IMG/VR virus record: IMGVR_UViG_3300046786_000121 | Span: 31,829-95,828 of that record | Reading direction: 5' to 3' (one strand) | DNA length: 64,000 bases | Source: a virus | Part shown: positions 1-64,000 of the stretch, piece after piece | Position numbering within the stretch: the first letter of the stretch is position 1 | Layout: each line of letters begins with the position of its first letter | The notes under the pieces: generated by a model | The model's database searches: none | Seen by the model: only the letters and a program-made list of their open reading frames with translations | What the model was told of the DNA's origin: nothing | Position numbers and translations under genes: made by a program

Positions 1-2
1 CA

Positions 3-3000
3 TTTGGAAATAATAGATTCTTAGCTGTGGCAAGAGCAACTACTACTGCTGCATATAGCACAAACGGAACAACATGGACTTCTGTAGCACTTCCTACTAG
101 TGCTAACTGGAACTGTTCAGCGTTTGGTGATGATTCATTCCTTATTATTGCAGACGGTGGTACACAGGCATTAACATCATTTAGTGGTGAGACAGGAAGT
201 TGGGTTGACAGAACACTATCTGCAACATCTACTTGGGAAGAAGTTGCCTATGGTAACTTATCAGGAATTGGTAGATTTGCAGTAGTTGGAGCAACTAACG
301 CAGCTATGAGCATTGATTTACAATCAGCAAACCATCAGCTAGCAACTGGTCCACACGTAGTTACACAAGTACCAAGCGCAACAAGTATTAGATATCCTGC
401 AAGAACAACGGGAACAATTAATACTACCGCAGGTCTAACCGGAGTATTATATGCCCGTCCAGATAGCTTCTTTACACATAGACCATTTGACGGTGGTGTA
501 CAATTAGGCACAGGTAATCCAAGTCATGGTGCTCAAGCAATTCGTCAAAGTAAAAAGTATATTCGTTACCAATCTGGTAAAGGTATGATGTATACAACAG
601 GCGGATTATTTGCACCTAGCTATAATTTATCATCTGCAATTGCATTAAACACAGAAGTTAATAGTATTATTACATTTACATGTGATGATACTGATCACGG
701 ATTACAACCAGGAGCAGAAATCGAAATTATCGGAATGGTTTCGTTTGAATTTAACGGTGATTACATAGTTGAAAGCATTGTGGATGCTAGAAGTTTCCGA
801 GTAAGATCACATAGTGTCTTAAGCAGTACATCTGGATCATTAGGTACAGATTCTAAAGTAGTTCTAAAACGTTGGCATGGAGCCACTGTTCGCATTGGAG
901 CATTTGACGAACAAAACGGATTATTCTATCAATATGATGGACAAGAGATGGCTGTTGTTAAACGTAGTAGTACAAATCAATTGTCTGGAACTGTATCGGT
1001 TAATATAGAAAGCAATGCAGTTACTGGCATAGGTACAAGGTTCCAAGATCAATTAAAGGTCGGCGATAAAGTTGTATTACGCGGTATGAGTCATATTGTT
1101 ACTAGTATCTTAAACCAAACACAACTAACATTTGCACCTGATTGGCGCGGTGCTAACAGTATTGTTGGCGCAAGATTGTGTATAACTCAAGACTTGATTA
1201 TTAAACAAAGTGACTGGAACATGGATCCAATTGATGGAACAGGTCCAAGCGGGTATAACATGCTTCCATGGCGCATGCAGATGTTGGGTATGCAGTATTC
1301 TTGGTACGCGGCTGGTTTTATTGAATGGATGTTGAGAGGTCCAGACGGTAAGTTTGTATTCCTACATAGACTTCGTAACTCAAACGTTAACACAGAAGCA
1401 TATATGCGTACTGCTAACTTACCAGTACGTTATGAAGTTGAAAATGCTAGTGCAAAAAGCAAATTAGTTGCACAGATGTCCGCTGGACAAAATACTATGT
1501 CATTAACAGATGCTAGTAGATTCCCAACTACAGGCATTGTTTATGTTGATAATGAATTAATTTCTTACTCTGGAAAAACTGGAAACACATTAACTGGTTG
1601 TACTAGAGCAGCTTCTATGACTGCTTTTACAGCAGGACAGAACAGAACATTTACCGCAGGATCACCAAGCATACACTTAGTTAACAGCGGAGTTTCTTTA
1701 GTTAGCTGTACCACAAGTCCAACAATTAGTCACTGGGGTAGTGCGTTATTAATTGACGGTATGTTTGATTCAGATCGTGGTTACATCTTTAACTACGCTG
1801 GTACTGGTTTAAGTATTAGTACATCTAAACAAACAGCATTTATGATTCGACTAGCTCCTAGTGTTTCAAACGCACTTGTTGGTGATTTAGGTGAGAGAGA
1901 TTTGTTAAACAGAGCGCAGCTATTGTTAAATGAAATTGGATTAACAGCAGACAGTGGTACAGGTGCTATTGTTGTTGAAGGTATTTTAAATCCTAAGAAT
2001 TATCCAACTGATCCAACAAAGATTACATGGACTGGATTAAGCTCACAAGCTGCTGGTGGACAACCTAGCTTTGCACAAATTGCACTAGGTGGTTCTATTA
2101 ACTGGGGTGGTGTTGGAGCTACAACTTCAACTGCAACAGTGCAAGGTGCATTAACAACTAGTTTAGTTGCTAGATCGTTTAGTACAGTAACTAATAACGT
2201 TACAGCGGTTGCTAACCCTTCTGGAGTATCCGGTTATGCGTTAGCTATTCAAAGCGGTAGAAGTGATTTCTTAATTACAAATGCACAATACGATGCATTA
2301 CTGTCAACAACACCAATGCGTGTTGGTGATAGTTTAGCAGCAACAACATATATTACTGGTGGACAAACTATTACTTCTATTACTAGAGCATATCAATCGT
2401 CTAATTTTACACAGATTGTTATGAGTTCACCTGCTAACGTGTCTACTCCTCCAGGAAATACTGGCACTGTTGCAGTAAGTGCAAGTACTTCTATATCCTA
2501 TGCTAGAGCATTCAGCGTAGGTAGAAACGACTTCTTGGTAACAGATTCGGATTATGTAGCAAGTTACGCAGCAAACGGCGATTCGATCTCCGTTGGAAGT
2601 TACCTTGTTGCAGGACAAACTATTGTAAGTTCATCTCCGGGATATGCACTTGTATCGGGTGTTTCTTATACTCGTGTTGTTGTAAGCACAGCGGCCAATG
2701 CAACTAGCAACGCAGGAAGTGGTAACAACGTGACAACTACAGTTACAGCATCTGGAACTGCATCGTCATACGCTAGCACCAACTATCTGTTCTTTAATAG
2801 TGCATCATGGAATGCTTCGGGTGCATCTGTCGGTACTCGAGTAGCTACCAGCTTTACACAGTTTCCGGCGGGTACTGCGGTGAGTGCAGTAACGACACGA
2901 AGACTAGGAACTACAACAGTTATTAGAGCAACGTTTACTCAGAACTCTAATGCAACAATCGCTGCCGCAGCAACAGCTACATTCCAATTTGGTGATCCGC

Positions 3001-3221
3001 AGTATGCGTTACCGGGCGAACAGGTATTTTCTTTCGTAGCTAACCCTGGTAACACAACAAGTTTGGATTTAACAGAATTGAAAGAATTGACTACAACTGC
3101 GATCGGTGGACGTGGTGCGTTCCCGAATGGACCTGACGTATTAGCTATTAATATCTATAAGGTAACAGGAACAGCAACACCGGGTTCAGTTATTCTTCGT
3201 TGGGGAGAGGCGCAGGCTTAA
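3..3221 (+). CDS. Large virion structural protein (tail/baseplate-associated), 5'-truncated by window edge
   Basis: Frame is open from position 3 (FGNNRFLAV...). Beta-propeller-like N-terminal repeats, Ser/Thr/Gly-rich, three ~85-aa internal repeats, C-terminal WGEAQA typical of large structural proteins of T4-like aquatic phages. Confidence 0.75.
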   Translation, partial: FGNNRFLAVARATTTAAYSTNGTTWTSVALPTSANWNCSAFGDDSFLIIADGGTQALTSFSGETGSWVDRTLSATSTWEEVAYGNLSGIGRFAVVGATNAAMSIDLQSANHQLATGPHVVTQVPSATSIRYPARTTGTINTTAGLTGVLYARPDSFFTHRPFDGGVQLGTGNPSHGAQAIRQSKKYIRYQSGKGMMYTTGGLFAPSYNLSSAIALNTEVNSIITFTCDDTDHGLQPGAEIEIIGMVSFEFNGDYIVESIVDARSFRVRSHSVLSSTSGSLGTDSKVVLKRWHGATVRIGAFDEQNGLFYQYDGQEMAVVKRSSTNQLSGTVSVNIESNAVTGIGTRFQDQLKVGDKVVLRGMSHIVTSILNQTQLTFAPDWRGANSIVGARLCITQDLIIKQSDWNMDPIDGTGPSGYNMLPWRMQMLGMQYSWYAAGFIEWMLRGPDGKFVFLHRLRNSNVNTEAYMRTANLPVRYEVENASAKSKLVAQMSAGQNTMSLTDASRFPTTGIVYVDNELISYSGKTGNTLTGCTRAASMTAFTAGQNRTFTAGSPSIHLVNSGVSLVSCTTSPTISHWGSALLIDGMFDSDRGYIFNYAGTGLSISTSKQTAFMIRLAPSVSNALVGDLGERDLLNRAQLLLNEIGLTADSGTGAIVVEGILNPKNYPTDPTKITWTGLSSQAAGGQPSFAQIALGGSINWGGVGATTSTATVQGALTTSLVARSFSTVTNNVTAVANPSGVSGYALAIQSGRSDFLITNAQYDALLSTTPMRVGDSLAATTYITGGQTITSITRAYQSSNFTQIVMSSPANVSTPPGNTGTVAVSASTSISYARAFSVGRNDFLVTDSDYVASYAANGDSISVGSYLVAGQTIVSSSPGYALVSGVSYTRVVVSTAANATSNAGSGNNVTTTVTASGTASSYASTNYLFFNSASWNASGASVGTRVATSFTQFPAGTAVSAVTTRRLGTTTVIRATFTQNSNATIAAAATATFQFGDPQYALPGEQVFSFVANPGNTTSLDLTELKELTTTAIGGRGAFPNGPDVLAINIYKVTGTATPGSVILRWGEAQA

Positions 3222-3498
3222 CAATATATTTGGATCGTTCCCAGTTGGAAATTTTCGAATCCAACGATTTCTTAATAGAAATAATGTTAGTTCGAATATC
3301 ACCAATTTCCGTTGGGATCCTTCCAGATATTAGAAGCTGTTCGTGATTTCGATCAATATAGCCGACTTGTTCTTTTAATCTTAAAAGAAGGTCGGCTAAT
3401 TCTTTTTGTAAACTAGAATCTTCAATCTTAGAAATCTTTTCTTGATAATTTCTATAGTCTTCTAAGAATTTTTTATTTGTTTGTAGGGTAGGAATCAT
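3190..3498 (-). CDS. Hypothetical coiled-coil protein
   Basis: ORF coupled to the upstream minus-strand gene; ATG at 3498; overlaps gene 1 tail-to-tail by 32 bp. Confidence 0.6.
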   Translation of the reverse strand: MIPTLQTNKKFLEDYRNYQEKISKIEDSSLQKELADLLLRLKEQVGYIDRNHEQLLISGRIPTEIGDIRTNIISIKKSLDSKISNWERSKYIVKPAPLPNEE

Positions 3499-3868
3499 TT
3501 TCAAGCACCAATATAGTATCTAATTTTGCGCGAATTAGTTGATTATTTAAGGTTGTTTTTAAACCAGTATGCAAATTTTTTGGAAGCGAATCTAGTTGCG
3601 CCCAACATATAGTTTGATCTTTATTTGCTAGGAATTCTTGATCAACTAAGCATACATAAGTTCCGTACTCAAATCCTCTATCTTCACTAAGATAAAGTTC
3701 AATAGGAAGTATCCTACCGCTTGAGTATTGTTGTAAGAGTGGCTGAACATCTTCTAGCAAAGAATTAGTCCTAGCAAAAGTAGGAACTGTCCATTTTTCT
3801 TGTTCTAATAACAAGAAAATTCTACCACTATGTTTGTCTAAAAATAATAATCCGGCACGCTGTTGCAT
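3473..3868 (-). CDS. Nudix-fold-like protein lacking the Nudix box
   Basis: AGLLF...RIFLLL...W; LPIELY...FEYGTY..LVDQEF...W..LDSLPK.LH.G resembles phage Nudix proteins; start re-called 5 nt downstream of TAAGTA. Confidence 0.5.
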   Translation of the reverse strand: MQQRAGLLFLDKHSGRIFLLLEQEKWTVPTFARTNSLLEDVQPLLQQYSSGRILPIELYLSEDRGFEYGTYVCLVDQEFLANKDQTICWAQLDSLPKNLHTGLKTTLNNQLIRAKLDTILVLENDSYPTNK

Positions 3869-3876
3869 GCACATAC

Positions 3877-5499
3877 TTATACCGGATCTAGAGCTAGTCT
3901 CCAGTAACCTGATGCGTATTCGCCCTCAAAGCTCTTATACCATTGTCCACCATCGGCCCAACGATATTGTATTCCTGTTTTTAAATTTTGGAATATTAAA
4001 CTTGTAGGTGTAAATTTACTATTATCTGAAGGAATTATTGTATTATCAAGCTCGCTGATATCTGCATTAGCTTTATAAGCAACACCGTCATAGATAACTA
4101 TTTCTCCAGTTGCATAAACAATACCGCTACCGACTGGATAAGTTGATAATTCCCACATCGGTAATAAATCAATCCACGCAGAGCCGTTCCATTCTACAAT
4201 AGTATTTGCACGAATTACAGGATCAGAGTTGTTGTCATTTTTCCAGGCATCCGGGCCGTCATAATTGTAATATGTTGGCCTGTCAATAGTTGTTCCATTA
4301 TTGCTGCTATTGTTAACATCATCTAATACTAGATATCGTGTACCGGCAGCAATTGTTTGATCTGACTCTTCTTTATTTGGGCGTTTAGGATTAAACTTGT
4401 AAGGATCTACGATTGCATCGATCGTTGTTCTTCCACTAGGATATGTTTCGCTAATGATAACAGTATTAGAAGGTTTATCTTCGATAGTAACTAACATGAA
4501 TGTAGGATCTACTTCGTTGACTGTAAATGTTCCGCCAATTTCGCTACCATCTGGTTGTAAGAAATAAATCTTGCTGATGCCAGGAACATATCCGCCATAC
4601 AGATCTAAGATTTTAGACCAATCAATCCTATCACCTTGTTTTGATGGAACTGATAACCCAGTAGCTTCAACTACTTCACTTGGACTCACTATTGATAAAT
4701 CATAATCGTTTGTCTGACCGTTTGAACTCTTAAGTAAAAGCACACGCCAGTTACCTTCAACTTGTGGTAATCTAGCAGTAGCATCGCCGCCATATACTAA
4801 ATCGTCAAGACTCATTACATCACCAGACTCGGCAAATACATTCATTACTAAATTTCTAACAACACCTAGTTTCTTAACCTTAGTCGGTGGACTAATGTAT
4901 ATAGGCATATCAAACTCTAAGCTACATATATCAATCTCACTTTCTGTTCCTACAGGAATTGTTCTAGAACTAAAATTAAGAGATGAAAGATTTAAAACAC
5001 TTAGACTGGTCCAGTCGATATAATTGTCTGTGGTTTGGATTTCTAAACTAGGATTAAACAATACAAGAATTTGTTCAGTTAATTGTAACTTTTGATCAGT
5101 ATTACTAGTCCAAATGTCAGCCTTCATTTTTAATTTGAAAGGAGTTGGCATTAGACGTTCAACGGTGTATCCACCACCCTGATAATTTTTATAATCAACG
5201 CCGTCTGGTGTACTTTCCCAAGCACGTTCTCTAATGTTTAGCTTGCTAACAAAACTAGAATCGGATAATCTCGAAGTGTCCATTTCTAATCCAGTTATAT
5301 AACAACTAATTTTAGGAACACTTGGCATTTTATTTTCAGAGTTTTCTCTAATAATTGCAGCAACTTGCCTAGTCATGTCTCCGTATGTAACAGGTACAGT
5401 CTTGAGTGTACCGTCACCTGCTTGATATTTGAAGCCCATGAACACACGCATAAACTGTGTTACATATCTTCTTATCTGCCCATCATAAAAGAAATCCAT
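3877..5499 (-). CDS. Tail terminator / sheath stabilizer (T4 gp15-like) with C-terminal extension
   Basis: N-terminal FFYDGQIRRYVTQF...VPVTYG...P.IS..ITGLEMDTSR...QLTEQILVLFNP resembles gp15; adjacent to neck genes. Confidence 0.7.
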   Translation of the reverse strand: MDFFYDGQIRRYVTQFMRVFMGFKYQAGDGTLKTVPVTYGDMTRQVAAIIRENSENKMPSVPKISCYITGLEMDTSRLSDSSFVSKLNIRERAWESTPDGVDYKNYQGGGYTVERLMPTPFKLKMKADIWTSNTDQKLQLTEQILVLFNPSLEIQTTDNYIDWTSLSVLNLSSLNFSSRTIPVGTESEIDICSLEFDMPIYISPPTKVKKLGVVRNLVMNVFAESGDVMSLDDLVYGGDATARLPQVEGNWRVLLLKSSNGQTNDYDLSIVSPSEVVEATGLSVPSKQGDRIDWSKILDLYGGYVPGISKIYFLQPDGSEIGGTFTVNEVDPTFMLVTIEDKPSNTVIISETYPSGRTTIDAIVDPYKFNPKRPNKEESDQTIAAGTRYLVLDDVNNSSNNGTTIDRPTYYNYDGPDAWKNDNNSDPVIRANTIVEWNGSAWIDLLPMWELSTYPVGSGIVYATGEIVIYDGVAYKANADISELDNTIIPSDNSKFTPTSLIFQNLKTGIQYRWADGGQWYKSFEGEYASGYWRLALDPV

Positions 5500-6881
5500 T
5501 ATTCGTCCGCCTGTGGTCTAAGGGCTTTGCTCAAGCTCTGTTTCTCTTTCACTTGATGTCCGTTAATTGTATTAACATTATTGTTATTAATAAACGAAGT
5601 CTTGTGAGTCATTCTAATTTCACCCCATACTGTTGGGTGTGTTTCTGGATTAGTATTTGTATTAGCAGATCTTGCAACATAAACAATTCCTGCATATGTA
5701 ACCCTATCATTGATTACATATTCTGCAGAAGTAGTCCATGCTCCTTTATCTGTAGTTTTGTCGTAACCTTCATTGTTACTCATAGTCATTCTAGTCACAT
5801 CTTCTACCTTCATCCATCTTGTACCATTAAATCTAAACAAACGTCTAGGCAAATAATCTGTACGGAGATGATATTGTCCTTCGGTTGGCTGTAACGGGAA
5901 TGCAATTCCTGAAGTAAACGGAGCACCATTGGGAGGAATTCCATCTCCGTCACCTGTCATAGGTCCATCATAATTTGGACTTTGATAAACCGTAGATGCT
6001 GTAGATCCTACATAAATTGGATCTCCGTTACTATCAAATAACGGATTGCCGTTACCATCAGTTGCTTGTGTTTGCACACTTGCATCTAACACAGAATTAT
6101 CAGCAGTTACAAGTTCAACAGCACCGTCTGCATCTCGTTGAAGCATGTAATGTTTAGTTGTGTCATAACCACTCTTCGGAGCATCGAGTTCTGCTTGATC
6201 CAATACAGCTTGTGTAATCTGCATTTCTTTTTCGTATGTAGAAACAATATCTCTAAGAGTTGTTCCGTTTGGATCTGGATCACCGTTAGCATCTGTTTGC
6301 ACTTGATCAAGAATATCTTTGAATTCTTGGCTATCAACTAGCGGTTTACATTTTGCACGATATAGGTGTGGATACCAAGTTACAGAAAATCCTTCTGCTG
6401 CACGATTAACTTCTTCAACAACATAATATCGTTTTAACGCATATTGCAAATCATTATAAGCATACTCATCTTTTAAGTGAGGTAATTCGATTACATCACC
6501 ACTCATAATCTTACGACCAAGTTTTTCTACTGTATCGTTGATATGAAATGTGATAAAAATTGTATCATTTTGCAAGAATAAACCGAACTGACTCAAGTTA
6601 AAATCAATATCTGTTAGACTATAAACTCCACGTAGTAGGTATATGTCCGGATCATATTTGCGATCTCTATTCTCAAGAAACAACATATCTTGTATCTGAA
6701 AAGGATCGGTAGAATTATAAGTAGGAGTCGTAGGAGTATTGCCCTGTACAGAGCTTCCTGGTCCTAGGTACTTGTGTACAAATACATCAGTACCCCCAAT
6801 CTGGAACATCTCCCAAACGGATTTATCGATGAATTTAAAGTCATTTCCCTTTTGGGGACGGTATAGGCTTAATCTTGGCAT
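5499..6881 (-). CDS. Neck/head-closure protein (T4 gp14-like) with CBM5/12-like module
   Basis: LSQFGLFL..D.IFITFH...GDVIELPHL...YVVEEV pattern; start re-called to ATG 6881 (MPRLSLYR). Confidence 0.6.
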   Translation of the reverse strand: MPRLSLYRPQKGNDFKFIDKSVWEMFQIGGTDVFVHKYLGPGSSVQGNTPTTPTYNSTDPFQIQDMLFLENRDRKYDPDIYLLRGVYSLTDIDFNLSQFGLFLQNDTIFITFHINDTVEKLGRKIMSGDVIELPHLKDEYAYNDLQYALKRYYVVEEVNRAAEGFSVTWYPHLYRAKCKPLVDSQEFKDILDQVQTDANGDPDPNGTTLRDIVSTYEKEMQITQAVLDQAELDAPKSGYDTTKHYMLQRDADGAVELVTADNSVLDASVQTQATDGNGNPLFDSNGDPIYVGSTASTVYQSPNYDGPMTGDGDGIPPNGAPFTSGIAFPLQPTEGQYHLRTDYLPRRLFRFNGTRWMKVEDVTRMTMSNNEGYDKTTDKGAWTTSAEYVINDRVTYAGIVYVARSANTNTNPETHPTVWGEIRMTHKTSFINNNNVNTINGHQVKEKQSLSKALRPQADE

Positions 6882-6888
6882 AGTCATA

Positions 6889-6909
6889 TATTTAGCGGTG
6901 CGATAAATA
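6889..6909. promoter_or_regulatory. Back-to-back late promoters for the divergent neck genes
   Basis: TATTTA (6889-94) and TAAATA (6904-09) in a 33-bp intergenic gap. Confidence 0.7.
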
Positions 6910-6914
6910 ACAGT

Positions 6915-7673
6915 ATGAGCCAAATAGATCAATCCAGAGAACAGGTATACACTTACTGCAAAACCATGCTGGGCGACGGCATGATTGATGTAGAGCTAGA
7001 CCCTATACATTATCAAACCGCGCTAGATCGTTCTCTAGCAGTATTTCGTCAACGCAGCGATAACGCTGTTGAGGAAAGCTATGCGTTTTTGACCCTTAAT
7101 CAGGACCAAAACGAGTATATTCTTCCAAAAGAAATACAACAAGTTCGACAGATTTTTAGACGTAGTATTGGTTCTAGAACCGGTAATGGCTCTGGTGGTA
7201 CTGTTTTTGAACCATTTAACTTAGCCTATACAAACACTTATTTGTTAAGCTCAACCAACATGGGTGGATTATTAACCTACGAATTGTTCAGCCAATATCA
7301 GGAACTTGTTGGAAAAATGTTTGGTAGTTTTATTAACTTTACTTGGCAACCTCAAAGCCGTAAGTTAATGATTCAGCAGCGTCCTCGAGGTGGTGAAGAA
7401 GTTATGCTTTGGGTCTATAATACAAAACCTGACTTTGCTATTATCGAAGATACCTATGCAGGACAATGGATTAAAGACTACACACTTGCAAATTGCAAGA
7501 TGATGGTAGGACAAGCTCGTGAAAAGTTTGCACAACTAGCAGGGCCACAGGGCGGATCTAGCTTAAATGGCGCACAAATGAAATCTGAAGCTACAGCAGA
7601 TTTAGAAAGATTAACCAAAGAACTTGAAACCTATATTCCGGGCGGTACAGGATATAGCTGGATTATTGGTTAA
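6915..7673 (+). CDS. Neck protein (T4 gp13-like)
   Basis: YCKTMLG...IDVELD...WIKDYTLA.CKMM.GQAR.KF..LAGPQGG.SLNG pattern. Confidence 0.75.
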   Translation: MSQIDQSREQVYTYCKTMLGDGMIDVELDPIHYQTALDRSLAVFRQRSDNAVEESYAFLTLNQDQNEYILPKEIQQVRQIFRRSIGSRTGNGSGGTVFEPFNLAYTNTYLLSSTNMGGLLTYELFSQYQELVGKMFGSFINFTWQPQSRKLMIQQRPRGGEEVMLWVYNTKPDFAIIEDTYAGQWIKDYTLANCKMMVGQAREKFAQLAGPQGGSSLNGAQMKSEATADLERLTKELETYIPGGTGYSWIIG

Positions 7674-7680
7674 TTATTCG

Positions 7681-7709
7681 TTGACTTCTATTCTCTAATA
7701 CTTTACACT
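7681..7709 (+). promoter_or_regulatory. sigma70 promoter for dNMP kinase
   Basis: TTGACT-17-TACACT, SD GAGGAG downstream. Confidence 0.7.
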
Positions 7710-7729
7710 ATATCTAGTGAGGAGACATT

Positions 7730-8386
7730 ATGATTATAGGAGTCTGCGGATTTATAGGCAGCGGTAAAGATACTATTGCTGATTACCTAGTTAATTTCCA
7801 TGAATTTAGAAGAGAAAGTTTTGCATCTACTCTAAAAGATGCAGTAGCAGCAGTGTTCGGCTGGGATAGAACAATGCTAGAAGGGCGCACTAAAGAAGCC
7901 CGGGAGTGGAGAGAGCAAGTCGATCCGTGGTGGGCAGCTAGACTAGATATGCCTACATTAACTCCTAGATGGATCCTACAATACTGGGGTACTGAAGTTT
8001 GTCGTAAAGCATTTCACGATGATATTTGGATTGCTAGTTTAGAAAACAAACTTCGCACAAGTAAAGATAACGTGGTTGTAAGTGACTGTCGTTTTCCTAA
8101 CGAAATTGCAGCAATTAAAGCACAGGGCGGAAAGATTGTTTGGGTTCAACGAGGTAATTTGCCCGAGTGGTATGATATTGCTGTGCAGGCAAATTTAGGG
8201 CATAATTGGGCAGTGCAAGAGCTCAAAATGAAGAAGATCCATGCTAGTGAAACAAGTTGGGTTGGAACAGACTTTGATGCTATAGTTGATAACAACGGAA
8301 CCATTGACGATTTGTATAAGCAGTCCGCAGCTCTAATAGTCAGCAGTGAGGTCTCCCTGACGCCAAGTAATACCTTCTTTGCCTAG
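7730..8386 (+). CDS. Deoxynucleoside monophosphate kinase (T4 gp1-like)
   Basis: MIIGVCGFIGSGKDT P-loop; TPRWILQYWGTE; SDCRFPNE; HASE. Confidence 0.92.
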   Translation: MIIGVCGFIGSGKDTIADYLVNFHEFRRESFASTLKDAVAAVFGWDRTMLEGRTKEAREWREQVDPWWAARLDMPTLTPRWILQYWGTEVCRKAFHDDIWIASLENKLRTSKDNVVVSDCRFPNEIAAIKAQGGKIVWVQRGNLPEWYDIAVQANLGHNWAVQELKMKKIHASETSWVGTDFDAIVDNNGTIDDLYKQSAALIVSSEVSLTPSNTFFA

Positions 8387-8668
8387 TATTTGAGCACAAT
8401 TACTGCATACAGTTTTTAAATTTGTAGTTCGGCAATTATCCAAATTGCCGTCTACATGAAACACTTTGAATACTTCTTTGTGTGGACTCTTAAACCCACA
8501 CTTATCGCATTGTAGTTTGAGCTTGTATCCTGCCCTTGCCCATCTTGGAATTCCGTGATACAAACCATGGGCTGAGCAGACTTCACACAAACTTCTATAG
8601 TAAGTTCGTCCGTTTTTCTTATAATTTACAGCACGGGGGCGTTGTTCGCACCTACAAAGCGGTCTCAT
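8333..8668 (-). CDS. Zn-finger / HNH-like protein
   Basis: CxC, CxxC, CDKCG...HVDGNLDN....NLKTVCSNC; TAAATA 5 nt upstream of ATG. Confidence 0.7.
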   Translation of the reverse strand: MRPLCRCEQRPRAVNYKKNGRTYYRSLCEVCSAHGLYHGIPRWARAGYKLKLQCDKCGFKSPHKEVFKVFHVDGNLDNCRTTNLKTVCSNCAQILGKEGITWRQGDLTADY

Positions 8669-8772
8669 ACTAATATTTACACCTTTTCAATCCCTTTTCC
8701 GAACGGTATAACAAGCCAATTTTAGCAGATACCGCTAAATAATATGAGCAACTATTACCAGGAGATTAGGGA

Positions 8773-11700
8773 ATGGCACTAACATCACCAGGCGTACAAG
8801 TTACGGTAATCGACGAGAGTTTTTATACACCAGCTGAACCTGGAACTACTCCGTTAATCGTAATTGCAACAGCCGAGAATAAATCTAATGCAGCAGGCAC
8901 AGGCACTGCTGCTGGAACAACACAGGCTAATGCAGCCAAAGTGTTTAAAGTTACAAGTCAAAGAGAATTGGTTGACACCTTTGGTGTTCCGTTCTTTGAA
9001 AAGACTGCAAGTTCAACACCTATCCATGGTAGTGAACGAAATGAATACGGTTTACTAGCAGCATACAGCTTCCTAGGCGTAAGCAATTCAGCATTCATTA
9101 TGAGAGCTGACGTTGACTTAAACGAACTTGAACCTCAGACTACCGCCCCGGGAGCAGAACCAACAGACGGTACATGGTGGGTAGATACACAATCTACTGC
9201 ATGGGGTATCCAAGAGTGGAATGCAGCATCTGCACAAACTACAGGCGGTCAAAAGTTTGCTGCTAAAACTCCTATCGTATTAACTAACGACGATACATCT
9301 AAAATTTCAAATAACAAGCCAAAGGATTCAGTTGGTGTTATTGGAGATTACGCAGTTGTTATCGAAACTGGTTCTATATTCACAGAAGCAGCTAAGGTTT
9401 ATTACAAGAGAAACGCAACACTATTAGGTGGCGACACTTGGGTTGAAGTTGGTAGCAGTGATTGGGCATTAAGCAACCCAACAGTTACTGGTGCTAAAAT
9501 TACAGCAGTTGTATCTTCTGCTAACTCCGGTGATTTTAAAATTAACGAAACTACTGTAGCAGTTGTTGAAAACGATACATTAACAAACGTTGCTTCTACA
9601 ATTAACGGTTTAAACATCGATGGTGTTGTAGCAATTGTTGACGGTTCGTACTTAAAACTATACGCTGATCAAACAGCAGCATCTAATGGTGTTGACGCAG
9701 ACGGAATTATTAATATTTCTGTTGCAGGCGCAGCTACTAACGTTGACGTAGCCGACATTGTTGTTGGTAAGAGTTACAAAATTAAAACAGTTGGCACAAG
9801 TACAGATTGGGCAACAATAACTGGCGAAGCTGGTCCGTTTGTCGTTGGATATGAATTCATTGCAGAAGCAGCAGATTCAGGCGGTGACGGTACTGTTGAT
9901 ATTGACGTTGCTGTACTTTCTGGTATTGGTTTAACTGCCGGTGATTACTACTGCCCAGCACTACAACAAACTCCACACACAAATGTTCCTAACTTTAAGA
10001 GTACAGGAACTACTCCACGTCCAACAGGTTCTGTATGGATCAAGACAACTGAGCCAAATCAAGGTGCTCGTTGGAGAGTAAAGCGTTGGAATTCTGCTAC
10101 AAAATCTTGGATTGAGTACAGTGCTCCGATCTATTCTAGCACACACGCTGCACTATACTACCTAGATCGTAGTGGTGGCGGTGTTAACCTTGCCGTAGAT
10201 ACATTGTTTATTCAATCAAACTCTACAGAAGGAACACCAGAAACAGCAAACTTTAGACTATGGAAGAGAGCAGCATCTGGTAATACAGTTATTACTTCTG
10301 GTGTTGTTACTGGCGATACATTTGCAACAAACAACACTTTCTTTATCAATGAGTTTGATAAAGGTTCTTTATCGCTACACGGCGATGTAGAAGTTAGCTT
10401 CGAAGCTAACGGTGATGCAGAAGATGCTGATTTGTTTGCAGCAGCAGTTAACGCATTGAATTTACATCATGTTGAAGCAGTTGTAACTGTTGATAATAAG
10501 ATTCAATTGATCCACAAAACTGGTGGTGATATTAGATTATCCGACGATGTAGGCGGAACAATTGCTAGCTTGTTTACACCATACAATATTGTTACTGGTG
10601 TAGGCACAGCAAACTTCTATGAAATAGCAAGTGGTTATTTGGCTAGTAACTGGAAGCCATTGGCAGCTGACGGATTTACAGCAGCTGGTGATCCTCCATT
10701 AGCAGAAGCACAAGACGGACAACTATGGTACAATCCTAACTTCGGTGAAGTTGATATTATGTACCACAACGGTAATACATGGGTTGGCTATAGACATTCT
10801 ACAGCATTCCCTAGTACCGACGAAAACGGTCCAGTTGTAAGTGCAAGCCAACCAGCAAGTACATACGAAATTAACGGTCAGTTATGGATTAGCACAGCAG
10901 ATTTAGAAAACTTCCCAACAATGTATCGTTGGAACGCTGATGCCAGCGAGTGGCAATTAATTGACAAGACAGATCAAACAACTGAAGAAGGTGTATTGTT
11001 TGCAGACGCACGTTGGAACACTGACGGCGCAGCAGGTGATGCAACTATCGGAGAGTTGGCATTAAGCAATTTCTTAGATACAGATGCTCCTGATCCAGCA
11101 CTATATCCAAAAGGTATGTTGTTATGGAACCTACGTAGAAGTGGTGGTAACGTCAAACGTTATGCTAACAACTATGTTGACCTAGCAGCAGACAATGCAA
11201 GATATGACAACAACAATTCACCAGCAGGTGATGTGTATGTTGCAGGTGAAGGTCAAGCTCTTTACGCAACTGATCGTTGGGTAACAGCAAGTCCTAACAA
11301 CGAAGATGGTTCTGGTAGCTTTGGACGTAAAGCTCAACGTGCTTTAGTTGTACAAAAGATTAAGAGTGCAATCGATACAAGTTCAGAAGCAAGAGATGAA
11401 GAGCGTAGAAACTTCAACCTAATTGCAGCTCCTGGTTATCCAGAAGCATACAGCAATTTAATCAACTTGAACTTAGATCGCGGTATGACAGCATTCGTAG
11501 TTGGTGACACACCATTACGCTTGCCAGCTGATGCAACTAGCTTAACAGCTTGGGGTACTAACGCCAATGGCGCACTAGATAACGGCGATACAGGTATTGT
11601 TAGTTATGATGAGTACTCAGCAGTTTACTATCCAAACGGATTTACAACTGACCTAGGCGGTGCTAATGCAGTTGTTCCAGCATCACACATGATGTTGCGC

Positions 11701-12258
11701 ACAATTGCTCTAAGCGATCAAGTTAGCTATCCATGGTTTGCACCAGCAGGTACAAGACGTGGCGGCATTACTAACGCTACAGCAGTAGGTTACATCGATG
11801 CAGCAACAGGCGAATTCCAAAGTGTTGCATTGAACGAAGGACAACGTGATACATTGTATGACTTGAAAGTTAACCCAATTCCATTCTTTGTTGGAGTAGG
11901 TTTAGTTGCATACGGTCAAAAGACTCGTGCAAGAAACGCAAGTGCATTGGATCGTATCAACGTAGCTCGTTTAGTAGTATATCTACGTAGCCAGTTGAAC
12001 AAACTAGCTCGCCCATACATCTTCGAACCTAACGATAAGATCACAAGAGACGAAATTAGAGGCGCAGTAGAAAGTCTATTGCTAGAATTGGTAGGATTGA
12101 GAGCATTGTACGACTTCGCAGTTGTATGTGACGAGTCTAACAACACCAACGCTAGAATTGATCGTAATGAATTGTATGTAGACATTGCGATTGAACCAAC
12201 TAAAGCAGTTGAATTCATCTACATTCCATTGCGTATCAAGAATACAGGAGAGATTTAA
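8773..12258 (+). CDS. Tail sheath protein (gp18-like) with large insertions
   Basis: MALTSPGVQVTVIDES N-terminus; PWFAPAGTRRG, RINVARL, FEPND..TR, IEPTKAVEFIYI C-terminal motifs. Confidence 0.95.
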   Translation: MALTSPGVQVTVIDESFYTPAEPGTTPLIVIATAENKSNAAGTGTAAGTTQANAAKVFKVTSQRELVDTFGVPFFEKTASSTPIHGSERNEYGLLAAYSFLGVSNSAFIMRADVDLNELEPQTTAPGAEPTDGTWWVDTQSTAWGIQEWNAASAQTTGGQKFAAKTPIVLTNDDTSKISNNKPKDSVGVIGDYAVVIETGSIFTEAAKVYYKRNATLLGGDTWVEVGSSDWALSNPTVTGAKITAVVSSANSGDFKINETTVAVVENDTLTNVASTINGLNIDGVVAIVDGSYLKLYADQTAASNGVDADGIINISVAGAATNVDVADIVVGKSYKIKTVGTSTDWATITGEAGPFVVGYEFIAEAADSGGDGTVDIDVAVLSGIGLTAGDYYCPALQQTPHTNVPNFKSTGTTPRPTGSVWIKTTEPNQGARWRVKRWNSATKSWIEYSAPIYSSTHAALYYLDRSGGGVNLAVDTLFIQSNSTEGTPETANFRLWKRAASGNTVITSGVVTGDTFATNNTFFINEFDKGSLSLHGDVEVSFEANGDAEDADLFAAAVNALNLHHVEAVVTVDNKIQLIHKTGGDIRLSDDVGGTIASLFTPYNIVTGVGTANFYEIASGYLASNWKPLAADGFTAAGDPPLAEAQDGQLWYNPNFGEVDIMYHNGNTWVGYRHSTAFPSTDENGPVVSASQPASTYEINGQLWISTADLENFPTMYRWNADASEWQLIDKTDQTTEEGVLFADARWNTDGAAGDATIGELALSNFLDTDAPDPALYPKGMLLWNLRRSGGNVKRYANNYVDLAADNARYDNNNSPAGDVYVAGEGQALYATDRWVTASPNNEDGSGSFGRKAQRALVVQKIKSAIDTSSEARDEERRNFNLIAAPGYPEAYSNLINLNLDRGMTAFVVGDTPLRLPADATSLTAWGTNANGALDNGDTGIVSYDEYSAVYYPNGFTTDLGGANAVVPASHMMLRTIALSDQVSYPWFAPAGTRRGGITNATAVGYIDAATGEFQSVALNEGQRDTLYDLKVNPIPFFVGVGLVAYGQKTRARNASALDRINVARLVVYLRSQLNKLARPYIFEPNDKITRDEIRGAVESLLLELVGLRALYDFAVVCDESNNTNARIDRNELYVDIAIEPTKAVEFIYIPLRIKNTGEI

Positions 12259-12260
12259 AA

Positions 12261-12893
12261 ATGGCACTAACTTCATTAAATAGGATTTCAGTTCCACCAG
12301 CAGGCGGTAACTCTGGTACCGCTCTGCTAATGCCTAAACTCAAGTATCGCTTTAGAGTGATTCTTTTGGGTTTTGGAGTTGAAGCCAGCACTGAGCTTAC
12401 TAAACAAGTTGCGGACGTTAAGCGTCCAAACGTTTCGTTTGAAGAAATGGCAATCGACATTTATAACTCGAAGATTAAATTAGCAGGCAAACCAAGTTGG
12501 GAAGATGTTACTCTCAACTTGCGTGACGATGCTAACGGACAGATTCAGAAACTTGTCGGTCAACAAATTCAGAAACAATACGATTTCATGGAACAAGCTT
12601 CTGCACGTTCTGGTATCGACTACAAGTTCCAGATGAATATCGAAACTTTAGACGGTGGTAACGGTGCATTAGAGCCTAGCGTATTAGAAAAGTGGGAACT
12701 ATATGGTTGCTTCTTATCTGGTGTTGACTACGGTGAAGCTAACTATGCTACAAACGAGCCAATGACAGTTGCTCTAACAATCAAGTACGATAATGCTGTT
12801 CAATTCTCTGGTGCTAACGGCACTGGTATTGAGCGTGGCGTTGGTGCATTGGTTGGCAGAACAATCGGCGAGGCAGTAACTGGTCGTAGCTAA
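12261..12893 (+). CDS. Tail tube protein (gp19-like)
   Basis: Directly follows sheath; PKLKYRFRV, KLAGKPSWEDVTL, W.LYGCF..VDYG..NY. Confidence 0.88.
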   Translation: MALTSLNRISVPPAGGNSGTALLMPKLKYRFRVILLGFGVEASTELTKQVADVKRPNVSFEEMAIDIYNSKIKLAGKPSWEDVTLNLRDDANGQIQKLVGQQIQKQYDFMEQASARSGIDYKFQMNIETLDGGNGALEPSVLEKWELYGCFLSGVDYGEANYATNEPMTVALTIKYDNAVQFSGANGTGIERGVGALVGRTIGEAVTGRS

Positions 12894-12914
12894 TCACTAA
12901 AATGATTCAAAAGA

Positions 12915-12939
12915 GCCCAAGTTAAACTTGGGTTTTTTT
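12915..12939 (+). terminator. Intrinsic terminator
   Basis: CCCAAGT-TAA-ACTTGGG followed by T7. Confidence 0.85.
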
Positions 12940-12955
12940 GTGACATAAATATTGT

Positions 12956-14077
12956 ATGGCAGATAAATTCACAAGATTCCTCGGCGGCATTGGCAGCGGA
13001 CTTACTAATCCTAAAGGCGGATTAGCAGACTGGCGCCACGCCTCAAAAATATTCCTACCTAACTATTATAGACTTGCTCCTAGAACCAAGTTTATGTTTT
13101 ATGTTAGGTTTGAAATTGACAAATCGGTCTTAACATCAAACGTGTTTACTAATAGACATGCTGACGAAGTTGGTTATCTGATTAAGACTACAGATTTACC
13201 AAAATATAAATTTGATACTGTTACAAAAAATCAATATAACAGAAAGCATATTATCTATAAAAACTTCCAATATGAAAGTCTAGCAATGACTTTCAGAGAT
13301 GATAGTGCAGGTATTATGAATGCTATGTGGGCATTGTATATGAGCACATACGTTCAAGATAGATTAAATCCCGAGTTAGCTTTCTCTAAAACTAACCTAA
13401 GACAGTCCGGTGAAAGTCGTGATGCATTTAGATACGGTTTGGATAAACAAGGAAAATCCGCAGACTTCTTTAAGTCAATCAGCATTTATACAATGAGTAG
13501 ACGTAGATTTATTGGCTACACATTAATTAATCCAAAAATAACAAACTGGTCTCATGGTAGCTCTGATTACTCAGCTAGTGAGTTTAATGATATGTCAATG
13601 AATATTGAATACGAATCTGTACAATATTCAGCAGGCGAAGTTACACAAGGTACACCTAAAGGATTTGCTACATTATATTACGATAGTGTACCAAGTCCAT
13701 TAACTATTGCAGGCGGTGGCGTTGCTAATGTTTTCGGTGAAGGTGGCGTATTAGATGGAGTTGAGAGTGTCTTTGGTGACATTGCAAATGGTTCTGCATT
13801 TAGCAGCGCAGGCGGATTCTTAAGTACAGCTATTAAGGCAGTTAACACAGCAAAGAATTTTGGTAGATTAAGTAGTGCAGGCATTAAGGCAGAACTTACA
13901 GGTTTAATTACTAGCCCAGCGGCTGTTAGCGGAATTGTGAATACTGTTGGCGGAATTGTTGGCGCAGCATTTCCAAAAAATAATGGAGGCAATGCTAATA
14001 CCGAAGCCACCCAAAAAACAGTAGTTCCGGTATTTAAACTATCTGAAACAAGTAACCCAAGCAACTTCCAGCAGTAA
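12956..14077 (+). CDS. Tail tube-related baseplate protein (gp48/gp54-like)
   Basis: Tube-like fold pattern (LIKTTDLPKY...NQYNRK...TFRDD...YTLINPKIT.WSH...IEYE); position after tube gene. Confidence 0.6.
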   Translation: MADKFTRFLGGIGSGLTNPKGGLADWRHASKIFLPNYYRLAPRTKFMFYVRFEIDKSVLTSNVFTNRHADEVGYLIKTTDLPKYKFDTVTKNQYNRKHIIYKNFQYESLAMTFRDDSAGIMNAMWALYMSTYVQDRLNPELAFSKTNLRQSGESRDAFRYGLDKQGKSADFFKSISIYTMSRRRFIGYTLINPKITNWSHGSSDYSASEFNDMSMNIEYESVQYSAGEVTQGTPKGFATLYYDSVPSPLTIAGGGVANVFGEGGVLDGVESVFGDIANGSAFSSAGGFLSTAIKAVNTAKNFGRLSSAGIKAELTGLITSPAAVSGIVNTVGGIVGAAFPKNNGGNANTEATQKTVVPVFKLSETSNPSNFQQ

Positions 14078-14090
14078 TACAAGGTATAAT

Positions 14091-14456
14091 ATGTCAAACT
14101 TACCAACACCTCCAAAAGACGATAGCGGCGCTGCTACTAAACTATTTTTTGATACCTACGGAAAAGATCCGTTACAGTTCAATGCCAACGAAGTAGATGC
14201 TGCAATTGGTTTCTTTACTTCTAGAGGATTTGACAGCGATGCAGCTTCTGCAACAGCGGCAGTTTTGCTTAAACAAGCAAAGATAGACAGTATACCTGTT
14301 TTCAAGCTGCTTGATACCCTTAAAACGCTTACAGGCATACAGCTAAGTGCATTGGTTGGGGAAATTTTAAATAATAATCGTAGTCCTATTAGCACATTAG
14401 GATTTAGAGTAGTTGGTGTTGAAAAACAAAACCAAACTAGAAACATCTTTGCATAA
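14091..14456 (+). CDS. Hypothetical virion-module protein
   Basis: Fills gap; TAATG coupling to next gene. Confidence 0.7.
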   Translation: MSNLPTPPKDDSGAATKLFFDTYGKDPLQFNANEVDAAIGFFTSRGFDSDAASATAAVLLKQAKIDSIPVFKLLDTLKTLTGIQLSALVGEILNNNRSPISTLGFRVVGVEKQNQTRNIFA

Positions 14457-14896
14457 TGGTAAAATTCGCACAAGGTAAATTTGAAATGAAAAACCCTACA
14501 AAATATGTAGGGAAGAAAACCCCAATGGCTCGTAGCAGTTGGGAATTTGTCTTTATGAGAATGCTTGATGAACATCAAGGGGTTCAAAGTTGGGCAAGCG
14601 AAAGTATACAGATACCTTATAGAGACCCGTTGTCTGGAAAATATACAATTTATGTTCCTGATTTCTTTATTGTGTATGTTGATAAGAACGGAAGTAAACA
14701 TGCAGAAGTGGTTGAAGTAAAACCAGAAAGTCAAACCAAATTAGAAGCGGTGGGCAAGAGTCGTTACAATCAAGAACAATACGTAAAGAACATGGCTAAA
14801 TGGGAAGCCGCCAGTAAATGGTGTAAGCAGCAAGGAGTAAAATTCCGTGTTGTAAACGAAGGTGATATTTTCCATCAAGGTTCAAAACGTAGATAA
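14456..14896 (+). CDS. Head completion nuclease (T4 gp4-like, TnsA-type fold)
   Basis: KNPTKYVG...RSSWE..FM...W.SE...IPY....YVPDF....EVKP...N.AKWEAA. Confidence 0.88.
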   Translation: MVKFAQGKFEMKNPTKYVGKKTPMARSSWEFVFMRMLDEHQGVQSWASESIQIPYRDPLSGKYTIYVPDFFIVYVDKNGSKHAEVVEVKPESQTKLEAVGKSRYNQEQYVKNMAKWEAASKWCKQQGVKFRVVNEGDIFHQGSKRR

Positions 14897-14903
14897 GTAG
14901 TGT

Positions 14904-15383
14904 ATGACTAAAAAACTAGAAGAACTTTTTAATTTGGATGACAAGAAGACTAAAGATCTTCCTACAAAACCACCAATTAAAGAAGCTAGCGAAGTTGCTG
15001 ATATGGATCAAAGCTATGCAGCAGTTGAAGCAATCACTAAAACACTACCTCAAATTCAAGAGTTAGATAATCTTGACGAAGCTGAACTTGATAATCTAGC
15101 AAGTAAAGCCGAAGCAGCCTACGACGATTTAATGGATCTCGGAATGAACGTTGAAGTTCGTTATTCGGGTCGTATCTTTGAAGTTGCAGGGACAATGCTA
15201 GGGCATGCTATCACAGCTAAATCTAACAAGATTGAAAAGAAGCTCAAAGCTATTGACATTCAATTAAAGAAGTACAAGATTGACAAAGATAACAACGAAG
15301 ATCCAAACGATGTTATTAATGGACAAGGATACATTGTTACAGACCGCAATGAGTTACTCAAGAGATTGGGCAAAAAGGACTAA
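14904..15383 (+). CDS. Probable terminase small subunit (gp16-like)
   Basis: Helical; DLMDLG....R.FEVAG.ML...I.AK resembles PRAYEVAGQL of T4-like TerS; upstream of TerL. Confidence 0.5.
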   Translation: MTKKLEELFNLDDKKTKDLPTKPPIKEASEVADMDQSYAAVEAITKTLPQIQELDNLDEAELDNLASKAEAAYDDLMDLGMNVEVRYSGRIFEVAGTMLGHAITAKSNKIEKKLKAIDIQLKKYKIDKDNNEDPNDVINGQGYIVTDRNELLKRLGKKD

Positions 15384-15391
15384 ATATACGT

Positions 15392-15943
15392 ATGAAAACT
15401 TTTAAAGAATATCTCACCGAAAGTAAAAAAGTCTATGACTTTAAGATTAAAGTAGCGGGTGAACTACCAGAATCTTTCCAAGAAAACCTAAAAACAAGTT
15501 TGGGTCGTTGTGGAGTCTCTAAATTAGAGAAAGTAGCAACTACTCCAATTCAAGCTGTACCTTTAGATTTTCCTAACCACCCAAATACAGAAGTACATAT
15601 TTTTGAAGTTGTCTGTGATTACCCAGTAACAGCACCTGAAATTGTTACAGATATTAGAGCATTGGGCTTAGATGAAGCATGCTTTAAAGTTAGGGGTGCT
15701 AATGAAGATAGTGAAAGCCCAATGGTTGAACCAAAAGCTACATCACTATTAACTGACTCACAATACACAGAAGCAGAGAAAGTTAAGCAAAAAGATTACT
15801 TTGGAGACGACTTCAATAAAGGTTTCTTAAAAGATTTAGAAAAAGCATCTAAGGCTCGCAAAAAAGAAAACGAGCAAGGTGAATACAAACTGCCTAAGGG
15901 CAAAACTGATAAAGCAGGCACCAAGAGTGCCCTAGGGAGTTAA
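15392..15943 (+). CDS. Putative internal head protein
   Basis: N-terminus MKTFKEYLTE resembles the T4 capsid-targeting sequence; late promoter. Confidence 0.55.
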   Translation: MKTFKEYLTESKKVYDFKIKVAGELPESFQENLKTSLGRCGVSKLEKVATTPIQAVPLDFPNHPNTEVHIFEVVCDYPVTAPEIVTDIRALGLDEACFKVRGANEDSESPMVEPKATSLLTDSQYTEAEKVKQKDYFGDDFNKGFLKDLEKASKARKKENEQGEYKLPKGKTDKAGTKSALGS

Positions 15944-15948
15944 TACAA

Positions 15949-16932
15949 ATGGATTTTAATCAACTAATGGCAAAGATGCGTGAATTGGATGCTCCAGTTC
16001 AAGCAGCACCGCAAGCAGCAGTACAAGAATGTGGAGATCCGATGGGGATGCCTAGCGCAATGCCTCCGTCTATGAATGATCAACCACCTCCAGCACATCC
16101 TAGCATGAGTGTTAATTTAAACGCACAAGGCATGGACAATATCGAAAGTTTACTAAAGTTAATGACTAAGGTAAACCCAGACATGATCAATCAACCAACT
16201 GGTATGGCACCTCCATTACCTGGTTTAACTGCTGAGCCTAATGTTTTAAGCATTAAGCCTCCAATGCCGAGTCTAGGCAATTTAGACTCTGGTCCGTTAA
16301 AGATGTTACCAGACTTTGATAAAGAAGAACCACATTCGGAACCAGATGCTGATAACTTTGGCGGTCCAAGCGATAATGATGCAGATAACATGCCAGGCCC
16401 TGGTGATTTAGATCATGATGAACCGGATGCTGATAACATGGGCGGTCCAAGCGACATGGATGCTGATAATGATATCGACAACATTCAAAAGTCTATGGGC
16501 GACAACGACGGCGATGGCGATCATGACATGCACGATCACGAGATTGAAAAGAAAGACGACGATGAAAAAGAAAAAGATGAGTCGTGGGGCAACGGAGTTC
16601 AAGGTCGTGATAACGTTGATATCAAAGGTATCGACGCAGCAATTCCAAGCGGCGACGATCTAAACAAGCCTAAACAAACATTCCCTAAAGTTGCAGGCGG
16701 CGACAATCCGATGCAACGTAACGAAAGCAAAGAAGCTCTACGTGCAAGTATTCGTGCAGAACTTCTAAGCAGATTAAACGAAACTAGTGATGCAAAATTG
16801 AAGCGTTACAGTGACGCAGCATCTAAGTCAGTTGCAAAGTCTGCAACAGGAGATGATGATGGCAAGATGGGTAAGAGATTAGCAGGTGTAGAAAAAGCCC
16901 AGGCTAGATTAGATAAGAAGGGAGCCAAATAA
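15949..16932 (+). CDS. Pro/Asp-rich low-complexity protein (scaffold/internal protein-like)
   Basis: 327-aa ORF with SD GGAG; internal EPDADNxGGPSDxDADN repeat. Confidence 0.6.
   Translation: MDFNQLMAKMRELDAPVQAAPQAAVQECGDPMGMPSAMPPSMNDQPPPAHPSMSVNLNAQGMDNIESLLKLMTKVNPDMINQPTGMAPPLPGLTAEPNVLSIKPPMPSLGNLDSGPLKMLPDFDKEEPHSEPDADNFGGPSDNDADNMPGPGDLDHDEPDADNMGGPSDMDADNDIDNIQKSMGDNDGDGDHDMHDHEIEKKDDDEKEKDESWGNGVQGRDNVDIKGIDAAIPSGDDLNKPKQTFPKVAGGDNPMQRNESKEALRASIRAELLSRLNETSDAKLKRYSDAASKSVAKSATGDDDGKMGKRLAGVEKAQARLDKKGAK
16339..16473 (+). repeat. Intragenic tandem repeat, 81-nt period
   Basis: GAACC(A/G)GATGCTGATAAxxxGGCGGTCCAAGCGA at 16339 and 16420. Confidence 0.85.
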
Positions 16933-17288
16933 TGAGCGCAGTAACAAGAGTAAACGGTTTAAGAAATACCGTTGGTACATTATACATGGACAATTGCAAT
17001 ATGTTTGTAATTCAAGTCCAGAACGCTGCCAACAGTAACAGAGATCTACGTGCAGAAGATGATGCAGTTGACGAAGCAGTAGAATATATTGTTAAAGAAT
17101 TAAATCCTTTGGCATTCTTCGTAGTTGATGCTGCTACTGGACTTATCTATGTTGTTATGGATAAGAACATCAATAGTGCTAGCGAATTACAAACACGTAT
17201 TCGTAACATGGGTACAGCAGTTGGTGCTAACAGCATCGATGTTACAGGTACTGACGTTACTTTAGCAACAGCATTAACATTATCTTAA
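16932..17288 (+). CDS. Small virion structural protein (hypothetical)
   Basis: SD GGAG, TAATG coupling, followed by terminator. Confidence 0.7.
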   Translation: MSAVTRVNGLRNTVGTLYMDNCNMFVIQVQNAANSNRDLRAEDDAVDEAVEYIVKELNPLAFFVVDAATGLIYVVMDKNINSASELQTRIRNMGTAVGANSIDVTGTDVTLATALTLS

Positions 17289-17304
17289 TTTTTAAATTAA
17301 AACC

Positions 17305-17332
17305 AAATAGGCTCTTCGGAGCCTATTTTTTT
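17305..17332 (+). terminator. Intrinsic terminator
   Basis: AAATAGGCTC-TTCG-GAGCCTATTTTTTT. Confidence 0.92.
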
Positions 17333-17345
17333 CAGTAAATACAAT

Positions 17346-18932
17346 ATGGCAAAAAGTTTAGACGGCAATTTAATTAAGAAAGCTCATGCGCAACAAAGGT
17401 ATACCCTTGAAGAAGTAGAGCATCTAGAAAAGTGTATGGACCCAGTAACAGGACCATTATACTTTGCTAAAAATTTCTTAAAAATTCAACATCCTACTAG
17501 AGGATCAATTCCCTTTGAACCTTTTGAGTATCAAGAAAGACTAATTCAAGCCTATCACGAAAACAAGCAATGTATTGCGATGTTACCTCGTCAGATGGGT
17601 AAGACAACATGTGCTTGTGCATACTTGTTATGGTACACTATGTTTGTACCTGAAGCACAAGTACTGATCGCTGCTCACAAATATGAAGGTGCGCAGGATA
17701 TTATGAACCGTTACCGTTTTGGTTACGAGAACTTGCCAGACTTTATTCGTGCTGGTGTTTACTCGTACAACAGAAACACAATTGAATATGATAACGGATC
17801 ACGTATTCAAGCAGTAACGACTACAGAGAACACTGGTCGTGGTAAATCTCTTTCACTAATTTATTGCGATGAGTTTGCATTCGTGCAACCGCCAGAGAAA
17901 GCCAAAGAGTTCTGGACTGCTTTGTCACCAACATTGTCAACTGGTGGTAAGTGTATTATTACATCTACTCCAAACTCAGACGAAGATCAATTTGCGTTAA
18001 TTTGGACCGAAGCTAATAAACGCTTTGATGAGTTTGGAAATGAACAAGCATTAGGCACTAACGGATTCCATAGTTTCTTTGCACACTGGAATGAACACCC
18101 AGATAGAGATGAGACGTGGGCACAAACAGAACGTGCTAAAATTGGTGATGAACGTTTCCGTCGTGAATTTGATTGTGAATTCTTGATTTTTGATGAAACG
18201 CTAATCAACGCAGTACGTCTTGCAGAGATTAAGGGTGTAGATCCTAAAATGACAATGGGTCAAACACGCTGGTATAAAGATATCGATCCACGATGTACAT
18301 ATCTAGTAGCATTAGATCCTAGTTTAGGTACAGGTGGAGACTATGGTGCTATTCAAGTATTTGAAATGCCTAGTATGACACAGGTAGCAGAATGGCATCA
18401 TAACATGACTCCTATACAGAATCAAGTTAAGCACCTTCGAGAAATTTGCAAGTACATACACGATCGTGGACAAGAAAAGGGCGGAAATCCTCAAGTATAC
18501 TTTAGTGTTGAAAATAACAACGTTGGTGAAAGTGCATTAATTTGTATTACAAATATGGGCGAAGAAAATATCCCCGGATTATTCCTAAGTGAACCAATTC
18601 GTAAGGGTCATGTTCGTAGATTCCGAAAAGGTTTCAACACTACACACAAAACAAAGATTGCTTCTTGCAGCCAATTTAAGCATATGTTAGAAACAGGTAA
18701 AATGATAATATATTCTAAACCCCTAGTTTCTGAGCTTAAAACCTTCGTAGCACACGGAGTAAGTTTTGGTGCTAAAACAGGCGAGCATGACGATTTAGTT
18801 AGTGCTACATTGCTGATTATTAGAATGGCAGAGATCCTAGCAGACTGGGATCCAAAGATTTACGAGAAAATGACCGACAAGTTGACAGAAGAACAGCTAC
18901 CAATGCCTATATTTGTCAGCAGCGGTTTTTGA
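17346..18932 (+). CDS. terL: Terminase large subunit (gp17-like)
   Basis: PRQMGKTT Walker A, IYCDEFAF Walker B, ITSTPN, LDPSLGTGGD and HDDLV nuclease motifs. Confidence 0.96.
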   Translation: MAKSLDGNLIKKAHAQQRYTLEEVEHLEKCMDPVTGPLYFAKNFLKIQHPTRGSIPFEPFEYQERLIQAYHENKQCIAMLPRQMGKTTCACAYLLWYTMFVPEAQVLIAAHKYEGAQDIMNRYRFGYENLPDFIRAGVYSYNRNTIEYDNGSRIQAVTTTENTGRGKSLSLIYCDEFAFVQPPEKAKEFWTALSPTLSTGGKCIITSTPNSDEDQFALIWTEANKRFDEFGNEQALGTNGFHSFFAHWNEHPDRDETWAQTERAKIGDERFRREFDCEFLIFDETLINAVRLAEIKGVDPKMTMGQTRWYKDIDPRCTYLVALDPSLGTGGDYGAIQVFEMPSMTQVAEWHHNMTPIQNQVKHLREICKYIHDRGQEKGGNPQVYFSVENNNVGESALICITNMGEENIPGLFLSEPIRKGHVRRFRKGFNTTHKTKIASCSQFKHMLETGKMIIYSKPLVSELKTFVAHGVSFGAKTGEHDDLVSATLLIIRMAEILADWDPKIYEKMTDKLTEEQLPMPIFVSSGF

Positions 18933-18943
18933 TAAATATAACT

Positions 18944-21130
18944 ATGGACGCAACAAACAACATCGCCACCGATTTATTCTACAAAGTTAGAAGCAGATTC
19001 CAAGGGCTAAAACTTGGCAACGAACTCGGTGAAATTACAATCAACCCAGAAGAAGCACGTTTCTTCGACTTTGACTACATGGAAGGTGAAAATCCTATTG
19101 GACATGTTAGTATTAGTCTTGCTGAAGCAAACTCTATGAAAGTCTATTTTAGTTCAGGCATTACAGAATCAATGGACGATGGACAAAAGAATAGTTGGTA
19201 TGGATTTTTGAAAGAATTAAGAATGTTTGCCAAGCGTAGATTAATGGCATTTGACACTAGAGATATTGCCAAAGATAATTTAGATAAAAGAGATTATGCG
19301 TTTTTGAGTCAACAAAATCAGCCTCAAAAACAAACTGTTAATTCTGTAGTAACCCCAGTTGGAGAATCAATTATGAGTGAAAGTGCATTATATGGTAGCA
19401 AGACAATGAGCTATCAGAAACTAATGGACACTAGATTAATCATCAAACACAGCCATGCTGTTATGGATGACGCTGCACCTGGTGCAAGAAGCAGAAACAT
19501 TAGTGCATTGTTTGTTGAAAATCAAGATGGCGAAAGATTTAAGTACCCTTTCATTCATCTAGCAGGTGCTCGTGCTATGCAACGTCACGTTGCTAATGGT
19601 GGTGTACCATACGATGAAATTGGTGAAAGTATTATTAAGATGAGCGAAGAAATTGCTCAACTAAAGAGTTTTGGTAACTATGTTAATCGTAATGATTTAA
19701 TGAACAGCAGTACCAATAACATTGTTGAAAGAAGCACAGCACAACTAAACAACTTACGCGAAACCCTAGCAAAACTTGCAAAGCAAGGACACTATGAGGC
19801 TTATAAAGAATCTTTCCAGGCACAACCGCAAATGGAAGTTCCAGACGAAGTTGTAGAAGACTTTACAGAGAAATTCACAGTCAGAAATTTTAAAGAAGAT
19901 ATCAAATCTGTATTCCCAGTTCTGTATAGACTGATGAAGGAATCAGAAATAGGCTACTCCGACATAGTCGCAATGACCACACAACAGTCTATTAATAATG
20001 ATGAAGAAATTGCTGAGAACAGTGCTTTTGATCGTTTTGAATCATGGGTAATGGGTCTCGGCGAATCCAGTGCTATTACTAGTCAAGAACCAGAAGAACA
20101 ACAAGCTGCATTAAAGAGCCTACAAGAATTAGTAGGACAACATTTCCCAGCAGGTGTAGACGGCAGCAATGCTATCGAAAGCCTAAAAGGTATTATTGAA
20201 GACCCTGAACTATACAAAAGAATTAAGGCACAAGCCAGTGAAGATCCAGATAGCTGTGTACGCGGTTTAGTTAAGGATTGGTTAAGTTTAAATGCACCTG
20301 AGGTATTGGAGCAATTAGACTTCGGCGATTTTGTAGAAGAGCCGGTAGCAGCTGAAGTTCCAGCACCAGAAGCTGTTCCTCAAGAAAATGTTGAAGAAGC
20401 AGCAGCTACTACTGGGGATTACGAAATTGACGGCGATATGGCAACTGTGGAATTTGAAAGAGACGAAAATGGTATTCCTAGAGTAACTAAAGTTATGGTC
20501 GGAAGTACTGATATTACTGCTATTGAAAACTTAGAAGAAATTGCAAGTAATATCGACGAAGGCGAAGAATCTCCAATTGAAGATTATTATTTAATTTTAA
20601 GCATTGATATTGAAAGTGAATATAATGCAGCTGAGAGAGGATCGAGAGAATACGGATCTGGAATGCAATTAGAACCAGACTACGATGCGTATACTGAAGT
20701 TACTGGAATTACAGCATATGGCAACGGTAAAAAGGTTGCAATATACACTGACGATTTACCAGAAAGCACTCAAGAACAAGTTCAAAAAATTGCAGACGAA
20801 CAACACACTGACGACGATTATGACGAACCAGATGATTACTATGATGATCGTTACGAAGGCAAAGAAGAACCCGCTGAACAAAAAAATCACGGTATTAACG
20901 TACAAGAACTTGCAGAATTTATTCACACATTCTACGATAGAGAATCAGGCACATTCCCTAAAGGCCCAGAAGGCGTTTGTACAATGGTAGGCAAAAAGTA
21001 TGGCCCTCAGGCAGAACAAGTTGCTCGCAAATTTGTAGAAAGAATGGCTCCACAACAACAAGATCCACAATTGGCTGAATTGACTCGAATGAAACAACTA
21101 TCGGGTATTAGTCAAGGCATTGGAATGTAA
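18944..21130 (+). CDS. Large acidic hypothetical protein (probable head-associated)
   Basis: Long ORF; start re-called 5 nt after TAAATA; HLAGARAMQRHV core, acidic insertion. Confidence 0.7.
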   Translation: MDATNNIATDLFYKVRSRFQGLKLGNELGEITINPEEARFFDFDYMEGENPIGHVSISLAEANSMKVYFSSGITESMDDGQKNSWYGFLKELRMFAKRRLMAFDTRDIAKDNLDKRDYAFLSQQNQPQKQTVNSVVTPVGESIMSESALYGSKTMSYQKLMDTRLIIKHSHAVMDDAAPGARSRNISALFVENQDGERFKYPFIHLAGARAMQRHVANGGVPYDEIGESIIKMSEEIAQLKSFGNYVNRNDLMNSSTNNIVERSTAQLNNLRETLAKLAKQGHYEAYKESFQAQPQMEVPDEVVEDFTEKFTVRNFKEDIKSVFPVLYRLMKESEIGYSDIVAMTTQQSINNDEEIAENSAFDRFESWVMGLGESSAITSQEPEEQQAALKSLQELVGQHFPAGVDGSNAIESLKGIIEDPELYKRIKAQASEDPDSCVRGLVKDWLSLNAPEVLEQLDFGDFVEEPVAAEVPAPEAVPQENVEEAAATTGDYEIDGDMATVEFERDENGIPRVTKVMVGSTDITAIENLEEIASNIDEGEESPIEDYYLILSIDIESEYNAAERGSREYGSGMQLEPDYDAYTEVTGITAYGNGKKVAIYTDDLPESTQEQVQKIADEQHTDDDYDEPDDYYDDRYEGKEEPAEQKNHGINVQELAEFIHTFYDRESGTFPKGPEGVCTMVGKKYGPQAEQVARKFVERMAPQQQDPQLAELTRMKQLSGISQGIGM

Positions 21131-21170
21131 AGTTTCGTCAGCAGTTGGTGTGATTAAGACACCATAGATT

Positions 21171-21194
21171 GGGCACTTAGGTGCCCTTTCTTTT
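21171..21194 (+). terminator. Intrinsic terminator
   Basis: GGGCAC-TTAG-GTGCCC-TTTCTTTT. Confidence 0.9.
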
Positions 21195-21257
21195 GACTTG
21201 ATGTAAACTTTATTCTTGGCTAGCACGTTATATGTATATGCTAGGAGGCATTTATGT

Positions 21258-21563
21258 ATGAAACGTTTAGCTATTACTCTGATTGCGAGTCTGACACTTC
21301 TAAGTGGAACAAGCCAAGCAAATCCGCACCATATGAACCGACATGGTCATTATCACAATGTTCATCGTGCAGATTGGATTGCTCCTCTTGTGATAGGAAG
21401 CGTAGTAACGTATGCTCTAACAAGGCCCGCACCGCAGCCAGTAATAGTACAACAACCTCAGCAAGTGTATCCTAACATACCGCCAGCACCTATTGGCTAC
21501 CATTATGAAAATATTTTGGATGCTAACTGTAATTGTTACAGGCTGGTTCTTGTTTCAAACTAA
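21258..21563 (+). CDS. Exported His/Pro-rich small protein
   Basis: SD AGGAGG; signal peptide MKRLAITLIASLTLLSGTSQA; hydrophobic segment; terminal CNC. Confidence 0.7.
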   Translation: MKRLAITLIASLTLLSGTSQANPHHMNRHGHYHNVHRADWIAPLVIGSVVTYALTRPAPQPVIVQQPQQVYPNIPPAPIGYHYENILDANCNCYRLVLVSN

Positions 21564-21579
21564 CCTTAAAGGAAATATC

Positions 21580-21807
21580 ATGAAACTAATCGCAACTTTA
21601 ATCGCATCAGCATTTGCAGTATCAGCATTTGCCGCAGAACCAGCTAAGGCTCCTGCAACACCTGCTCCGGCAGCAACAGCAACAGCTCCAGCTAAGGCAG
21701 AAGTTAAGAAAGAAGACGAACTTAAGAAAGGGGCAAAGCCTGCAAAAAGTACTCCTGCCAAGGACGAAAAGGCAGCAGCACCAGCTACTAAGCCAGCGTC
21801 CAAGTAA
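21580..21807 (+). CDS. Exported Ala/Pro/Lys-rich small protein (Asr-like composition)
   Basis: SD AAGGA; signal peptide ending AFA-A; low-complexity mature part. Confidence 0.8.
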   Translation: MKLIATLIASAFAVSAFAAEPAKAPATPAPAATATAPAKAEVKKEDELKKGAKPAKSTPAKDEKAAAPATKPASK

Positions 21808-21808
21808 T

Positions 21809-22000
21809 TTAGGGTTAAACGAATCGGACGACGATTCGTGCAGCGAAGTTGATCTTCATGTTGCGTATCGCCGTCCGCAAGTTGTCACAGAAGAATACAA
21901 TCTCATTGACGATGATTCAGAATTACCAAAACACATTACAGACAGACTAGCTCAAATAAGAGCGTTGGCACTGGAAAAATATAAAGAAGTCCATGGTTGA
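21809..22000 (+). CDS. Acidic/helical ORF without a canonical start
   Basis: Open frame fills the gap to the terminator with a protein-like sequence; no usable in-frame ATG/GTG/TTG near its 5' end. Confidence 0.4.
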   Translation, partial: LGLNESDDDSCSEVDLHVAYRRPQVVTEEYNLIDDDSELPKHITDRLAQIRALALEKYKEVHG

Positions 22001-22015
22001 TACCTGGACTTTTTT
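21987..22015 (+). terminator. Intrinsic terminator
   Basis: AAGTCCA(T)GGT-TGAT-ACCTGGACTT then T-tract. Confidence 0.75.
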
Positions 22016-22050
22016 ATTGGAAAAATAATCATTTTATCTGTGGCTTTTTG

Positions 22051-22079
22051 TTGACTCTGCTAAATAAATCGTGCATAAT
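22051..22079 (+). promoter_or_regulatory. sigma70 promoter of the SSB operon, with a late TAAATA box in its spacer
   Basis: TTGACT-17-CATAAT; TAAATA at 22061-22066. Confidence 0.75.
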
Positions 22080-22138
22080 AGTTACTATGCACATTAAGGC
22101 ATACAAGCATTTTAAGGCATATATAGGAGGCATATAAA

Positions 22139-23149
22139 ATGGCTACATTAGCAGAAATCCGTGCGAAACTTCAAGAAGCACAATCAAAGTCCACAGGACA
22201 ATCCACCGGCGGTGGAGACAACGCAATTTACCCACATTGGAACATGGCCGAAGGCAAAGAAGCAGTAATTCGCTTGCTACCTGACGGTAATCCAAATAAC
22301 ACATTCTTCTGGGTAGAACGTGCAATGATCAAATTGCCGTTCGCAGGTATCAAAGGTGAAACAGATAGTCGTCCAGTTCAAGTGCAAGTTCCTTGCGTTG
22401 AAATGTACAACGACGGTTCAGTTTGCCCAATCCTTTCTGAAGTACGTGGTTGGTTCAAAGATAAGTCTTTGGAAGAAATGGGTCGTAAGTATTGGAAAAA
22501 GCGTAGTTATATTTTCCAAGGTTTTGTTGTTGAAGATCCTATCGGTGAAGACAAGAAGCCAGAAAACCCAATCCGTCGATTCATTATCGGCCCACAAATC
22601 TATCAAATCATTCGTAGTGCTTTGATGGATCCAGAGTTGGATGAACTACCAACAGATTACATGAAAGGTGTTGACTTCCGTATTGCTAAAACTAGCAAGG
22701 GTGGTTTCGCTGATTATTCTACTAGTAAGTGGAGTCGTCGTGAACGTGCTCTAAGCGAAGTTGAAACAGCGGCTTTGGCATCTAACGAATTATTCAACTT
22801 GTCAGACTTCTTGCCAAAGAAGCCAACTGATGTTGAGTTGAAAGTTATGAAAGAAATGTTTGAAGCATCTGTTGACGGCGAGCCATATGATATGGAACGT
22901 TGGGGTCAATACTTCAAGCCAGCAGGCATGGGCGGTGGCGGTACTGCAACCGGTTCCACAACACAACGCTCTGCTCCTACCCAGGCAGCATCTGCTCCAG
23001 CAGATGAAGATGATGCGCCATTCGATACAACTCCAGTGGCTCCTGTAAAAGGTGTTAACCTAGCAGATGCAGCATCACCTGCAGGTGGTGAAGGTGCAAG
23101 TCGTGCGCAAGATATCCTTGCCATGATTCGTAACCGTCAAAAGCAATAA
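22139..23149 (+). CDS. Single-stranded DNA-binding protein (gp32-like)
   Basis: AVIRLLPDG, CxE...CPI, YWKKRSY, FIIGPQIY, G.DFRI.K..KGGFADYSTSKW; upstream of uvsX. Confidence 0.88.
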   Translation: MATLAEIRAKLQEAQSKSTGQSTGGGDNAIYPHWNMAEGKEAVIRLLPDGNPNNTFFWVERAMIKLPFAGIKGETDSRPVQVQVPCVEMYNDGSVCPILSEVRGWFKDKSLEEMGRKYWKKRSYIFQGFVVEDPIGEDKKPENPIRRFIIGPQIYQIIRSALMDPELDELPTDYMKGVDFRIAKTSKGGFADYSTSKWSRRERALSEVETAALASNELFNLSDFLPKKPTDVELKVMKEMFEASVDGEPYDMERWGQYFKPAGMGGGGTATGSTTQRSAPTQAASAPADEDDAPFDTTPVAPVKGVNLADAASPAGGEGASRAQDILAMIRNRQKQ

Positions 23150-23160
23150 AGCTAAACTAA

Positions 23161-23190
23161 AGAGTGTGCAGGGTAAGCCTGCACTCTCTT
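23161..23190 (+). terminator. Stem-loop after ssb (weak terminator or stabilizer)
   Basis: GTGCAGG-GTAAG-CCTGCAC, poor U-tract. Confidence 0.5.
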
Positions 23191-23211
23191 ACCACCTAGG
23201 AGAATAAGAAT

Positions 23212-23424
23212 ATGGCAACAAACAAAACAGTATCTAAACTTGGCGACAAGTTAACAAAAGTAAACGAATCGTTTACTGTTAATATGTACGACAACGGCTT
23301 TATGGTAGAAGCTGGTGGTCGTAACAAAAAAGGTGATTACGTTAGTGCTAAAATTATGTGTACAACTGTAGACGATGTTTTATCACTAGTACGTGAAGCA
23401 TGCGAAATGGATAGGGACGTTTAA
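23212..23424 (+). CDS. Hypothetical protein
   Basis: SD AGGAG, ATG, 70 aa. Confidence 0.8.
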   Translation: MATNKTVSKLGDKLTKVNESFTVNMYDNGFMVEAGGRNKKGDYVSAKIMCTTVDDVLSLVREACEMDRDV

Positions 23425-23425
23425 T

Positions 23426-24505
23426 ATGGCAAAGGCATTTGATATTTCAAAATTTAGAAAATCGATTACTAAGTCTATTGAAGGTTTAAGTATCGGTTTC
23501 AATGACCCAACTGATTGGGTTTCAACAAACAACTACGCATTAAATTATCTTATCAGTGGTGACTTTAAGAAAGGTATTCCGCTAGGTAAGGTAACAGTAT
23601 TTGCTGGTGAATCAGGCGCAGGCAAATCATTTATCTGTTCAGGCAATCTAGTTGCTAACGCACAGAAGCAAGGTATCTATCCTATCTTGATTGACACAGA
23701 AAACGCACTTGATGAAGATTGGTTAAAAGCATTAGATGTTGATACTAGTCCAGATAAGTTGTTAAAACTTAACATGGCTATGATTGACGATGTTGCAAAA
23801 ACTATCAATGAATTCATTGCAGAATATAAACAAATGCCAGAAGAAGATCGTCCTAAGGTTTTGTTTGTAATTGATTCGTTAGGTATGTTATTAACTCCAA
23901 CAGATGTTAATCAATTCCAAGCAGGCGATTTAAAAGGTGACATGGGCCGTAAACCTAAGGCACTAACAGCACTTGTTCGTAATTGTGTTAACATGTTTGG
24001 AAGTTACAATATCGGTATGGTTTGTACAAATCATACATATGCTAGTCAGGATATGTTTGACCCAGATGATAAGATTAGCGGTGGACAAGGTTTCATCTAT
24101 GCCAGCTCAATCGTTGTTGCTATGCGTAAATTGAAGTTGAAAGAAGACGAGGACGGTAATAAAGTTTCAGAAGTAAACGGTATTAGAGCCGCTTGTAAGA
24201 TTATGAAGACACGTTATGCAAAGCCGTTTGAAAGTGTACAAGTTAAGATTCCTTACGAAACAGGTATGAATCCATATAGTGGACTGGTCGACTTGTTTGA
24301 AGCTAAAGGGATGCTCAAGAAAGAAGGCAATAGTCTTGTTTACACTACCGCAGATGGCGAAGTTATCAAACAATTCCGCAAGGCTTGGGAAAAGAATGAG
24401 AAGAACGGCCTTGACATTGCAATGGATGATATTTCAAAACACGGCGAAAAAACCGAATCAGTGATAACTAATAATGTTGAACCTGAAACGGAGATTACCG
24501 AATGA
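23426..24505 (+). CDS. uvsX: RecA-like recombinase UvsX
   Basis: GESGAGKS Walker A, IDTENA, VIDSLG, NHTY, SGGQG; start re-called to ATG 23426. Confidence 0.93.
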   Translation: MAKAFDISKFRKSITKSIEGLSIGFNDPTDWVSTNNYALNYLISGDFKKGIPLGKVTVFAGESGAGKSFICSGNLVANAQKQGIYPILIDTENALDEDWLKALDVDTSPDKLLKLNMAMIDDVAKTINEFIAEYKQMPEEDRPKVLFVIDSLGMLLTPTDVNQFQAGDLKGDMGRKPKALTALVRNCVNMFGSYNIGMVCTNHTYASQDMFDPDDKISGGQGFIYASSIVVAMRKLKLKEDEDGNKVSEVNGIRAACKIMKTRYAKPFESVQVKIPYETGMNPYSGLVDLFEAKGMLKKEGNSLVYTTADGEVIKQFRKAWEKNEKNGLDIAMDDISKHGEKTESVITNNVEPETEITE

Positions 24506-24735
24506 AAGAAGATTTAATTGCAGATATCTGGACACTTGTTATTGAACACATTCCAGAAAAACACAGAAAGGATCTGGCAGCAGACTTTGTTAATACACTA
24601 TTAGATTATGGTATTAAAGAAAGTGTTCTCCAGGGTCTGCAAGGTGTTGATGGCTATCTCGACGATGCAATTTCATATGCAATCGATGGAGAAGAAATCG
24701 AAGACGAAGATGATTATTACGAAGATGAGGAATAA
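24502..24735 (+). CDS. Small acidic hypothetical protein
   Basis: ATGA coupling, SD GGAG. Confidence 0.75.
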   Translation: MKEDLIADIWTLVIEHIPEKHRKDLAADFVNTLLDYGIKESVLQGLQGVDGYLDDAISYAIDGEEIEDEDDYYEDEE

Positions 24736-25191
24736 ATGAATTGGTACGATCGGGTTTCTAAGGATATTTCAAACATTCCTGATGCTGTGGCTTATTATGA
24801 AGCCGAATTACTGGCAGCAAAAGCAGATACTCGCATAGCGGGAAATTTAGAAAGGGCTGCTGCCAATATGCCCGGTATTGTTGAAAACCGATTTAATCAA
24901 CTTCAAGAAATCGAAGGTATCTTAGAATATCTAAACATCGAACTAAGACGCCTTCGTAGTCAACATTTTCGTAAGTATCTTGAAAACTACCAACGTTCTT
25001 TAAGTTCTAGAGACTGTGAAAAGTTTGTAGAAGGTGAAGCAGACGTTGTAGATTTTGAGAAAATCATTAATGATTTTGCCTTGCTACGTAACAAGTGGCT
25101 TGGCATTATCAAAGCATTAGACATTAAACAATGGCAGGTATCAAACATTGTTAAACTTAGAACTGCCGGATTAGAAGACGCAACATTATGA
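24736..25191 (+). CDS. uvsY: Recombination mediator UvsY
   Basis: Helical 151 aa; F.KYLE.Y.R.L...D.EK.V.GE; IIK.LD.KQWQ.SNIVK.R.AG; near uvsX. Confidence 0.75.
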   Translation: MNWYDRVSKDISNIPDAVAYYEAELLAAKADTRIAGNLERAAANMPGIVENRFNQLQEIEGILEYLNIELRRLRSQHFRKYLENYQRSLSSRDCEKFVEGEADVVDFEKIINDFALLRNKWLGIIKALDIKQWQVSNIVKLRTAGLEDATL

Positions 25192-26147
25192 AGATTTTAG
25201 TTACAGGCGGGTTAGGGCTAATTGGCCATCACGTTGTTAAAAAGTTAGAAGACTTAAATCACGAAGTTGTCATTGTAGATAGTAAAACCGATTATGGAAT
25301 TATTCCAGAGCTTGAGTTAAACTATCTAATGGAAGAACGTCTTAAATCTATTAAGACATCTAAGATTTATACTATGGACATTTCCGGAGAGGTAATGGAC
25401 TGGTTATTCGATCAAGTAAAACCTCAAGCGGTAATACATCTAGCAAGTTTTCCAAGACAAAAAGTAGTTAATGCTAATCCTGCATTAGGTGCTAGAACTA
25501 TGAGTGAAGGACTTTTAAATCTCTTAGAGATGTCAAAGAAATATAAAGTTTCTAGATTCTTCTATGCCAGCAGCAGTATGGTCTATGGAGATTTTACAGA
25601 CTTTGTAACAGAAGATGCGGTTTGCCGTCCACAAGGACAATACGGTATTATGAAACTAGCAGGAGAGTGGTTAGTTAAAGATTACCAAAAGCACGGCATC
25701 GATTACACTATTTTTAGACCTAGTGCAGTCTACGGTCCATTAGATGTAGAAGATAGAGTTATTAGTAAATTTCTATTAACCGCAATGCGTGGTGGAGTTC
25801 TAAAAGTAAATGGAGTTAACGAAACTCTAGACTTTACCTATGTAGATGATGCTGCTACAGGAATCGTAGATGCTGTTTTAAGTGAAAACACAAGAAACAA
25901 GACATACAATATTACTAAAAGTCATAGTAAAACATTACTTGCCGCAGCAGAATTAGCTGTTAAATTAGCAGGTAAAGGTACCATTGAAGTCAGAGAAAAG
26001 GATGCAGACTTTCCAAGTCGTGGCGCACTAAATGTAGATGCTGCACGTAAAGATTTTGGCTTTGATCCTAAAGTAGATATCGAAGAAGGCTTTGAAATCT
26101 ATTATGAGTGGTTAAAAAATTCTGAATACTGGCAAAAGAATCTTTAA
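25188..26147 (+). CDS. NAD-dependent nucleotide-sugar epimerase/reductase (extended SDR)
   Basis: ILVTGGLGLIG, SSSMVYG, YGIMK (YxxxK), RPSAVYGP, DFTYVDD. Confidence 0.92.
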   Translation: MKILVTGGLGLIGHHVVKKLEDLNHEVVIVDSKTDYGIIPELELNYLMEERLKSIKTSKIYTMDISGEVMDWLFDQVKPQAVIHLASFPRQKVVNANPALGARTMSEGLLNLLEMSKKYKVSRFFYASSSMVYGDFTDFVTEDAVCRPQGQYGIMKLAGEWLVKDYQKHGIDYTIFRPSAVYGPLDVEDRVISKFLLTAMRGGVLKVNGVNETLDFTYVDDAATGIVDAVLSENTRNKTYNITKSHSKTLLAAAELAVKLAGKGTIEVREKDADFPSRGALNVDAARKDFGFDPKVDIEEGFEIYYEWLKNSEYWQKNL

Positions 26148-26992
26148 GGAGTTAGTCCTTGACTCCATAGTCCTGGATATTGTTTTGCAATGTCGTAGAG
26201 TTTAAGATCAAATCCTGATCTTTCTTCTACTTTAATAGCTCTCATCTTTTTCTTCTTGGCAACAGAATTCCAATTTCCATTAAATACCGATTGTGAAATT
26301 TCTTCAGAAGTTTTTTGGATCTTCTTCTCCCATCCCGGACCTTCTCTTTTAGCAGAAATTTGTTCACCCTTCATTTGCTGACTGCCCATCATAGTAAGAT
26401 GCCATCCACCTTCGAGAACTCCATCACCGTAGTGTCTTGCAGTTTTATTTTTAGAACAATATAGCTCTGTAGTAGGAGTTGGCATAATATCAACTCGTGT
26501 TGTTTTAGTTCCTGGCCATTTTCCGAGAGTCATTTGCCAATCGAAGAAGCATGTTCTAACATCTTGTGCCCAAAACATTTTTCCATATTTGTCAACTAAT
26601 TTTTTTGATTCGTTGATTAATCTAGGATCCCAAATTTCGTCTAGGTCACTCATCATCATCCAATCATCTGACGAAACACTTCTAATTAAATCGGATAATG
26701 TGTCTCTCATTGATACTTCAACAATTCTACTATTAGATTTAAAGTCTGGATTATCGGTATTTCCAGAATAGTCTAGTTTTGATTTATCTATTTCTAAATA
26801 TTGATAGACTATCTTGTTCTTTATGTCTTCTGGCAGCGTACTATAAATTTTATCAAATTGTGCCGGATGATGTTGCAGACTAAATGTAGTATCTGTTTCA
26901 ACTATTACAAACTTATCTACATGTGGATTAAGATATTCTAATCTCACTCTAAGTAAATCAGTTTCGTTAAAGTATAAAAAGCTATCGATCAT
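26144..26992 (-). CDS. Glycosyltransferase family 17-like
   Basis: DSFLYFNE.DLL..RLEYL...VDKFVIVE...TFS; SDLDEI; GGWHLT. Confidence 0.85.
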   Translation of the reverse strand: MIDSFLYFNETDLLRVRLEYLNPHVDKFVIVETDTTFSLQHHPAQFDKIYSTLPEDIKNKIVYQYLEIDKSKLDYSGNTDNPDFKSNSRIVEVSMRDTLSDLIRSVSSDDWMMMSDLDEIWDPRLINESKKLVDKYGKMFWAQDVRTCFFDWQMTLGKWPGTKTTRVDIMPTPTTELYCSKNKTARHYGDGVLEGGWHLTMMGSQQMKGEQISAKREGPGWEKKIQKTSEEISQSVFNGNWNSVAKKKKMRAIKVEERSGFDLKLYDIAKQYPGLWSQGLTP

Positions 26993-27063
26993 AAGTATCC
27001 TATTTTAAATATTTAGCAATTATATGCGCAGATAAATATATCACAATAAAACGGTAACTTACA

Positions 27064-27684
27064 ATGAAACAACCTAGAATTAGTTATACTTTTTTCAATG
27101 ATGTATGGAAAAGTAACAAACCTGGTTTCTATGTCGAAATTGGTGCATGGGATGGTAGAAAGAAGAACAGCACCATTGTGTTAGAAAAGGCAGGATGGGA
27201 TGGCGTTGCTATTGAAGCAAGTCCTCCGAGTTTTGAATTATTAAAAAACAATAGACGATGTAGATGTCTAAATGTTGCAGTTTATGATCACGATGGAGAA
27301 GTCGAGTTTGCAATGTTTCCAGATCGCCCAGAGTGGAATGGTATCATTGAAACATATGGAGATTCACATAAGGAATTACTAAACAGTGCTAATCCTTCTA
27401 TAGGTTCTAGATCATCGGCTCCTGCAAGCATAATTAAAATTCCTTGTAAAAAATGGTCAAGTTTAGAATTACCGAGTCACATTGATTATCTACAGGTTGA
27501 TGTTGAAGGCGCAGAATTATCTATATTAAATTGTATCGATTGGGATACTACCACTATATCCTACATATGTTTAGAAGATAACAATTACGAAAAGGGAGAT
27601 ATGACCTATACTAGGTATATGGAGTCCTTAGGTTATGAATCTATTGCAAGACAAAATGTAGATTTTCTTTGGAAGAAAAAATGA
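27064..27684 (+). CDS. FkbM-family methyltransferase
   Basis: GFYVEIGAWDG...GWDGVAIEAS; IDYLQVDVEGAE. Confidence 0.9.
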   Translation: MKQPRISYTFFNDVWKSNKPGFYVEIGAWDGRKKNSTIVLEKAGWDGVAIEASPPSFELLKNNRRCRCLNVAVYDHDGEVEFAMFPDRPEWNGIIETYGDSHKELLNSANPSIGSRSSAPASIIKIPCKKWSSLELPSHIDYLQVDVEGAELSILNCIDWDTTTISYICLEDNNYEKGDMTYTRYMESLGYESIARQNVDFLWKKK

Positions 27685-28448
27685 AAAAGGTTGTTTTAGT
27701 TACAGGCGGATTTGACCCTATACATTCAGGGCACATTGCTTACATTAAAGAAGCGAAGAAATTAGGCGACATACTCGTTGTTGGTGCTAATTCGGATCAG
27801 TGGTTACGTGATAAGAAGGGCAGAGAATTTATGCCTTGGGAAGAACGTGCAACTGTGTTAAGTGCAATTTCTGAAGTTAGTAGAGTTATTAACTTTGATG
27901 ATGCTGACGGTAGTGCCAAAGATGCTATTAGAAAAGTTAGACAACTTTATCCCTATGAGCAAATAGTTTTTGCTAACGGTGGGGATAGAACTAAAACTAA
28001 TATACCAGAAATGGATTTGCTAGATTCGATGTTGCATTTAGAATTTGTGTTTGGTGTAGGAGGTGAACACAAAATGAATTCTAGTAGTTGGATTCTGCAA
28101 GAATGGAAAGCGCCTAAGACAGAACGCCCCTGGGGTTATTATCGTGTATTACACGAAGTATCTGGCATGAAAGTTAAAGAGCTTACTGTTAATCCTGGAT
28201 GCAGCTTATCGATGCAACGTCATCAAAATCGTGCAGAATATTGGATTGTAAGTCATGGTGCCTGTGTTGTTAATTCTATGATGGCAGGTGGATATGCACT
28301 GCCTCCTACGCTGTTAAAAGAACATTTAGAATATAAAGTTCCAGTTGGGGAATGGCATCAATTAACAAATCCGTACGATGTTCCTTGTAAGATTGTTGAA
28401 ATACAATACGGTGAAAAGTGCGTCGAAGAGGACATTGAAAGAAAATGA
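27681..28448 (+). CDS. Cytidylyltransferase (RfaE2/TagD-like) fused to mannose-6-P isomerase-type cupin
   Basis: TGGFDPIHSGH (HxGH), ANGGDR; C-terminal ERPWG..LSMQRH..RAEYW...HQLTN...EIQYG..C.EEDIER. Confidence 0.9.
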   Translation: MKKVVLVTGGFDPIHSGHIAYIKEAKKLGDILVVGANSDQWLRDKKGREFMPWEERATVLSAISEVSRVINFDDADGSAKDAIRKVRQLYPYEQIVFANGGDRTKTNIPEMDLLDSMLHLEFVFGVGGEHKMNSSSWILQEWKAPKTERPWGYYRVLHEVSGMKVKELTVNPGCSLSMQRHQNRAEYWIVSHGACVVNSMMAGGYALPPTLLKEHLEYKVPVGEWHQLTNPYDVPCKIVEIQYGEKCVEEDIERK

Positions 28449-29248
28449 ACAACTGGATATTTTTAAGTAAAGATGGTCAGGACCAATATATTAATATGTT
28501 TGCCATTGGTTCGGGCGGTAGAGTTATTAATTCAGCTGATTTTAATTTTTATGATAGCGAAGATCCTATTGTAATGAGAGGAATCTTAAAACATAAATTA
28601 ATGAAAAGATGTTGGCTTGAGGGCCGAGACTTTTATTTTATGGACACTGGTTATCTCGGAAATCAAAAAGGACCGTTGAATCCTATGGGATGGAAATATT
28701 ATCATAGGATTGTTAAAAATGATTTACAACACGATAAAATTGTTCCACGTCCAGACGACAGATTCAAAAAGCTAGCCATACCTATTCACAACTGGAAGAA
28801 GGGTGGTAAGAAAATATTAATAGCGAAACCAGACGAGAAACCTTGTATTTTCTATGATGTAGATCTAGAGCAATGGGTACAGGAAACTGTCGAAACCTTG
28901 AAGAAGTATACTGACCGTCCTATTGAAGTTAGAGAACGTGTTAAAAGTAGAACTGATAGAGTTATACACAATACACTTAAAGAAGCACTAGATGATGACG
29001 TGCATGCCTTAGTTACATTTAATAGTAACGCTGCAACTGAAGCAATCATGTATGGTTATCCAGCATTTACTCTAGCACCAACACATGCTGCAAAACCTGT
29101 ATCATTACAGGATCTAAGCAAAATAGAAACACCATACTACCCAGAACTAGATAAAGTCCATGCTTGGGCTAATCACTTAGCGTATGGACAGTTTCACGTA
29201 AATGAATTAAAAGATGGCACTGCCTGGAGAATTTTAAATGAGCAATGA
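28445..29248 (+). CDS. Capsule-synthesis (KpsS/KpsC-like) GT-B glycosyltransferase, paralog 1
   Basis: LVTFNSNAATEAIMYGYPAF...IETP...W..HLAY.QF...E..DG. Confidence 0.6.
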   Translation: MNNWIFLSKDGQDQYINMFAIGSGGRVINSADFNFYDSEDPIVMRGILKHKLMKRCWLEGRDFYFMDTGYLGNQKGPLNPMGWKYYHRIVKNDLQHDKIVPRPDDRFKKLAIPIHNWKKGGKKILIAKPDEKPCIFYDVDLEQWVQETVETLKKYTDRPIEVRERVKSRTDRVIHNTLKEALDDDVHALVTFNSNAATEAIMYGYPAFTLAPTHAAKPVSLQDLSKIETPYYPELDKVHAWANHLAYGQFHVNELKDGTAWRILNEQ

Positions 29249-30704
29249 TTTAATGTCAATATATGTTGGATATGATCCAAGAGAAGATATTGCATATAAG
29301 GTCTGTGAGTATTCGATTTATAAACATACGCCTGGTGCAAGTGTTAAACCGTTAAAACAAGATCAATTAAGAAGAGAAGGGTACTATACACGCCCTGTTG
29401 ATAACCTAGGAGCCACAGAATTTACATTTACAAGATTTTTAATTCCTGCATTACAAAATTATAAAGGATGGGCATTGTTTTGTGATTGCGACTTTGTATG
29501 GACAGAAGACATTGAAGAACTGTTTAAAAAAGCTGATGACAAATATGCAGTAATGGTAGTGAAGCACGATCATAAACCAACTAATGCTGTTAAGATGGAT
29601 GGAAAACCTCAGACGCAATATCCTAGAAAGAACTGGAGTTCGATGATCTTATGGAATTGCGGACATCCTAGCAATAAGAGACTAACACCAGAAGAAGTTA
29701 ACTCTCGTCCAGGTTCTTTCTTACATAGATTTGAATGGTTAGCAGACAGCGAAATTGGTTCTGTAGAAACAAAATACAATTTCTTAGTAGGTTGGAACAA
29801 CGAAAGCAAAGATGGTACTCCGGTAGCATACCACTGGACTGAAGGTGGTCCTTGGTTCCCTGCATATATGGATTGTCCATATAAGAATGTATGGTATCAA
29901 TACCTTATAGAATATGCAGATGAAGCAGGCAGAAATAACAACAGTGTACAGACTTCTATTACATGGGTTACCTGTCTTTCTAGAGAATATTATAACTATG
30001 CAGCAAACATTACAATGCCGTCGTGGACTAATTTACCAGGGGATGTTGTGTTTGTATGGGACGATAAGCCTGTTGATCTAGGATTTGGAACAATTTATAA
30101 CTTCTGGAAAGAAGTTGTATCGCCGGAAGATCCTTGGCTCAAAGAAGGCATGGGTGGTTCCAAAGCAGATAGGTTCTGGAAGAAGAGTCGAACACAGGTT
30201 TGGGCTGCACGTAAGTTTAAAGGTCTAGTTGTCTGGATAGATGCTGATATTCATGTATCGCAACCATTGACTAGAACAAAGGCTATGGAATTATTACATC
30301 CTAATCCTCGTATCTGGGCTAGTTTAGATTGTGGACAAGAGTGGCCACTAGCAGGTGATTGTCCAATTGATACCGGACTGGTTGCATTTAATACAAAGCA
30401 CCAAGACTTTGATAGATTTATTAGAGATTACTCTACTACATGGTACAACGGAGACATCTTTAAACTACCACAGCCTTATGATCATCATGCAGCAAATAAA
30501 GTTCGTGAAAAATGGCCAATGAAATCATTTACACCTAACTATAAACAATGGTCTAATCAACCTACAGAATTTATCAGCAGATTTGCCATGGAAAATAGTT
30601 ACGTGAAAGATTATTTTATACATTATCTTGGTATTGATAAAAAAGAACAACTAACTAACACAGTTGGCAATAAGGCTGATAAAAAAGAGAAAAAATCTAA
30701 ATGA
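29238..30704 (+). CDS. Two-domain GT-A glycosyltransferase
   Basis: N-domain YVGYDPRE, TEFTFTRF, CDCDF, PRKNWSS; C-domain VWIDAD. Confidence 0.85.
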   Translation: MSNDLMSIYVGYDPREDIAYKVCEYSIYKHTPGASVKPLKQDQLRREGYYTRPVDNLGATEFTFTRFLIPALQNYKGWALFCDCDFVWTEDIEELFKKADDKYAVMVVKHDHKPTNAVKMDGKPQTQYPRKNWSSMILWNCGHPSNKRLTPEEVNSRPGSFLHRFEWLADSEIGSVETKYNFLVGWNNESKDGTPVAYHWTEGGPWFPAYMDCPYKNVWYQYLIEYADEAGRNNNSVQTSITWVTCLSREYYNYAANITMPSWTNLPGDVVFVWDDKPVDLGFGTIYNFWKEVVSPEDPWLKEGMGGSKADRFWKKSRTQVWAARKFKGLVVWIDADIHVSQPLTRTKAMELLHPNPRIWASLDCGQEWPLAGDCPIDTGLVAFNTKHQDFDRFIRDYSTTWYNGDIFKLPQPYDHHAANKVREKWPMKSFTPNYKQWSNQPTEFISRFAMENSYVKDYFIHYLGIDKKEQLTNTVGNKADKKEKKSK

Positions 30705-31636
30705 AATTTGTGTCATATCTAGCTTGCCTTCCACCAAACAACAAGAATGTTGAAAAGGGGCAAATATTATCTAAGTTTGCACTTGGTGTTGGCTACATCG
30801 GTGACGAGTTAATCATTCATAATGATAGAACTCTTGTCGATGCTGATGTTGCAATGATGATAGGCTGGGTTCATGAGGACTCTAAGACTACACAACATCT
30901 TATTTTTAGAAAACAGATTATTGATAGACAAAAAAGTCTAGGTAAACGAGTATTGCTTGCAGATAGTAACTTGTTTTTATATAAAGATAAAGCTAATCCT
31001 CAACATTATCTTCGTTACAGCTTTGACGGAGTCTTTCCTAACACTGGCGAGTACTGCGATAAGGATATTGACCCAACTCGCTGGCAAAAACTGTCTGCTA
31101 ATCTAAATGTTCCCATTAAAGACTACAGAGATAACGGAAATCATATTTTATTATGCCTGCAACGTAACGGCGGATGGAGTATGGGCGGGTATGATGTCAT
31201 AGATTGGACCGCATCGACTATTAAAGAACTAAGAAAATATACTGATAGGGATATTATTATTAGAGCACATCCTGGAGACAGAAGTTCTAAAGAATATTTG
31301 CATCCTAGAAACCTAATGAAGAAAATTGGACTTCTAAAAGGTGTAAGATTGTCAAAACCAGATGCTGAATTGTCACAAGATTTAAAAAATTGTTGGGCGG
31401 TAGTAAACTACAATTCAAGCCCAACTGTGGGAGCTGCTATCGAAGGCTATCCTATTTTTGTAACTGATCCAGAACGTAGTCAATGTCGAGAAATTGCAAA
31501 TTTAAATCTTGCAGATATCGAAAATCCTGTTTTATTCGACAGGCAATCATGGGCCGAACGCCTAGCAATGTTCCATTGGAACTTCGATGAAATAGAAAGT
31601 GGTGAGTGCTGGTCACACATGAGAAAATATGTATGA
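30701..31636 (+). CDS. Capsule-synthesis-like glycosyltransferase, paralog 2
   Basis: LLCLQ, IIIRAHP, VVNYNSSPTVGAAIEGYP, IENP...R..W. Confidence 0.6.
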   Translation: MKFVSYLACLPPNNKNVEKGQILSKFALGVGYIGDELIIHNDRTLVDADVAMMIGWVHEDSKTTQHLIFRKQIIDRQKSLGKRVLLADSNLFLYKDKANPQHYLRYSFDGVFPNTGEYCDKDIDPTRWQKLSANLNVPIKDYRDNGNHILLCLQRNGGWSMGGYDVIDWTASTIKELRKYTDRDIIIRAHPGDRSSKEYLHPRNLMKKIGLLKGVRLSKPDAELSQDLKNCWAVVNYNSSPTVGAAIEGYPIFVTDPERSQCREIANLNLADIENPVLFDRQSWAERLAMFHWNFDEIESGECWSHMRKYV

Positions 31637-32346
31637 AGTTAGAAGTAATTACAAGTTTTAATAACGCCTATTATGATTTGATTGGTAAAGACTGTGTGGA
31701 AACATGGTTAAAGTACTGGCCATCAGATTTACAGTTAACATGCTATGTTGAAGAATTTGCACTGCCGGAACATTCTCGACTAAAGCAAATATCATTTGAT
31801 GAATTTAAACCAGAGTACTACGAATTTCAATCAACTGCTGACAAGCAAGTTAAAAAATTTGCCAAGAAGGCATGGAGTTTCATTCATGCCATGGAAAATT
31901 CAAAAGCAGATTGGATTATCTGGGTAGATGCTGATGTATTGACTACAGCACACATTGAAACATCACTAATTCAGTCAGTATTGCCACAACATGTTCTAAG
32001 TACGCACATGGGTGTTACATATACCGAATCTAAAGACGGAACTCCAGGAAGATGGTTTGTGCCGGAGACGGGATTTTTTGCAATCAATACACAACACGAG
32101 CAATTTCAAAATTTTAGAAGTGAATACAAACGTCACTATGTTGAAAGAGATACAAAACATCTCAGAAGATTCTATGATAACGATGTGTATGGATTTGTAT
32201 TTGAAAAATTAAATGCTCCAGGGTATGATTTGTGTAAAGGATTTACTAAACCCTACAAAACTCCCCTGAAGCATACTGTACTTGGACCGTACTTGTCTCA
32301 CTATAAAGCGAAACACTCAAAACATACGTTTAGCTTGGAGAATTGA
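31633..32346 (+). CDS. GT-A nucleotide-sugar transferase
   Basis: VITSF, KFAKKAWS, WIIWVDAD, ETGF, HYKA. Confidence 0.75.
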   Translation: MKLEVITSFNNAYYDLIGKDCVETWLKYWPSDLQLTCYVEEFALPEHSRLKQISFDEFKPEYYEFQSTADKQVKKFAKKAWSFIHAMENSKADWIIWVDADVLTTAHIETSLIQSVLPQHVLSTHMGVTYTESKDGTPGRWFVPETGFFAINTQHEQFQNFRSEYKRHYVERDTKHLRRFYDNDVYGFVFEKLNAPGYDLCKGFTKPYKTPLKHTVLGPYLSHYKAKHSKHTFSLEN

Positions 32347-33154
32347 TCCAATATTTTTCGTTTCTACGAACAATTAAATCAGCTCTATTACTTTTGCCAG
32401 TATCTTTACGCTTACCTTTTAGATGATCTAGGTAAGCTCCCCACTGACTATTGATCAATGGATGCCCTTCTCCCCTGAACAGACCAGCACTCCAGTCATA
32501 CCATTGCCATTCGGGGTGACGCTGTTTAACTTCTTTGCGAACTTCGTCAAAAACCCAACAATCATTCCACTCGCTCATTGAAAACAATCTTCCAGTGTCG
32601 TAGGCTTTTTGGAACTCTACAAGAAATTCTTGTGTAGCGGCATCCTTGAGATTCATCGAATACAAACCACACTCTGTGAATTTCTTTTCTCGACCTAAAA
32701 ACCCTAATCCAATTTCGGGAGCTGCCATTTTGTCGATAAAATGGTGGGGAACTGGGGTATGACATACCATGTCGGCATCCATCCAGAACAGAACATCGGC
32801 ATCGCAGTTGGCAGCAGCATGGCACACTGAATAAATCTTATGACTGAATCGAATAGCGTCCCATCGAAATCCAATGCCAGGTTGCTTGCCTTTAGGACCA
32901 ACCGGTCCTAGTGGAAATTCTCCACGAGCTTTTGGGTCATTTTTCCACTTTTCTTTAAATTCTACAAGTGCAGGAACAGTAGAATGTAAATCTCTCACAA
33001 CAAGATTTGGAGCAGTTTCAGTTACTTCACAATCTTCTGGGTAGACGTAAAGAGTCACATCGCTGGGCCATGTCTCTAAGAATGTTTGAATCATTCTTCT
33101 TCCATATTTTTCATAACCTGCCTTATGAAACGTGGTAACAACTGCTTTTTTCAT
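32330..33154 (-). CDS. GT-A nucleotide-sugar transferase
   Basis: VVTTF, RFSHKIYS, FWMDAD, ECGL, EWND, HLKG.RK. Confidence 0.78.
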   Translation of the reverse strand: MKKAVVTTFHKAGYEKYGRRMIQTFLETWPSDVTLYVYPEDCEVTETAPNLVVRDLHSTVPALVEFKEKWKNDPKARGEFPLGPVGPKGKQPGIGFRWDAIRFSHKIYSVCHAAANCDADVLFWMDADMVCHTPVPHHFIDKMAAPEIGLGFLGREKKFTECGLYSMNLKDAATQEFLVEFQKAYDTGRLFSMSEWNDCWVFDEVRKEVKQRHPEWQWYDWSAGLFRGEGHPLINSQWGAYLDHLKGKRKDTGKSNRADLIVRRNEKYWINSPS

Positions 33155-34134
33155 TATTTTGTATATCTCTTAATATCAGCTTCAACCATCATTTTAACAA
33201 GTCCGTCAAAGTCTGTTCTACGTTTCCAACCTAATACAGTTTCTGCCTTTGTTGGATTGCCACATAGGCTATGTAGTTCTGCTGGACGAACAAATGCTGG
33301 ATTAGTTTCAATATATTTCTGCCAATCTTCAATTCCTGCATACTTGAATGCACGTTCTAACAAGTCACCGATGGTATATTGCACACCGGTAGCAATAACA
33401 TAGTCGCCTGGTTCGGGTTGTTGCAACATTAGCCACATAGCTTCTACAAAGTCTCCGGCAAATCCCCAATCACGTTTAGCATCTAAGTTGCCCAAGACAA
33501 TTTTATCGGCTAGTCCCATTTTAATTTTAGCAACACCGTCTGTAATTTTACGTGTTACAAATTCTTTACCACGGATAGGTGATTCGTGATTGAATAAAAT
33601 ACCATTCGAAGCATGAAGACTATAACTTTCACGGAAGTTTACAGTCATCCAATAAGCATACAACTTAGCAACACCATAAGGACTACGTGGCCAGAACGGA
33701 GTTTTTTCATCTTGTTGTCCTCCGGATATTTCGATGCTGTTGCCAAACATTTCGCTAGTACTGGCTTGATAGTATCTAGTATCTGGACTGTGCTGTTTGA
33801 TAGCATTTAATATGTTTAAGACACCAACTGCATTTACTTCAGTGGTCATCTTATTAAGATCCCAACTTGCTCCTACAAAACTTTGTGCAGCTAGGTTGTA
33901 AAATTCGTTTGGCTTCAAACTCTTAACTAAGTGGTTCATACACCCGTCATCTGTGATATCACCGGTGATTAATTCGACATCATTTTCGATTCCGAGGAAC
34001 TTAATATTGTCAAGATTTGGATTAGAATATCTTTTAACTAGACCGTATACCTTATAATCTTTTTCTAAAAGAAGTTTTGCTAGGTACGGACCGTCTTGTC
34101 CAGTCATGCCTGTAACGAATGCGATTTTTTTCAT
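33154..34134 (-). CDS. gmd: GDP-mannose 4,6-dehydratase
   Basis: TGMTGQDG.YLA, YNLAAQSFV, QASTSEMFG, PRSPYGVAKLY, GILFNHESP.RG.EFVTRKI, RDWG. Confidence 0.97.
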   Translation of the reverse strand: MKKIAFVTGMTGQDGPYLAKLLLEKDYKVYGLVKRYSNPNLDNIKFLGIENDVELITGDITDDGCMNHLVKSLKPNEFYNLAAQSFVGASWDLNKMTTEVNAVGVLNILNAIKQHSPDTRYYQASTSEMFGNSIEISGGQQDEKTPFWPRSPYGVAKLYAYWMTVNFRESYSLHASNGILFNHESPIRGKEFVTRKITDGVAKIKMGLADKIVLGNLDAKRDWGFAGDFVEAMWLMLQQPEPGDYVIATGVQYTIGDLLERAFKYAGIEDWQKYIETNPAFVRPAELHSLCGNPTKAETVLGWKRRTDFDGLVKMMVEADIKRYTK

Positions 34135-34162
34135 GAATTTTCCTATCTGTAAAAACGTCTGT

Positions 34163-34170
34163 TATTTATA
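34163..34170 (-). promoter_or_regulatory. T4-type late promoter
   Basis: Perfect TATAAATA upstream of gmd. Confidence 0.7.
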
Positions 34171-34178
34171 GGGTCTTT

Positions 34179-34574
34179 TTATTTTATTTGCCAGACGTGA
34201 CAATTCTTCTGAATGTCAGTTACTTGGTACCTCTGAGACTTCATAAATTTATAATAGTCAACTGAATTACCCACTGACCCTTCTATCATGATTGTGGCTA
34301 TTGCACATCTCCAAAGTTGTTGTAAATTTGGTAAAACATGAACATATTCTTCGTCTATGAAAACAAAGTCAATGTCAGTTAATATGTTGGCACTATCTAA
34401 TTCTTCACGATAGATTAAATTTTTTGCTCTTACTGTATCGTCCTTAGGGTATACCACGAAGACTGTTTGAGCAGTATCTATTAGATCCTGTAAATTTCCA
34501 AAAGCCGAGCCGATTACCAAGACATTACGAAAATTCTTGTTAATTTTTTTCATCCGTTTTGCAAATTTACTCAT
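34179..34574 (-). CDS. Hypothetical (degenerate methyltransferase-like) protein
   Basis: LVIGSAFG...DFVFID; TAAATA upstream. Confidence 0.55.
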   Translation of the reverse strand: MSKFAKRMKKINKNFRNVLVIGSAFGNLQDLIDTAQTVFVVYPKDDTVRAKNLIYREELDSANILTDIDFVFIDEEYVHVLPNLQQLWRCAIATIMIEGSVGNSVDYYKFMKSQRYQVTDIQKNCHVWQIK

Positions 34575-34609
34575 AGATTAGCATTAAATACTAATATATT
34601 TATTGACTC

Positions 34610-35443
34610 ATGAAATTCAAAATTTACAAAGAATTTGGCGCATTGAACAGTGTGCCTGTGTTTGCTGCCTTAGAAGAAGGTATTAGAAAATCTGGATTTT
34701 CTGTGGTTGATAACGACCAAGATGTTGATGTTATATGGTCGGTGCTCTGGCAAGGCAGGATGAAAAATAATCAACAGGTATATGAAAGAGCACTACAAAA
34801 AAATAAACCGGTAATGATTGTTGAGGTAGGAAATCTATTAAGAGGACGTACTTGGAGATTGTCGCTGGGTAATATAAACGGCTCAGGAATCTTTGCAAAT
34901 CATGAAAATTTAGACATTTCTAGACCAGAAAAATTAGGAGTAAAATTATCTCCGTTAGTCGAAAATAGAAAAAATGAAATTCTAATTGCTTGCCAACATC
35001 ACAACAGTCTTCAATGGAAAGGACAACCTAATATGGTTAATTGGGCTGTTCAAAAAATTGAAGAAATTCGTAAATTTACCTCAAGACCCATTGTTGTAAG
35101 ACCACATCCTAGGAACCAATTCTCTTTAAATTATGCAGGCGTTAGAGTAGACATTCCACGACCAATACCAAATACATATGATGATTTCAATTTTGATTGC
35201 AACTATCATTGTGTTGTAAATCACAATAGTGGACCGGCGGTTAAGGCAGCAATTTGTGGTATACCAGTAATAACTGACGTATCAAGCCTTGCCTATCCAG
35301 TAAGTGATATAATTCAAAATATTGAAAATCCTGTTTTAAAAGATAGAGAAGAATGGTTTTTAAAATTGACGCACACTGAATGGACCCTTGACGAAATTGC
35401 CAGCGGTCATCCAGTTAAAAATCTCATTTCTACATTGAAATAA
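34610..35443 (+). CDS. Capsule-synthesis-like glycosyltransferase, paralog 3
   Basis: ILIACQ, IVVRPHP, VVNHNSGPAVKAAICGIP, IENP...REEW. Confidence 0.6.
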   Translation: MKFKIYKEFGALNSVPVFAALEEGIRKSGFSVVDNDQDVDVIWSVLWQGRMKNNQQVYERALQKNKPVMIVEVGNLLRGRTWRLSLGNINGSGIFANHENLDISRPEKLGVKLSPLVENRKNEILIACQHHNSLQWKGQPNMVNWAVQKIEEIRKFTSRPIVVRPHPRNQFSLNYAGVRVDIPRPIPNTYDDFNFDCNYHCVVNHNSGPAVKAAICGIPVITDVSSLAYPVSDIIQNIENPVLKDREEWFLKLTHTEWTLDEIASGHPVKNLISTLK

Positions 35444-35446
35444 TAC

Positions 35447-35475
35447 TTGACTCTTACAGATAATTCTGTTAGAAT
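35447..35475 (+). promoter_or_regulatory. sigma70 promoter (leaderless)
   Basis: TTGACT-17-TAGAAT, 6 nt before ATG 35482. Confidence 0.75.
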
Positions 35476-35481
35476 AGTTAA

Positions 35482-36669
35482 ATGGCAATATCTTTATACA
35501 TCGAAGACACCTTTACAGAGTTCTATGAACTGTGTATGGTAAATCCTGAAATACTGCAAAGACAAGACGCAGGGGCTTGCCAAAGTTTCTACGATTTAAT
35601 TATCATTAATGCCAGTCTAACTGCAAATCAAGGAAATTATCTTTTAAAGATTTTAGACAAGTACAAACACTTTGCTAAAAAATTAAATCTAGATTTTGTC
35701 GACACATTACCAAATTTAGTTTGGAAAAATTCTTTTAGAACATTAGATCTTTCTAAAACTGTTTCTGTAGAAAATACAGAAAAAGGCGTTAATGTATGCC
35801 TAAAATTTCCATATTCTTTAAAGAAAGAATTTGAAACAGATATTGAAAACGGCAAAGCAGATTCTACTAGTCGTTGGGATTCTGACAGAAAGTTGAGAGT
35901 ATTAAACTTGTATAATCACAACATTATTCAACTTCACGAATTTTGCCAAAAACACAATTTTGAGATTGACGAATCCTTTTTAGATGCTGTAAGTCAAGTT
36001 GAAGAAGTGTGGCAACATCAAGAAGATGTTTTGTGTTACAGTGTGTTTGAAGACGATAATCTAGTATTAAAAAATGCTGTAGATTCGTCTTTAACATATT
36101 GGAATGAAAATAAAACAGATTCGATTACCCATAATATGTTCCTGGCAAAATCTATGGGATATCCAGTAAAATTGCCATTTGCCGCAGAGACTGCAATTGA
36201 AAAAATTTCTTCAACTACAGAAAAAATGTTCTGGATGCAATCTGTAGAAGACTTTTTTAATTTGTATAAAGACGTAGGAGGCATTGCCTGTGTCTTGTTA
36301 GATAGAAATACAAAAAATGTTGTTGAATGGCTGGAAACTTTTGTAGAAACAGCCGATCGCCACTATGCACGTAATTTAATCAAGGTATGTTTTAGAGACG
36401 AAGCAGATAAATCTTCAAATCTAAATTCATGGATTAAAGACAACGGCTTAGGAGGCAAAGTAGACGAAGGCAAGATCCTTGTCTTTAATCATAAACCGCC
36501 TAAATGGTTGTTTACTAAGAGTGTAGATGTTAAAATTATTGTAACAAATAGTTATACTCCTCATAGTGAACCCATTGCATCTTCATGGTTATCAAGTCAT
36601 CCTTGCGTCTGCTATGTGGGAGATATAAAGCCCACGCCGCCAAGGAATAAGAAAATTGTCAGTTTGTAA
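35482..36669 (+). CDS. Hypothetical protein, possible helicase partner
   Basis: 395-aa ORF overlapping the uvsW start; weak HARP-like FPY...WD..K motif. Confidence 0.65.
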   Translation: MAISLYIEDTFTEFYELCMVNPEILQRQDAGACQSFYDLIIINASLTANQGNYLLKILDKYKHFAKKLNLDFVDTLPNLVWKNSFRTLDLSKTVSVENTEKGVNVCLKFPYSLKKEFETDIENGKADSTSRWDSDRKLRVLNLYNHNIIQLHEFCQKHNFEIDESFLDAVSQVEEVWQHQEDVLCYSVFEDDNLVLKNAVDSSLTYWNENKTDSITHNMFLAKSMGYPVKLPFAAETAIEKISSTTEKMFWMQSVEDFFNLYKDVGGIACVLLDRNTKNVVEWLETFVETADRHYARNLIKVCFRDEADKSSNLNSWIKDNGLGGKVDEGKILVFNHKPPKWLFTKSVDVKIIVTNSYTPHSEPIASSWLSSHPCVCYVGDIKPTPPRNKKIVSL

Positions 36670-38110
36670 ATTAGTAATTAAAGATGAAGTAAACATTAAG
36701 TGCGATGGCCTAAGCGTTGAAACAAGACGCAAAATTGTCAACAAACTAAAATTCGACTTACCTTACGCACGTCACATGCCTGCTTATAAACTAGGCAGAT
36801 GGGATGGCACAAAGACATACTTTGGTATCGGTGGAACTGGCTATCTTGCACATCTTGATGTTATTCTTCCAATTATCGAAGAATCCGGTTATGAGATTGA
36901 GATTGAAGATTTAAGGCAACATAGCACAATCGAATTCAATCACGTCACTGAAAACTATTGGGCAGACAAAGGCAAGACATGGCCCAAGGGACACCCGGAA
37001 GCAGGTAAGCCTATTGTTCTACGCGACTATCAATACGATGTAGTTAACAAATTTGCTGATAATCCTCAAGCACTCCAAGAAGTAGCTACAGGAGCAGGCA
37101 AGACTATTACAACAGCTACACTAAGCCATTTGTGTGAAAAATATGGACGCACAATGGTAATCGTTCCTAACAAAAGTCTTGTGGTACAAACTGAAGAAGA
37201 CTACCGAAATCTAGGATTAGATGTTGGTGTGTATTTCGGTGATAGAAAAGAATTAAACAAGACACATACAATATGCACTTGGCAAAGTCTTAACGTATTA
37301 GACAAAAACAGTTATGATTCCGATGCGCTAACACTTGCAGAGTTTACCGAAGGTGTTGCGGCAATTATTGTTGACGAGGTGCATCAAGCTAAAGCAGATG
37401 TTCTAACTAAGCTACTGACTCAGAACTTTAAGAACTGCGCTATAAGATGGGGTTTAACAGGAACTGTGCCTAAGGAAGCGTGGGAGTTTCAAGGCATACT
37501 TGCAAGCATTGGTCCAGTTATTAATCAAGTATCTGCACACGACTTACAGGAAAAGGGTGTGTTGGCCCAGTTACAAATTAATATTTTACAAACTAACGAA
37601 GTACAGGCATTTAGAAGTTTCTCAGACGAATATGCTTTCCTTGTAACAGACGATAGTCGATTAACTTGGATGGCAAATAAAATTAAAGAACTTTCACTAA
37701 GTGGAAATACACTGGTTTTAATTAATAGAATTGATACCGGTAACAAACTAATCGAACGCATCCCAGAAGCTGTATTTGTTAGTGGCGGCATGAAACTTGA
37801 CGACCGGAAAGAAGAATATGACGAAATTAAAACTGCTGATAACAAGATTATTGTGGCGACTTATGGTGTGGCCGCTGTGGGTATTAATATTCCAAGGATT
37901 TTTAATCTGGTTCTTATTGAACCCGGAAAGAGCTTTGTCCGAGTTATACAAAGTATTGGGCGAGGCATTAGAAAAGCGCAAGACAAGGACCACGTTGAGA
38001 TCTGGGATATCACATCTGCCTGCAAATACTCCAAGCGCCATCTCACGGAAAGAAAGAAGTACTACAAAGAGGCGAAATACCCCTTTACAATAACAAAAGT
38101 GAACATATGA
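36656..38110 (+). CDS. uvsW: SF2 DNA helicase UvsW-like
   Basis: LRDYQ, ATGAGKT, IVDEVH, GLTGT, QSIGRGIR. Confidence 0.92.
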   Translation: MSVCKLVIKDEVNIKCDGLSVETRRKIVNKLKFDLPYARHMPAYKLGRWDGTKTYFGIGGTGYLAHLDVILPIIEESGYEIEIEDLRQHSTIEFNHVTENYWADKGKTWPKGHPEAGKPIVLRDYQYDVVNKFADNPQALQEVATGAGKTITTATLSHLCEKYGRTMVIVPNKSLVVQTEEDYRNLGLDVGVYFGDRKELNKTHTICTWQSLNVLDKNSYDSDALTLAEFTEGVAAIIVDEVHQAKADVLTKLLTQNFKNCAIRWGLTGTVPKEAWEFQGILASIGPVINQVSAHDLQEKGVLAQLQINILQTNEVQAFRSFSDEYAFLVTDDSRLTWMANKIKELSLSGNTLVLINRIDTGNKLIERIPEAVFVSGGMKLDDRKEEYDEIKTADNKIIVATYGVAAVGINIPRIFNLVLIEPGKSFVRVIQSIGRGIRKAQDKDHVEIWDITSACKYSKRHLTERKKYYKEAKYPFTITKVNI

Positions 38111-38613
38111 AAATTTTAACCCTAAACAATAGATCTTTTGATCTAAATGACTTACCAGATGAAGTAGACGAAGATACAAGATTTTCTGTACTTGATAATA
38201 GTAATCCGAACGAACCGGATTTCTATTTCATGCCATTGATATTTCTTGAGTCATTTAACAGTCCTGCTATCTTACTAAATGTTGGAGGCTATGAAGTTCA
38301 AATGCCACTTGACTGGTGTATGGTAGTTGGAGATAAAGACTGTGGACTAGATCCAGAAGTATTACCGTTAACTAGTTTAAATGAACGGGGTTTTGACGCT
38401 TTCTCTTTTAATCCAGTAAATGGATTTAAGTGTGAATATTATCCTATTGAAATAGTAAACATCTATCAGGATGTTCGTTGGTATTTCCCAAAGATGAAGA
38501 ATGGACAATTATTAACAGTTCCATTACACGACGGACCTAATCCTCCGTGTGTATTCTTTGTTAAAGAGATTAGTAGACAAAGCGAAATTTTACAACTCGA
38601 CAAGGTGATTTAA
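38107..38613 (+). CDS. Conserved-looking hypothetical protein
   Basis: ATGA coupling; 168 aa. Confidence 0.75.
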   Translation: MKILTLNNRSFDLNDLPDEVDEDTRFSVLDNSNPNEPDFYFMPLIFLESFNSPAILLNVGGYEVQMPLDWCMVVGDKDCGLDPEVLPLTSLNERGFDAFSFNPVNGFKCEYYPIEIVNIYQDVRWYFPKMKNGQLLTVPLHDGPNPPCVFFVKEISRQSEILQLDKVI

Positions 38614-38957
38614 TGAAACAAGGTAAAGTATGGGGACAAACAGAATTGCTTGAAGCTAATGGTGTATTAGAATTTCATCGCATTGAAGCTAAAGCTGGTG
38701 GCGTGTGTTCTAAACACAAACACAAGTATAAGTGGAATGGCTTCTTTGTTGAGCAAGGAGAAATGATTATTAGGGTATGGAAAAATAACTATAGCCTAGT
38801 AGATGAAACACTTCTCAAAGCAGGACAATATACAAAGGTTGCACCGGGTGAATATCATCAATTCGAAGCAGTAACTGATTGTATTGCATTTGAATTGTAT
38901 TGGGCAGAGTTTGATCATGATGACATCGAACGTGAAACTGTAGGATTTACAAAGTAA
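38613..38957 (+). CDS. Cupin-domain protein
   Basis: KVWG, CSKHKH..K.NGF.V..G, PGEYHQF. Confidence 0.85.
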   Translation: MKQGKVWGQTELLEANGVLEFHRIEAKAGGVCSKHKHKYKWNGFFVEQGEMIIRVWKNNYSLVDETLLKAGQYTKVAPGEYHQFEAVTDCIAFELYWAEFDHDDIERETVGFTK

Positions 38958-39238
38958 TGGGAAACCTTAAACCAGGAGCCGAATATGTTTATGAACGTCA
39001 AGATGGCGTAGTGTATGCTCGAGAAAAAGGAGCACCTACACAAGAACGTACTGCAATTGGTTGGGACTGGGAACTTGAAACCAACCCTGCTAGGGTTAGA
39101 GGTGCAAGCATAGACAGTATTAGAGAAAATCAATTGTGGTATCAAATAAGACAAGAAGCAATGGTTAATCCTTCTTTGCATGAAGCCTTAGAACGTGTTA
39201 AAATGTTATACTACTTGAGTAAGAACAATGGCAAATAA
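38957..39238 (+). CDS. Hypothetical protein
   Basis: TAATG coupling. Confidence 0.75.
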   Translation: MGNLKPGAEYVYERQDGVVYAREKGAPTQERTAIGWDWELETNPARVRGASIDSIRENQLWYQIRQEAMVNPSLHEALERVKMLYYLSKNNGK

Positions 39239-39704
39239 ACATATAGATCTTTTTAAAGAGATAATCCCAGCAGTAGATTTAGGAATGAAAGATCTATGGG
39301 ATGCAGCCACTGACGAAGGCCGCAAAGAAATTAAAGGAGACTTTTGGAACCTTAATCGTTATATCAGTAATGTTAAGAGTACCAACAGAGAACTTCAAGA
39401 ACATTTTTTATTAACGACTAATGAGTTTTATAATAAAAATTGGGCATTGATTCAAAAGCATCCTAAGCTAGTCTGGCAGACATTATGTTTGTGTAGTCAC
39501 GAAACTAAGAAGACATATTTTCATGAATGGATTCCGTTAAAGAAAGCTAAAAATAAAAAAGTAGAATTTTTAGCAGGACTATTTCCAGATATGAAAATGG
39601 CAGATGTTGAAACATTGGCAGCTATAACTACAGATAAAGAGATCAAAGAATATGCTAAGGACCTTGGTTGGGACAAAAAGCAAATCAATGAAATTAAACT
39701 ATAA
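39228..39704 (+). CDS. Possible clamp-loader small subunit (gp62-like)
   Basis: LNRYIS..NE..N....KHPKL.W..L.......HEWI pattern, size, replication context. Confidence 0.45.
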   Translation: MANKHIDLFKEIIPAVDLGMKDLWDAATDEGRKEIKGDFWNLNRYISNVKSTNRELQEHFLLTTNEFYNKNWALIQKHPKLVWQTLCLCSHETKKTYFHEWIPLKKAKNKKVEFLAGLFPDMKMADVETLAAITTDKEIKEYAKDLGWDKKQINEIKL

Positions 39705-40371
39705 GTGTGAATTTTGTAACAAACTGTTTGCCAAAGAAAAAACTTTGGTTGTGCATATCTGTGAACAAAAAAGAAGACACTTAGGTAAAAATGAAAAACA
39801 TGTTCAGTTAGGACTATTAACCTTTCAGCGTTTCTATGAACTAACTCAACGCACAGCAAAACCTAAAACCTTTGATGAATTTGCTACCAGTAGTTTTTAT
39901 ACAGCATTTGTGAAGTTTGGTAGTTTCTTATCAAACACTAATCCGATATATCCGGAAAGATTTATCGACTATGTTGTTAAAAGTGGTATCAAGTTAGATC
40001 ATTGGTGCCGTGATGAATTATACGATAGTTACATCAGTGAGCTTATTAAAATTGAGCCTGCTGACGGTGCTATACAAAGAACAATTAGTAATATGATGTC
40101 CTGGGGAGATTCCAACAATGCTCCTTGGGAACACTATTTCCAATATGTTAATTTAAACAGAGCTACGCACGACATTAAAGAGGGCCTAATTAGTCCTTGG
40201 ATGGTGTTAAATAGCAAGTCAGGAAGAGACATGCTAAAGCGCATGAACGACGAACAATTGGAAATCATTAGTGCGGTGATCGATCCTCAGTTTTGGGCTC
40301 GACGATTTAAATCATTGCCTGCTGACGTAGAATTAGTTAAAGATGTCATTAAGGAGGCTAAGATACTGTAA
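39688..40371 (+). CDS. C2H2-type Zn-finger protein
   Basis: YKCEFCNKLFAKEKTLVVHIC; start re-called to ATG 39688. Confidence 0.7.
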   Translation: MKLNYKCEFCNKLFAKEKTLVVHICEQKRRHLGKNEKHVQLGLLTFQRFYELTQRTAKPKTFDEFATSSFYTAFVKFGSFLSNTNPIYPERFIDYVVKSGIKLDHWCRDELYDSYISELIKIEPADGAIQRTISNMMSWGDSNNAPWEHYFQYVNLNRATHDIKEGLISPWMVLNSKSGRDMLKRMNDEQLEIISAVIDPQFWARRFKSLPADVELVKDVIKEAKIL

Positions 40372-40595
40372 TGCCAAAACGACCAGAACCAGAGTACGAA
40401 GAAGAAGAATTGAAAGAAAATGAGGAATTTATTTCTCGAGATGATATAGAAATTGAAGTTGTTGTTGGCAATGAATCACCGGATGTGTATGTTAAGTTCA
40501 GTGGTTTCGACGATGAAGAAGATGCTGAAGAATACGCACAATTCTTAGCAGATACATTGCCTCTACTACTATTTGAAAGTACGAGATTACAATAA
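40371..40595 (+). CDS. Small acidic hypothetical protein
   Basis: TAATG coupling at both ends. Confidence 0.7.
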   Translation: MPKRPEPEYEEEELKENEEFISRDDIEIEVVVGNESPDVYVKFSGFDDEEDAEEYAQFLADTLPLLLFESTRLQ

Positions 40596-41164
40596 TGCCG
40601 GATATCGACATAGACTTTGTTGACAGAGAAAAAGCATTATCTCTTTTCAGGCACACTGGTGCTAGTAGAAAAGAAGATGGCAAACTCGTCAAACATAATA
40701 CAGGTGTATACCTACATGAGGTGCCTGTAGATCCTGTCACGGATCTATGTGCAATACCCTACGACGAAGCTGAAGAAGAAAAATATTTTAAAATAGACTT
40801 TCTTAACGTCAGTATCTACAAGGGTGTTAAGGATGAAGATCATTTAAATCGATTACTAACACAGGAACCGTTATGGGAACTACTAAAGGACGACACGTTC
40901 AGCAATCTATTGTTTCACGTAAACGGACATGGTGGGTTATTAAGAGAGACGGCACCACAATCTATAGAGCAACTAGCGGCAGTATTAGCGATGATACGTC
41001 CAGCCAAAAGACATCTAGTTGGAAAAGATTGGCAGACGATTTTGAAAAACGTTTGGGTAAAACCAGACGGAAATGAATACTATTTTAAGAAAAGTCATGC
41101 CACTGCTTATGCTGTTGCTATCGTTGTACAAATGAATTTGATATGCGAGCAGGCAGCAGAATGA
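40595..41164 (+). CDS. dnaE: Miniature DNA polymerase III alpha (family C) catalytic core
   Basis: MPDIDIDF, KHNTGVY, KIDFLN, LAMIRP, FKKSHATAYA in DnaE order within 189 aa. Confidence 0.85.
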   Translation: MPDIDIDFVDREKALSLFRHTGASRKEDGKLVKHNTGVYLHEVPVDPVTDLCAIPYDEAEEEKYFKIDFLNVSIYKGVKDEDHLNRLLTQEPLWELLKDDTFSNLLFHVNGHGGLLRETAPQSIEQLAAVLAMIRPAKRHLVGKDWQTILKNVWVKPDGNEYYFKKSHATAYAVAIVVQMNLICEQAAE

Positions 41165-41733
41165 ACTTAGATAAAGACGCATTTAGTTCTGCACAAGTAC
41201 AATCAAAATTATGGTTAGTACAACAATTAGAGTATTGTCTAAATGAAATGCACCCCACTGACAGTGACAATGGTTTTAGAATTTGGATACTTGCAGGCTG
41301 GTATGGATTGACTAATTTTCTAATTCGTACACGTAACAAAATACCTGTATTAGAAGTTAGAAGTTTTGATATTGATCCTAGCTGCGAAGAAATTGCAGAT
41401 AGCATTAATAATCTTTGGGTGTGGCAGGCATGGCAATTTAAAGCTCGCACTGGAGATATTAATCAATTGGTATATTCTCCAAAACCGGATGTTGTTGTAA
41501 ACAGTGCCATTGAGCACATGTCAGACAATGCGTGGTGGGATAATATTCCAGAAGGTACTATTGTTTGCTTACAAAGTAGTAACATGGATCATGATGATCA
41601 TGTAAATGTATTTTCTAATACTAGGGATATGTTAGAAAAATATAGATTACAAGAATGTTATTATGAAGGGGTGAAGAGATTTCAATACGACGATTCAGCA
41701 TTTAATCGTTGTATGATTATTGGTGTTAAGTAG
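41161..41733 (+). CDS. Class I SAM-dependent methyltransferase-like protein
   Basis: SKLWL, ILAGWYG, SFDID, VVNSAIEH. Confidence 0.7.
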   Translation: MNLDKDAFSSAQVQSKLWLVQQLEYCLNEMHPTDSDNGFRIWILAGWYGLTNFLIRTRNKIPVLEVRSFDIDPSCEEIADSINNLWVWQAWQFKARTGDINQLVYSPKPDVVVNSAIEHMSDNAWWDNIPEGTIVCLQSSNMDHDDHVNVFSNTRDMLEKYRLQECYYEGVKRFQYDDSAFNRCMIIGVK

Positions 41734-42097
41734 GTTTTCTAAGTAAAGTAATAGACTTTCGTTTAATACGTTTTACAATAATATCATTAAGACTAGTGCA
41801 AGGGCCAAATATAACTTTTACATCTTTTGTTGAAAAGTTTCTTATTGAGTATCGGAAATCTACAATTTCTCTTAGTAGAAAGATATTAATAGGAATCTGT
41901 CTGTTTGATTCCCACCACCAAGTTTCACCTAATGCTAAGAATCTAGCCTTATCAACGTCTGTTTTGATAAGACTATAATCATACATACTTGTAACCTGTG
42001 CGTCCTGATTAATGATGATGCCTACGTATTCCTGATCTACATGGTTTAACACGCTGATAAATGGAAAGTTCTGCTGTAAATTTTCTGTTATTCTCAT
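41726..42097 (-). CDS. Hypothetical protein
   Basis: 123-aa ORF, fills gap. Confidence 0.75.
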   Translation of the reverse strand: MRITENLQQNFPFISVLNHVDQEYVGIIINQDAQVTSMYDYSLIKTDVDKARFLALGETWWWESNRQIPINIFLLREIVDFRYSIRNFSTKDVKVIFGPCTSLNDIIVKRIKRKSITLLRKPT

Positions 42098-42124
42098 AGA
42101 TAAATATTGCTAAAGGTCCATAGT

Positions 42125-42940
42125 ATGCAAGCAATTTCAGTTTATTTATATCCAAACAAACTCGATGTATTTACAAATTTGCCGTCTGAATGGCTACAAG
42201 AGAGGTATCGTCAAGTGTACAATAGAAACGTTAAGATTTACAGAGGTGTAGATAATAGAGTAGATCTACAGGCTAGAAACTCTGATGAGAAAAAGCAAGA
42301 TATGACAGGCTATACTCTAGTGTTTCGTTTAATTGCTCGCGAAACACAAGAACTACTATTAGAAAAAGATTGCACAAGTATTAGTCTAACTGATGGTAGA
42401 GCATATGTTACATTAACTGAAGCAGAATTAGCTAACATAGAACCTGGATCATATCAATACTCAGTTGTTAAAGAAGTTAGAACAGATATAGACGAAGATA
42501 CGTATGTTGTTACTAGTAGAACACCTATGTATATCGATAGCCAATACGGCACATTAGCAACTATAGAAATTGGAAAAGGACTTAAAGGCGAACCATTAGA
42601 AACTACCAAAGTCATTGCTTTTAGTAAGCACCAATCCTTTGGAGAACCGTTTGACACTTACTATGTTAGTAGCATTATAGATGCTAGACCAGAATTATCA
42701 TCACCACAGAGCTTGCATACATTTCAAATCAACTTGTCAGCATATTCGGGCAACCTTACAATTCAAGGAAGCATTAGTGACGGTGGCAATCCACAAGTTT
42801 GGACAACTATAGAATCATTTACAGCTACAGATAGCTCTACTCTATATAAGAATGTTACTGGAAAGTATAATTGGTTTAGAGTAAAACATACACCTAGCAC
42901 CGCAAATACAGGAACTGTTGACAGTATATTATACAGATAG
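42125..42940 (+). CDS. Virion structural protein (BppU-like Ig domain)
   Basis: KIYRGVDN...VTLTE.EL..IEPG.YQYSV; G.YNWFRV; TAAATA at 42101. Confidence 0.6.
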   Translation: MQAISVYLYPNKLDVFTNLPSEWLQERYRQVYNRNVKIYRGVDNRVDLQARNSDEKKQDMTGYTLVFRLIARETQELLLEKDCTSISLTDGRAYVTLTEAELANIEPGSYQYSVVKEVRTDIDEDTYVVTSRTPMYIDSQYGTLATIEIGKGLKGEPLETTKVIAFSKHQSFGEPFDTYYVSSIIDARPELSSPQSLHTFQINLSAYSGNLTIQGSISDGGNPQVWTTIESFTATDSSTLYKNVTGKYNWFRVKHTPSTANTGTVDSILYR

Positions 42941-42946
42941 TATAAT
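42918..42946 (+). promoter_or_regulatory. Consensus sigma70 promoter (leaderless primase mRNA)
   Basis: TTGACA-17-TATAAT, 6 nt before ATG. Confidence 0.88.
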
Positions 42947-42952
42947 AATTGT

Positions 42953-43966
42953 ATGACTCTGGTTCTTGATAAGTTTCGTGCATTACTACCTCCTAAGACA
43001 AAGTCCAGCCCTAGCGGCTGGTTAAGTTTTAACGCTCCCTGTTGTCATCATCGCGGACACGCACATGATACACGTAAACGAGCAGGCGTTATGTTTAGTG
43101 ACGGAGTTGTTTATAATTGTTTTAATTGTAAATATACCGCTAATTGGCAACCAGGCAGAAGTCTAACAGAAAAATTTAAAAACCTGTGCAGATGGTTAGG
43201 AGCAAGTGACGACGAAATCAATACTATGATTTTTGAGGCACTGAAAACAGAAAGCCCCGAATACAAGCCAGAAGAATTCAAAGCAAAAATAGAGTTTACG
43301 GATAAAGAATTACCAGACGGTGCAATGCCGTTAGTTGATTGGCTAGATGCTAAACTTACCGAAGAGGAAGAAAAGCAATTAGTTAAAGTTGTCGAATACG
43401 TTGTAGATCGAGGATTTGATCCGCTAAGTAAAAACTTTTATTGGACACCCGAAGCCGGATATGCAGATAGAGTTATTCTACCATATTTTTATCAAGGTAG
43501 GATTGTAGGTAATACAGCACGTAAGATTAGAACTGGTATGCCTAAATACATATCAGATCAACATCCGTTCTTTGTCTATAATGTAGATAGTCAAGACGAA
43601 GATAATCAATATATATTTGTAGTAGAAGGACAGTTTGATGCTTTGTCAGTAGGGGGTGTTGGTTTACTCACCAACGAAGTGTCAGAACAACAGGCTAGGA
43701 TAATTAATAGCATGGGCAAGAAAGTTATTGTAATACCTGACCAAGACAAGGCAGGCACAGTACTAATGGAACAAGCTTCGGCGTTAGGTTGGGCTGTAGC
43801 ATTTCCTAGTTGGGAACCACACATTAAAGATTGTGCTCAAGCTGTAAAAGAATACGGCAAATTGTTTGTGATTGTTGATGCGATAAAAACAGCCACAACA
43901 AACTTAGGTAAAATCGAAATTGAAAAAATTCGATTGTTAAACAAATCGGAGAAACAGGATGCTTAA
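42953..43966 (+). CDS. DNA primase (gp61-like)
   Basis: Zn ribbon NAPCC...YNCFNC; TOPRIM VVEGQFDA, PDQDKAG, IKD. Confidence 0.9.
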   Translation: MTLVLDKFRALLPPKTKSSPSGWLSFNAPCCHHRGHAHDTRKRAGVMFSDGVVYNCFNCKYTANWQPGRSLTEKFKNLCRWLGASDDEINTMIFEALKTESPEYKPEEFKAKIEFTDKELPDGAMPLVDWLDAKLTEEEEKQLVKVVEYVVDRGFDPLSKNFYWTPEAGYADRVILPYFYQGRIVGNTARKIRTGMPKYISDQHPFFVYNVDSQDEDNQYIFVVEGQFDALSVGGVGLLTNEVSEQQARIINSMGKKVIVIPDQDKAGTVLMEQASALGWAVAFPSWEPHIKDCAQAVKEYGKLFVIVDAIKTATTNLGKIEIEKIRLLNKSEKQDA

Positions 43967-44075
43967 CAAACTATTAGATATACTCACCTATCCGTGGAGG
44001 AGATATCAAGAAAAGAAAGCATGGAAAAAGAGATTAGCTGAATTAAAAAAGCGTGATCCTTTCATCTACAAATGA
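43959..44075 (+). CDS. Small basic peptide (38 aa, not in ORF track)
   Basis: MLNKLLDILTYPWRRYQEKKAWKKRLAELKKRDPFIYK; SD GGAG; ATGA coupling to next gene. Confidence 0.7.
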   Translation: MLNKLLDILTYPWRRYQEKKAWKKRLAELKKRDPFIYK

Positions 44076-45022
44076 TACAATGGGGAATTAATGCTCTTAA
44101 TCACGGCAGCAGTCTTGCGGTGTTTAAGGATAACAAACTTATTTCAAATCAAGCGTGTAATAATGATGAACTAGACAGTTCAGTTATTAGGAATGCACTG
44201 CATAATGGATCACCTGATTTTATTTTTTGGTATGAACAGCCTTGGATTAAAAAGGCAAGACAATTAAAAGCCAAACAATGGAATAGAGCATTTGATCTAT
44301 CAGTCTTGCCAAAAAGTTATCTTAACAGAATACGAGTAAATTATGCGCCAGTCAATTATACACCGCATCATGCTAGTCACGCAGCCGCAGGCTACTATAC
44401 CAGTCCTTTTAATCACGCTGCTATTGTGGTACTCGATGCAATAGGCGAGTTTGAATGTGCGACTATCTGGGAAGCCAAACATGGTGAGATGAAAAAAGTT
44501 TGGAGTCGCAGTTATCCAAACAGTCTAGGATTATTCTATAGTGCGTTCACTGATTTCTTAGGAATGACACCTATTCAAGATGAATACCTACTTCAACAAA
44601 TGGCAACGAAGGGTGATCCTAAAAGATTTAGAGATAGCGTTAAACTTTATTTTAAGAAAGGCACACTGAATCTAGATTATAATTTTCACAAGGGCATTCA
44701 AGACTGGAGTTGTGAAACATGGAGTGAAGAAGATAAGTGCGATCTAGCTGCTGCTGTACAAGAAGAATTTGAAATACAAGTTGGCAGCGTTATGATGACT
44801 GCTAAACATTTAACTGGTTCAGATTGTCTAGTGTACATGGGCGGTTGCGCTATGAATTCTAAAGCAAATAAGAATGAAGTAGAGCCAAGATTTAAACACA
44901 TATGGTCATTGCCAAACCCAGGAGACCCTAGCAGTTCAATCGGTGCTGTGTTATATCATACAAAACAACGAGTGTGGGATTATAATTTTGGTGTTGTAAA
45001 ACACATACGGATTAGTGTATAA
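44072..45022 (+). CDS. Carbamoyltransferase (NodU/CmcH/TobZ) N-terminal Kae1-like domain only
   Basis: HHASHAAAGYYTSPF, VLDAIGE, SLGLFYS, DLAAAVQ, GGCAMN, PGD.S.SIGA. Confidence 0.85.
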   Translation: MIQWGINALNHGSSLAVFKDNKLISNQACNNDELDSSVIRNALHNGSPDFIFWYEQPWIKKARQLKAKQWNRAFDLSVLPKSYLNRIRVNYAPVNYTPHHASHAAAGYYTSPFNHAAIVVLDAIGEFECATIWEAKHGEMKKVWSRSYPNSLGLFYSAFTDFLGMTPIQDEYLLQQMATKGDPKRFRDSVKLYFKKGTLNLDYNFHKGIQDWSCETWSEEDKCDLAAAVQEEFEIQVGSVMMTAKHLTGSDCLVYMGGCAMNSKANKNEVEPRFKHIWSLPNPGDPSSSIGAVLYHTKQRVWDYNFGVVKHIRISV

Positions 45023-45030
45023 TAGTTAAT

Positions 45031-46464
45031 ATGATTAAAGATTACGGTTACGAAGTACAAAAGTTATATCTTGAACTAATGATGGCAGATGCGGAAGTAT
45101 TTGTTCGTTGTCAAGGTATCTTTGACCACACGTTGTTTGATAGAAAGTTACAAGACGCCGCGGAATTCATCAATGAATATGCCAAAGGCTATAATGTATT
45201 GCCAGACTTTGAAATGGTTAATGCAAGTTGCAGAACTGATCTAAAGAAACCTGAAGAAGTTAAAGAAGGGCACATGGATTGGCTCTTAGACGAATTCGAA
45301 AATTTTACTAGACACAAAGCACTTGAAAGAGCAATTATTAAAAGTAGTGAACTGCTTGAGAATAAAAATTATGGCGAAGTAGAAGCACTAATCAAAGAAG
45401 CTGTACAGATTGGTCTTGCTCGTGATATGGGTACAGATTACTTTGCTGATCCTCGCGGACGACTATTAGGACTTAAAGATAAGAACGGTCAGGTGTCTAC
45501 TGGTTGGGCTACTATGGACAAGAGATTGTTTGGTGGGTTCAACCGAGGAGAGCTTAATATCTTTGCAGGTGGATCTGGTGCAGGTAAGTCGTTGTTCTTG
45601 GCTAATCTAGGTGTAAACTTTGCAATGACTGGATTGAATGTTGTATACCTAACACTAGAACTTTCAGAAGCACTTGTATCGATGCGTATCGACTCAATGG
45701 TAACTGGTGTGTCGACTAGAGAGATCTTTAAGGATCTTGACGATGTTGAAATGAAAGTTAAGATGATTGGTAAGAAGGCAGGCATGTTACAGATTAAGTA
45801 TATGCCCAGTGGCAAGACAACCAACGACATTCGTGCATATCTAAAAGAATATGAAATCAAGTGCGGAAAGAAAGTTGACGTATTATTAGTTGACTACTTG
45901 GACTTGTTAATGCCTATTGGTAAGAAGATTTCGGCAGAGAACTTGTTTATTAAAGACAAGTATGTGTCAGAAGAACTTCGTAATCTAGCAATGGAAAAGA
46001 AGTGTGTGTTCGTTACTGCGGCACAGTTGAATCGAGGTGCTGTTGAAGAAGTTGAATTCGATCACAGTCATATCTCGGGTGGTTTGTCAAAGATTCAGAC
46101 AGCGGATAACGTGTTTGGTATCTTCACAAGTCGTGCAATGCGTGAACGTGGCAAGTATCAATTACAGTTAATGAAGACACGCAGTTCAAGCGGTGTTGGT
46201 ATGAAGATTGACTTAAACTTCGATATTGAAACACTAAAAATTACAGACTGTCCTGAGGACGAGCAAGAAAATAACGGTGCTACAAATAGAGGTAGTAGTA
46301 GCATTATTGAAAGCATTAAAGCACGTAGCACAGTTAAAGCTGATGCAGACGGAGTTATTAGCGATGATCCAACAGAGGGTCGATCTTTGGGCAAGGTTAG
46401 AGCTAACGTAGAAAGTAGCAAGCTCAGAGAAATTTTAAACAATCAATTTGGCGATGAAGACTGA
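45031..46464 (+). CDS. Replicative DNA helicase (gp41/DnaB-like)
   Basis: AGGSGAGKS, YLTLELSE, VDYLDL, TAAQLNR, TAD, MKTR. Confidence 0.95.
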   Translation: MIKDYGYEVQKLYLELMMADAEVFVRCQGIFDHTLFDRKLQDAAEFINEYAKGYNVLPDFEMVNASCRTDLKKPEEVKEGHMDWLLDEFENFTRHKALERAIIKSSELLENKNYGEVEALIKEAVQIGLARDMGTDYFADPRGRLLGLKDKNGQVSTGWATMDKRLFGGFNRGELNIFAGGSGAGKSLFLANLGVNFAMTGLNVVYLTLELSEALVSMRIDSMVTGVSTREIFKDLDDVEMKVKMIGKKAGMLQIKYMPSGKTTNDIRAYLKEYEIKCGKKVDVLLVDYLDLLMPIGKKISAENLFIKDKYVSEELRNLAMEKKCVFVTAAQLNRGAVEEVEFDHSHISGGLSKIQTADNVFGIFTSRAMRERGKYQLQLMKTRSSSGVGMKIDLNFDIETLKITDCPEDEQENNGATNRGSSSIIESIKARSTVKADADGVISDDPTEGRSLGKVRANVESSKLREILNNQFGDED

Positions 46465-46690
46465 GCGTATTGAATTATTAAAGTGGTTGCCCTCTGAGGG
46501 CGAAAATATCGAAATAGATTGGCCCAAAGTACATAAAACCATAGGCGTAGATCACACCAAATGGTTATTAAAACAAGAACTTAATCATTGCCAGCTTATA
46601 CTAGAGCGCAATGATATGTATTGTAGATTAGTTGCTGAATTCTACCACGAACGCACATTATTAAATTATCATCTAATGTGGGCTAAATAA
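46454..46690 (+). CDS. Hypothetical protein
   Basis: Overlaps helicase stop. Confidence 0.65.
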   Translation: MKTERIELLKWLPSEGENIEIDWPKVHKTIGVDHTKWLLKQELNHCQLILERNDMYCRLVAEFYHERTLLNYHLMWAK

Positions 46691-46693
46691 TGA

Positions 46694-47056
46694 ATGCGAG
46701 CAAAAGAATTTATTGTAGAACGTAGCAGCAGGCCCTTAAGAAAAAGCGCCAAAGCGTCAATCAGCGGCTTACGCAAAAACGCAGCCCTAGATAATAACAA
46801 TCACCCATATCTAGCATATAGAATGGGTATTGCTATGGCAGGTAGTCCAGACTATCCAATGGATCAGAGCGGTCCGTTAGGCAGTAGTTTTGTTACCACA
46901 GATTACACAGATGCAGATACAGAGATTCGTAAAGGTGCTGAAAAAGTCATGGGTGTACGAAGCCAAGAAGTTTCAGGCAAAGGTTCTGCAGAAATGGATT
47001 TAGTTAACACACAAGCAATTGTAGCTAAACCAAAAAAGAATAAGTACGGAGTTTGA
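46694..47056 (+). CDS. Putative internal head protein
   Basis: TAAATA 4 nt upstream; MRAKEFIVE N-terminus. Confidence 0.6.
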   Translation: MRAKEFIVERSSRPLRKSAKASISGLRKNAALDNNNHPYLAYRMGIAMAGSPDYPMDQSGPLGSSFVTTDYTDADTEIRKGAEKVMGVRSQEVSGKGSAEMDLVNTQAIVAKPKKNKYGV

Positions 47057-47057
47057 T

Positions 47058-47756
47058 GTGCTGTTACGTGAATTTGCAGAAACGCCAGTCGTCACAATTA
47101 ATAAGCGCCTAAATCCTAAACTATGGAATGATGGCAAACTTGATCTAGCCATTGCAGACAAGTTAAAAGAAATTGCAGAAGCATTTGTAGAATTTGTCGG
47201 TATTGATTTAGATATCGTTGATTTAACTATCACCGGATCTAATGCTAATTATACCTGGACAGATCACAGTGACTTAGATCTGCATGTTATTGTTTCTGGT
47301 TTACCATCAGACAACGATAGAGAACTATTCAATGCTAAAAAGACTCTTTGGGGTGATCAACACGATATCACTATCAAAGGTATGCCCGTAGAATGTTACG
47401 TTCAAGGTCAAGACGAAAAACACCACAGCACAGGCGTCTATAGCCTGTTAAACGCGGCGTGGATTGTTGAACCTAAAAAGATAAAGCCTCAGGTAGATGA
47501 TGCTGCTGTAGAAGCTAAAAAAGACGCTGTACTGCATGATATAGAAGTAGCTCTACTCAGTAAAGACTTAGAAAAGATTCGCACTGTTAAAGACAAGATA
47601 GTTAAGATGCGCAAAGCAGGCTTAGAACGTGCCGGAGAGTGGTCAACAGAAAACCTAGTTTTCAAAATAATTCGAAACCTAGGTTTGATTGATCAAATTG
47701 CGGAAAAGATCCGCGAACTTGAAGATGAGCAGTTGAGCCTAGAGCAGGCCCAATAA
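47058..47756 (+). CDS. Pol-beta superfamily nucleotidyltransferase
   Basis: ITGSNANY.W...SDLDLH (hG[GS]..DxD) plus VECYVQ third acid. Confidence 0.8.
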   Translation: MLLREFAETPVVTINKRLNPKLWNDGKLDLAIADKLKEIAEAFVEFVGIDLDIVDLTITGSNANYTWTDHSDLDLHVIVSGLPSDNDRELFNAKKTLWGDQHDITIKGMPVECYVQGQDEKHHSTGVYSLLNAAWIVEPKKIKPQVDDAAVEAKKDAVLHDIEVALLSKDLEKIRTVKDKIVKMRKAGLERAGEWSTENLVFKIIRNLGLIDQIAEKIRELEDEQLSLEQAQ

Positions 47757-47761
47757 TTAGG

Positions 47762-48469
47762 TTAATCGTCGCTGTTCTTAATACCGAACAACTGTAACAA
47801 GTTGATAAACAAGTTAATAAAGTCCAAGTAAAGGGTCAATGCACCCATAACTTCTACTGCGGTGCTATCACCGTCATCTACGCTAACCATTTCACGAATC
47901 TGTTGTGTGTCATAAGCAGTAAGTGCCAAGAACACTAAAATTGCAATAGCACTAATAAACATCTGTAGGGCCGTGCTGCCAATAAAGATGTTAATGATAC
48001 TAACAATGATAATAGCAATCAGCGCAATGAACGCATACTTGCCAATGCTGTCCAAACTTCGTTTAGTAAAGTAACCGTAAAAGCTCATTACCCCAAACAG
48101 TACAGCAGCTCCCATAAATGCTGATACAATACTAGCCATTGTATAGACAGCAAATACCACAGCAAGACTCAGGCCCATAACGGCAGCAAATGCACACAGG
48201 GTTAGAACAGCAACTTCCTTTGGGGGATCACTGTTAAGAATCACGGGCACAACAAACACAAATGCCAGAGGCGCTAGCATAACGACCCAGTGCATGATAC
48301 CTGTGAAGAAAAACTTAACTAGCTCGGGATTCAATCCCACGTAGGCTGATACCAGCATACTTACAAGTGTAGCTAGGCCCATATAGGCATAGACACGGCC
48401 CATGGCTTGATTAATAGCCGGTGCATCCCTGTAGATGCTAGTAGACATAAAATTGCCCAAAGTACTCAT
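47762..48469 (-). CDS. Bax inhibitor-1 / YccA family membrane protein
   Basis: About 7 TM segments; VYAYM, YGYFTKRSL, TAYDTQ.I, GALTLYLDFINLF. Confidence 0.93.
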   Translation of the reverse strand: MSTLGNFMSTSIYRDAPAINQAMGRVYAYMGLATLVSMLVSAYVGLNPELVKFFFTGIMHWVVMLAPLAFVFVVPVILNSDPPKEVAVLTLCAFAAVMGLSLAVVFAVYTMASIVSAFMGAAVLFGVMSFYGYFTKRSLDSIGKYAFIALIAIIIVSIINIFIGSTALQMFISAIAILVFLALTAYDTQQIREMVSVDDGDSTAVEVMGALTLYLDFINLFINLLQLFGIKNSDD

Positions 48470-48501
48470 TGCAAACTCCTTTAACGGTTGATAATAAGTT
48501 T

Positions 48502-48530
48502 ATTATATAGTATAATCGTCAGGCAGTCAA
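48502..48530 (-). promoter_or_regulatory. sigma70 promoter for the BI-1 gene
   Basis: TTGACT-17-TATAAT. Confidence 0.8.
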
Positions 48531-48603
48531 TGATAATTTGATTACAAAAATGTTAAATCTGATTAGATTTGATAAGTACGCATATATAACCAGGAGAAGT
48601 AAA

Positions 48604-49041
48604 ATGAAACTGCTACGCTGTACCGAGATTACAGAAAGACTTTTGACACTGATCAAAGATGATCCAGTGCGTCCTGAGATTCCGGTTGAACAGCGAGTAG
48701 ATTCTACTGGCTGTGTCTATGTACTAGAGAATGACGAGGGAACGCCAGTGGCTGTTACCTGCGTTAAGTTTTTGGAAAAGATTCCCGAAAGTGTAGAGGA
48801 TCTTGCTGACAAGGCTGTTAATACCAGCACAGCAGTATTCTATACAATTTGGAGTTATGCTGCGGGTGCGGGCAAAGAGCTATTAATAGCTGCCCAAAAA
48901 GACATCAGAGCCAGCGAACCAGAAATTGAAACTTTTGTAACCCTGAGTCCCAAGACTGAAATGGCTCGTAGGTTCCACCACAAAAACGGTGCAACAACCT
49001 ATAGAGAAAATTCAGACAGTGTTAACTATATTTACGATTGA
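48604..49041 (+). CDS. GNAT-fold protein resembling the malonyl-CoA decarboxylase catalytic domain
   Basis: AVFYTIWSY..GAG..L...FVTLSP; SD AGGAG. Confidence 0.55.
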   Translation: MKLLRCTEITERLLTLIKDDPVRPEIPVEQRVDSTGCVYVLENDEGTPVAVTCVKFLEKIPESVEDLADKAVNTSTAVFYTIWSYAAGAGKELLIAAQKDIRASEPEIETFVTLSPKTEMARRFHHKNGATTYRENSDSVNYIYD

Positions 49042-49928
49042 CCCGCAAGTTTCTTGAATAGTTTATCAATGCCCGTTTTAGTTTTCCAGGGTGTGAATTT
49101 AGAACTTGCAACGTGAGTTCTATAAATTTCAACTTCATAGGGATTAAGCTGTTGTTCGATAAACTTGGAATTTGTGTGCCAATCTAAAGATATTAGTTCT
49201 TTCTCAAACCCCTGAGTTAAATCCAGGGGTTTTCCACGAATAAAAAAGTCCGTGATTTTTTGAGTTAGTATCTTGTGATTACTCAAGCACAGGTGATTGT
49301 ATCTGCAATCATGTCCATTAAAATAGCCCGTGCCTTCTTCTAACAGCTCCGTCATGTTTTCTGCTGGGATGTATTCATTCCATTGTATGTCACTGAGATT
49401 ACCTTGAGCTATGTCCAGATCCGGATAGTGTTCTGCAGGTCCGAACAGTTGATCAAATCCCTTGATGATTAAAGGCTTGCGAAGTCTAAATCTACGAGTT
49501 TCATAGGCTATGGTAGCCATTCTGTTGGTTGCTTGTAGAATGTCCAGTTGCGGACGTTGAATATGCTTGATATAGTATTCTACAGCTCGGGCACGATCTT
49601 CACCTGCGGCTGTGTCAAAGTCTAGAATGTTCCAATTGCTGAGATGAGGCATGTCCTCAAAGTACCAATATCTATTGGGTGTAGTGGCAACAAACACCAC
49701 ATAGTCATCAGCTGAAAAGTTTGGAAGTTGTTCTAGGTATTGTCTTACAGCCCAGTCTTGACTGCTGCCTATCAAACTGTAGTTGTGCATGTTCACACTA
49801 CACTTGAGTTCTTGCCCTAGCTTGTGTGCTAGGTTTCTAGTCCATACCTGTTTAGGATCTCGCTGTGGGTTTAAGGCGCTCCAGCTATCGCCAAATATCC
49901 ATAAATTAACCGGGGATTTCATTGTCAT
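49032..49928 (-). CDS. SGNH-like hypothetical protein
   Basis: WIFGDSW block I; C-terminal D.RYNH. Confidence 0.55.
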   Translation of the reverse strand: MTMKSPVNLWIFGDSWSALNPQRDPKQVWTRNLAHKLGQELKCSVNMHNYSLIGSSQDWAVRQYLEQLPNFSADDYVVFVATTPNRYWYFEDMPHLSNWNILDFDTAAGEDRARAVEYYIKHIQRPQLDILQATNRMATIAYETRRFRLRKPLIIKGFDQLFGPAEHYPDLDIAQGNLSDIQWNEYIPAENMTELLEEGTGYFNGHDCRYNHLCLSNHKILTQKITDFFIRGKPLDLTQGFEKELISLDWHTNSKFIEQQLNPYEVEIYRTHVASSKFTPWKTKTGIDKLFKKLAGQS

Positions 49929-49962
49929 CGTGTATATATCACAGACCCTGTCCCCGGGTAAT

Positions 49963-50151
49963 TTATCTAGGCGTGTAGGTGTCTACTCTTGCGGCCCATT
50001 GTTCCCCGGATCTCTGCTCTTGTTGGCTGGCAAAGTCTCGGGCCAATTGCCAAGCTTCGTCTTCATTAACAACTAATCTACCCGAAAGATCCTGTCTTTC
50101 AACGCGGATCTTTGTCTTGAGATTTTGTGCTAGAACTCTGTATGCTATCAT
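49963..50151 (-). CDS. Small hypothetical protein
   Basis: SD AGGAG, TAAATA at 50170-50175. Confidence 0.7.
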   Translation of the reverse strand: MIAYRVLAQNLKTKIRVERQDLSGRLVVNEDEAWQLARDFASQQEQRSGEQWAARVDTYTPR

Positions 50152-50172
50152 GTTTTGCTCCTGTCCCTGTAT

Positions 50173-50787
50173 TTATTCGGGACTAGCGGGAGTTTCCGGT
50201 GGTATGTCAGTGGCTAGAAAGTTAAAGACAACGCAGAGTCTACCATCAAACTTTTCCGGACGACCTGTAGTGCGCCAGTGTGTACCGTCGAATTCATACC
50301 AACGATTAGCCTTGGGTTCTAGACTATAGCTTTCGGTGAGATTCTCGGGTCTTTCCCACTGTTCCAACCAACTACGCTCTTTGTAGAGCTGTGTGTTGCC
50401 GTCAGTGTCAAAGGGAAAGAATATGGCTGTTTGATGCGGACCCACTAGATCGATATGTGGCTGTTCGCGTCCTGTATCCCCGGGTTGACTGTTGATCACA
50501 CGCATTCTAAGTATGCGTTTGAGAGTTCGTCCGCTCTTTCTTAGAGCAGTGCGTAGAACCATTTCGCAGACATCTGAGATATCCGACAAGGGTTCATCAC
50601 AGTCCCAGGCCATGTGTGTCATCTGATACCAATCGTACAAGCGATTATCTTTAAGATGACTGGCGGGCACATATACCCAGGGCAACAGTGGATTACCCAC
50701 TCGTACCTGTACCATTTCTAATAAGTCTTCTTCCAAGACATTGTCTAATTGTGTTAATTTTGAGTCTAAGTGTGCGTAAGCGTCCAT
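50173..50787 (-). CDS. 2OG-Fe(II) oxygenase-like protein
   Basis: PHID, IFF..DTDGNT, FDG, R...VFNF; start re-called at SD GGAG. Confidence 0.6.
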   Translation of the reverse strand: MDAYAHLDSKLTQLDNVLEEDLLEMVQVRVGNPLLPWVYVPASHLKDNRLYDWYQMTHMAWDCDEPLSDISDVCEMVLRTALRKSGRTLKRILRMRVINSQPGDTGREQPHIDLVGPHQTAIFFPFDTDGNTQLYKERSWLEQWERPENLTESYSLEPKANRWYEFDGTHWRTTGRPEKFDGRLCVVFNFLATDIPPETPASPE

Positions 50788-50843
50788 GCTATCTCCTTGC
50801 TCTTTACTTAGCAGAATCAACAGTCCCAGATATAAGTATTGGC

Positions 50844-51392
50844 ATGCAGAAACAAACACAGGGCATATTTGCCCAAAATATCACGCTATACCACATTGCT
50901 CCCGAAGTCTATCAGCATAGACTAGGCATGTTTGACATGGAGTTAGATGGCACACACAGCTATAGTCTATCCAGCAGAGTACTAGATGATATCCCCCCAC
51001 TCAAGCAACAGATACAGGCCTGCATCACAGACTATGCTGCGACAGTTCTGGGCCTACTAGACACTGTGAACATAACAGAATCCTGGCTAAACAGCTATGA
51101 GCAGGATCAAACTATTCACCAACATCAACACCCAAATAGCATAGTTTCCGCAGTATGGTATTGGGACACAGAGCCAACTACTATAGAATTCCACAATCCC
51201 GCACAAGCTACAACCTGGACATTTAAACTACGCAGTAGATTCTCCGACACAGTCTCAGTTCCCGTTAAACAAGGTGACTTATTAGTTTGGCCCAGCTATC
51301 TACAACACAGTGCAAGAGCCGCAACAAATCGCAAGAGTCTAGCTGTTAACTCATTACCTAAGATTTGGGGTGATCGTTTGTGGCATAGCTGA
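50844..51392 (+). CDS. 2OG-Fe(II) oxygenase (TIGR02466-like)
   Basis: ESWLN, HQHPNSIVSAVWY, GDLLVWPSYLQH, R.SLA.N; TAAGTA 5 nt upstream. Confidence 0.8.
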   Translation: MQKQTQGIFAQNITLYHIAPEVYQHRLGMFDMELDGTHSYSLSSRVLDDIPPLKQQIQACITDYAATVLGLLDTVNITESWLNSYEQDQTIHQHQHPNSIVSAVWYWDTEPTTIEFHNPAQATTWTFKLRSRFSDTVSVPVKQGDLLVWPSYLQHSARAATNRKSLAVNSLPKIWGDRLWHS

Positions 51393-51475
51393 GAGTCAGA
51401 GAGCGCGAAGCGCACCGCGCAAAAAAGCAGATTTTTACTTGATAATCTACGCAGTTTATTGTATACTCACTGTAT

Positions 51476-51724
51476 ATGTACATTGAATTCAAACTGCCCA
51501 ATGGAAGTGCGGGACAAGCGCAAGCTCACTATAATAGACGTATACGACAAAGTATACATCAGTGGCTAGAAGCTAATAACATCACAGACTACGATATACG
51601 TCCACGTTTAGGCAACCATTACTATCTAGCGTTTACACTCTCAAAGGAAGAGCAATACACGCTGTTTCTATTGGCTTGGAACGAGCCTACGTTACCCATG
51701 CCCAAATTGGTAGTAGAGTACTAA
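51476..51724 (+). CDS. Hypothetical protein
   Basis: TTGATA-17-TATACT promoter at 51439-51467. Confidence 0.7.
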   Translation: MYIEFKLPNGSAGQAQAHYNRRIRQSIHQWLEANNITDYDIRPRLGNHYYLAFTLSKEEQYTLFLLAWNEPTLPMPKLVVEY

Positions 51725-51748
51725 AAAATGGCCGCGCAAATTTTTTAA

Positions 51749-51952
51749 TTATAAGAAATGTATAGGGTCTGGTGATTCTACACTAGCTGTACAGTGGCTA
51801 AAACGTAGTAAGAACTCTGTTCGAATGGCTCCGTCGGGCACCCAAAAACGTGTACGAGCTAGGTGGCATTCGTGTTCTAAGCCATGAAGTCGGACCCACT
51901 CCAATACACGGGCAAAGTCTGAATGCAGAGTGATTACATAGTACTGTTGCAT
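51749..51952 (-). CDS. Hypothetical protein
   Basis: 67-aa ORF. Confidence 0.6.
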   Translation of the reverse strand: MQQYYVITLHSDFARVLEWVRLHGLEHECHLARTRFWVPDGAIRTEFLLRFSHCTASVESPDPIHFL

Positions 51953-52188
51953 AGTAGTTCTAGTAGAATTTCTAGTATAACAGGATCGTAGGGAATGGGA
52001 GTGTACATGTTATTATATAGTGGATTATAGTAGTCTATAGAGAATTATAGTCTGCCCAAATGGGTCCTGCAGGGTAAAAAACTAGAGCGCTAAAAAATTT
52101 GGGTAGTAACTTTATCTTCTCAGGGTGGTGATTTGCTACCACTGTGGCGTTTTTACAACACTGCACACGCATATACCGGCCGGGGTTC

Positions 52189-52218
52189 ATTATAGCACCA
52201 CCACCTCCTGATGGTCAA
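52189..52218 (-). promoter_or_regulatory. Early promoter cassette 1
   Basis: ttggTTGACC-18-TATAAT; no ORF directly downstream. Confidence 0.6.
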
Positions 52219-52222
52219 CCAA

Positions 52223-52423
52223 TCAGCACCTCAGACTTCGATTCCCTCTCTCACTTTCTCTAAGATGGCTCCCACAGAGTCGATATGCGGCATCATCCCA
52301 CGCTGGAATCACGTCCGTCAACTGCCTGTGCTGTTTAGGATCCCAGGGCGCATCCCTGTAGTCCCGTACAGCGCAGCCTGTAAGACTAGCGCATAGCGCA
52401 AGCAATAGCACGATCCGTAGCAT
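52223..52423 (-). CDS. Small lipoprotein
   Basis: Lipobox LTGC; SD AGGAG. Confidence 0.75.
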   Translation of the reverse strand: MLRIVLLLALCASLTGCAVRDYRDAPWDPKQHRQLTDVIPAWDDAAYRLCGSHLRESERGNRSLRC

Positions 52424-52619
52424 CTGCGTAGTCTCCTAAGCCCTGTTCTTGTTCTATAGTATCCCACATCATTAGCTTGATTAGGCTACTGGCATCTACC
52501 CTATCCTGATGTGTGGGCATTGCCATAATCGTATCCTTAAGCTCGTCTTCATCACGGCAGGTCCAAAGGATCTCGGCAATGGCTATCTGCCTAGGGCTTA
52601 GTTTCTCAATGTGAATCAT
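52386..52619 (-). CDS. Hypothetical early protein
   Basis: Start re-called to MIHIEKL. Confidence 0.7.
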   Translation of the reverse strand: MIHIEKLSPRQIAIAEILWTCRDEDELKDTIMAMPTHQDRVDASSLIKLMMWDTIEQEQGLGDYADATDRAIACAMR

Positions 52620-52803
52620 AGTAGTCCAGTTCACTGTTACGGTTACCCAAGTAACCTGCATACATTGCAAGGAGCCCTAGGACTGCGACTACTGTAGAAC
52701 TAATCATTTGCTCGGTGGTTTCACTGTGCTCAATGCCACCTACGCCCCCAAAGACTAAGAGGAATCCTGCTAGGCTTACGATTGCGGCTGCTGTCTTGTT
52801 CAT
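52606..52803 (-). CDS. Small 2-TM membrane protein
   Basis: SD AAGGAG; two hydrophobic segments. Confidence 0.75.
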   Translation of the reverse strand: MNKTAAAIVSLAGFLLVFGGVGGIEHSETTEQMISSTVVAVLGLLAMYAGYLGNRNSELDYYDSH

Positions 52804-52826
52804 AGTATGCTCCTTTGTATGTCTAG

Positions 52827-52856
52827 ATTATAACAGGGGTTTTGGGCCCCTGTCAA
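52827..52856 (-). promoter_or_regulatory. Early promoter cassette 2
   Basis: TTGACA-18-TATAAT; ACAGGGG/CCCCTGT inverted repeat. Confidence 0.85.
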
Positions 52857-52859
52857 CCA

Positions 52860-53306
52860 TTATTTTACTTGTTGAAGACTCGCCACTTTGATAGTGAATA
52901 CTTCGTTGTCTGTGTCCCCGCGGAACTCTGATGCAAGGCAGTCCAGTTCTGCTTCGGCTTTCGTGATTTGAATGCCGTTGCGTGTGTATTCTACTTGAGG
53001 AACAAAGTCGTTGCGAACACGGGTGCAACGATAGTAGTATTCACCTTTGTGCTCGATGATGTGTGGATAGTCGAACCATTCGCCCCATGGCAGGCCCTGG
53101 TTCTGTGCTGGCAATTCGCCTGATGCTCGCTTGTCCTTAACCGCTTGGATGTTGTCGTATTCTACGCCTACACGGGCTTGGAATGTTGACAGCTTCATGA
53201 TTGGTTCTTTGTTTTTACGAACCTTCATTGGGCGGAGTGTTGTGAGCGTTGCGATAGTGCCGCGGCGCTTGTTTAGCAATTGCAGGATTTCGTTTGTTTG
53301 AATCAT
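52860..53306 (-). CDS. Hypothetical early protein
   Basis: SD AAGGAG; LPWGEW..YP.IIEHKGEYY. Confidence 0.85.
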   Translation of the reverse strand: MIQTNEILQLLNKRRGTIATLTTLRPMKVRKNKEPIMKLSTFQARVGVEYDNIQAVKDKRASGELPAQNQGLPWGEWFDYPHIIEHKGEYYYRCTRVRNDFVPQVEYTRNGIQITKAEAELDCLASEFRGDTDNEVFTIKVASLQQVK

Positions 53307-53335
53307 CTTAGCTCCTTTTGTGTGTGTATGTGTAA

Positions 53336-53364
53336 ATTATACAACCAAAATGTCTAGCTGTCAA
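53336..53364 (-). promoter_or_regulatory. Early promoter cassette 3
   Basis: TTGACA-17-TATAAT. Confidence 0.9.
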
Positions 53365-53471
53365 CCAAAAATCATAGTTCCTACCGCCGCGATCCATATC
53401 AGCAGAGCCTGGGCGATACCGTAGTGGAAGAGGAACCAAAACAGGGCGATCCATCCAATCAGTCTAATCAT
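53361..53471 (-). CDS. 36-aa hydrophobic peptide (not in ORF track)
   Basis: MIRLIGWIALFWFLFHYGIAQALLIWIAAVGTMIFG; own promoter and SD AAGGAG. Confidence 0.7.
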   Translation of the reverse strand: MIRLIGWIALFWFLFHYGIAQALLIWIAAVGTMIFG

Positions 53472-53498
53472 AGCCAACTCCTTTGTGTTGATGACTAG

Positions 53499-53527
53499 AG
53501 TATACTGTCACCTAGCCAAAATGTCAA
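53499..53527 (-). promoter_or_regulatory. Early promoter cassette 4
   Basis: TTGACA-17-TATACT. Confidence 0.88.
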
Positions 53528-53708
53528 CCAATCTTTGATTTAATTGATCCATCTCACTGGCTTCGACGTAGAAGTCTGTGGTGGGATCCCAGTAGCTGCC
53601 TTCCCGGGGATCGTAGTAGAGAACTCTATCGATGAACCAGAACGGCCCCTCGAGTCCATCACGGGGGAGCCACTTAGGATCCCGTGTGCCTAGAACCTTG
53701 AATCCCAT
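53508..53708 (-). CDS. Hypothetical early protein
   Basis: GLEGPF...VLYYDP.EG.YWDP.TDFY; TAATG coupling. Confidence 0.8.
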   Translation of the reverse strand: MGFKVLGTRDPKWLPRDGLEGPFWFIDRVLYYDPREGSYWDPTTDFYVEASEMDQLNQRLVDILAR

Positions 53709-53830
53709 TATCGGCTTTCGCGGACTGATTCGAGGATCTTAGCCTGCTTCTTCGCGATGTAGAAGCTGAATCCGAAACGGAAGACACGGACGAAGTGCAG
53801 TCCGCCTACCTTTTTGTATGTTAGAATCAT
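53708..53830 (-). CDS. 40-aa basic peptide (not in ORF track)
   Basis: MILTYKKVGGLHFVRVFRFGFSFYIAKK...; own promoter and SD. Confidence 0.7.
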   Translation of the reverse strand: MILTYKKVGGLHFVRVFRFGFSFYIAKKQAKILESVRESR

Positions 53831-53861
53831 CTTGGGCTCCTATTGCGTTGTTGATGTGTAG

Positions 53862-53890
53862 ATTATACCATCACTTGTCCAAAATGTCAA
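53862..53890 (-). promoter_or_regulatory. Early promoter cassette 5
   Basis: TTGACA-17-TATAAT; 32 bp identical to cassette 6. Confidence 0.9.
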
Positions 53891-53897
53891 CCATTTT

Positions 53898-54410
53898 TTA
53901 AAACTTTCCGCCTGGGCGAACAATGGCTGCACGATTGCCACATCGGCTACCGTCTTTAGCAGTCTGCCAGGTATAGTCGCAGGTTCCTAATGCCCCAGAT
54001 GCTGGGAATGCTCTAACCAAGGCTGCGAGAAGGATGCCTGTGCCTACTACCTTAACAACCGTTCCCCATCCTGTGTCCCAGAAACTGATTTCCGGTTCTT
54101 CCCTCGAAGGTTTCTGTGGGATTGACTTAGGAGTAATCCTTTCCTGAAACTCTGCTACTGTTTCGCTCTGCAGGATACAGTTGCTGCCATCTGTTGCATA
54201 GCTGGCAAAGTACCCCACATACCCGTCCTTGATAAACACATCCTTACCCTCGCTGGATCTGCGTTCCCAACCATTCTTCTCTCCATCGATGTAGAGTTGT
54301 TGATAGGCTTTGACGCAGGCTTCAGGCGAATTAAGCGGGAATCGTTCTACGGCAGCTTGACAGGTAGTTGCTAGGATTGCTAGGATTAGGAATGTTGCTA
54401 TAGAGCGCAT
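53898..54410 (-). CDS. Exported/membrane protein with Cys-containing C-terminal motif
   Basis: Signal peptide, TM segment, CDY.WQ.AKDGSRCG.RAA..RPGG. Confidence 0.75.
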   Translation of the reverse strand: MRSIATFLILAILATTCQAAVERFPLNSPEACVKAYQQLYIDGEKNGWERRSSEGKDVFIKDGYVGYFASYATDGSNCILQSETVAEFQERITPKSIPQKPSREEPEISFWDTGWGTVVKVVGTGILLAALVRAFPASGALGTCDYTWQTAKDGSRCGNRAAIVRPGGKF

Positions 54411-54436
54411 TGTATTCTCCTTCTTACAATGACTCT

Positions 54437-54465
54437 ATTATACCATCACTTGTCCAAAATGTCAA
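54437..54465 (-). promoter_or_regulatory. Early promoter cassette 6
   Basis: TTGACA-17-TATAAT, inside the 3' end of the upstream ORF. Confidence 0.9.
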
Positions 54466-54862
54466 CCAATTCCTTGCTGGATAATCCATTCGCCTTGGCC
54501 ATAGCCTTGATCTGCTCGGCTACTCTCTCACGGCGAGTTTCTTCATCACGGCGGGCCTTCTCGGCTTTGGCCAATGCTGCTTTCTTCTCTCGTTCGATCT
54601 TGGCTTCTTGGGCAAGGCGCTGCTTCTCTAAGCGTTCCTCGTATTCCTTGTCGGTTTCCAAGCGTTTGACAACCGCGACTGCCTCACCATAGGAATCCAT
54701 CTTGACAGTGATCCTGCCTCCGTGTAGAATCTCTTGTTCGGTGAAGTTTAGCCGAAAGTCTTCGAGTGCTTTGGCTGCTTCTCGGATTTCCTTGCCGTGA
54801 AATAGCTTTCTCAGAGGGATCCTCTTAGATTTCAGCTCAACGGTTTTGCGGGGCGCTGTCAT
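54446..54862 (-). CDS. Coiled-coil hypothetical protein
   Basis: 138 aa, charged helical C-terminal half. Confidence 0.75.
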   Translation of the reverse strand: MTAPRKTVELKSKRIPLRKLFHGKEIREAAKALEDFRLNFTEQEILHGGRITVKMDSYGEAVAVVKRLETDKEYEERLEKQRLAQEAKIEREKKAALAKAEKARRDEETRRERVAEQIKAMAKANGLSSKELVDILDK

Positions 54863-55142
54863 TGCTTTCTTTCAGTTGCTGACGAAGTTCCTGTGCTTGT
54901 CCCATAGCGTTGAATGCCTTATCTTGTGCATCCATGGTATAGAGGATCGCTGCCAAGCCTACGGTGCTCATGACGAGGTTGGTGATAATCAAGGGCCAAT
55001 CACGGACGCGAATCGCCACGAACAACCACATGAAACCTCCCACGACTAGGATCGAGGGGCCTTCAGGATAGTATCCTAAGCCGTTCACTCCAGTCCCCAC
55101 GATGAGGACCAGGGTGGCTAACCATTTAACGAATTCAGTCAA
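54837..55142 (-). CDS. 3-TM membrane protein
   Basis: Hydrophobic segments; ATGA-type overlap. Confidence 0.7.
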   Translation of the reverse strand: MTEFVKWLATLVLIVGTGVNGLGYYPEGPSILVVGGFMWLFVAIRVRDWPLIITNLVMSTVGLAAILYTMDAQDKAFNAMGQAQELRQQLKESNDSAPQNR

Positions 55143-55333
55143 ATCATCTCTCCTTCGCCGGAAGTCATGCAGTCTAGATCGTAATTTGCCTCTAGGATAT
55201 CTACTTCAAAGGTGTTAAGCTCAAAGGCTACGGATGTGTCGTAAACAGCATCAGGGAACTCACAGCCTGCTGCTACAAGTCCTTTGAGGTGTGCAAGTGC
55301 TTCTGTGAAGCGTGTGCGTTTTTGCTTTGCCAT
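55139..55333 (-). CDS. Hypothetical early protein
   Basis: Start re-called to MAKQKR after SD. Confidence 0.75.
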   Translation of the reverse strand: MAKQKRTRFTEALAHLKGLVAAGCEFPDAVYDTSVAFELNTFEVDILEANYDLDCMTSGEGEMI

Positions 55334-55361
55334 GTCCTGCTCCTTGTGTGTGTATGTGTAA

Positions 55362-55390
55362 ATTATACGACAGGATAGCCAAAATGTCAA
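55362..55390 (-). promoter_or_regulatory. Early promoter cassette 7
   Basis: TTGACA-17-TATAAT. Confidence 0.9.
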
Positions 55391-55393
55391 CCA

Positions 55394-55825
55394 TTATTTT
55401 GCCTGAGTGATCTCGCCCTGCTCATTGACGTTGAAGCTGCCGCCGATGAGTTCTGCCCCGTCGCCTTCTTCGATGACGAGCCTGATGCCTACCAGCTTCT
55501 CTCCCAGGCGCTTGATTAAGGATTCTTTGGAGTCTCCTTGGCCCAGGAACTGATCGTCTTCCTTGCGGAAAGCGTAAAGGACCTCGCCGTGCTTCTCAAT
55601 CTTGATAGGCACGATTTCGTAACCGTTCTCGTCACGCTCTGTGTCTGCTGCTGCTTCTGGATCGAGATCGTCTTTCCAATGGTTAATGAACTTGTCCAGT
55701 TCTTTGTTAGTGATGCCGGCTTTACGGAACATCTCTGCCATGGTGTAAAACATAATCTTCTCCTGCACCTTCCAGCCGAGCCAGAATGCAGCCACAAAGA
55801 CGAGAACGAGTTCGATGATATCCAT
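55394..55825 (-). CDS. N-anchored membrane protein
   Basis: N-terminal TM segment; TAATG coupling. Confidence 0.8.
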   Translation of the reverse strand: MDIIELVLVFVAAFWLGWKVQEKIMFYTMAEMFRKAGITNKELDKFINHWKDDLDPEAAADTERDENGYEIVPIKIEKHGEVLYAFRKEDDQFLGQGDSKESLIKRLGEKLVGIRLVIEEGDGAELIGGSFNVNEQGEITQAK

Positions 55826-56151
55826 TAGGCTTTCCTTGGGTGATAAAGAGCGGCTGCTTCCTTGCGAAGTGCTCCTGCTTTCTTGTATAATTCGTCTGCG
55901 GTATTCGACAGCGCGGCGCTACGGGCTTCTGTTAGCTTACTACCGCCGAACTCACGATCTATGTAGTACTGGATCAAGTTGTTCTTGATAAGGCTAACGA
56001 GATCGCCACCTTGATCATCTGGACAGATAAACCTGACGGGACACTTGCCCCAACTCTTATCGGATACGAACTCTGCGTAATACCGTCTATGATCCTTGTT
56101 GTGTGGATCAAAGGCTACTAAGGGCCTTGCAAGATATTCTAGTTTGCTCAT
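55825..56151 (-). CDS. Hypothetical early protein
   Basis: RP.VAFDP.NKDHR..Y..F.....WG.CPVRF. Confidence 0.8.
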   Translation of the reverse strand: MSKLEYLARPLVAFDPHNKDHRRYYAEFVSDKSWGKCPVRFICPDDQGGDLVSLIKNNLIQYYIDREFGGSKLTEARSAALSNTADELYKKAGALRKEAAALYHPRKA

Positions 56152-56177
56152 GTCTTTATTTAATAGTTAGATAATGT

Positions 56178-56206
56178 ATTATACTACCAAATGCTCGTCA
56201 AGTCAA
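56178..56206 (-). promoter_or_regulatory. Early promoter cassette 8
   Basis: TTGACT-17-TATAAT, abutting a terminator U-tract. Confidence 0.85.
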
Positions 56207-56208
56207 TC

Positions 56209-56245
56209 AAAAAAGGGCCCTCCGTGCATCAAAACAGGGAGGGCC
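56209..56245 (-). terminator. Intrinsic terminator
   Basis: GGCCCTCC/GGAGGGCC stem plus U6. Confidence 0.8.
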
Positions 56246-56259
56246 AAATGTTACCGCTA

Positions 56260-56275
56260 CCGGGAGCGAATCGGT
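56260..56275 (-). repeat. 16-nt 3'-UTR hairpin element, copy 1
   Basis: ACCGATTCGCTCCCGG, identical at 63742-63757. Confidence 0.9.
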
Positions 56276-56277
56276 TG

Positions 56278-56586
56278 TTACGCGGTAACAGCTTCTGCCG
56301 TCACGGCAGTAGTCTCAGGGGCCTTAGCAGCGGGGCCTGCGTTCTTTTTCGCCACATAGGCGATAGCAGCCAGGACCGCTGGGTTACCTGCACCATAACC
56401 AGTGGCGGTCAAGTGTGCGGCAATCTCAGCCTTAGTCATCTCATGCGGCAATGGAATCAAGTCCACGTCCGTATGTCCGTTCTTCGACAGGATCTTGATA
56501 CGCATGGTATCATTCGCGAAACGGATCTTAGTCTTACCATCAAGTGTAGAAACACCTGCAACTGCGAACTTCTTATCTGTAGCCAT
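56278..56586 (-). CDS. Hypothetical early protein
   Basis: SD GAGG, own promoter and terminator. Confidence 0.85.
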   Translation of the reverse strand: MATDKKFAVAGVSTLDGKTKIRFANDTMRIKILSKNGHTDVDLIPLPHEMTKAEIAAHLTATGYGAGNPAVLAAIAYVAKKNAGPAAKAPETTAVTAEAVTA

Positions 56587-56643
56587 TTAAATTACCTCTT
56601 CTGTATGTGTGTTAATCAATACCAAACCATTTGGTACAATTTT

Positions 56644-56672
56644 AATATAGCATCTCTGCTACCCTATGTCAA
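56644..56672 (-). promoter_or_regulatory. Early promoter cassette 9
   Basis: TTGACA-17-TATATT. Confidence 0.8.
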
Positions 56673-56676
56673 CCAA

Positions 56677-56856
56677 TTATTTTACCAAATTAGTCTGGAT
56701 CGTAACTGATTGTTTCTCGTCCAGGGCGGCGATGAATTCGTCGTCATAGACAAGATCCTGCATGGTGAGATCGATCATCGATTCCACCTTATCCATATCG
56801 GGAGTGCCCTCCCCGGCACACTCCACGGTGAATGTAAACTTATACTGGCGTGCCAT
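56677..56856 (-). CDS. Hypothetical early protein
   Basis: Start re-called to MARQYK after SD GGAGG. Confidence 0.7.
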   Translation of the reverse strand: MARQYKFTFTVECAGEGTPDMDKVESMIDLTMQDLVYDDEFIAALDEKQSVTIQTNLVK

Positions 56857-57457
56857 TCTTCGCCTCCACGCCGTCCTTAATCCACAAGGTGAGTTCTTCT
56901 TCGTTCTCACGCTCGTATTCTTCTAAGGTTGCCACGATATCGAATTCTTCGTCGAGTTCCTTTGGCAGGTCCACTTGTGCTTGCTTGCTACCGTTTGTGG
57001 TGTCGTAGCAGTCGTCCGAGCCATCCTCGTAGATACCTGCATACTCACAGCCTTCGCCCATATACAAGCAACGGACTTCGTAACCTTGGCTAACCATTGT
57101 GTCAAATGCGGCAATGGGTGGGCTCCACGCTGTTTGACAGTGCAGGACAATGGTGTTATCATCCATCCGCGTGTAACCTACTTCACAGAGATCCCACTTG
57201 GTGCCCCAATGCGTAATGTTCCAATCATACCAGCTGGAGAAGCCGTATTTGGCTACCATAGCCGCTTTCTTCTTCTCGCGAGCAGCCTGCTCTGGACCGT
57301 GTCCCCAAGTCGTTAAATCATCATCGACAAGTTCTTGGGGGCAAGGAATGATCGTCTGCAGAACCCCGACGTTGTTGTCGTGCGTTGCTTCAATTGCGTC
57401 GATCAAGGCTTTGTCAGCGTGTTTGATCGTGATGTTATTTGTGGTCCAATTAGGCAT
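56840..57457 (-). CDS. YubB/DUF1281 ferredoxin-like family protein
   Basis: MPNW..N.I.I, WYDWN..HWGTKWD, TAWSPP. Confidence 0.8.
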   Translation of the reverse strand: MPNWTTNNITIKHADKALIDAIEATHDNNVGVLQTIIPCPQELVDDDLTTWGHGPEQAAREKKKAAMVAKYGFSSWYDWNITHWGTKWDLCEVGYTRMDDNTIVLHCQTAWSPPIAAFDTMVSQGYEVRCLYMGEGCEYAGIYEDGSDDCYDTTNGSKQAQVDLPKELDEEFDIVATLEEYERENEEELTLWIKDGVEAKNGTPV

Positions 57458-57466
57458 CTCGGTTCC

Positions 57467-57649
57467 TTAGTTCAGTGAATCAATCATCTTGTTGAAAGTC
57501 TCGTCACCCCACTTGCGGCCCTGATAAGAGCAGATACCGCCAATGCGTTCCAGAGTGTTAATCTTCTCTGCATCAGTTGCATCGCTACGCATGATCTCTG
57601 CGGCTCTCTCTAACTGTTGCGCGACTGTGAGTTGTTGATCCTGTGTCAA
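57467..57649 (-). CDS. Hypothetical early protein
   Basis: TTG start with SD AAGGAG and own promoter. Confidence 0.7.
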   Translation of the reverse strand: MTQDQQLTVAQQLERAAEIMRSDATDAEKINTLERIGGICSYQGRKWGDETFNKMIDSLN

Positions 57650-57677
57650 TTGACTCTCCTTGTTAATCTATGCGTTA

Positions 57678-57706
57678 AGTATACAGCCAAAACGCATAGA
57701 TGTCAA
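57678..57706 (-). promoter_or_regulatory. Early promoter cassette 10
   Basis: TTGACA-17-TATACT; 11-bp inverted repeat around the -10. Confidence 0.88.
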
Positions 57707-57711
57707 CCAAA

Positions 57712-58038
57712 TTATGCCCCTTGATACAATTCGGCAGCGTTTACTGCGTATCCCATCAAGGCATCCTGTACAAGCTCGACGGCTTTGTAGCTTGTGCCAC
57801 CAATGTGCCATTCGCATTTGTGCAGGGGTGTGCTATACTGCTTCCAGTCGTAGATCGTTGCTACTGTGCCGTCTTCGCCTACGAGAATCCACTCTTGCGT
57901 AGTCTTATCGCCGCCACCTAAGCTGTCGCCGAACGTGGCAACCAGTGTTGCGAAGTCAGTTGTGATATAGCCTTGCAGGTGTGTGCCGTTGATCGAGTCG
58001 AAGTTGTCCTGGACTGTGTAAGTTGCATTGCGTGACAT
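57712..58038 (-). CDS. Hypothetical early protein
   Basis: GT.LQGYI...GDK...EW...ATIYDWK...WHIGG; start re-called. Confidence 0.8.
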   Translation of the reverse strand: MSRNATYTVQDNFDSINGTHLQGYITTDFATLVATFGDSLGGGDKTTQEWILVGEDGTVATIYDWKQYSTPLHKCEWHIGGTSYKAVELVQDALMGYAVNAAELYQGA

Positions 58039-58068
58039 GTCAGCTCCTATTGCGTTGTTGATGTATAG

Positions 58069-58097
58069 ATTATACAACCAAAATGCGTTGCTGTCAA
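58069..58097 (-). promoter_or_regulatory. Early promoter cassette 11
   Basis: TTGACA-17-TATAAT. Confidence 0.9.
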
Positions 58098-58504
58098 CCC
58101 AAAATGTAGGGTTTATTCCAGCGTCCCACGTTCACGTCAATGTAGTAAGCGGTATCGAAGTAGTCTGTCATCGCATCGCTGCGATCGTACCACTCATTGC
58201 CTTTTGCTGCTGCGAAGAGTTCAGTGAGGAACGCCTTGCAGTCGCCGGTGAAGTGCTCGTGGAACCAATAGGGGTTCACATCAATGGAATCCTTGGCAAT
58301 ATGAAGACGACGATCGCCTACAGGATCACGAGCCAGCGTTTCAGCATTGTAGTTGCCGATGAAGTCCAGCTTTCCCTGCTTGATGTTGATCATCAATGTG
58401 CTGTGATGATGAACTGCTAGGCTTGCTTTGACACCGTACTTTGTGCAGACTGCTTTGATTGCGGGTGCCAGCTTTGCCTTACGCTCTTGACTCATGTATG
58501 CCAT
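58094..58504 (-). CDS. Hypothetical early protein
   Basis: SD GGAG; D.SDAMTDYF..AYY.DVN.GRW.KPY. Confidence 0.85.
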   Translation of the reverse strand: MAYMSQERKAKLAPAIKAVCTKYGVKASLAVHHHSTLMINIKQGKLDFIGNYNAETLARDPVGDRRLHIAKDSIDVNPYWFHEHFTGDCKAFLTELFAAAKGNEWYDRSDAMTDYFDTAYYIDVNVGRWNKPYILG

Positions 58505-58535
58505 AGTTCGCTCCTATTGCGTTGTTGATGTGTAG

Positions 58536-58564
58536 ATTATACAACCAAAATCGTCAGTTGTCAA
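58536..58564 (-). promoter_or_regulatory. Early promoter cassette 12
   Basis: TTGACA-17-TATAAT. Confidence 0.9.
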
Positions 58565-58800
58565 GCCATTTCTTTGTAGACTTTGTAGCCCCTAGTCTGC
58601 AGAGTGTAGATTGCCTTGCGAATCTCAGAGGCTTTTGTGTCCTCCCAGTCCAGCATCTCCTTGGCAGCTTTGATAGTGTCATCATCACTGAACTCGCCGA
58701 AGTAGTAATGCTGATATCGATAGAACTTCTTCCCGTCCTCGTCCTTGAGCATCTGAATGGTGCCAATGCCCTTGTAGTCTACAATCTCGTTGAGTTTCAT
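58561..58800 (-). CDS. Hypothetical early protein
   Basis: SD AGGAG. Confidence 0.75.
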   Translation of the reverse strand: MKLNEIVDYKGIGTIQMLKDEDGKKFYRYQHYYFGEFSDDDTIKAAKEMLDWEDTKASEIRKAIYTLQTRGYKVYKEMA

Positions 58801-58801
58801 G

Positions 58802-58987
58802 TTATGCTCCTACGGGTGCGAACATCTTACGTCCCTCACGCATGAACGTGCGGATTGCGGCAGCTTCACGATTGTCCAGCTCATCGTTGTCCAGCTGTTC
58901 CTTCATGACAATAACCATGTCCAGCAGGCTCATACCGTATACGGCTCGCTTGTCTTCGATGATCTTGATTGCTTGCTTGATGTCCAC
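58802..58987 (-). CDS. Hypothetical early protein
   Basis: GTG start after SD AAGGAG. Confidence 0.7.
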   Translation of the reverse strand: MDIKQAIKIIEDKRAVYGMSLLDMVIVMKEQLDNDELDNREAAAIRTFMREGRKMFAPVGA

Positions 58988-59016
58988 GTCACGCTCCTTT
59001 GTGTTAGTATGACTCA

Positions 59017-59045
59017 ATTGTAATACCAAAAGGGGCTGTTGTCAA
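59017..59045 (-). promoter_or_regulatory. Early promoter cassette 13
   Basis: TTGACA-17-TACAAT; AAAGGGG/CCCCTTT around the -35. Confidence 0.85.
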
Positions 59046-59057
59046 CCCCTTTCAGAA

Positions 59058-59399
59058 TTACTTGCGTGTCACACGATAGATCGTTCCCTGCGCTGTAACT
59101 ACCTTCTCAGCACCTGCTGCCGCGAACATCTGTTCAATGTTGCTTGCTTCGCGTGTTAAACGATCTGCCGCTGTGGGCTTGTCGATCTTAACAGTGTAAA
59201 ACTTATCCCGGTAAGTGAGATAGACTTTGCTACGCATGAATGCCGAGCGTGTCAGTTCATGCAGTGCGTCTGCTTGCTGTTGTTGTGCTGTTGTGTAAAG
59301 TTGCTTCGATACAATGCTGCGGCGCTGTGCGTCCAAATACGCTGCCTGCTTGCTGTATTGTGTCTTAGCCGCTTGTGTGTCTAAATCTTTGCTTTGCAT
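59058..59399 (-). CDS. Hypothetical early protein
   Basis: SD GGAG; extended -10 TGTTATACT at 59439-59447. Confidence 0.75.
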   Translation of the reverse strand: MQSKDLDTQAAKTQYSKQAAYLDAQRRSIVSKQLYTTAQQQQADALHELTRSAFMRSKVYLTYRDKFYTVKIDKPTAADRLTREASNIEQMFAAAGAEKVVTAQGTIYRVTRK

Positions 59400-59489
59400 A
59401 TTGCGCTCCATTTAGTCCCTGCCTATTGCAGTGTCTCTAGTATAACACCATTTCGCAAAACTTTACCGAAAAATTAAAAAATATTTTGG

Positions 59490-59518
59490 TTGACATTTTG
59501 GACAGATGACCTTATAAT
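59490..59518 (+). promoter_or_regulatory. Inverted copy of the early promoter cassette
   Basis: ttggTTGACAttttggaca...TATAATagagtcat, 17-bp spacer. Confidence 0.88.
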
Positions 59519-59524
59519 AGAGTC

Positions 59525-59620
59525 ATAGGTTCGAAGGCTATCCCCGGGGTGGACGTCGAGGGCCACCGTGTGTGTCTCACGGTGCTGAAGGCAAAAAAAG
59601 GGCCCCGAAGGGCCCTAAAC
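59525..59620 (+). ncRNA. Candidate structured small RNA
   Basis: Strong promoter, no SD-led ORF, several GC-rich hairpins. Confidence 0.45.
59593..59616 (-). terminator. Intrinsic terminator
   Basis: AGGGCCC-TTCG-GGGCCCT plus U-tract on the minus strand. Confidence 0.9.
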
Positions 59621-59638
59621 CAACCACCAGGAGAAACC

Positions 59639-59815
59639 TTAGCTGTTCACAGTCTCGAACGGACTGAGCTCTTCGCTGTCCGCCACGCCCATGTCTTCGA
59701 GTGCGGCAAGCACTGTCTCGATGCTACACTCTAAGAGTGTTGCAATCATCTTAGCACTGTGGCCCTCGATGTAGAGTTCTTGAATGTCATACGACAGGTC
59801 TTTAATTGCGCTCAT
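59639..59815 (-). CDS. 58-aa HTH-like protein (not in ORF track)
   Basis: MSAIKDLSYDIQELYIEGHSAKMIATLLECSIETV...; SD AAGGA; ATGA coupling. Confidence 0.75.
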   Translation of the reverse strand: MSAIKDLSYDIQELYIEGHSAKMIATLLECSIETVLAALEDMGVADSEELSPFETVNS

Positions 59816-60042
59816 ACTGTTTCCTTTGATTTGACAAATATTACTAGATCATCTTGTGATACACGCTCATCGACACTCCACTCATCATCGTAGTAATCGA
59901 TCCATTGACGAAGTGCGGGTTCGTCATTATCGACTTCTCCGTTAAAGCCGAGCTCTAGAGCCTCTTCTTCTGTATCAGCCTCTACCCAGTATGATTCCTG
60001 GATAAGGCTGGTACGGCTCAATAAGAACTTATACTTCTTCAC
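59812..60042 (-). CDS. Hypothetical early protein
   Basis: VEADTEEEA motif; GTGA coupling. Confidence 0.7.
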   Translation of the reverse strand: MKKYKFLLSRTSLIQESYWVEADTEEEALELGFNGEVDNDEPALRQWIDYYDDEWSVDERVSQDDLVIFVKSKETV

Positions 60043-60167
60043 TTGGCAAGTTCGGTGCTCTGAGTCTTGACAGTATCAACGCCCTTGTCTAACATACGAG
60101 CGATGCCACTGAAGCCTACTGTTGCCAATACTAGTCCAAAGACTGTGCCTGCGATGAATGCTTTCAT
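60039..60167 (-). CDS. 42-aa membrane peptide (not in ORF track)
   Basis: MKAFIAGTVFGLVLATVGFSGIARMLDKGV...; SD AGGAG. Confidence 0.75.
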   Translation of the reverse strand: MKAFIAGTVFGLVLATVGFSGIARMLDKGVDTVKTQSTELAK

Positions 60168-60301
60168 GATTGCTCCTGTGAAGACTTCTTAGAGAACTTC
60201 CACTTGATGAACTGGAAGGCTGTTTGAACAAGACCTATGCGCCAAGCCCACATAAGATCCATAACTACCATACCAACTACGAATGCTACGATGATTTCCA
60301 T
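60164..60301 (-). CDS. Small membrane peptide
   Basis: Start re-called to MEIIVAF after SD AAGGAG. Confidence 0.7.
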   Translation of the reverse strand: MEIIVAFVVGMVVMDLMWAWRIGLVQTAFQFIKWKFSKKSSQEQS

Positions 60302-60329
60302 ATCAGCTCCTTTGTGTGTGTATGCGTGT

Positions 60330-60358
60330 ATTATATGCTCATTACGTGCGCTTGTCAA
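60330..60358 (-). promoter_or_regulatory. Early promoter cassette 14
   Basis: TTGACA-17-TATAAT. Confidence 0.9.
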
Positions 60359-60395
60359 GCACATTAGCAGCGGGGCCTACAGCCCCATGCCCTTT

Positions 60396-61607
60396 TTAGC
60401 CTGCGTCTTTCTCGTAGATAACAGTCTGTCCAAAGGGTGCTTCTGCGTCTGTGTTGCCTTTGACAATGAAGATAGTATCTACTTGATCCTCAGGACCCCA
60501 ACTGCCGCAAGGGTAGCCGTCTGTGAACATAATGAACTTCTTAGCCTCAATGCCTTCGTCAAGCATGAACTGGAAGTTAATATCAAAGTCAGTGCCGCCA
60601 CCGCCTTGAGGTTCGTAGTCCAAGAGGTCCAAACTGTTGTCTTGAGTAATCTTGACATAGTTGTAGATCTGTGTATCAAAGCACCACAGGTGAATACTGA
60701 AGTCCTCGTACTGGTCCATGATACCTTTAACTTCGCTGAGGAAGGTAGAAGCATCTTCTGTGCCAATACTGCCCGACATATCAACTGCAATAGCCACGTC
60801 AATAGTAGTATCCTGACGCATACCTGGGAGGATTGCGCCGCTGTGCATACTCTTACGATTAGGGCGAGTGAAGCTGTAATCGTTGCGGATAATGCTTTGG
60901 ATCTCTTGACGGATCAACTGGCGCCAGCTAATCTTAGGCTCAGTCATGTCCTTGATCAAACGCTGGATACCTGCGGGCACTTTACCTGCGCCAGCGGCAC
61001 TTGCACTCTGCACCATTGCTTCTTTGATCTCATCACGGATGCGTTGTGCGTCTTCCTTAGAGATAGTAGGGCGTCCGCCTTTGCCTTTCTCGCCTTCTTC
61101 ACCTTCACCGCCTGGGCTGTTGCCGTCCTCGTTGATGTGTTCGTCCAGCAAGTCGCCGAGCTGTTGCAAGAGTTGAGGCATACTGATCTTCTCTGCTTTA
61201 TCGTAGAGCTCGTCGTAGATCTCTTCCCATGCCATGCCACGATACTTGTTATCCTGGCAAATCTTTACTTCAGTAATCTTGTCGCCGATGCGCTCGTCTA
61301 CAAGGATCTGATTGACAGCAAAGTCCTGCGCGATGTTACTCAGTTGACGATCGCGGCTACCAACACGCCCAAAGTGATCAAACACGCAGTGGCAGATCTC
61401 GTGTCCGAACAAGAACTCCAGCTTCTTAATGCTGAGCTTTTGCACGAACTTGGTGTTGTAATAGAAGTCGCGTCCGTTAGTAGCGGCAGTAGGACACCAG
61501 TCGTCTGCTTCGATAAGACGCATACGAGTTGCCATGTTGCCAAAGAAAGGCGCTTTGAGTAGCAAGCCTACTCGGGCTGTGGTTAGTTTCTCGACGATTG
61601 GATCCAT
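60396..61607 (-). CDS. DUF2201-type metallopeptidase-like + VWA domain protein
   Basis: TAATNG, HEICH (HExxH), VDMSGS MIDAS, GGGGTDF, FTDGY. Confidence 0.92.
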   Translation of the reverse strand: MDPIVEKLTTARVGLLLKAPFFGNMATRMRLIEADDWCPTAATNGRDFYYNTKFVQKLSIKKLEFLFGHEICHCVFDHFGRVGSRDRQLSNIAQDFAVNQILVDERIGDKITEVKICQDNKYRGMAWEEIYDELYDKAEKISMPQLLQQLGDLLDEHINEDGNSPGGEGEEGEKGKGGRPTISKEDAQRIRDEIKEAMVQSASAAGAGKVPAGIQRLIKDMTEPKISWRQLIRQEIQSIIRNDYSFTRPNRKSMHSGAILPGMRQDTTIDVAIAVDMSGSIGTEDASTFLSEVKGIMDQYEDFSIHLWCFDTQIYNYVKITQDNSLDLLDYEPQGGGGTDFDINFQFMLDEGIEAKKFIMFTDGYPCGSWGPEDQVDTIFIVKGNTDAEAPFGQTVIYEKDAG

Positions 61608-61639
61608 GTTTCGCTTCCTAGTGTTGTCTGTATGTATAT

Positions 61640-61668
61640 ATTATACAATCAGACGTTGCCTCTGTCAA
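61640..61668 (-). promoter_or_regulatory. Early promoter cassette 15
   Basis: TTGACA-17-TATAAT, abutting a terminator. Confidence 0.9.
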
Positions 61669-61670
61669 CC

Positions 61671-61707
61671 AAAAAAGGAGGGAGAGTGAACCTAAATCCA
61701 CTCTCCC
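61671..61707 (-). terminator. Intrinsic terminator
   Basis: GGGAGAGTG/CACTCTCCC stem plus U6. Confidence 0.8.
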
Positions 61708-61716
61708 CTGCAATGG

Positions 61717-62822
61717 GCGAGGTCTTAATTCTCCATTGCAGAAAGCACATACTTACCAAAACGCTTGTGGAATTCGTCGAATGACTTCATCTTAGTAGCG
61801 TCGAAGGGCAAGTTATAGTTAGTCAAGCCAGTCTTGGCACCCATCACAACCAGCTCGGTTGGGAAGTTGTCCATCATGTAACGGAAGAAGCAGTCTGCCA
61901 TTTCGTCAAACTTCTTGTTCTTCTTCTCTGCTTGATCCTTGAGCTCGTAGCACAATGACACGGTCAAGGAATACATCGCTGAGACTTCCTTAATCTGCAA
62001 GTCTTTAACCTTGCCTTCAAGGATGTCAATTGCCTTAGGCAAACGACCTGCAATCTTGCGGTGAGCCATAAACTTAACAGCCAAGCCATCGCCAACAGCA
62101 CCAGCAACCAAGTTGTGGAGAGTGTCAATGTCAGTGTCGTCGTCTTTGAGCAAGTCGCTCACGAACACCCAAGAACGAGGAGTTGCGAATGCCTTGCTAG
62201 GACTCTTTGGATCAAAGTCATACAAGTCCTGCTTGGCAAAGCCCACATAACCAAGAACCTCAGGGTGGATTGCGTTCATAACAGCCCACTCTTGGAAGTC
62301 GTCAAAGTCAACCTTGGCTTCCAAGTGAATGAAGCGGTTAGCCAACGGAGCAGGCATACGGTATGTCACGCCACGATCGCCTTCACGGTTACCAGCGGCA
62401 ACCACGTCAACACCCTTAGGCAGTTCGTAGGTACCAACACGGCGGTTCAGGATCAACTGATATGCCGCGGCTTGCACAGCTGGAGGAGCGGAGTTAAGCT
62501 CGTCCAAGAAGATGATTGCTGTGGACTCAGGGTCTGTAGGCAGTTCAGCTGGGGGAGCCCAAACCATTGCGCCTTTGTCTGAGTTGTAATAAGGGATACC
62601 TTTGATGTCAGTAGGTTCCCACAATGCCAGACGCACGTCAACGACTTCGCGACCTGCATCTTCGCCAATTTGCTTGACGATATCGGATTTACCAATGCCT
62701 GGAGGACCCCACAGGAACACTGGACGGCGGGTGCCGATTGCTTTACGAATAGAACGCTTCGCGGCTTTTGGACCAACTTGGCGGACGGACATATCTGAAG
62801 ATTTTGCCATTTAAGACCTCGC
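61717..62822. repeat. Perfect 12-bp inverted repeat bracketing the MoxR gene
   Basis: GCGAGGTCTTAA at 61717-61728 and TTAAGACCTCGC at 62811-62822. Confidence 0.92.
61725..62810 (-). CDS. MoxR-family AAA+ ATPase
   Basis: WGPPGIGKS, IFLDELN, AAGNR, PLANRF, TPRSW. Confidence 0.93.
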   Translation of the reverse strand: MAKSSDMSVRQVGPKAAKRSIRKAIGTRRPVFLWGPPGIGKSDIVKQIGEDAGREVVDVRLALWEPTDIKGIPYYNSDKGAMVWAPPAELPTDPESTAIIFLDELNSAPPAVQAAAYQLILNRRVGTYELPKGVDVVAAGNREGDRGVTYRMPAPLANRFIHLEAKVDFDDFQEWAVMNAIHPEVLGYVGFAKQDLYDFDPKSPSKAFATPRSWVFVSDLLKDDDTDIDTLHNLVAGAVGDGLAVKFMAHRKIAGRLPKAIDILEGKVKDLQIKEVSAMYSLTVSLCYELKDQAEKKNKKFDEMADCFFRYMMDNFPTELVVMGAKTGLTNYNLPFDATKMKSFDEFHKRFGKYVLSAMEN

Positions 62823-62862
62823 TTTAAGAAAATTAAAAGTTACTGTGTTTCTCAGTGTCTAA

Positions 62863-62891
62863 AGTATAGCACCGAAGTGCCGTCCTGTCAA
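62863..62891 (-). promoter_or_regulatory. Early promoter cassette 16
   Basis: TTGACA-17-TATACT; GCAC-TTCG-GTGC in the spacer. Confidence 0.88.
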
Positions 62892-63640
62892 CCGGTTTTC
62901 TTCACATAATTCAACTGAGTAGTCTTGTCATCGCGTTGGGCTTTGATCTTAGCCTTGATGCGATGCTCTGAGTCCTTAGACAAGTCTGAGGGGAACCAGA
63001 AGTCAACAAACGATTCTCCCATGCGGGCCTGAATGCGATACTTATTGTATTCTTTGTTGAATCGTGTAGTGACAACAGTAATGTCGCCTACTATAGTGTC
63101 CCCTACATTCCCGGCGAGCTGTACGCTGCTGTAGACTTCACGCTTGACTTCTTGATTAACACGATCACGACGTGCGATGCTAGGGAGGCAACTGATGATT
63201 GCGAACTCCAGCATATTGCGTCCGGTGAACTGCTCGATGCAGGAAATCTTGTATGCCTGGGACTGGAACTCGTTGAGTCCGCCAGCGATAGCTTTCATTG
63301 TGTAGCTTGTGAAGTGTCTGCGATACTCTTCGCCTGCTTGACGATCTTCCTCAGTGACGAGGCTGAAGTCGTTCTTCTGTAGGCATTCGCGAACGATACG
63401 CTTGTTAGCACGTTTCGAGATCTCGGAAGTGTCTTGTCCTGTAACGATCCACTGATCCTCTTTGAGGTAGCCGCCATTGATACGATCAACTGCTGCTGCT
63501 AAGGCCCAGACATCTGCTGCTTGGAACACTGACGGGACTCTGACTTGAGTCATACGTGGCTCTTCGTAGTCGTCATCCTCGTGACCCAGACGCTGGATAT
63601 CACGTCTGCTCCATCCACTTACATCTACGAATCCTGGCAT
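62888..63640 (-). CDS. Hypothetical protein with OB-fold-like C-terminus
   Basis: SD AAGGAG; G.VGD.I...I.V...IKAKIK......T.LNYVK. Confidence 0.75.
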   Translation of the reverse strand: MPGFVDVSGWSRRDIQRLGHEDDDYEEPRMTQVRVPSVFQAADVWALAAAVDRINGGYLKEDQWIVTGQDTSEISKRANKRIVRECLQKNDFSLVTEEDRQAGEEYRRHFTSYTMKAIAGGLNEFQSQAYKISCIEQFTGRNMLEFAIISCLPSIARRDRVNQEVKREVYSSVQLAGNVGDTIVGDITVVTTRFNKEYNKYRIQARMGESFVDFWFPSDLSKDSEHRIKAKIKAQRDDKTTQLNYVKKTG

Positions 63641-63670
63641 ATCTCGCTCCTTGTTTTAAACAATAGCTCT

Positions 63671-63699
63671 ATTATATAGTCTAACTTAGAGTCTGTCAA
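63671..63699 (-). promoter_or_regulatory. Early promoter cassette 17
   Basis: TTGACA-17-TATAAT, abutting a terminator. Confidence 0.9.
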
Positions 63700-63701
63700 C
63701 C

Positions 63702-63728
63702 AAAAAGAAAGGACTCCTAAGAGTCCTT
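63702..63728 (-). terminator. Intrinsic terminator
   Basis: AAGGACTC-TTAG-GAGTCCTT plus U-rich tract. Confidence 0.85.
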
Positions 63729-63741
63729 CCTCAAACCCGCC

Positions 63742-63757
63742 CCGGGAGCGAATCGGT
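63742..63757 (-). repeat. 16-nt 3'-UTR hairpin element, copy 2
   Basis: ACCGATTCGCTCCCGG, identical at 56260-56275. Confidence 0.9.
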
Positions 63758-63774
63758 ATAGGTTTGAAAGCTAA

Positions 63775-64000
63775 TTACAGAGCTGAGCTGTGCATACCCA
63801 AAGCGCGAGCCTTGTAGCCAAGAGCTACGATCTCACGTGATGGCTTGCCAATCTCGTAAGTTGTAACCATAACGCCATTGCCTGCCTTGTGACGTTTAGC
63901 GTAGACAGCATAACCACTGTGACGAATGCGAGTAGCTTCGGCACGGATGTTCTTTACACCAAAGCGATGATTCGCTTCGGCTGCTGTCAATGTCTCGCCG
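63775..64000 (-). CDS. Winged-helix DNA-binding protein, 5'-truncated
   Basis: GETLTAAEA..RFGVKNIRA....IR.SGY.VY; frame open to the window edge. Confidence 0.7.
   Translation of the reverse strand, partial: GETLTAAEANHRFGVKNIRAEATRIRHSGYAVYAKRHKAGNGVMVTTYEIGKPSREIVALGYKARALGMHSSAL

Follow-up and report, generated by a model that had tools for sequence, protein, structure and literature searches.

In the icaR mRNA of Staphylococcus aureus, pairing of the 3' UTR with the SD blocks the initiation complex and creates a substrate for RNase III (Ruiz de los Mozos et al., 2013; PMC3868564). The UCCCCUG motif of icaR belongs to a long 3' UTR (selected among 3' UTRs of >100 nt) with a ∼40-nt complementary region, and the authors infer that a fold of the 5' UTR limits 30S binding during transcription (PMC3868564). 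In the hok mRNA of plasmid R1, the 3' element fbi has its partner, tac, at the extreme 5' end, the SD being masked by a separate upstream box, and activation comes about by slow 3' trimming in a system that also includes the antisense RNA Sok (PMC9841398). A 14-bp long-range pairing joins both UTRs of the hbs mRNA of Bacillus subtilis (Braun et al., 2017; PMC5737220), and in Vibrio cholerae the autoregulatory sRNAs OppZ and CarZ are derived from 3' UTRs, released by RNase E and active in trans with Hfq (Hoyos et al., 2020; PMC7398697). Using B. subtilis reporters, a recent preprint found that an 8-mer anti-RBS, whether located deep within the CDS (+467 nt) or in the 3' UTR (+831 nt), pairs with the ribosome-binding site (RBS) in vivo, lowers mRNA and blocks initiation (Gill et al., 2025; PMC12697547). 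The same work reports that RBS-complementary sequences are depleted from natural genes, and argues that such contacts are potent and normally selected against (PMC12697547).

The message analysed here is that of a MoxR-type ATPase gene from an uncultured giant lake phage, found in a 64-kb stretch of DNA (the window) belonging to a 95.8-kb record; its features are collected in Table 1. The predicted moxR product matched the Pfam families AAA_5 (E-value 1.4e-8, 35.3 bits, cut-off 22) and AAA_3 (E-value 3.1e-7, 30.8 bits, cut-off 27), and against the bpMoxR model it scored under that model's cut-off. With a VWA-domain partner gene adjacent to it, the gene conforms to the description of a MoxR-like AAA+ ATPase. 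This DUF2201 partner gene has a promoter of its own at 61668-61640. Upstream of moxR, the TGA stop of the preceding gene (62890-62888) falls within the −35 box of the moxR promoter, and the promoter is arranged likewise in the orthologous loci. Transcription would start at 62856, 7 nt past the −10 box, as judged from the sequence; the spacing between that box and the leader motif ACTGAGAA is unchanged in nearly all orthologues. The 3' UTR is ∼55 nt in length.

Table 1. Elements of the moxR locus and of its downstream neighbour, in window coordinates
Feature	Coordinates	Strand	Basis or remark
CDS, MoxR-like AAA+ ATPase, 361 aa (P0001)	61725..62810	(-)	TAA stop 61727-61725; Pfam matches
Downstream partner gene, metallopeptidase-like DUF2201_N + VWA-like DUF2201	60396..61607	(-)	Domain matches; context only, outside the RNA element
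Sigma70-type promoter of monocistronic moxR transcript (TTGACA, 17 nt, TATACT)	62863..62891	(-)	11/12 consensus matches
Predicted mRNA 5' end and conserved leader motif ACTGAGAA	62849..62856	(-)	Distance of motif to −10 box
Long-range helix S2, 5' arm: SD (GAGG, 62820-62817) and entire SD-to-ATG spacer	62811..62822	(-)	Sequence
Hairpin S1, 5' arm CTGCAATGG	61733..61741	(-)	Within last codons (Ser-Ala-Met-Glu)
Long-range helix S2, 3' arm (anti-RBS)	61717..61728	(-)	Last 12 nt of 16-nt loop (61732-61717); spans stop; abuts S1 3' arm
Hairpin S1, 3' arm CCATTGCAG	61708..61716	(-)	Pair counts in orthologues
Intrinsic terminator, mRNA 3' end	61671..61708	(-)	13-bp stem (61708-61679), 4-nt loop, T run 61676-61671

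The gene is present in contigs from four freshwater metatranscriptome runs, which belong to four studies. RNA contigs of two runs end at 62843 and 62832, a weak hint to the position of the 5' end, since assembled contigs cannot show RNA ends; all of these contigs are read here as presence only, as cover gaps, ends near 62832-62843 and differences in depth establish neither transcript ends nor expression level. Amongst cultured phages, blastn matched only PA5oct-like jumbo Pseudomonas phages, over 375 nt at 69 % identity, and gave no locus of use for the UTRs. Relatives were found in MAGs of six unrelated taxa; these placements are most likely binning artefacts, and therefore no host is inferred.

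The 12 nt that adjoin the ATG (GCGAGGTCTTAA, 62822-62811) have their exact reverse complement, at 12/12 nt, in TTAAGACCTCGC (61728-61717, TAA stop included), so the two arms of the candidate helix S2 lie 1.08 kb apart within one message. The 12-mer is found at only these two sites in the window, and its 9-nt core at only the same two in the whole record. Among the 81 genes called in the window, moxR alone has such a match, all others showing an RBS-to-own-3'-end complement of at most 7 nt, and in a null of 6480 non-cognate RBS/3'-end pairings just three reached at least 10 nt. The earlier note on this DNA had described the 12-nt complement between RBS and stop, its place in the 16-nt loop of a 9-bp stem, and the terminator just after it, and every one of its coordinates and sequences holds. 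It had also judged a chance origin very unlikely. By our own estimate (64000 × 2000 pairs at 4^-12), ∼7-8 inverted repeats of 12 nt within 2 kb are expected per 64-kb window, and taken by itself this figure would favour a match without function. That explanation is nevertheless scarcely credible given the positional specificity of the match, its uniqueness among the 81 genes, the rarity of long matches in the null (3/6480) and, above all, compensatory conservation over ∼56 loci.

Across these ∼56 orthologous loci (77-95 % amino acid identity), a complementarity of 7-13 nt is kept at the same two positions with changes on both sides, and at least 10 distinct covarying haplotype types can be told apart for S2. 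The stop codon is part of this pattern, with TAA, TAG and TGA mirrored by TTA, CTA and TCA ahead of the ATG. The pairs observed include AGGGGTCTTA/TAAGACCCCT in L029, AGGTCTAG/CTAGACCT with a TAG stop in L034-39, L035/36, GGAGAGGTCA/TGACCTCTCC with a TGA stop in L043, AGGGGGTTT/AAACCCCCT in L059, CCGAGTGGA/TCCACTCGG in L165, ACGAGG/CCTCGT in L048, L049 and L164, and GGAGG/CCTCC in L028/32/42 and L058; in L015 (GAGGTTA/TAACCTC) matched deletions of 2 nt have occurred on both sides. Several of these pair types fall in separate clades of the CDS tree. For the 44 distinct haplotype pairs, the mean duplex energy was −16.6 kcal/mol in cognate and −13.7 kcal/mol in non-cognate combinations, and 0/20000 permutations reached the observed value. 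The earlier note had called for an alignment of orthologues in search of compensatory changes between RBS and loop, and over the ∼56 loci its outcome is positive. Judged from these matched substitutions, the two S2 sites demonstrably coevolve as base-pairing partners.

The complement does not always sit on the stop codon, lying 18 nt past it in L027 and a few nt past it in L054, L052 and L046; overlap with the stop is therefore usual, not obligatory. In sister clades at 67-74 % identity (∼80 loci) no conserved complement was found, a plain terminator being present instead. A single 7-nt complement in L157 was taken as chance, its sister L161 being without it. A search with L059, the most divergent carrier, found no close kin.

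The anti-RBS is displayed by hairpin S1, whose 9 bp close a loop of 16 nt, and occupies the 12 3'-most nt of that loop. Together, S1 and the terminator have a predicted folding energy of −33.8 kcal/mol (z −4.47). Covariation in S1 was measured as pair counts along this stem, in which 84.7 % of cells were paired, compared with 76.8 % when shuffled (0/500) and 30-48 % when slid. At the wobble base of the Ala codon all four Watson-Crick types occur (UA 13, AU 11, CG 6, GC 4), and the neighbouring pair is UA in 23 cases and UG in 12. As these 12 U.G pairs would read A.C on the other strand, S1 is to be regarded as an RNA structure on the sense strand; S2 has few G.U pairs, and its own strand assignment therefore rests mainly on S1. 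When the 3' regions were aligned with MAFFT and passed to RNAalifold, S1 was missed, since indels had displaced its 3' arm, and an Rfam scan of 61400-63100 on both strands, at E-values up to 1, gave no covariance-model match. Two motifs in the loop were set aside as too short to exceed chance: a YUNR U-turn made up of a pyrimidine and the stop codon, and a GAAUU resembling an RNase E site, which is also gone in AAC-codon variants.

These data bear directly on the alternative raised in the earlier note, that the repeat has a role at the level of DNA. Such a repeat might serve in recombination or inversion, or its arms might be two operator half-sites bound by one DNA-looping protein. Although the inverted repeat exactly brackets the ORF, and repeat homogenisation or coevolution with a binding protein could also give covariation, the 3' copy forms part of the S1 loop, and the U.G pairs of the S1 stem exist on no strand but that of the mRNA. 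With 7-13 bp the arms are, moreover, short for recombination, and no recombinase gene is adjacent. In ∼55 orthologous loci viewed with their flanks, the gene has one orientation between promoter and terminator, with no sign of inversion, and both the matched deletions in L015 and the shifting distance between complement and stop suit base pairing better than a protein site. We therefore consider a DNA-level role very improbable.

In order to fold the message as a whole, a 1185-nt mRNA was used, and the 12-bp helix appeared in both the MFE and the centroid structure. The predicted probability of RBS:3' pairing was 0.97 in the full-length window mRNA (∼1.19 kb) and, in nested folds, 0.49-0.88 in eight of the 11 other orthologues; low values were returned for three of the 12 (L034 0.06, L025 0.02, L048 0.18). 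In control folds of two neighbouring genes, the probability that a gene's own RBS pairs with its own 3' end was 0.00. Removal of the 3' end is predicted to raise the mean unpaired probability of the RBS from 0.03 to 0.54, and taken alone the 5' UTR folds weakly (−4.4 kcal/mol, z +1.19). With a predicted duplex energy of ∼−20 kcal/mol, S2 would be far above SD:16S pairing in strength. RNA pairing between RBS and post-stop loop, as claimed in the earlier note, is thus strongly supported by three lines of comparative and model-based evidence, namely compensatory change in the orthologues, the sense-strand U.G pairs of S1 and the predicted folding of the whole mRNA. As to geometry, S2 (12 bp) and S1 (9 bp) are contiguous, with zero nt between them, and may possibly stack into a helix of ∼21 bp. 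By our own geometric estimate, a full 12-bp S2 inside the 16-nt loop closed by S1 would be sterically tight, as no more than 4 nt (AGAA) would remain for the bridge, and either fewer S2 pairs or some fraying of S1 would be expected.

Our best reading, which we consider reasonably likely, is pairing of the icaR kind between the 5' and 3' regions of the moxR mRNA, masking the SD once the 3' end exists; from it we infer that translation is repressed, that the element acts in cis and that closure is coupled to termination. Ribosomes would load on the nascent message, loading during synthesis being possible because the 5' UTR is otherwise unstructured. Once the last ∼60 nt have been transcribed, the loop of the stop-straddling hairpin, which would present the complement to the SD and to the spacer up to the ATG, could capture the RBS. 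The finished message would then close on itself, limiting further initiation and probably shortening or altering the lifetime of the message. The suggestion in the earlier note that moxR is translated only while nascent, so that the element acts as a timer or dose limiter, would fit both the unstructured 5' UTR and the modelled fall in accessibility from 0.54 to 0.03.

The position of the element at the end of the coding sequence adds a further feature to this SD-masking model. The 5' arm of S1 is coding, and a ribosome arriving at the stop must therefore melt S1; as the anti-RBS covers the stop as well, each terminating ribosome should briefly melt the closure, and as a result closure should win only at thin ribosome traffic. 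An extension of this idea, which we regard as unlikely, is a termination-coupled 'use it or lose it' switch contained in one mRNA. Here the terminating ribosome would strip the closure and free the nearby RBS for another initiation, such that the message stays open only under dense traffic and is irreversibly locked when traffic drops, perhaps through an RNase III cut across the ∼21-bp stack. If such a switch were true, a phage early gene would gain a built-in shut-off without a trans factor, and those orthologues in which the 5' terminus matches the terminator loop would represent true closed-loop mRNAs.

The same pairing could also be made between molecules. Either the 3' end (S1 plus terminator), persisting as a stable fragment, or an entire mRNA acting on another copy might mask the RBS of other moxR mRNAs and provide a concentration-dependent negative feedback, for which OppZ and CarZ are a published precedent (PMC7398697). 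Indeed, the 3' end has an sRNA-like anatomy, consisting of a loop seed followed by a strong terminator hairpin and U tail. Two further 3'-UTR hairpins in the window (56275-56260 and 63757-63742) present in their loops the complement of AGGAGCG(A), the RBS of other early genes; 3'-UTR hairpin loops that match the RBS of a different gene are in use in this phage group, and such loops could therefore work in trans or on read-through transcripts; the authors of the icaR study were likewise unable to separate cis from trans (PMC3868564). Weighed against this is the fact that the target tag is private to moxR, with one RBS copy in 95.8 kb, and that neither a processing site nor an internal promoter was identified. 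Furthermore, on general kinetic grounds (our own reasoning) pairing within one molecule should, at the mRNA levels of a cell, be faster than pairing between two, and the near-constant placement of the element on the stop codon, with its coding 5' arm, would be purposeless if the element acted in trans. As such, we find regulation in trans doubtful.

A separate matter is whether the pairing is mainly inhibitory. It might instead join the mRNA ends as a protection from RNases, or set the stop beside the start for re-initiation, and in most orthologues the stop codon does pair with the three bases before the ATG, the identities covarying. This reading also finds a parallel in hbs, where the 14-bp pairing between the UTRs modulates RNase cleavage rather than blocking the SD (PMC5737220). 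In many orthologues, moreover, two joining points could exist, as the leader CTGAGAA matches the terminator loop TTCTCAG (association 41/7/1/0), a match that comprises only two independent pairs on supported branches (p 0.5) and is not statistically secured. The moxR message of the window shows no clear complement of this sort, the best duplex of its 5' end with the terminator region having −8.0 kcal/mol. A helix that covers the SD and the full spacer is, however, incompatible with 30S binding for as long as it is formed, and published cases of a distal anti-RBS lower expression (PMC3868564, PMC12697547). We thus regard a closed loop of this largely non-inhibitory type as quite unlikely.

Returning to SD masking in cis, the locus offers a natural contact over 1.1 kb between RBS and 3' end that is positively maintained via dozens of matched mutations. 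Because the anti-RBS contains the stop and is displayed in a loop, several points become testable, namely action in cis, reset by terminating ribosomes and the timing of early-gene shut-off. Being small (a 12-nt tag plus a hairpin of ∼35 nt) and orthogonal in sequence, the element could also be used in synthetic constructs as a portable dose limiter.

Compared with known systems, the analogy to hok drawn in the earlier note holds loosely. There is 3'-to-5' fold-back in both, in that a 3'-terminal element pairs with the 5' region, the full-length form would be closed and untranslated, and nascent and finished structures would differ. The part of the analogy that does not stand concerns the target, as in hok the partner of fbi is the extreme 5' end, a different box masking the SD (PMC9841398), whereas the 3' element of moxR pairs with the SD itself. 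In the moxR mRNA, no pairing of the extreme 5' and 3' ends was found beyond a duplex of −8.0 kcal/mol, nor a nearby SD-masking box with a metastable 5' fold (5' UTR −4.4 kcal/mol, z +1.19), and the product is a 361-aa AAA+ ATPase rather than a small toxin peptide. Additionally, trimming of the moxR 3' element would remove the stop codon, making activation of the hok type implausible. To OppZ and CarZ the likeness is that sequence from the 3' end pairs with the translation start of its own transcript, which it represses in the V. cholerae cases, and that a terminator hairpin forms the 3' end; moxR likewise has a seed complementary to the parent translation start followed by a Rho-independent terminator, but its stop-codon geometry suggests action in cis. 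The pairing of hbs is similar in length to S2, and the constructs of Gill et al. differ in being engineered 8-mers, whereas moxR carries a natural, positively conserved 12-mer.

Phage T7 may provide a further parallel. In the gene 1.1/1.2 early mRNA, Saito and Richardson are said to have found in 1981 that the 3'-terminal sequence can pair with the upstream ribosome-binding region and lower translation, an effect reportedly relieved by RNase III processing of the polycistronic early transcript. It resembles moxR in being a phage early mRNA with a 3' sequence set against a ribosome-binding region, and differs by the reported relief through RNase III. Closer to moxR than hok is icaR. Both mRNAs have a 3' motif complementary to the SD region of the same molecule (12/12 nt in moxR), the moxR pairing being under selection with compensatory change, and the question of cis or trans is common to both. 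Where icaR has a long 3' UTR with its motif far past the stop, moxR has ∼55 nt, and its complement overlaps the stop and sits in a hairpin loop with a coding 5' arm; its 5' UTR, unlike that of icaR, is unstructured. The icaR kind is a mechanism class and not a homology family, and moxR, a phage case with comparative evidence only, has no sequence homology to icaR. The moxR element ranks among the best comparative cases for a functional 5'-3' pairing in a prokaryotic-type mRNA, and does so in a phage.

Every element that an earlier note had described for the moxR mRNA was found where it had been placed. The 12 nt before the ATG recur as an exact reverse complement (the anti-RBS) at the stop codon, inside the loop of a presenting hairpin, S1; the long-range RBS:anti-RBS helix is referred to as S2.

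Features of the moxR transcription unit and related loops in the window
Feature	Position	Strand	Remarks
moxR CDS	62810-61725	minus	361-aa AAA+ ATPase, MoxR/AAA_5 type
Gene downstream of moxR		minus	DUF2201 metallopeptidase-like/VWA-like protein; own promoter
moxR promoter	62891-62863	minus	
RBS, 12 nt before ATG	62822-62811	minus	GCGAGGTCTTAA; SD GAGG and whole spacer
Anti-RBS	61728-61717	minus	Exact reverse complement of the RBS 12-mer, TAA stop included
S1 stem	61741-61733 with 61716-61708	minus	9 bp; 16-nt loop, anti-RBS is its 3' part
moxR terminator stem	61708-61679	minus	Begins at base next to S1
T run of moxR terminator	61676-61671	minus	
3'-UTR hairpins with identical loop AUUCGCUCC	63757-63742, 56275-56260	minus	Complementary to AGGAGCG(A) RBS
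AGGAGCG(A) RBS, three early genes	63651-63645, 58515-58509, 58998-58992		

The window takes up the final 64 kb of a 95.8-kb IMG/VR virus record, rated 27 % complete by CheckV, which implies a genome of roughly 350 kb. Around moxR, minus-strand early-type units lie in series, each headed by a near-perfect sigma70 promoter and in many cases closed by a terminator of its own. On the minus strand of 54000-64000, seven promoters match the sigma70 consensus (TTGACA, 17 nt, TATAAT) at 12/12 positions and several others at 11/12; promoter-like sites number 25, against 11.2 expected. Placed from its promoter, the likely 5' end of the moxR mRNA is at ~62856, giving a transcript of ~1185 nt that can be monocistronic. 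Upstream, a gene of 250 aa without a Pfam match ends with its TGA within TTGACA, the -35 box of moxR (62888-62891). Since there is no terminator between the two genes, a bicistronic transcript may carry moxR too. Four freshwater metatranscriptome runs, each from a different study, have contigs that cover moxR at ≥ 95 % identity; these record only that its sequence is present in RNA libraries, transcript ends and expression level being beyond contig data.

A 64-kb window is expected to have several inverted repeats of 12 nt no more than 2 kb apart (we estimate 7-8), and the bare match is therefore little proof. When the RBS region (-22 to +3) of each of the 81 called genes of the window was compared with the 3' end (stop -12 to +60) of the same gene, moxR alone had a complement of > 7 nt, and in a null of non-cognate pairings 10 nt was reached in only 3 of 6480. 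The 9-nt core of the complement has no further occurrence in the 95.8-kb record. Relatives of moxR number in the hundreds in IMG/VR, and the best 80 were fetched. All loci with both flanks at 77-95 % amino acid identity (~56) have a 7-13 nt complement between the bases before the ATG and those at or just after the stop, and the two sides vary jointly, so that pairing is kept with change. The alignment that the earlier note had proposed, in search of compensatory changes between RBS and post-stop loop, was thus positive.

Haplotypes (5'-side/3'-side sequence pairs) among loci with relatives of moxR
5' side	3' side	Loci	Remarks
GAGGTTA	TAACCTC	L015	2-nt loss matched on both sides
AGGGGTCTTA	TAAGACCCCT	L029	
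AGGTCTAG	CTAGACCT		TAG stop
GGAGAGGTCA	TGACCTCTCC	L043	TGA stop
AGGGGGTTT	AAACCCCCT	L059	
ACGAGG	CCTCGT	L048, L049, L164	
GGAGG	CCTCC	L028/32/42, L058	
ACTGGAG	CTCCAGT	L025	
CCGAGTGGA	TCCACTCGG	L165	

On a CDS tree built after removal of the paired parts, the TAG, ACGAGG and GGAGG types each fall into two separate clades. Mean duplex energy over 44 distinct haplotype pairs was -16.6 kcal/mol for cognate and -13.7 kcal/mol for non-cognate pairings, and the cognate value was reached in none of 20000 permutations. Common ancestry would account for shared states, but cannot explain the complementarity of new states on both sides. We consider the question of chance settled by the orthologues: given the uniqueness among 81 genes and the complementary joint changes in ~56 loci, a fortuitous match has a very low probability, which bears out the earlier note's view that it was unlikely. 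The observation is confirmed, and base pairing between RBS and anti-RBS is established to the limit of comparative analysis.

More distant loci, at 70-74 % identity, show only a plain terminator and lack the complement, as do ~60 additional loci at 67-74 %. A separate 7-nt complement between RBS and post-stop sequence (GGAGCAA/TTGCTCC; L157:395-400, ~1480-1490) is present in L157, at 67 % identity; it is absent from the sister locus L161 and probably due to chance. Relatives L164-L170 are on contigs in MAGs labelled Beijerinckia, Fluviibacter, Rickettsiales, Haliscomenobacter, Aquiluna and Bacteroidetes; these are most likely misbinned phage contigs, and the labels thus give no host signal. 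The RBS/stop pairing is present in L164 and L165, in the latter through an entirely different pair of sequences.

The 5' arm of S1 is coding (Ala-Met-Glu). The pair at the Ala wobble base is UA in 13 sequences, AU in 11, CG in six and GC in four (unpaired in three), the 3' arm tracking all four bases, whilst a neighbouring pair is U-A in 23 and U.G in 12. Paired cells made up 84.7 % of S1, against 76.8 % when shuffled (0/500) and 30-48 % with the partner slid. Taken together, this excess, the four wobble pairs and U.G indicate that S1 is a structure of the sense RNA, with the anti-RBS in its loop. The earlier note had offered a DNA-level inverted-repeat role as the alternative; U.G would be an A.C mismatch on the opposite strand, and an inversion site is unlikely given that gene orientation between promoter and terminator is identical in all orthologous loci printed with flanks (~55) and no recombinase gene adjoins moxR. 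We accordingly rate a DNA role as very improbable.

Folded alone, the 3' end forms S1 and the terminator (-33.8 kcal/mol, z -4.47), and the 5' UTR is unstructured (-4.4 kcal/mol, z +1.19). In the full 1185-nt mRNA the 12-bp helix is in both the MFE and centroid structures. In the ensemble, the 12 nt upstream of the ATG were paired to the 3' window with a probability of 0.97, against 0.52, 0.69, 0.77, 0.06, 0.84, 0.53, 0.73, 0.49, 0.02, 0.18 and 0.88 in eleven orthologues with differing haplotypes, all from nested folds in which S2 is forced to compete with S1; a pseudoknot-aware model might give higher values. The two neighbouring genes of the window scored 0.00 for their own RBS:3' pairing. 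For the RBS, mean unpaired probability was 0.03 when the final 30 nt of the CDS and the 3' UTR were included and 0.54 when they were omitted, and the predicted duplex of anti-RBS with SD and spacer has -20.6 kcal/mol. The two sites coevolve as pairing partners, and thermodynamics favours closure.

The function that we consider most likely, with moderate confidence, is repression in cis. Ribosomes would load on the open 5' UTR while transcription runs; as the 3' end emerges, the loop would take the SD and spacer, leaving the completed mRNA mostly shut to new initiation. Since the anti-RBS spans the stop codon and the S1 5' arm is coding, a ribosome at the stop must melt both helices, and closure should therefore win once traffic thins. 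In almost all loci that have S1, and also in L165, in which every sequence differs, the complement directly abuts the S1 3' arm, so S1 and S2 could stack; with no spacer between 9 and 12 bp, a putative RNase III substrate of ~21 bp, a size favoured by this enzyme, is conceivable. As only AGAA is left to bridge the 12-bp helix within the closed loop, S2 may form fewer pairs or S1 may fray. A closed loop with a protective or ribosome-recycling role is possible, but is at odds with a helix that covers the SD. The same pairing could also act in trans, either by contact between two mRNAs or by way of a stable 3' fragment, as for OppZ/CarZ (PMC7398697), and cis and trans are not separable by sequence alone. 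Weight is added to action in trans by the two 3'-UTR hairpins that display, in loop AUUCGCUCC, a complement to the RBS used by other early genes. One lies ~100 nt upstream of the RBS at 63651-63645, which belongs to the gene directly preceding moxR, with a terminator and promoter between, and could mask it on read-through transcripts or act in trans. Contigs of metatranscriptome runs X9 and X4 end at 63747 and 63762, in or beside this hairpin and upstream of its terminator, with sequencing-adapter letters attached; they may correspond to an end of the RNA or a site of processing, although contigs are no proof.

A second 5'-3' complementarity may exist in the orthologues. A conserved motif at the predicted mRNA 5' end, CTGAGAA, is complementary to the terminator-hairpin apex TTCTCAG; some loci have CTGGGA, and in L001-L060 the apex CCCAG occurs in exactly these (examples compared: L001, L004, L034, L057 vs L029, L030, L041, L048, L053, L054). 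In L055, CTGGGA faces TTCTCAG and a G.U pair is still formed. Association counts were 41/7/1/0, with only two independent contrasts on supported branches, and the window's own terminator (61679-61708) has no complement to its leader motif (62849-62856). If real, this would be a hok-like tie of the mRNA ends. Past the terminator, ~60-90 nt downstream of the stop codon, many orthologues (L001, L002, L004 and others) have an extra conserved hairpin, GGGGTGTTG...CAACA; at that place the window has the next promoter. In L026, L047 and L043 such a hairpin is itself the terminator.

No Rfam family matches the moxR element. In hok, to which the earlier note had likened it, the 3' element binds the extreme 5' end, masking of the SD falls to a separate box, and the mRNA is activated when its 3' end is trimmed (PMC9841398). 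These defining features are absent from moxR, and the likeness holds only loosely; activation through trimming is implausible, as the stop codon would be lost. In hbs, a 14-bp pairing controls RNase access and not the SD (PMC5737220). Closest among known cases is icaR of S. aureus: a motif in its 3' UTR binds the SD, prevents initiation and supplies RNase III with a substrate, and the authors of that study were likewise unable to separate cis from trans (PMC3868564); moxR differs in its very short 3' UTR, stop-codon overlap, loop display, unstructured leader and phage setting. Finally, Gill et al. found that anti-RBS 8-mers at a distance, a 3' UTR position included, bind the RBS in vivo and cause repression, and that natural genes avoid such sequences (PMC12697547), which makes a conserved natural anti-RBS in moxR notable.
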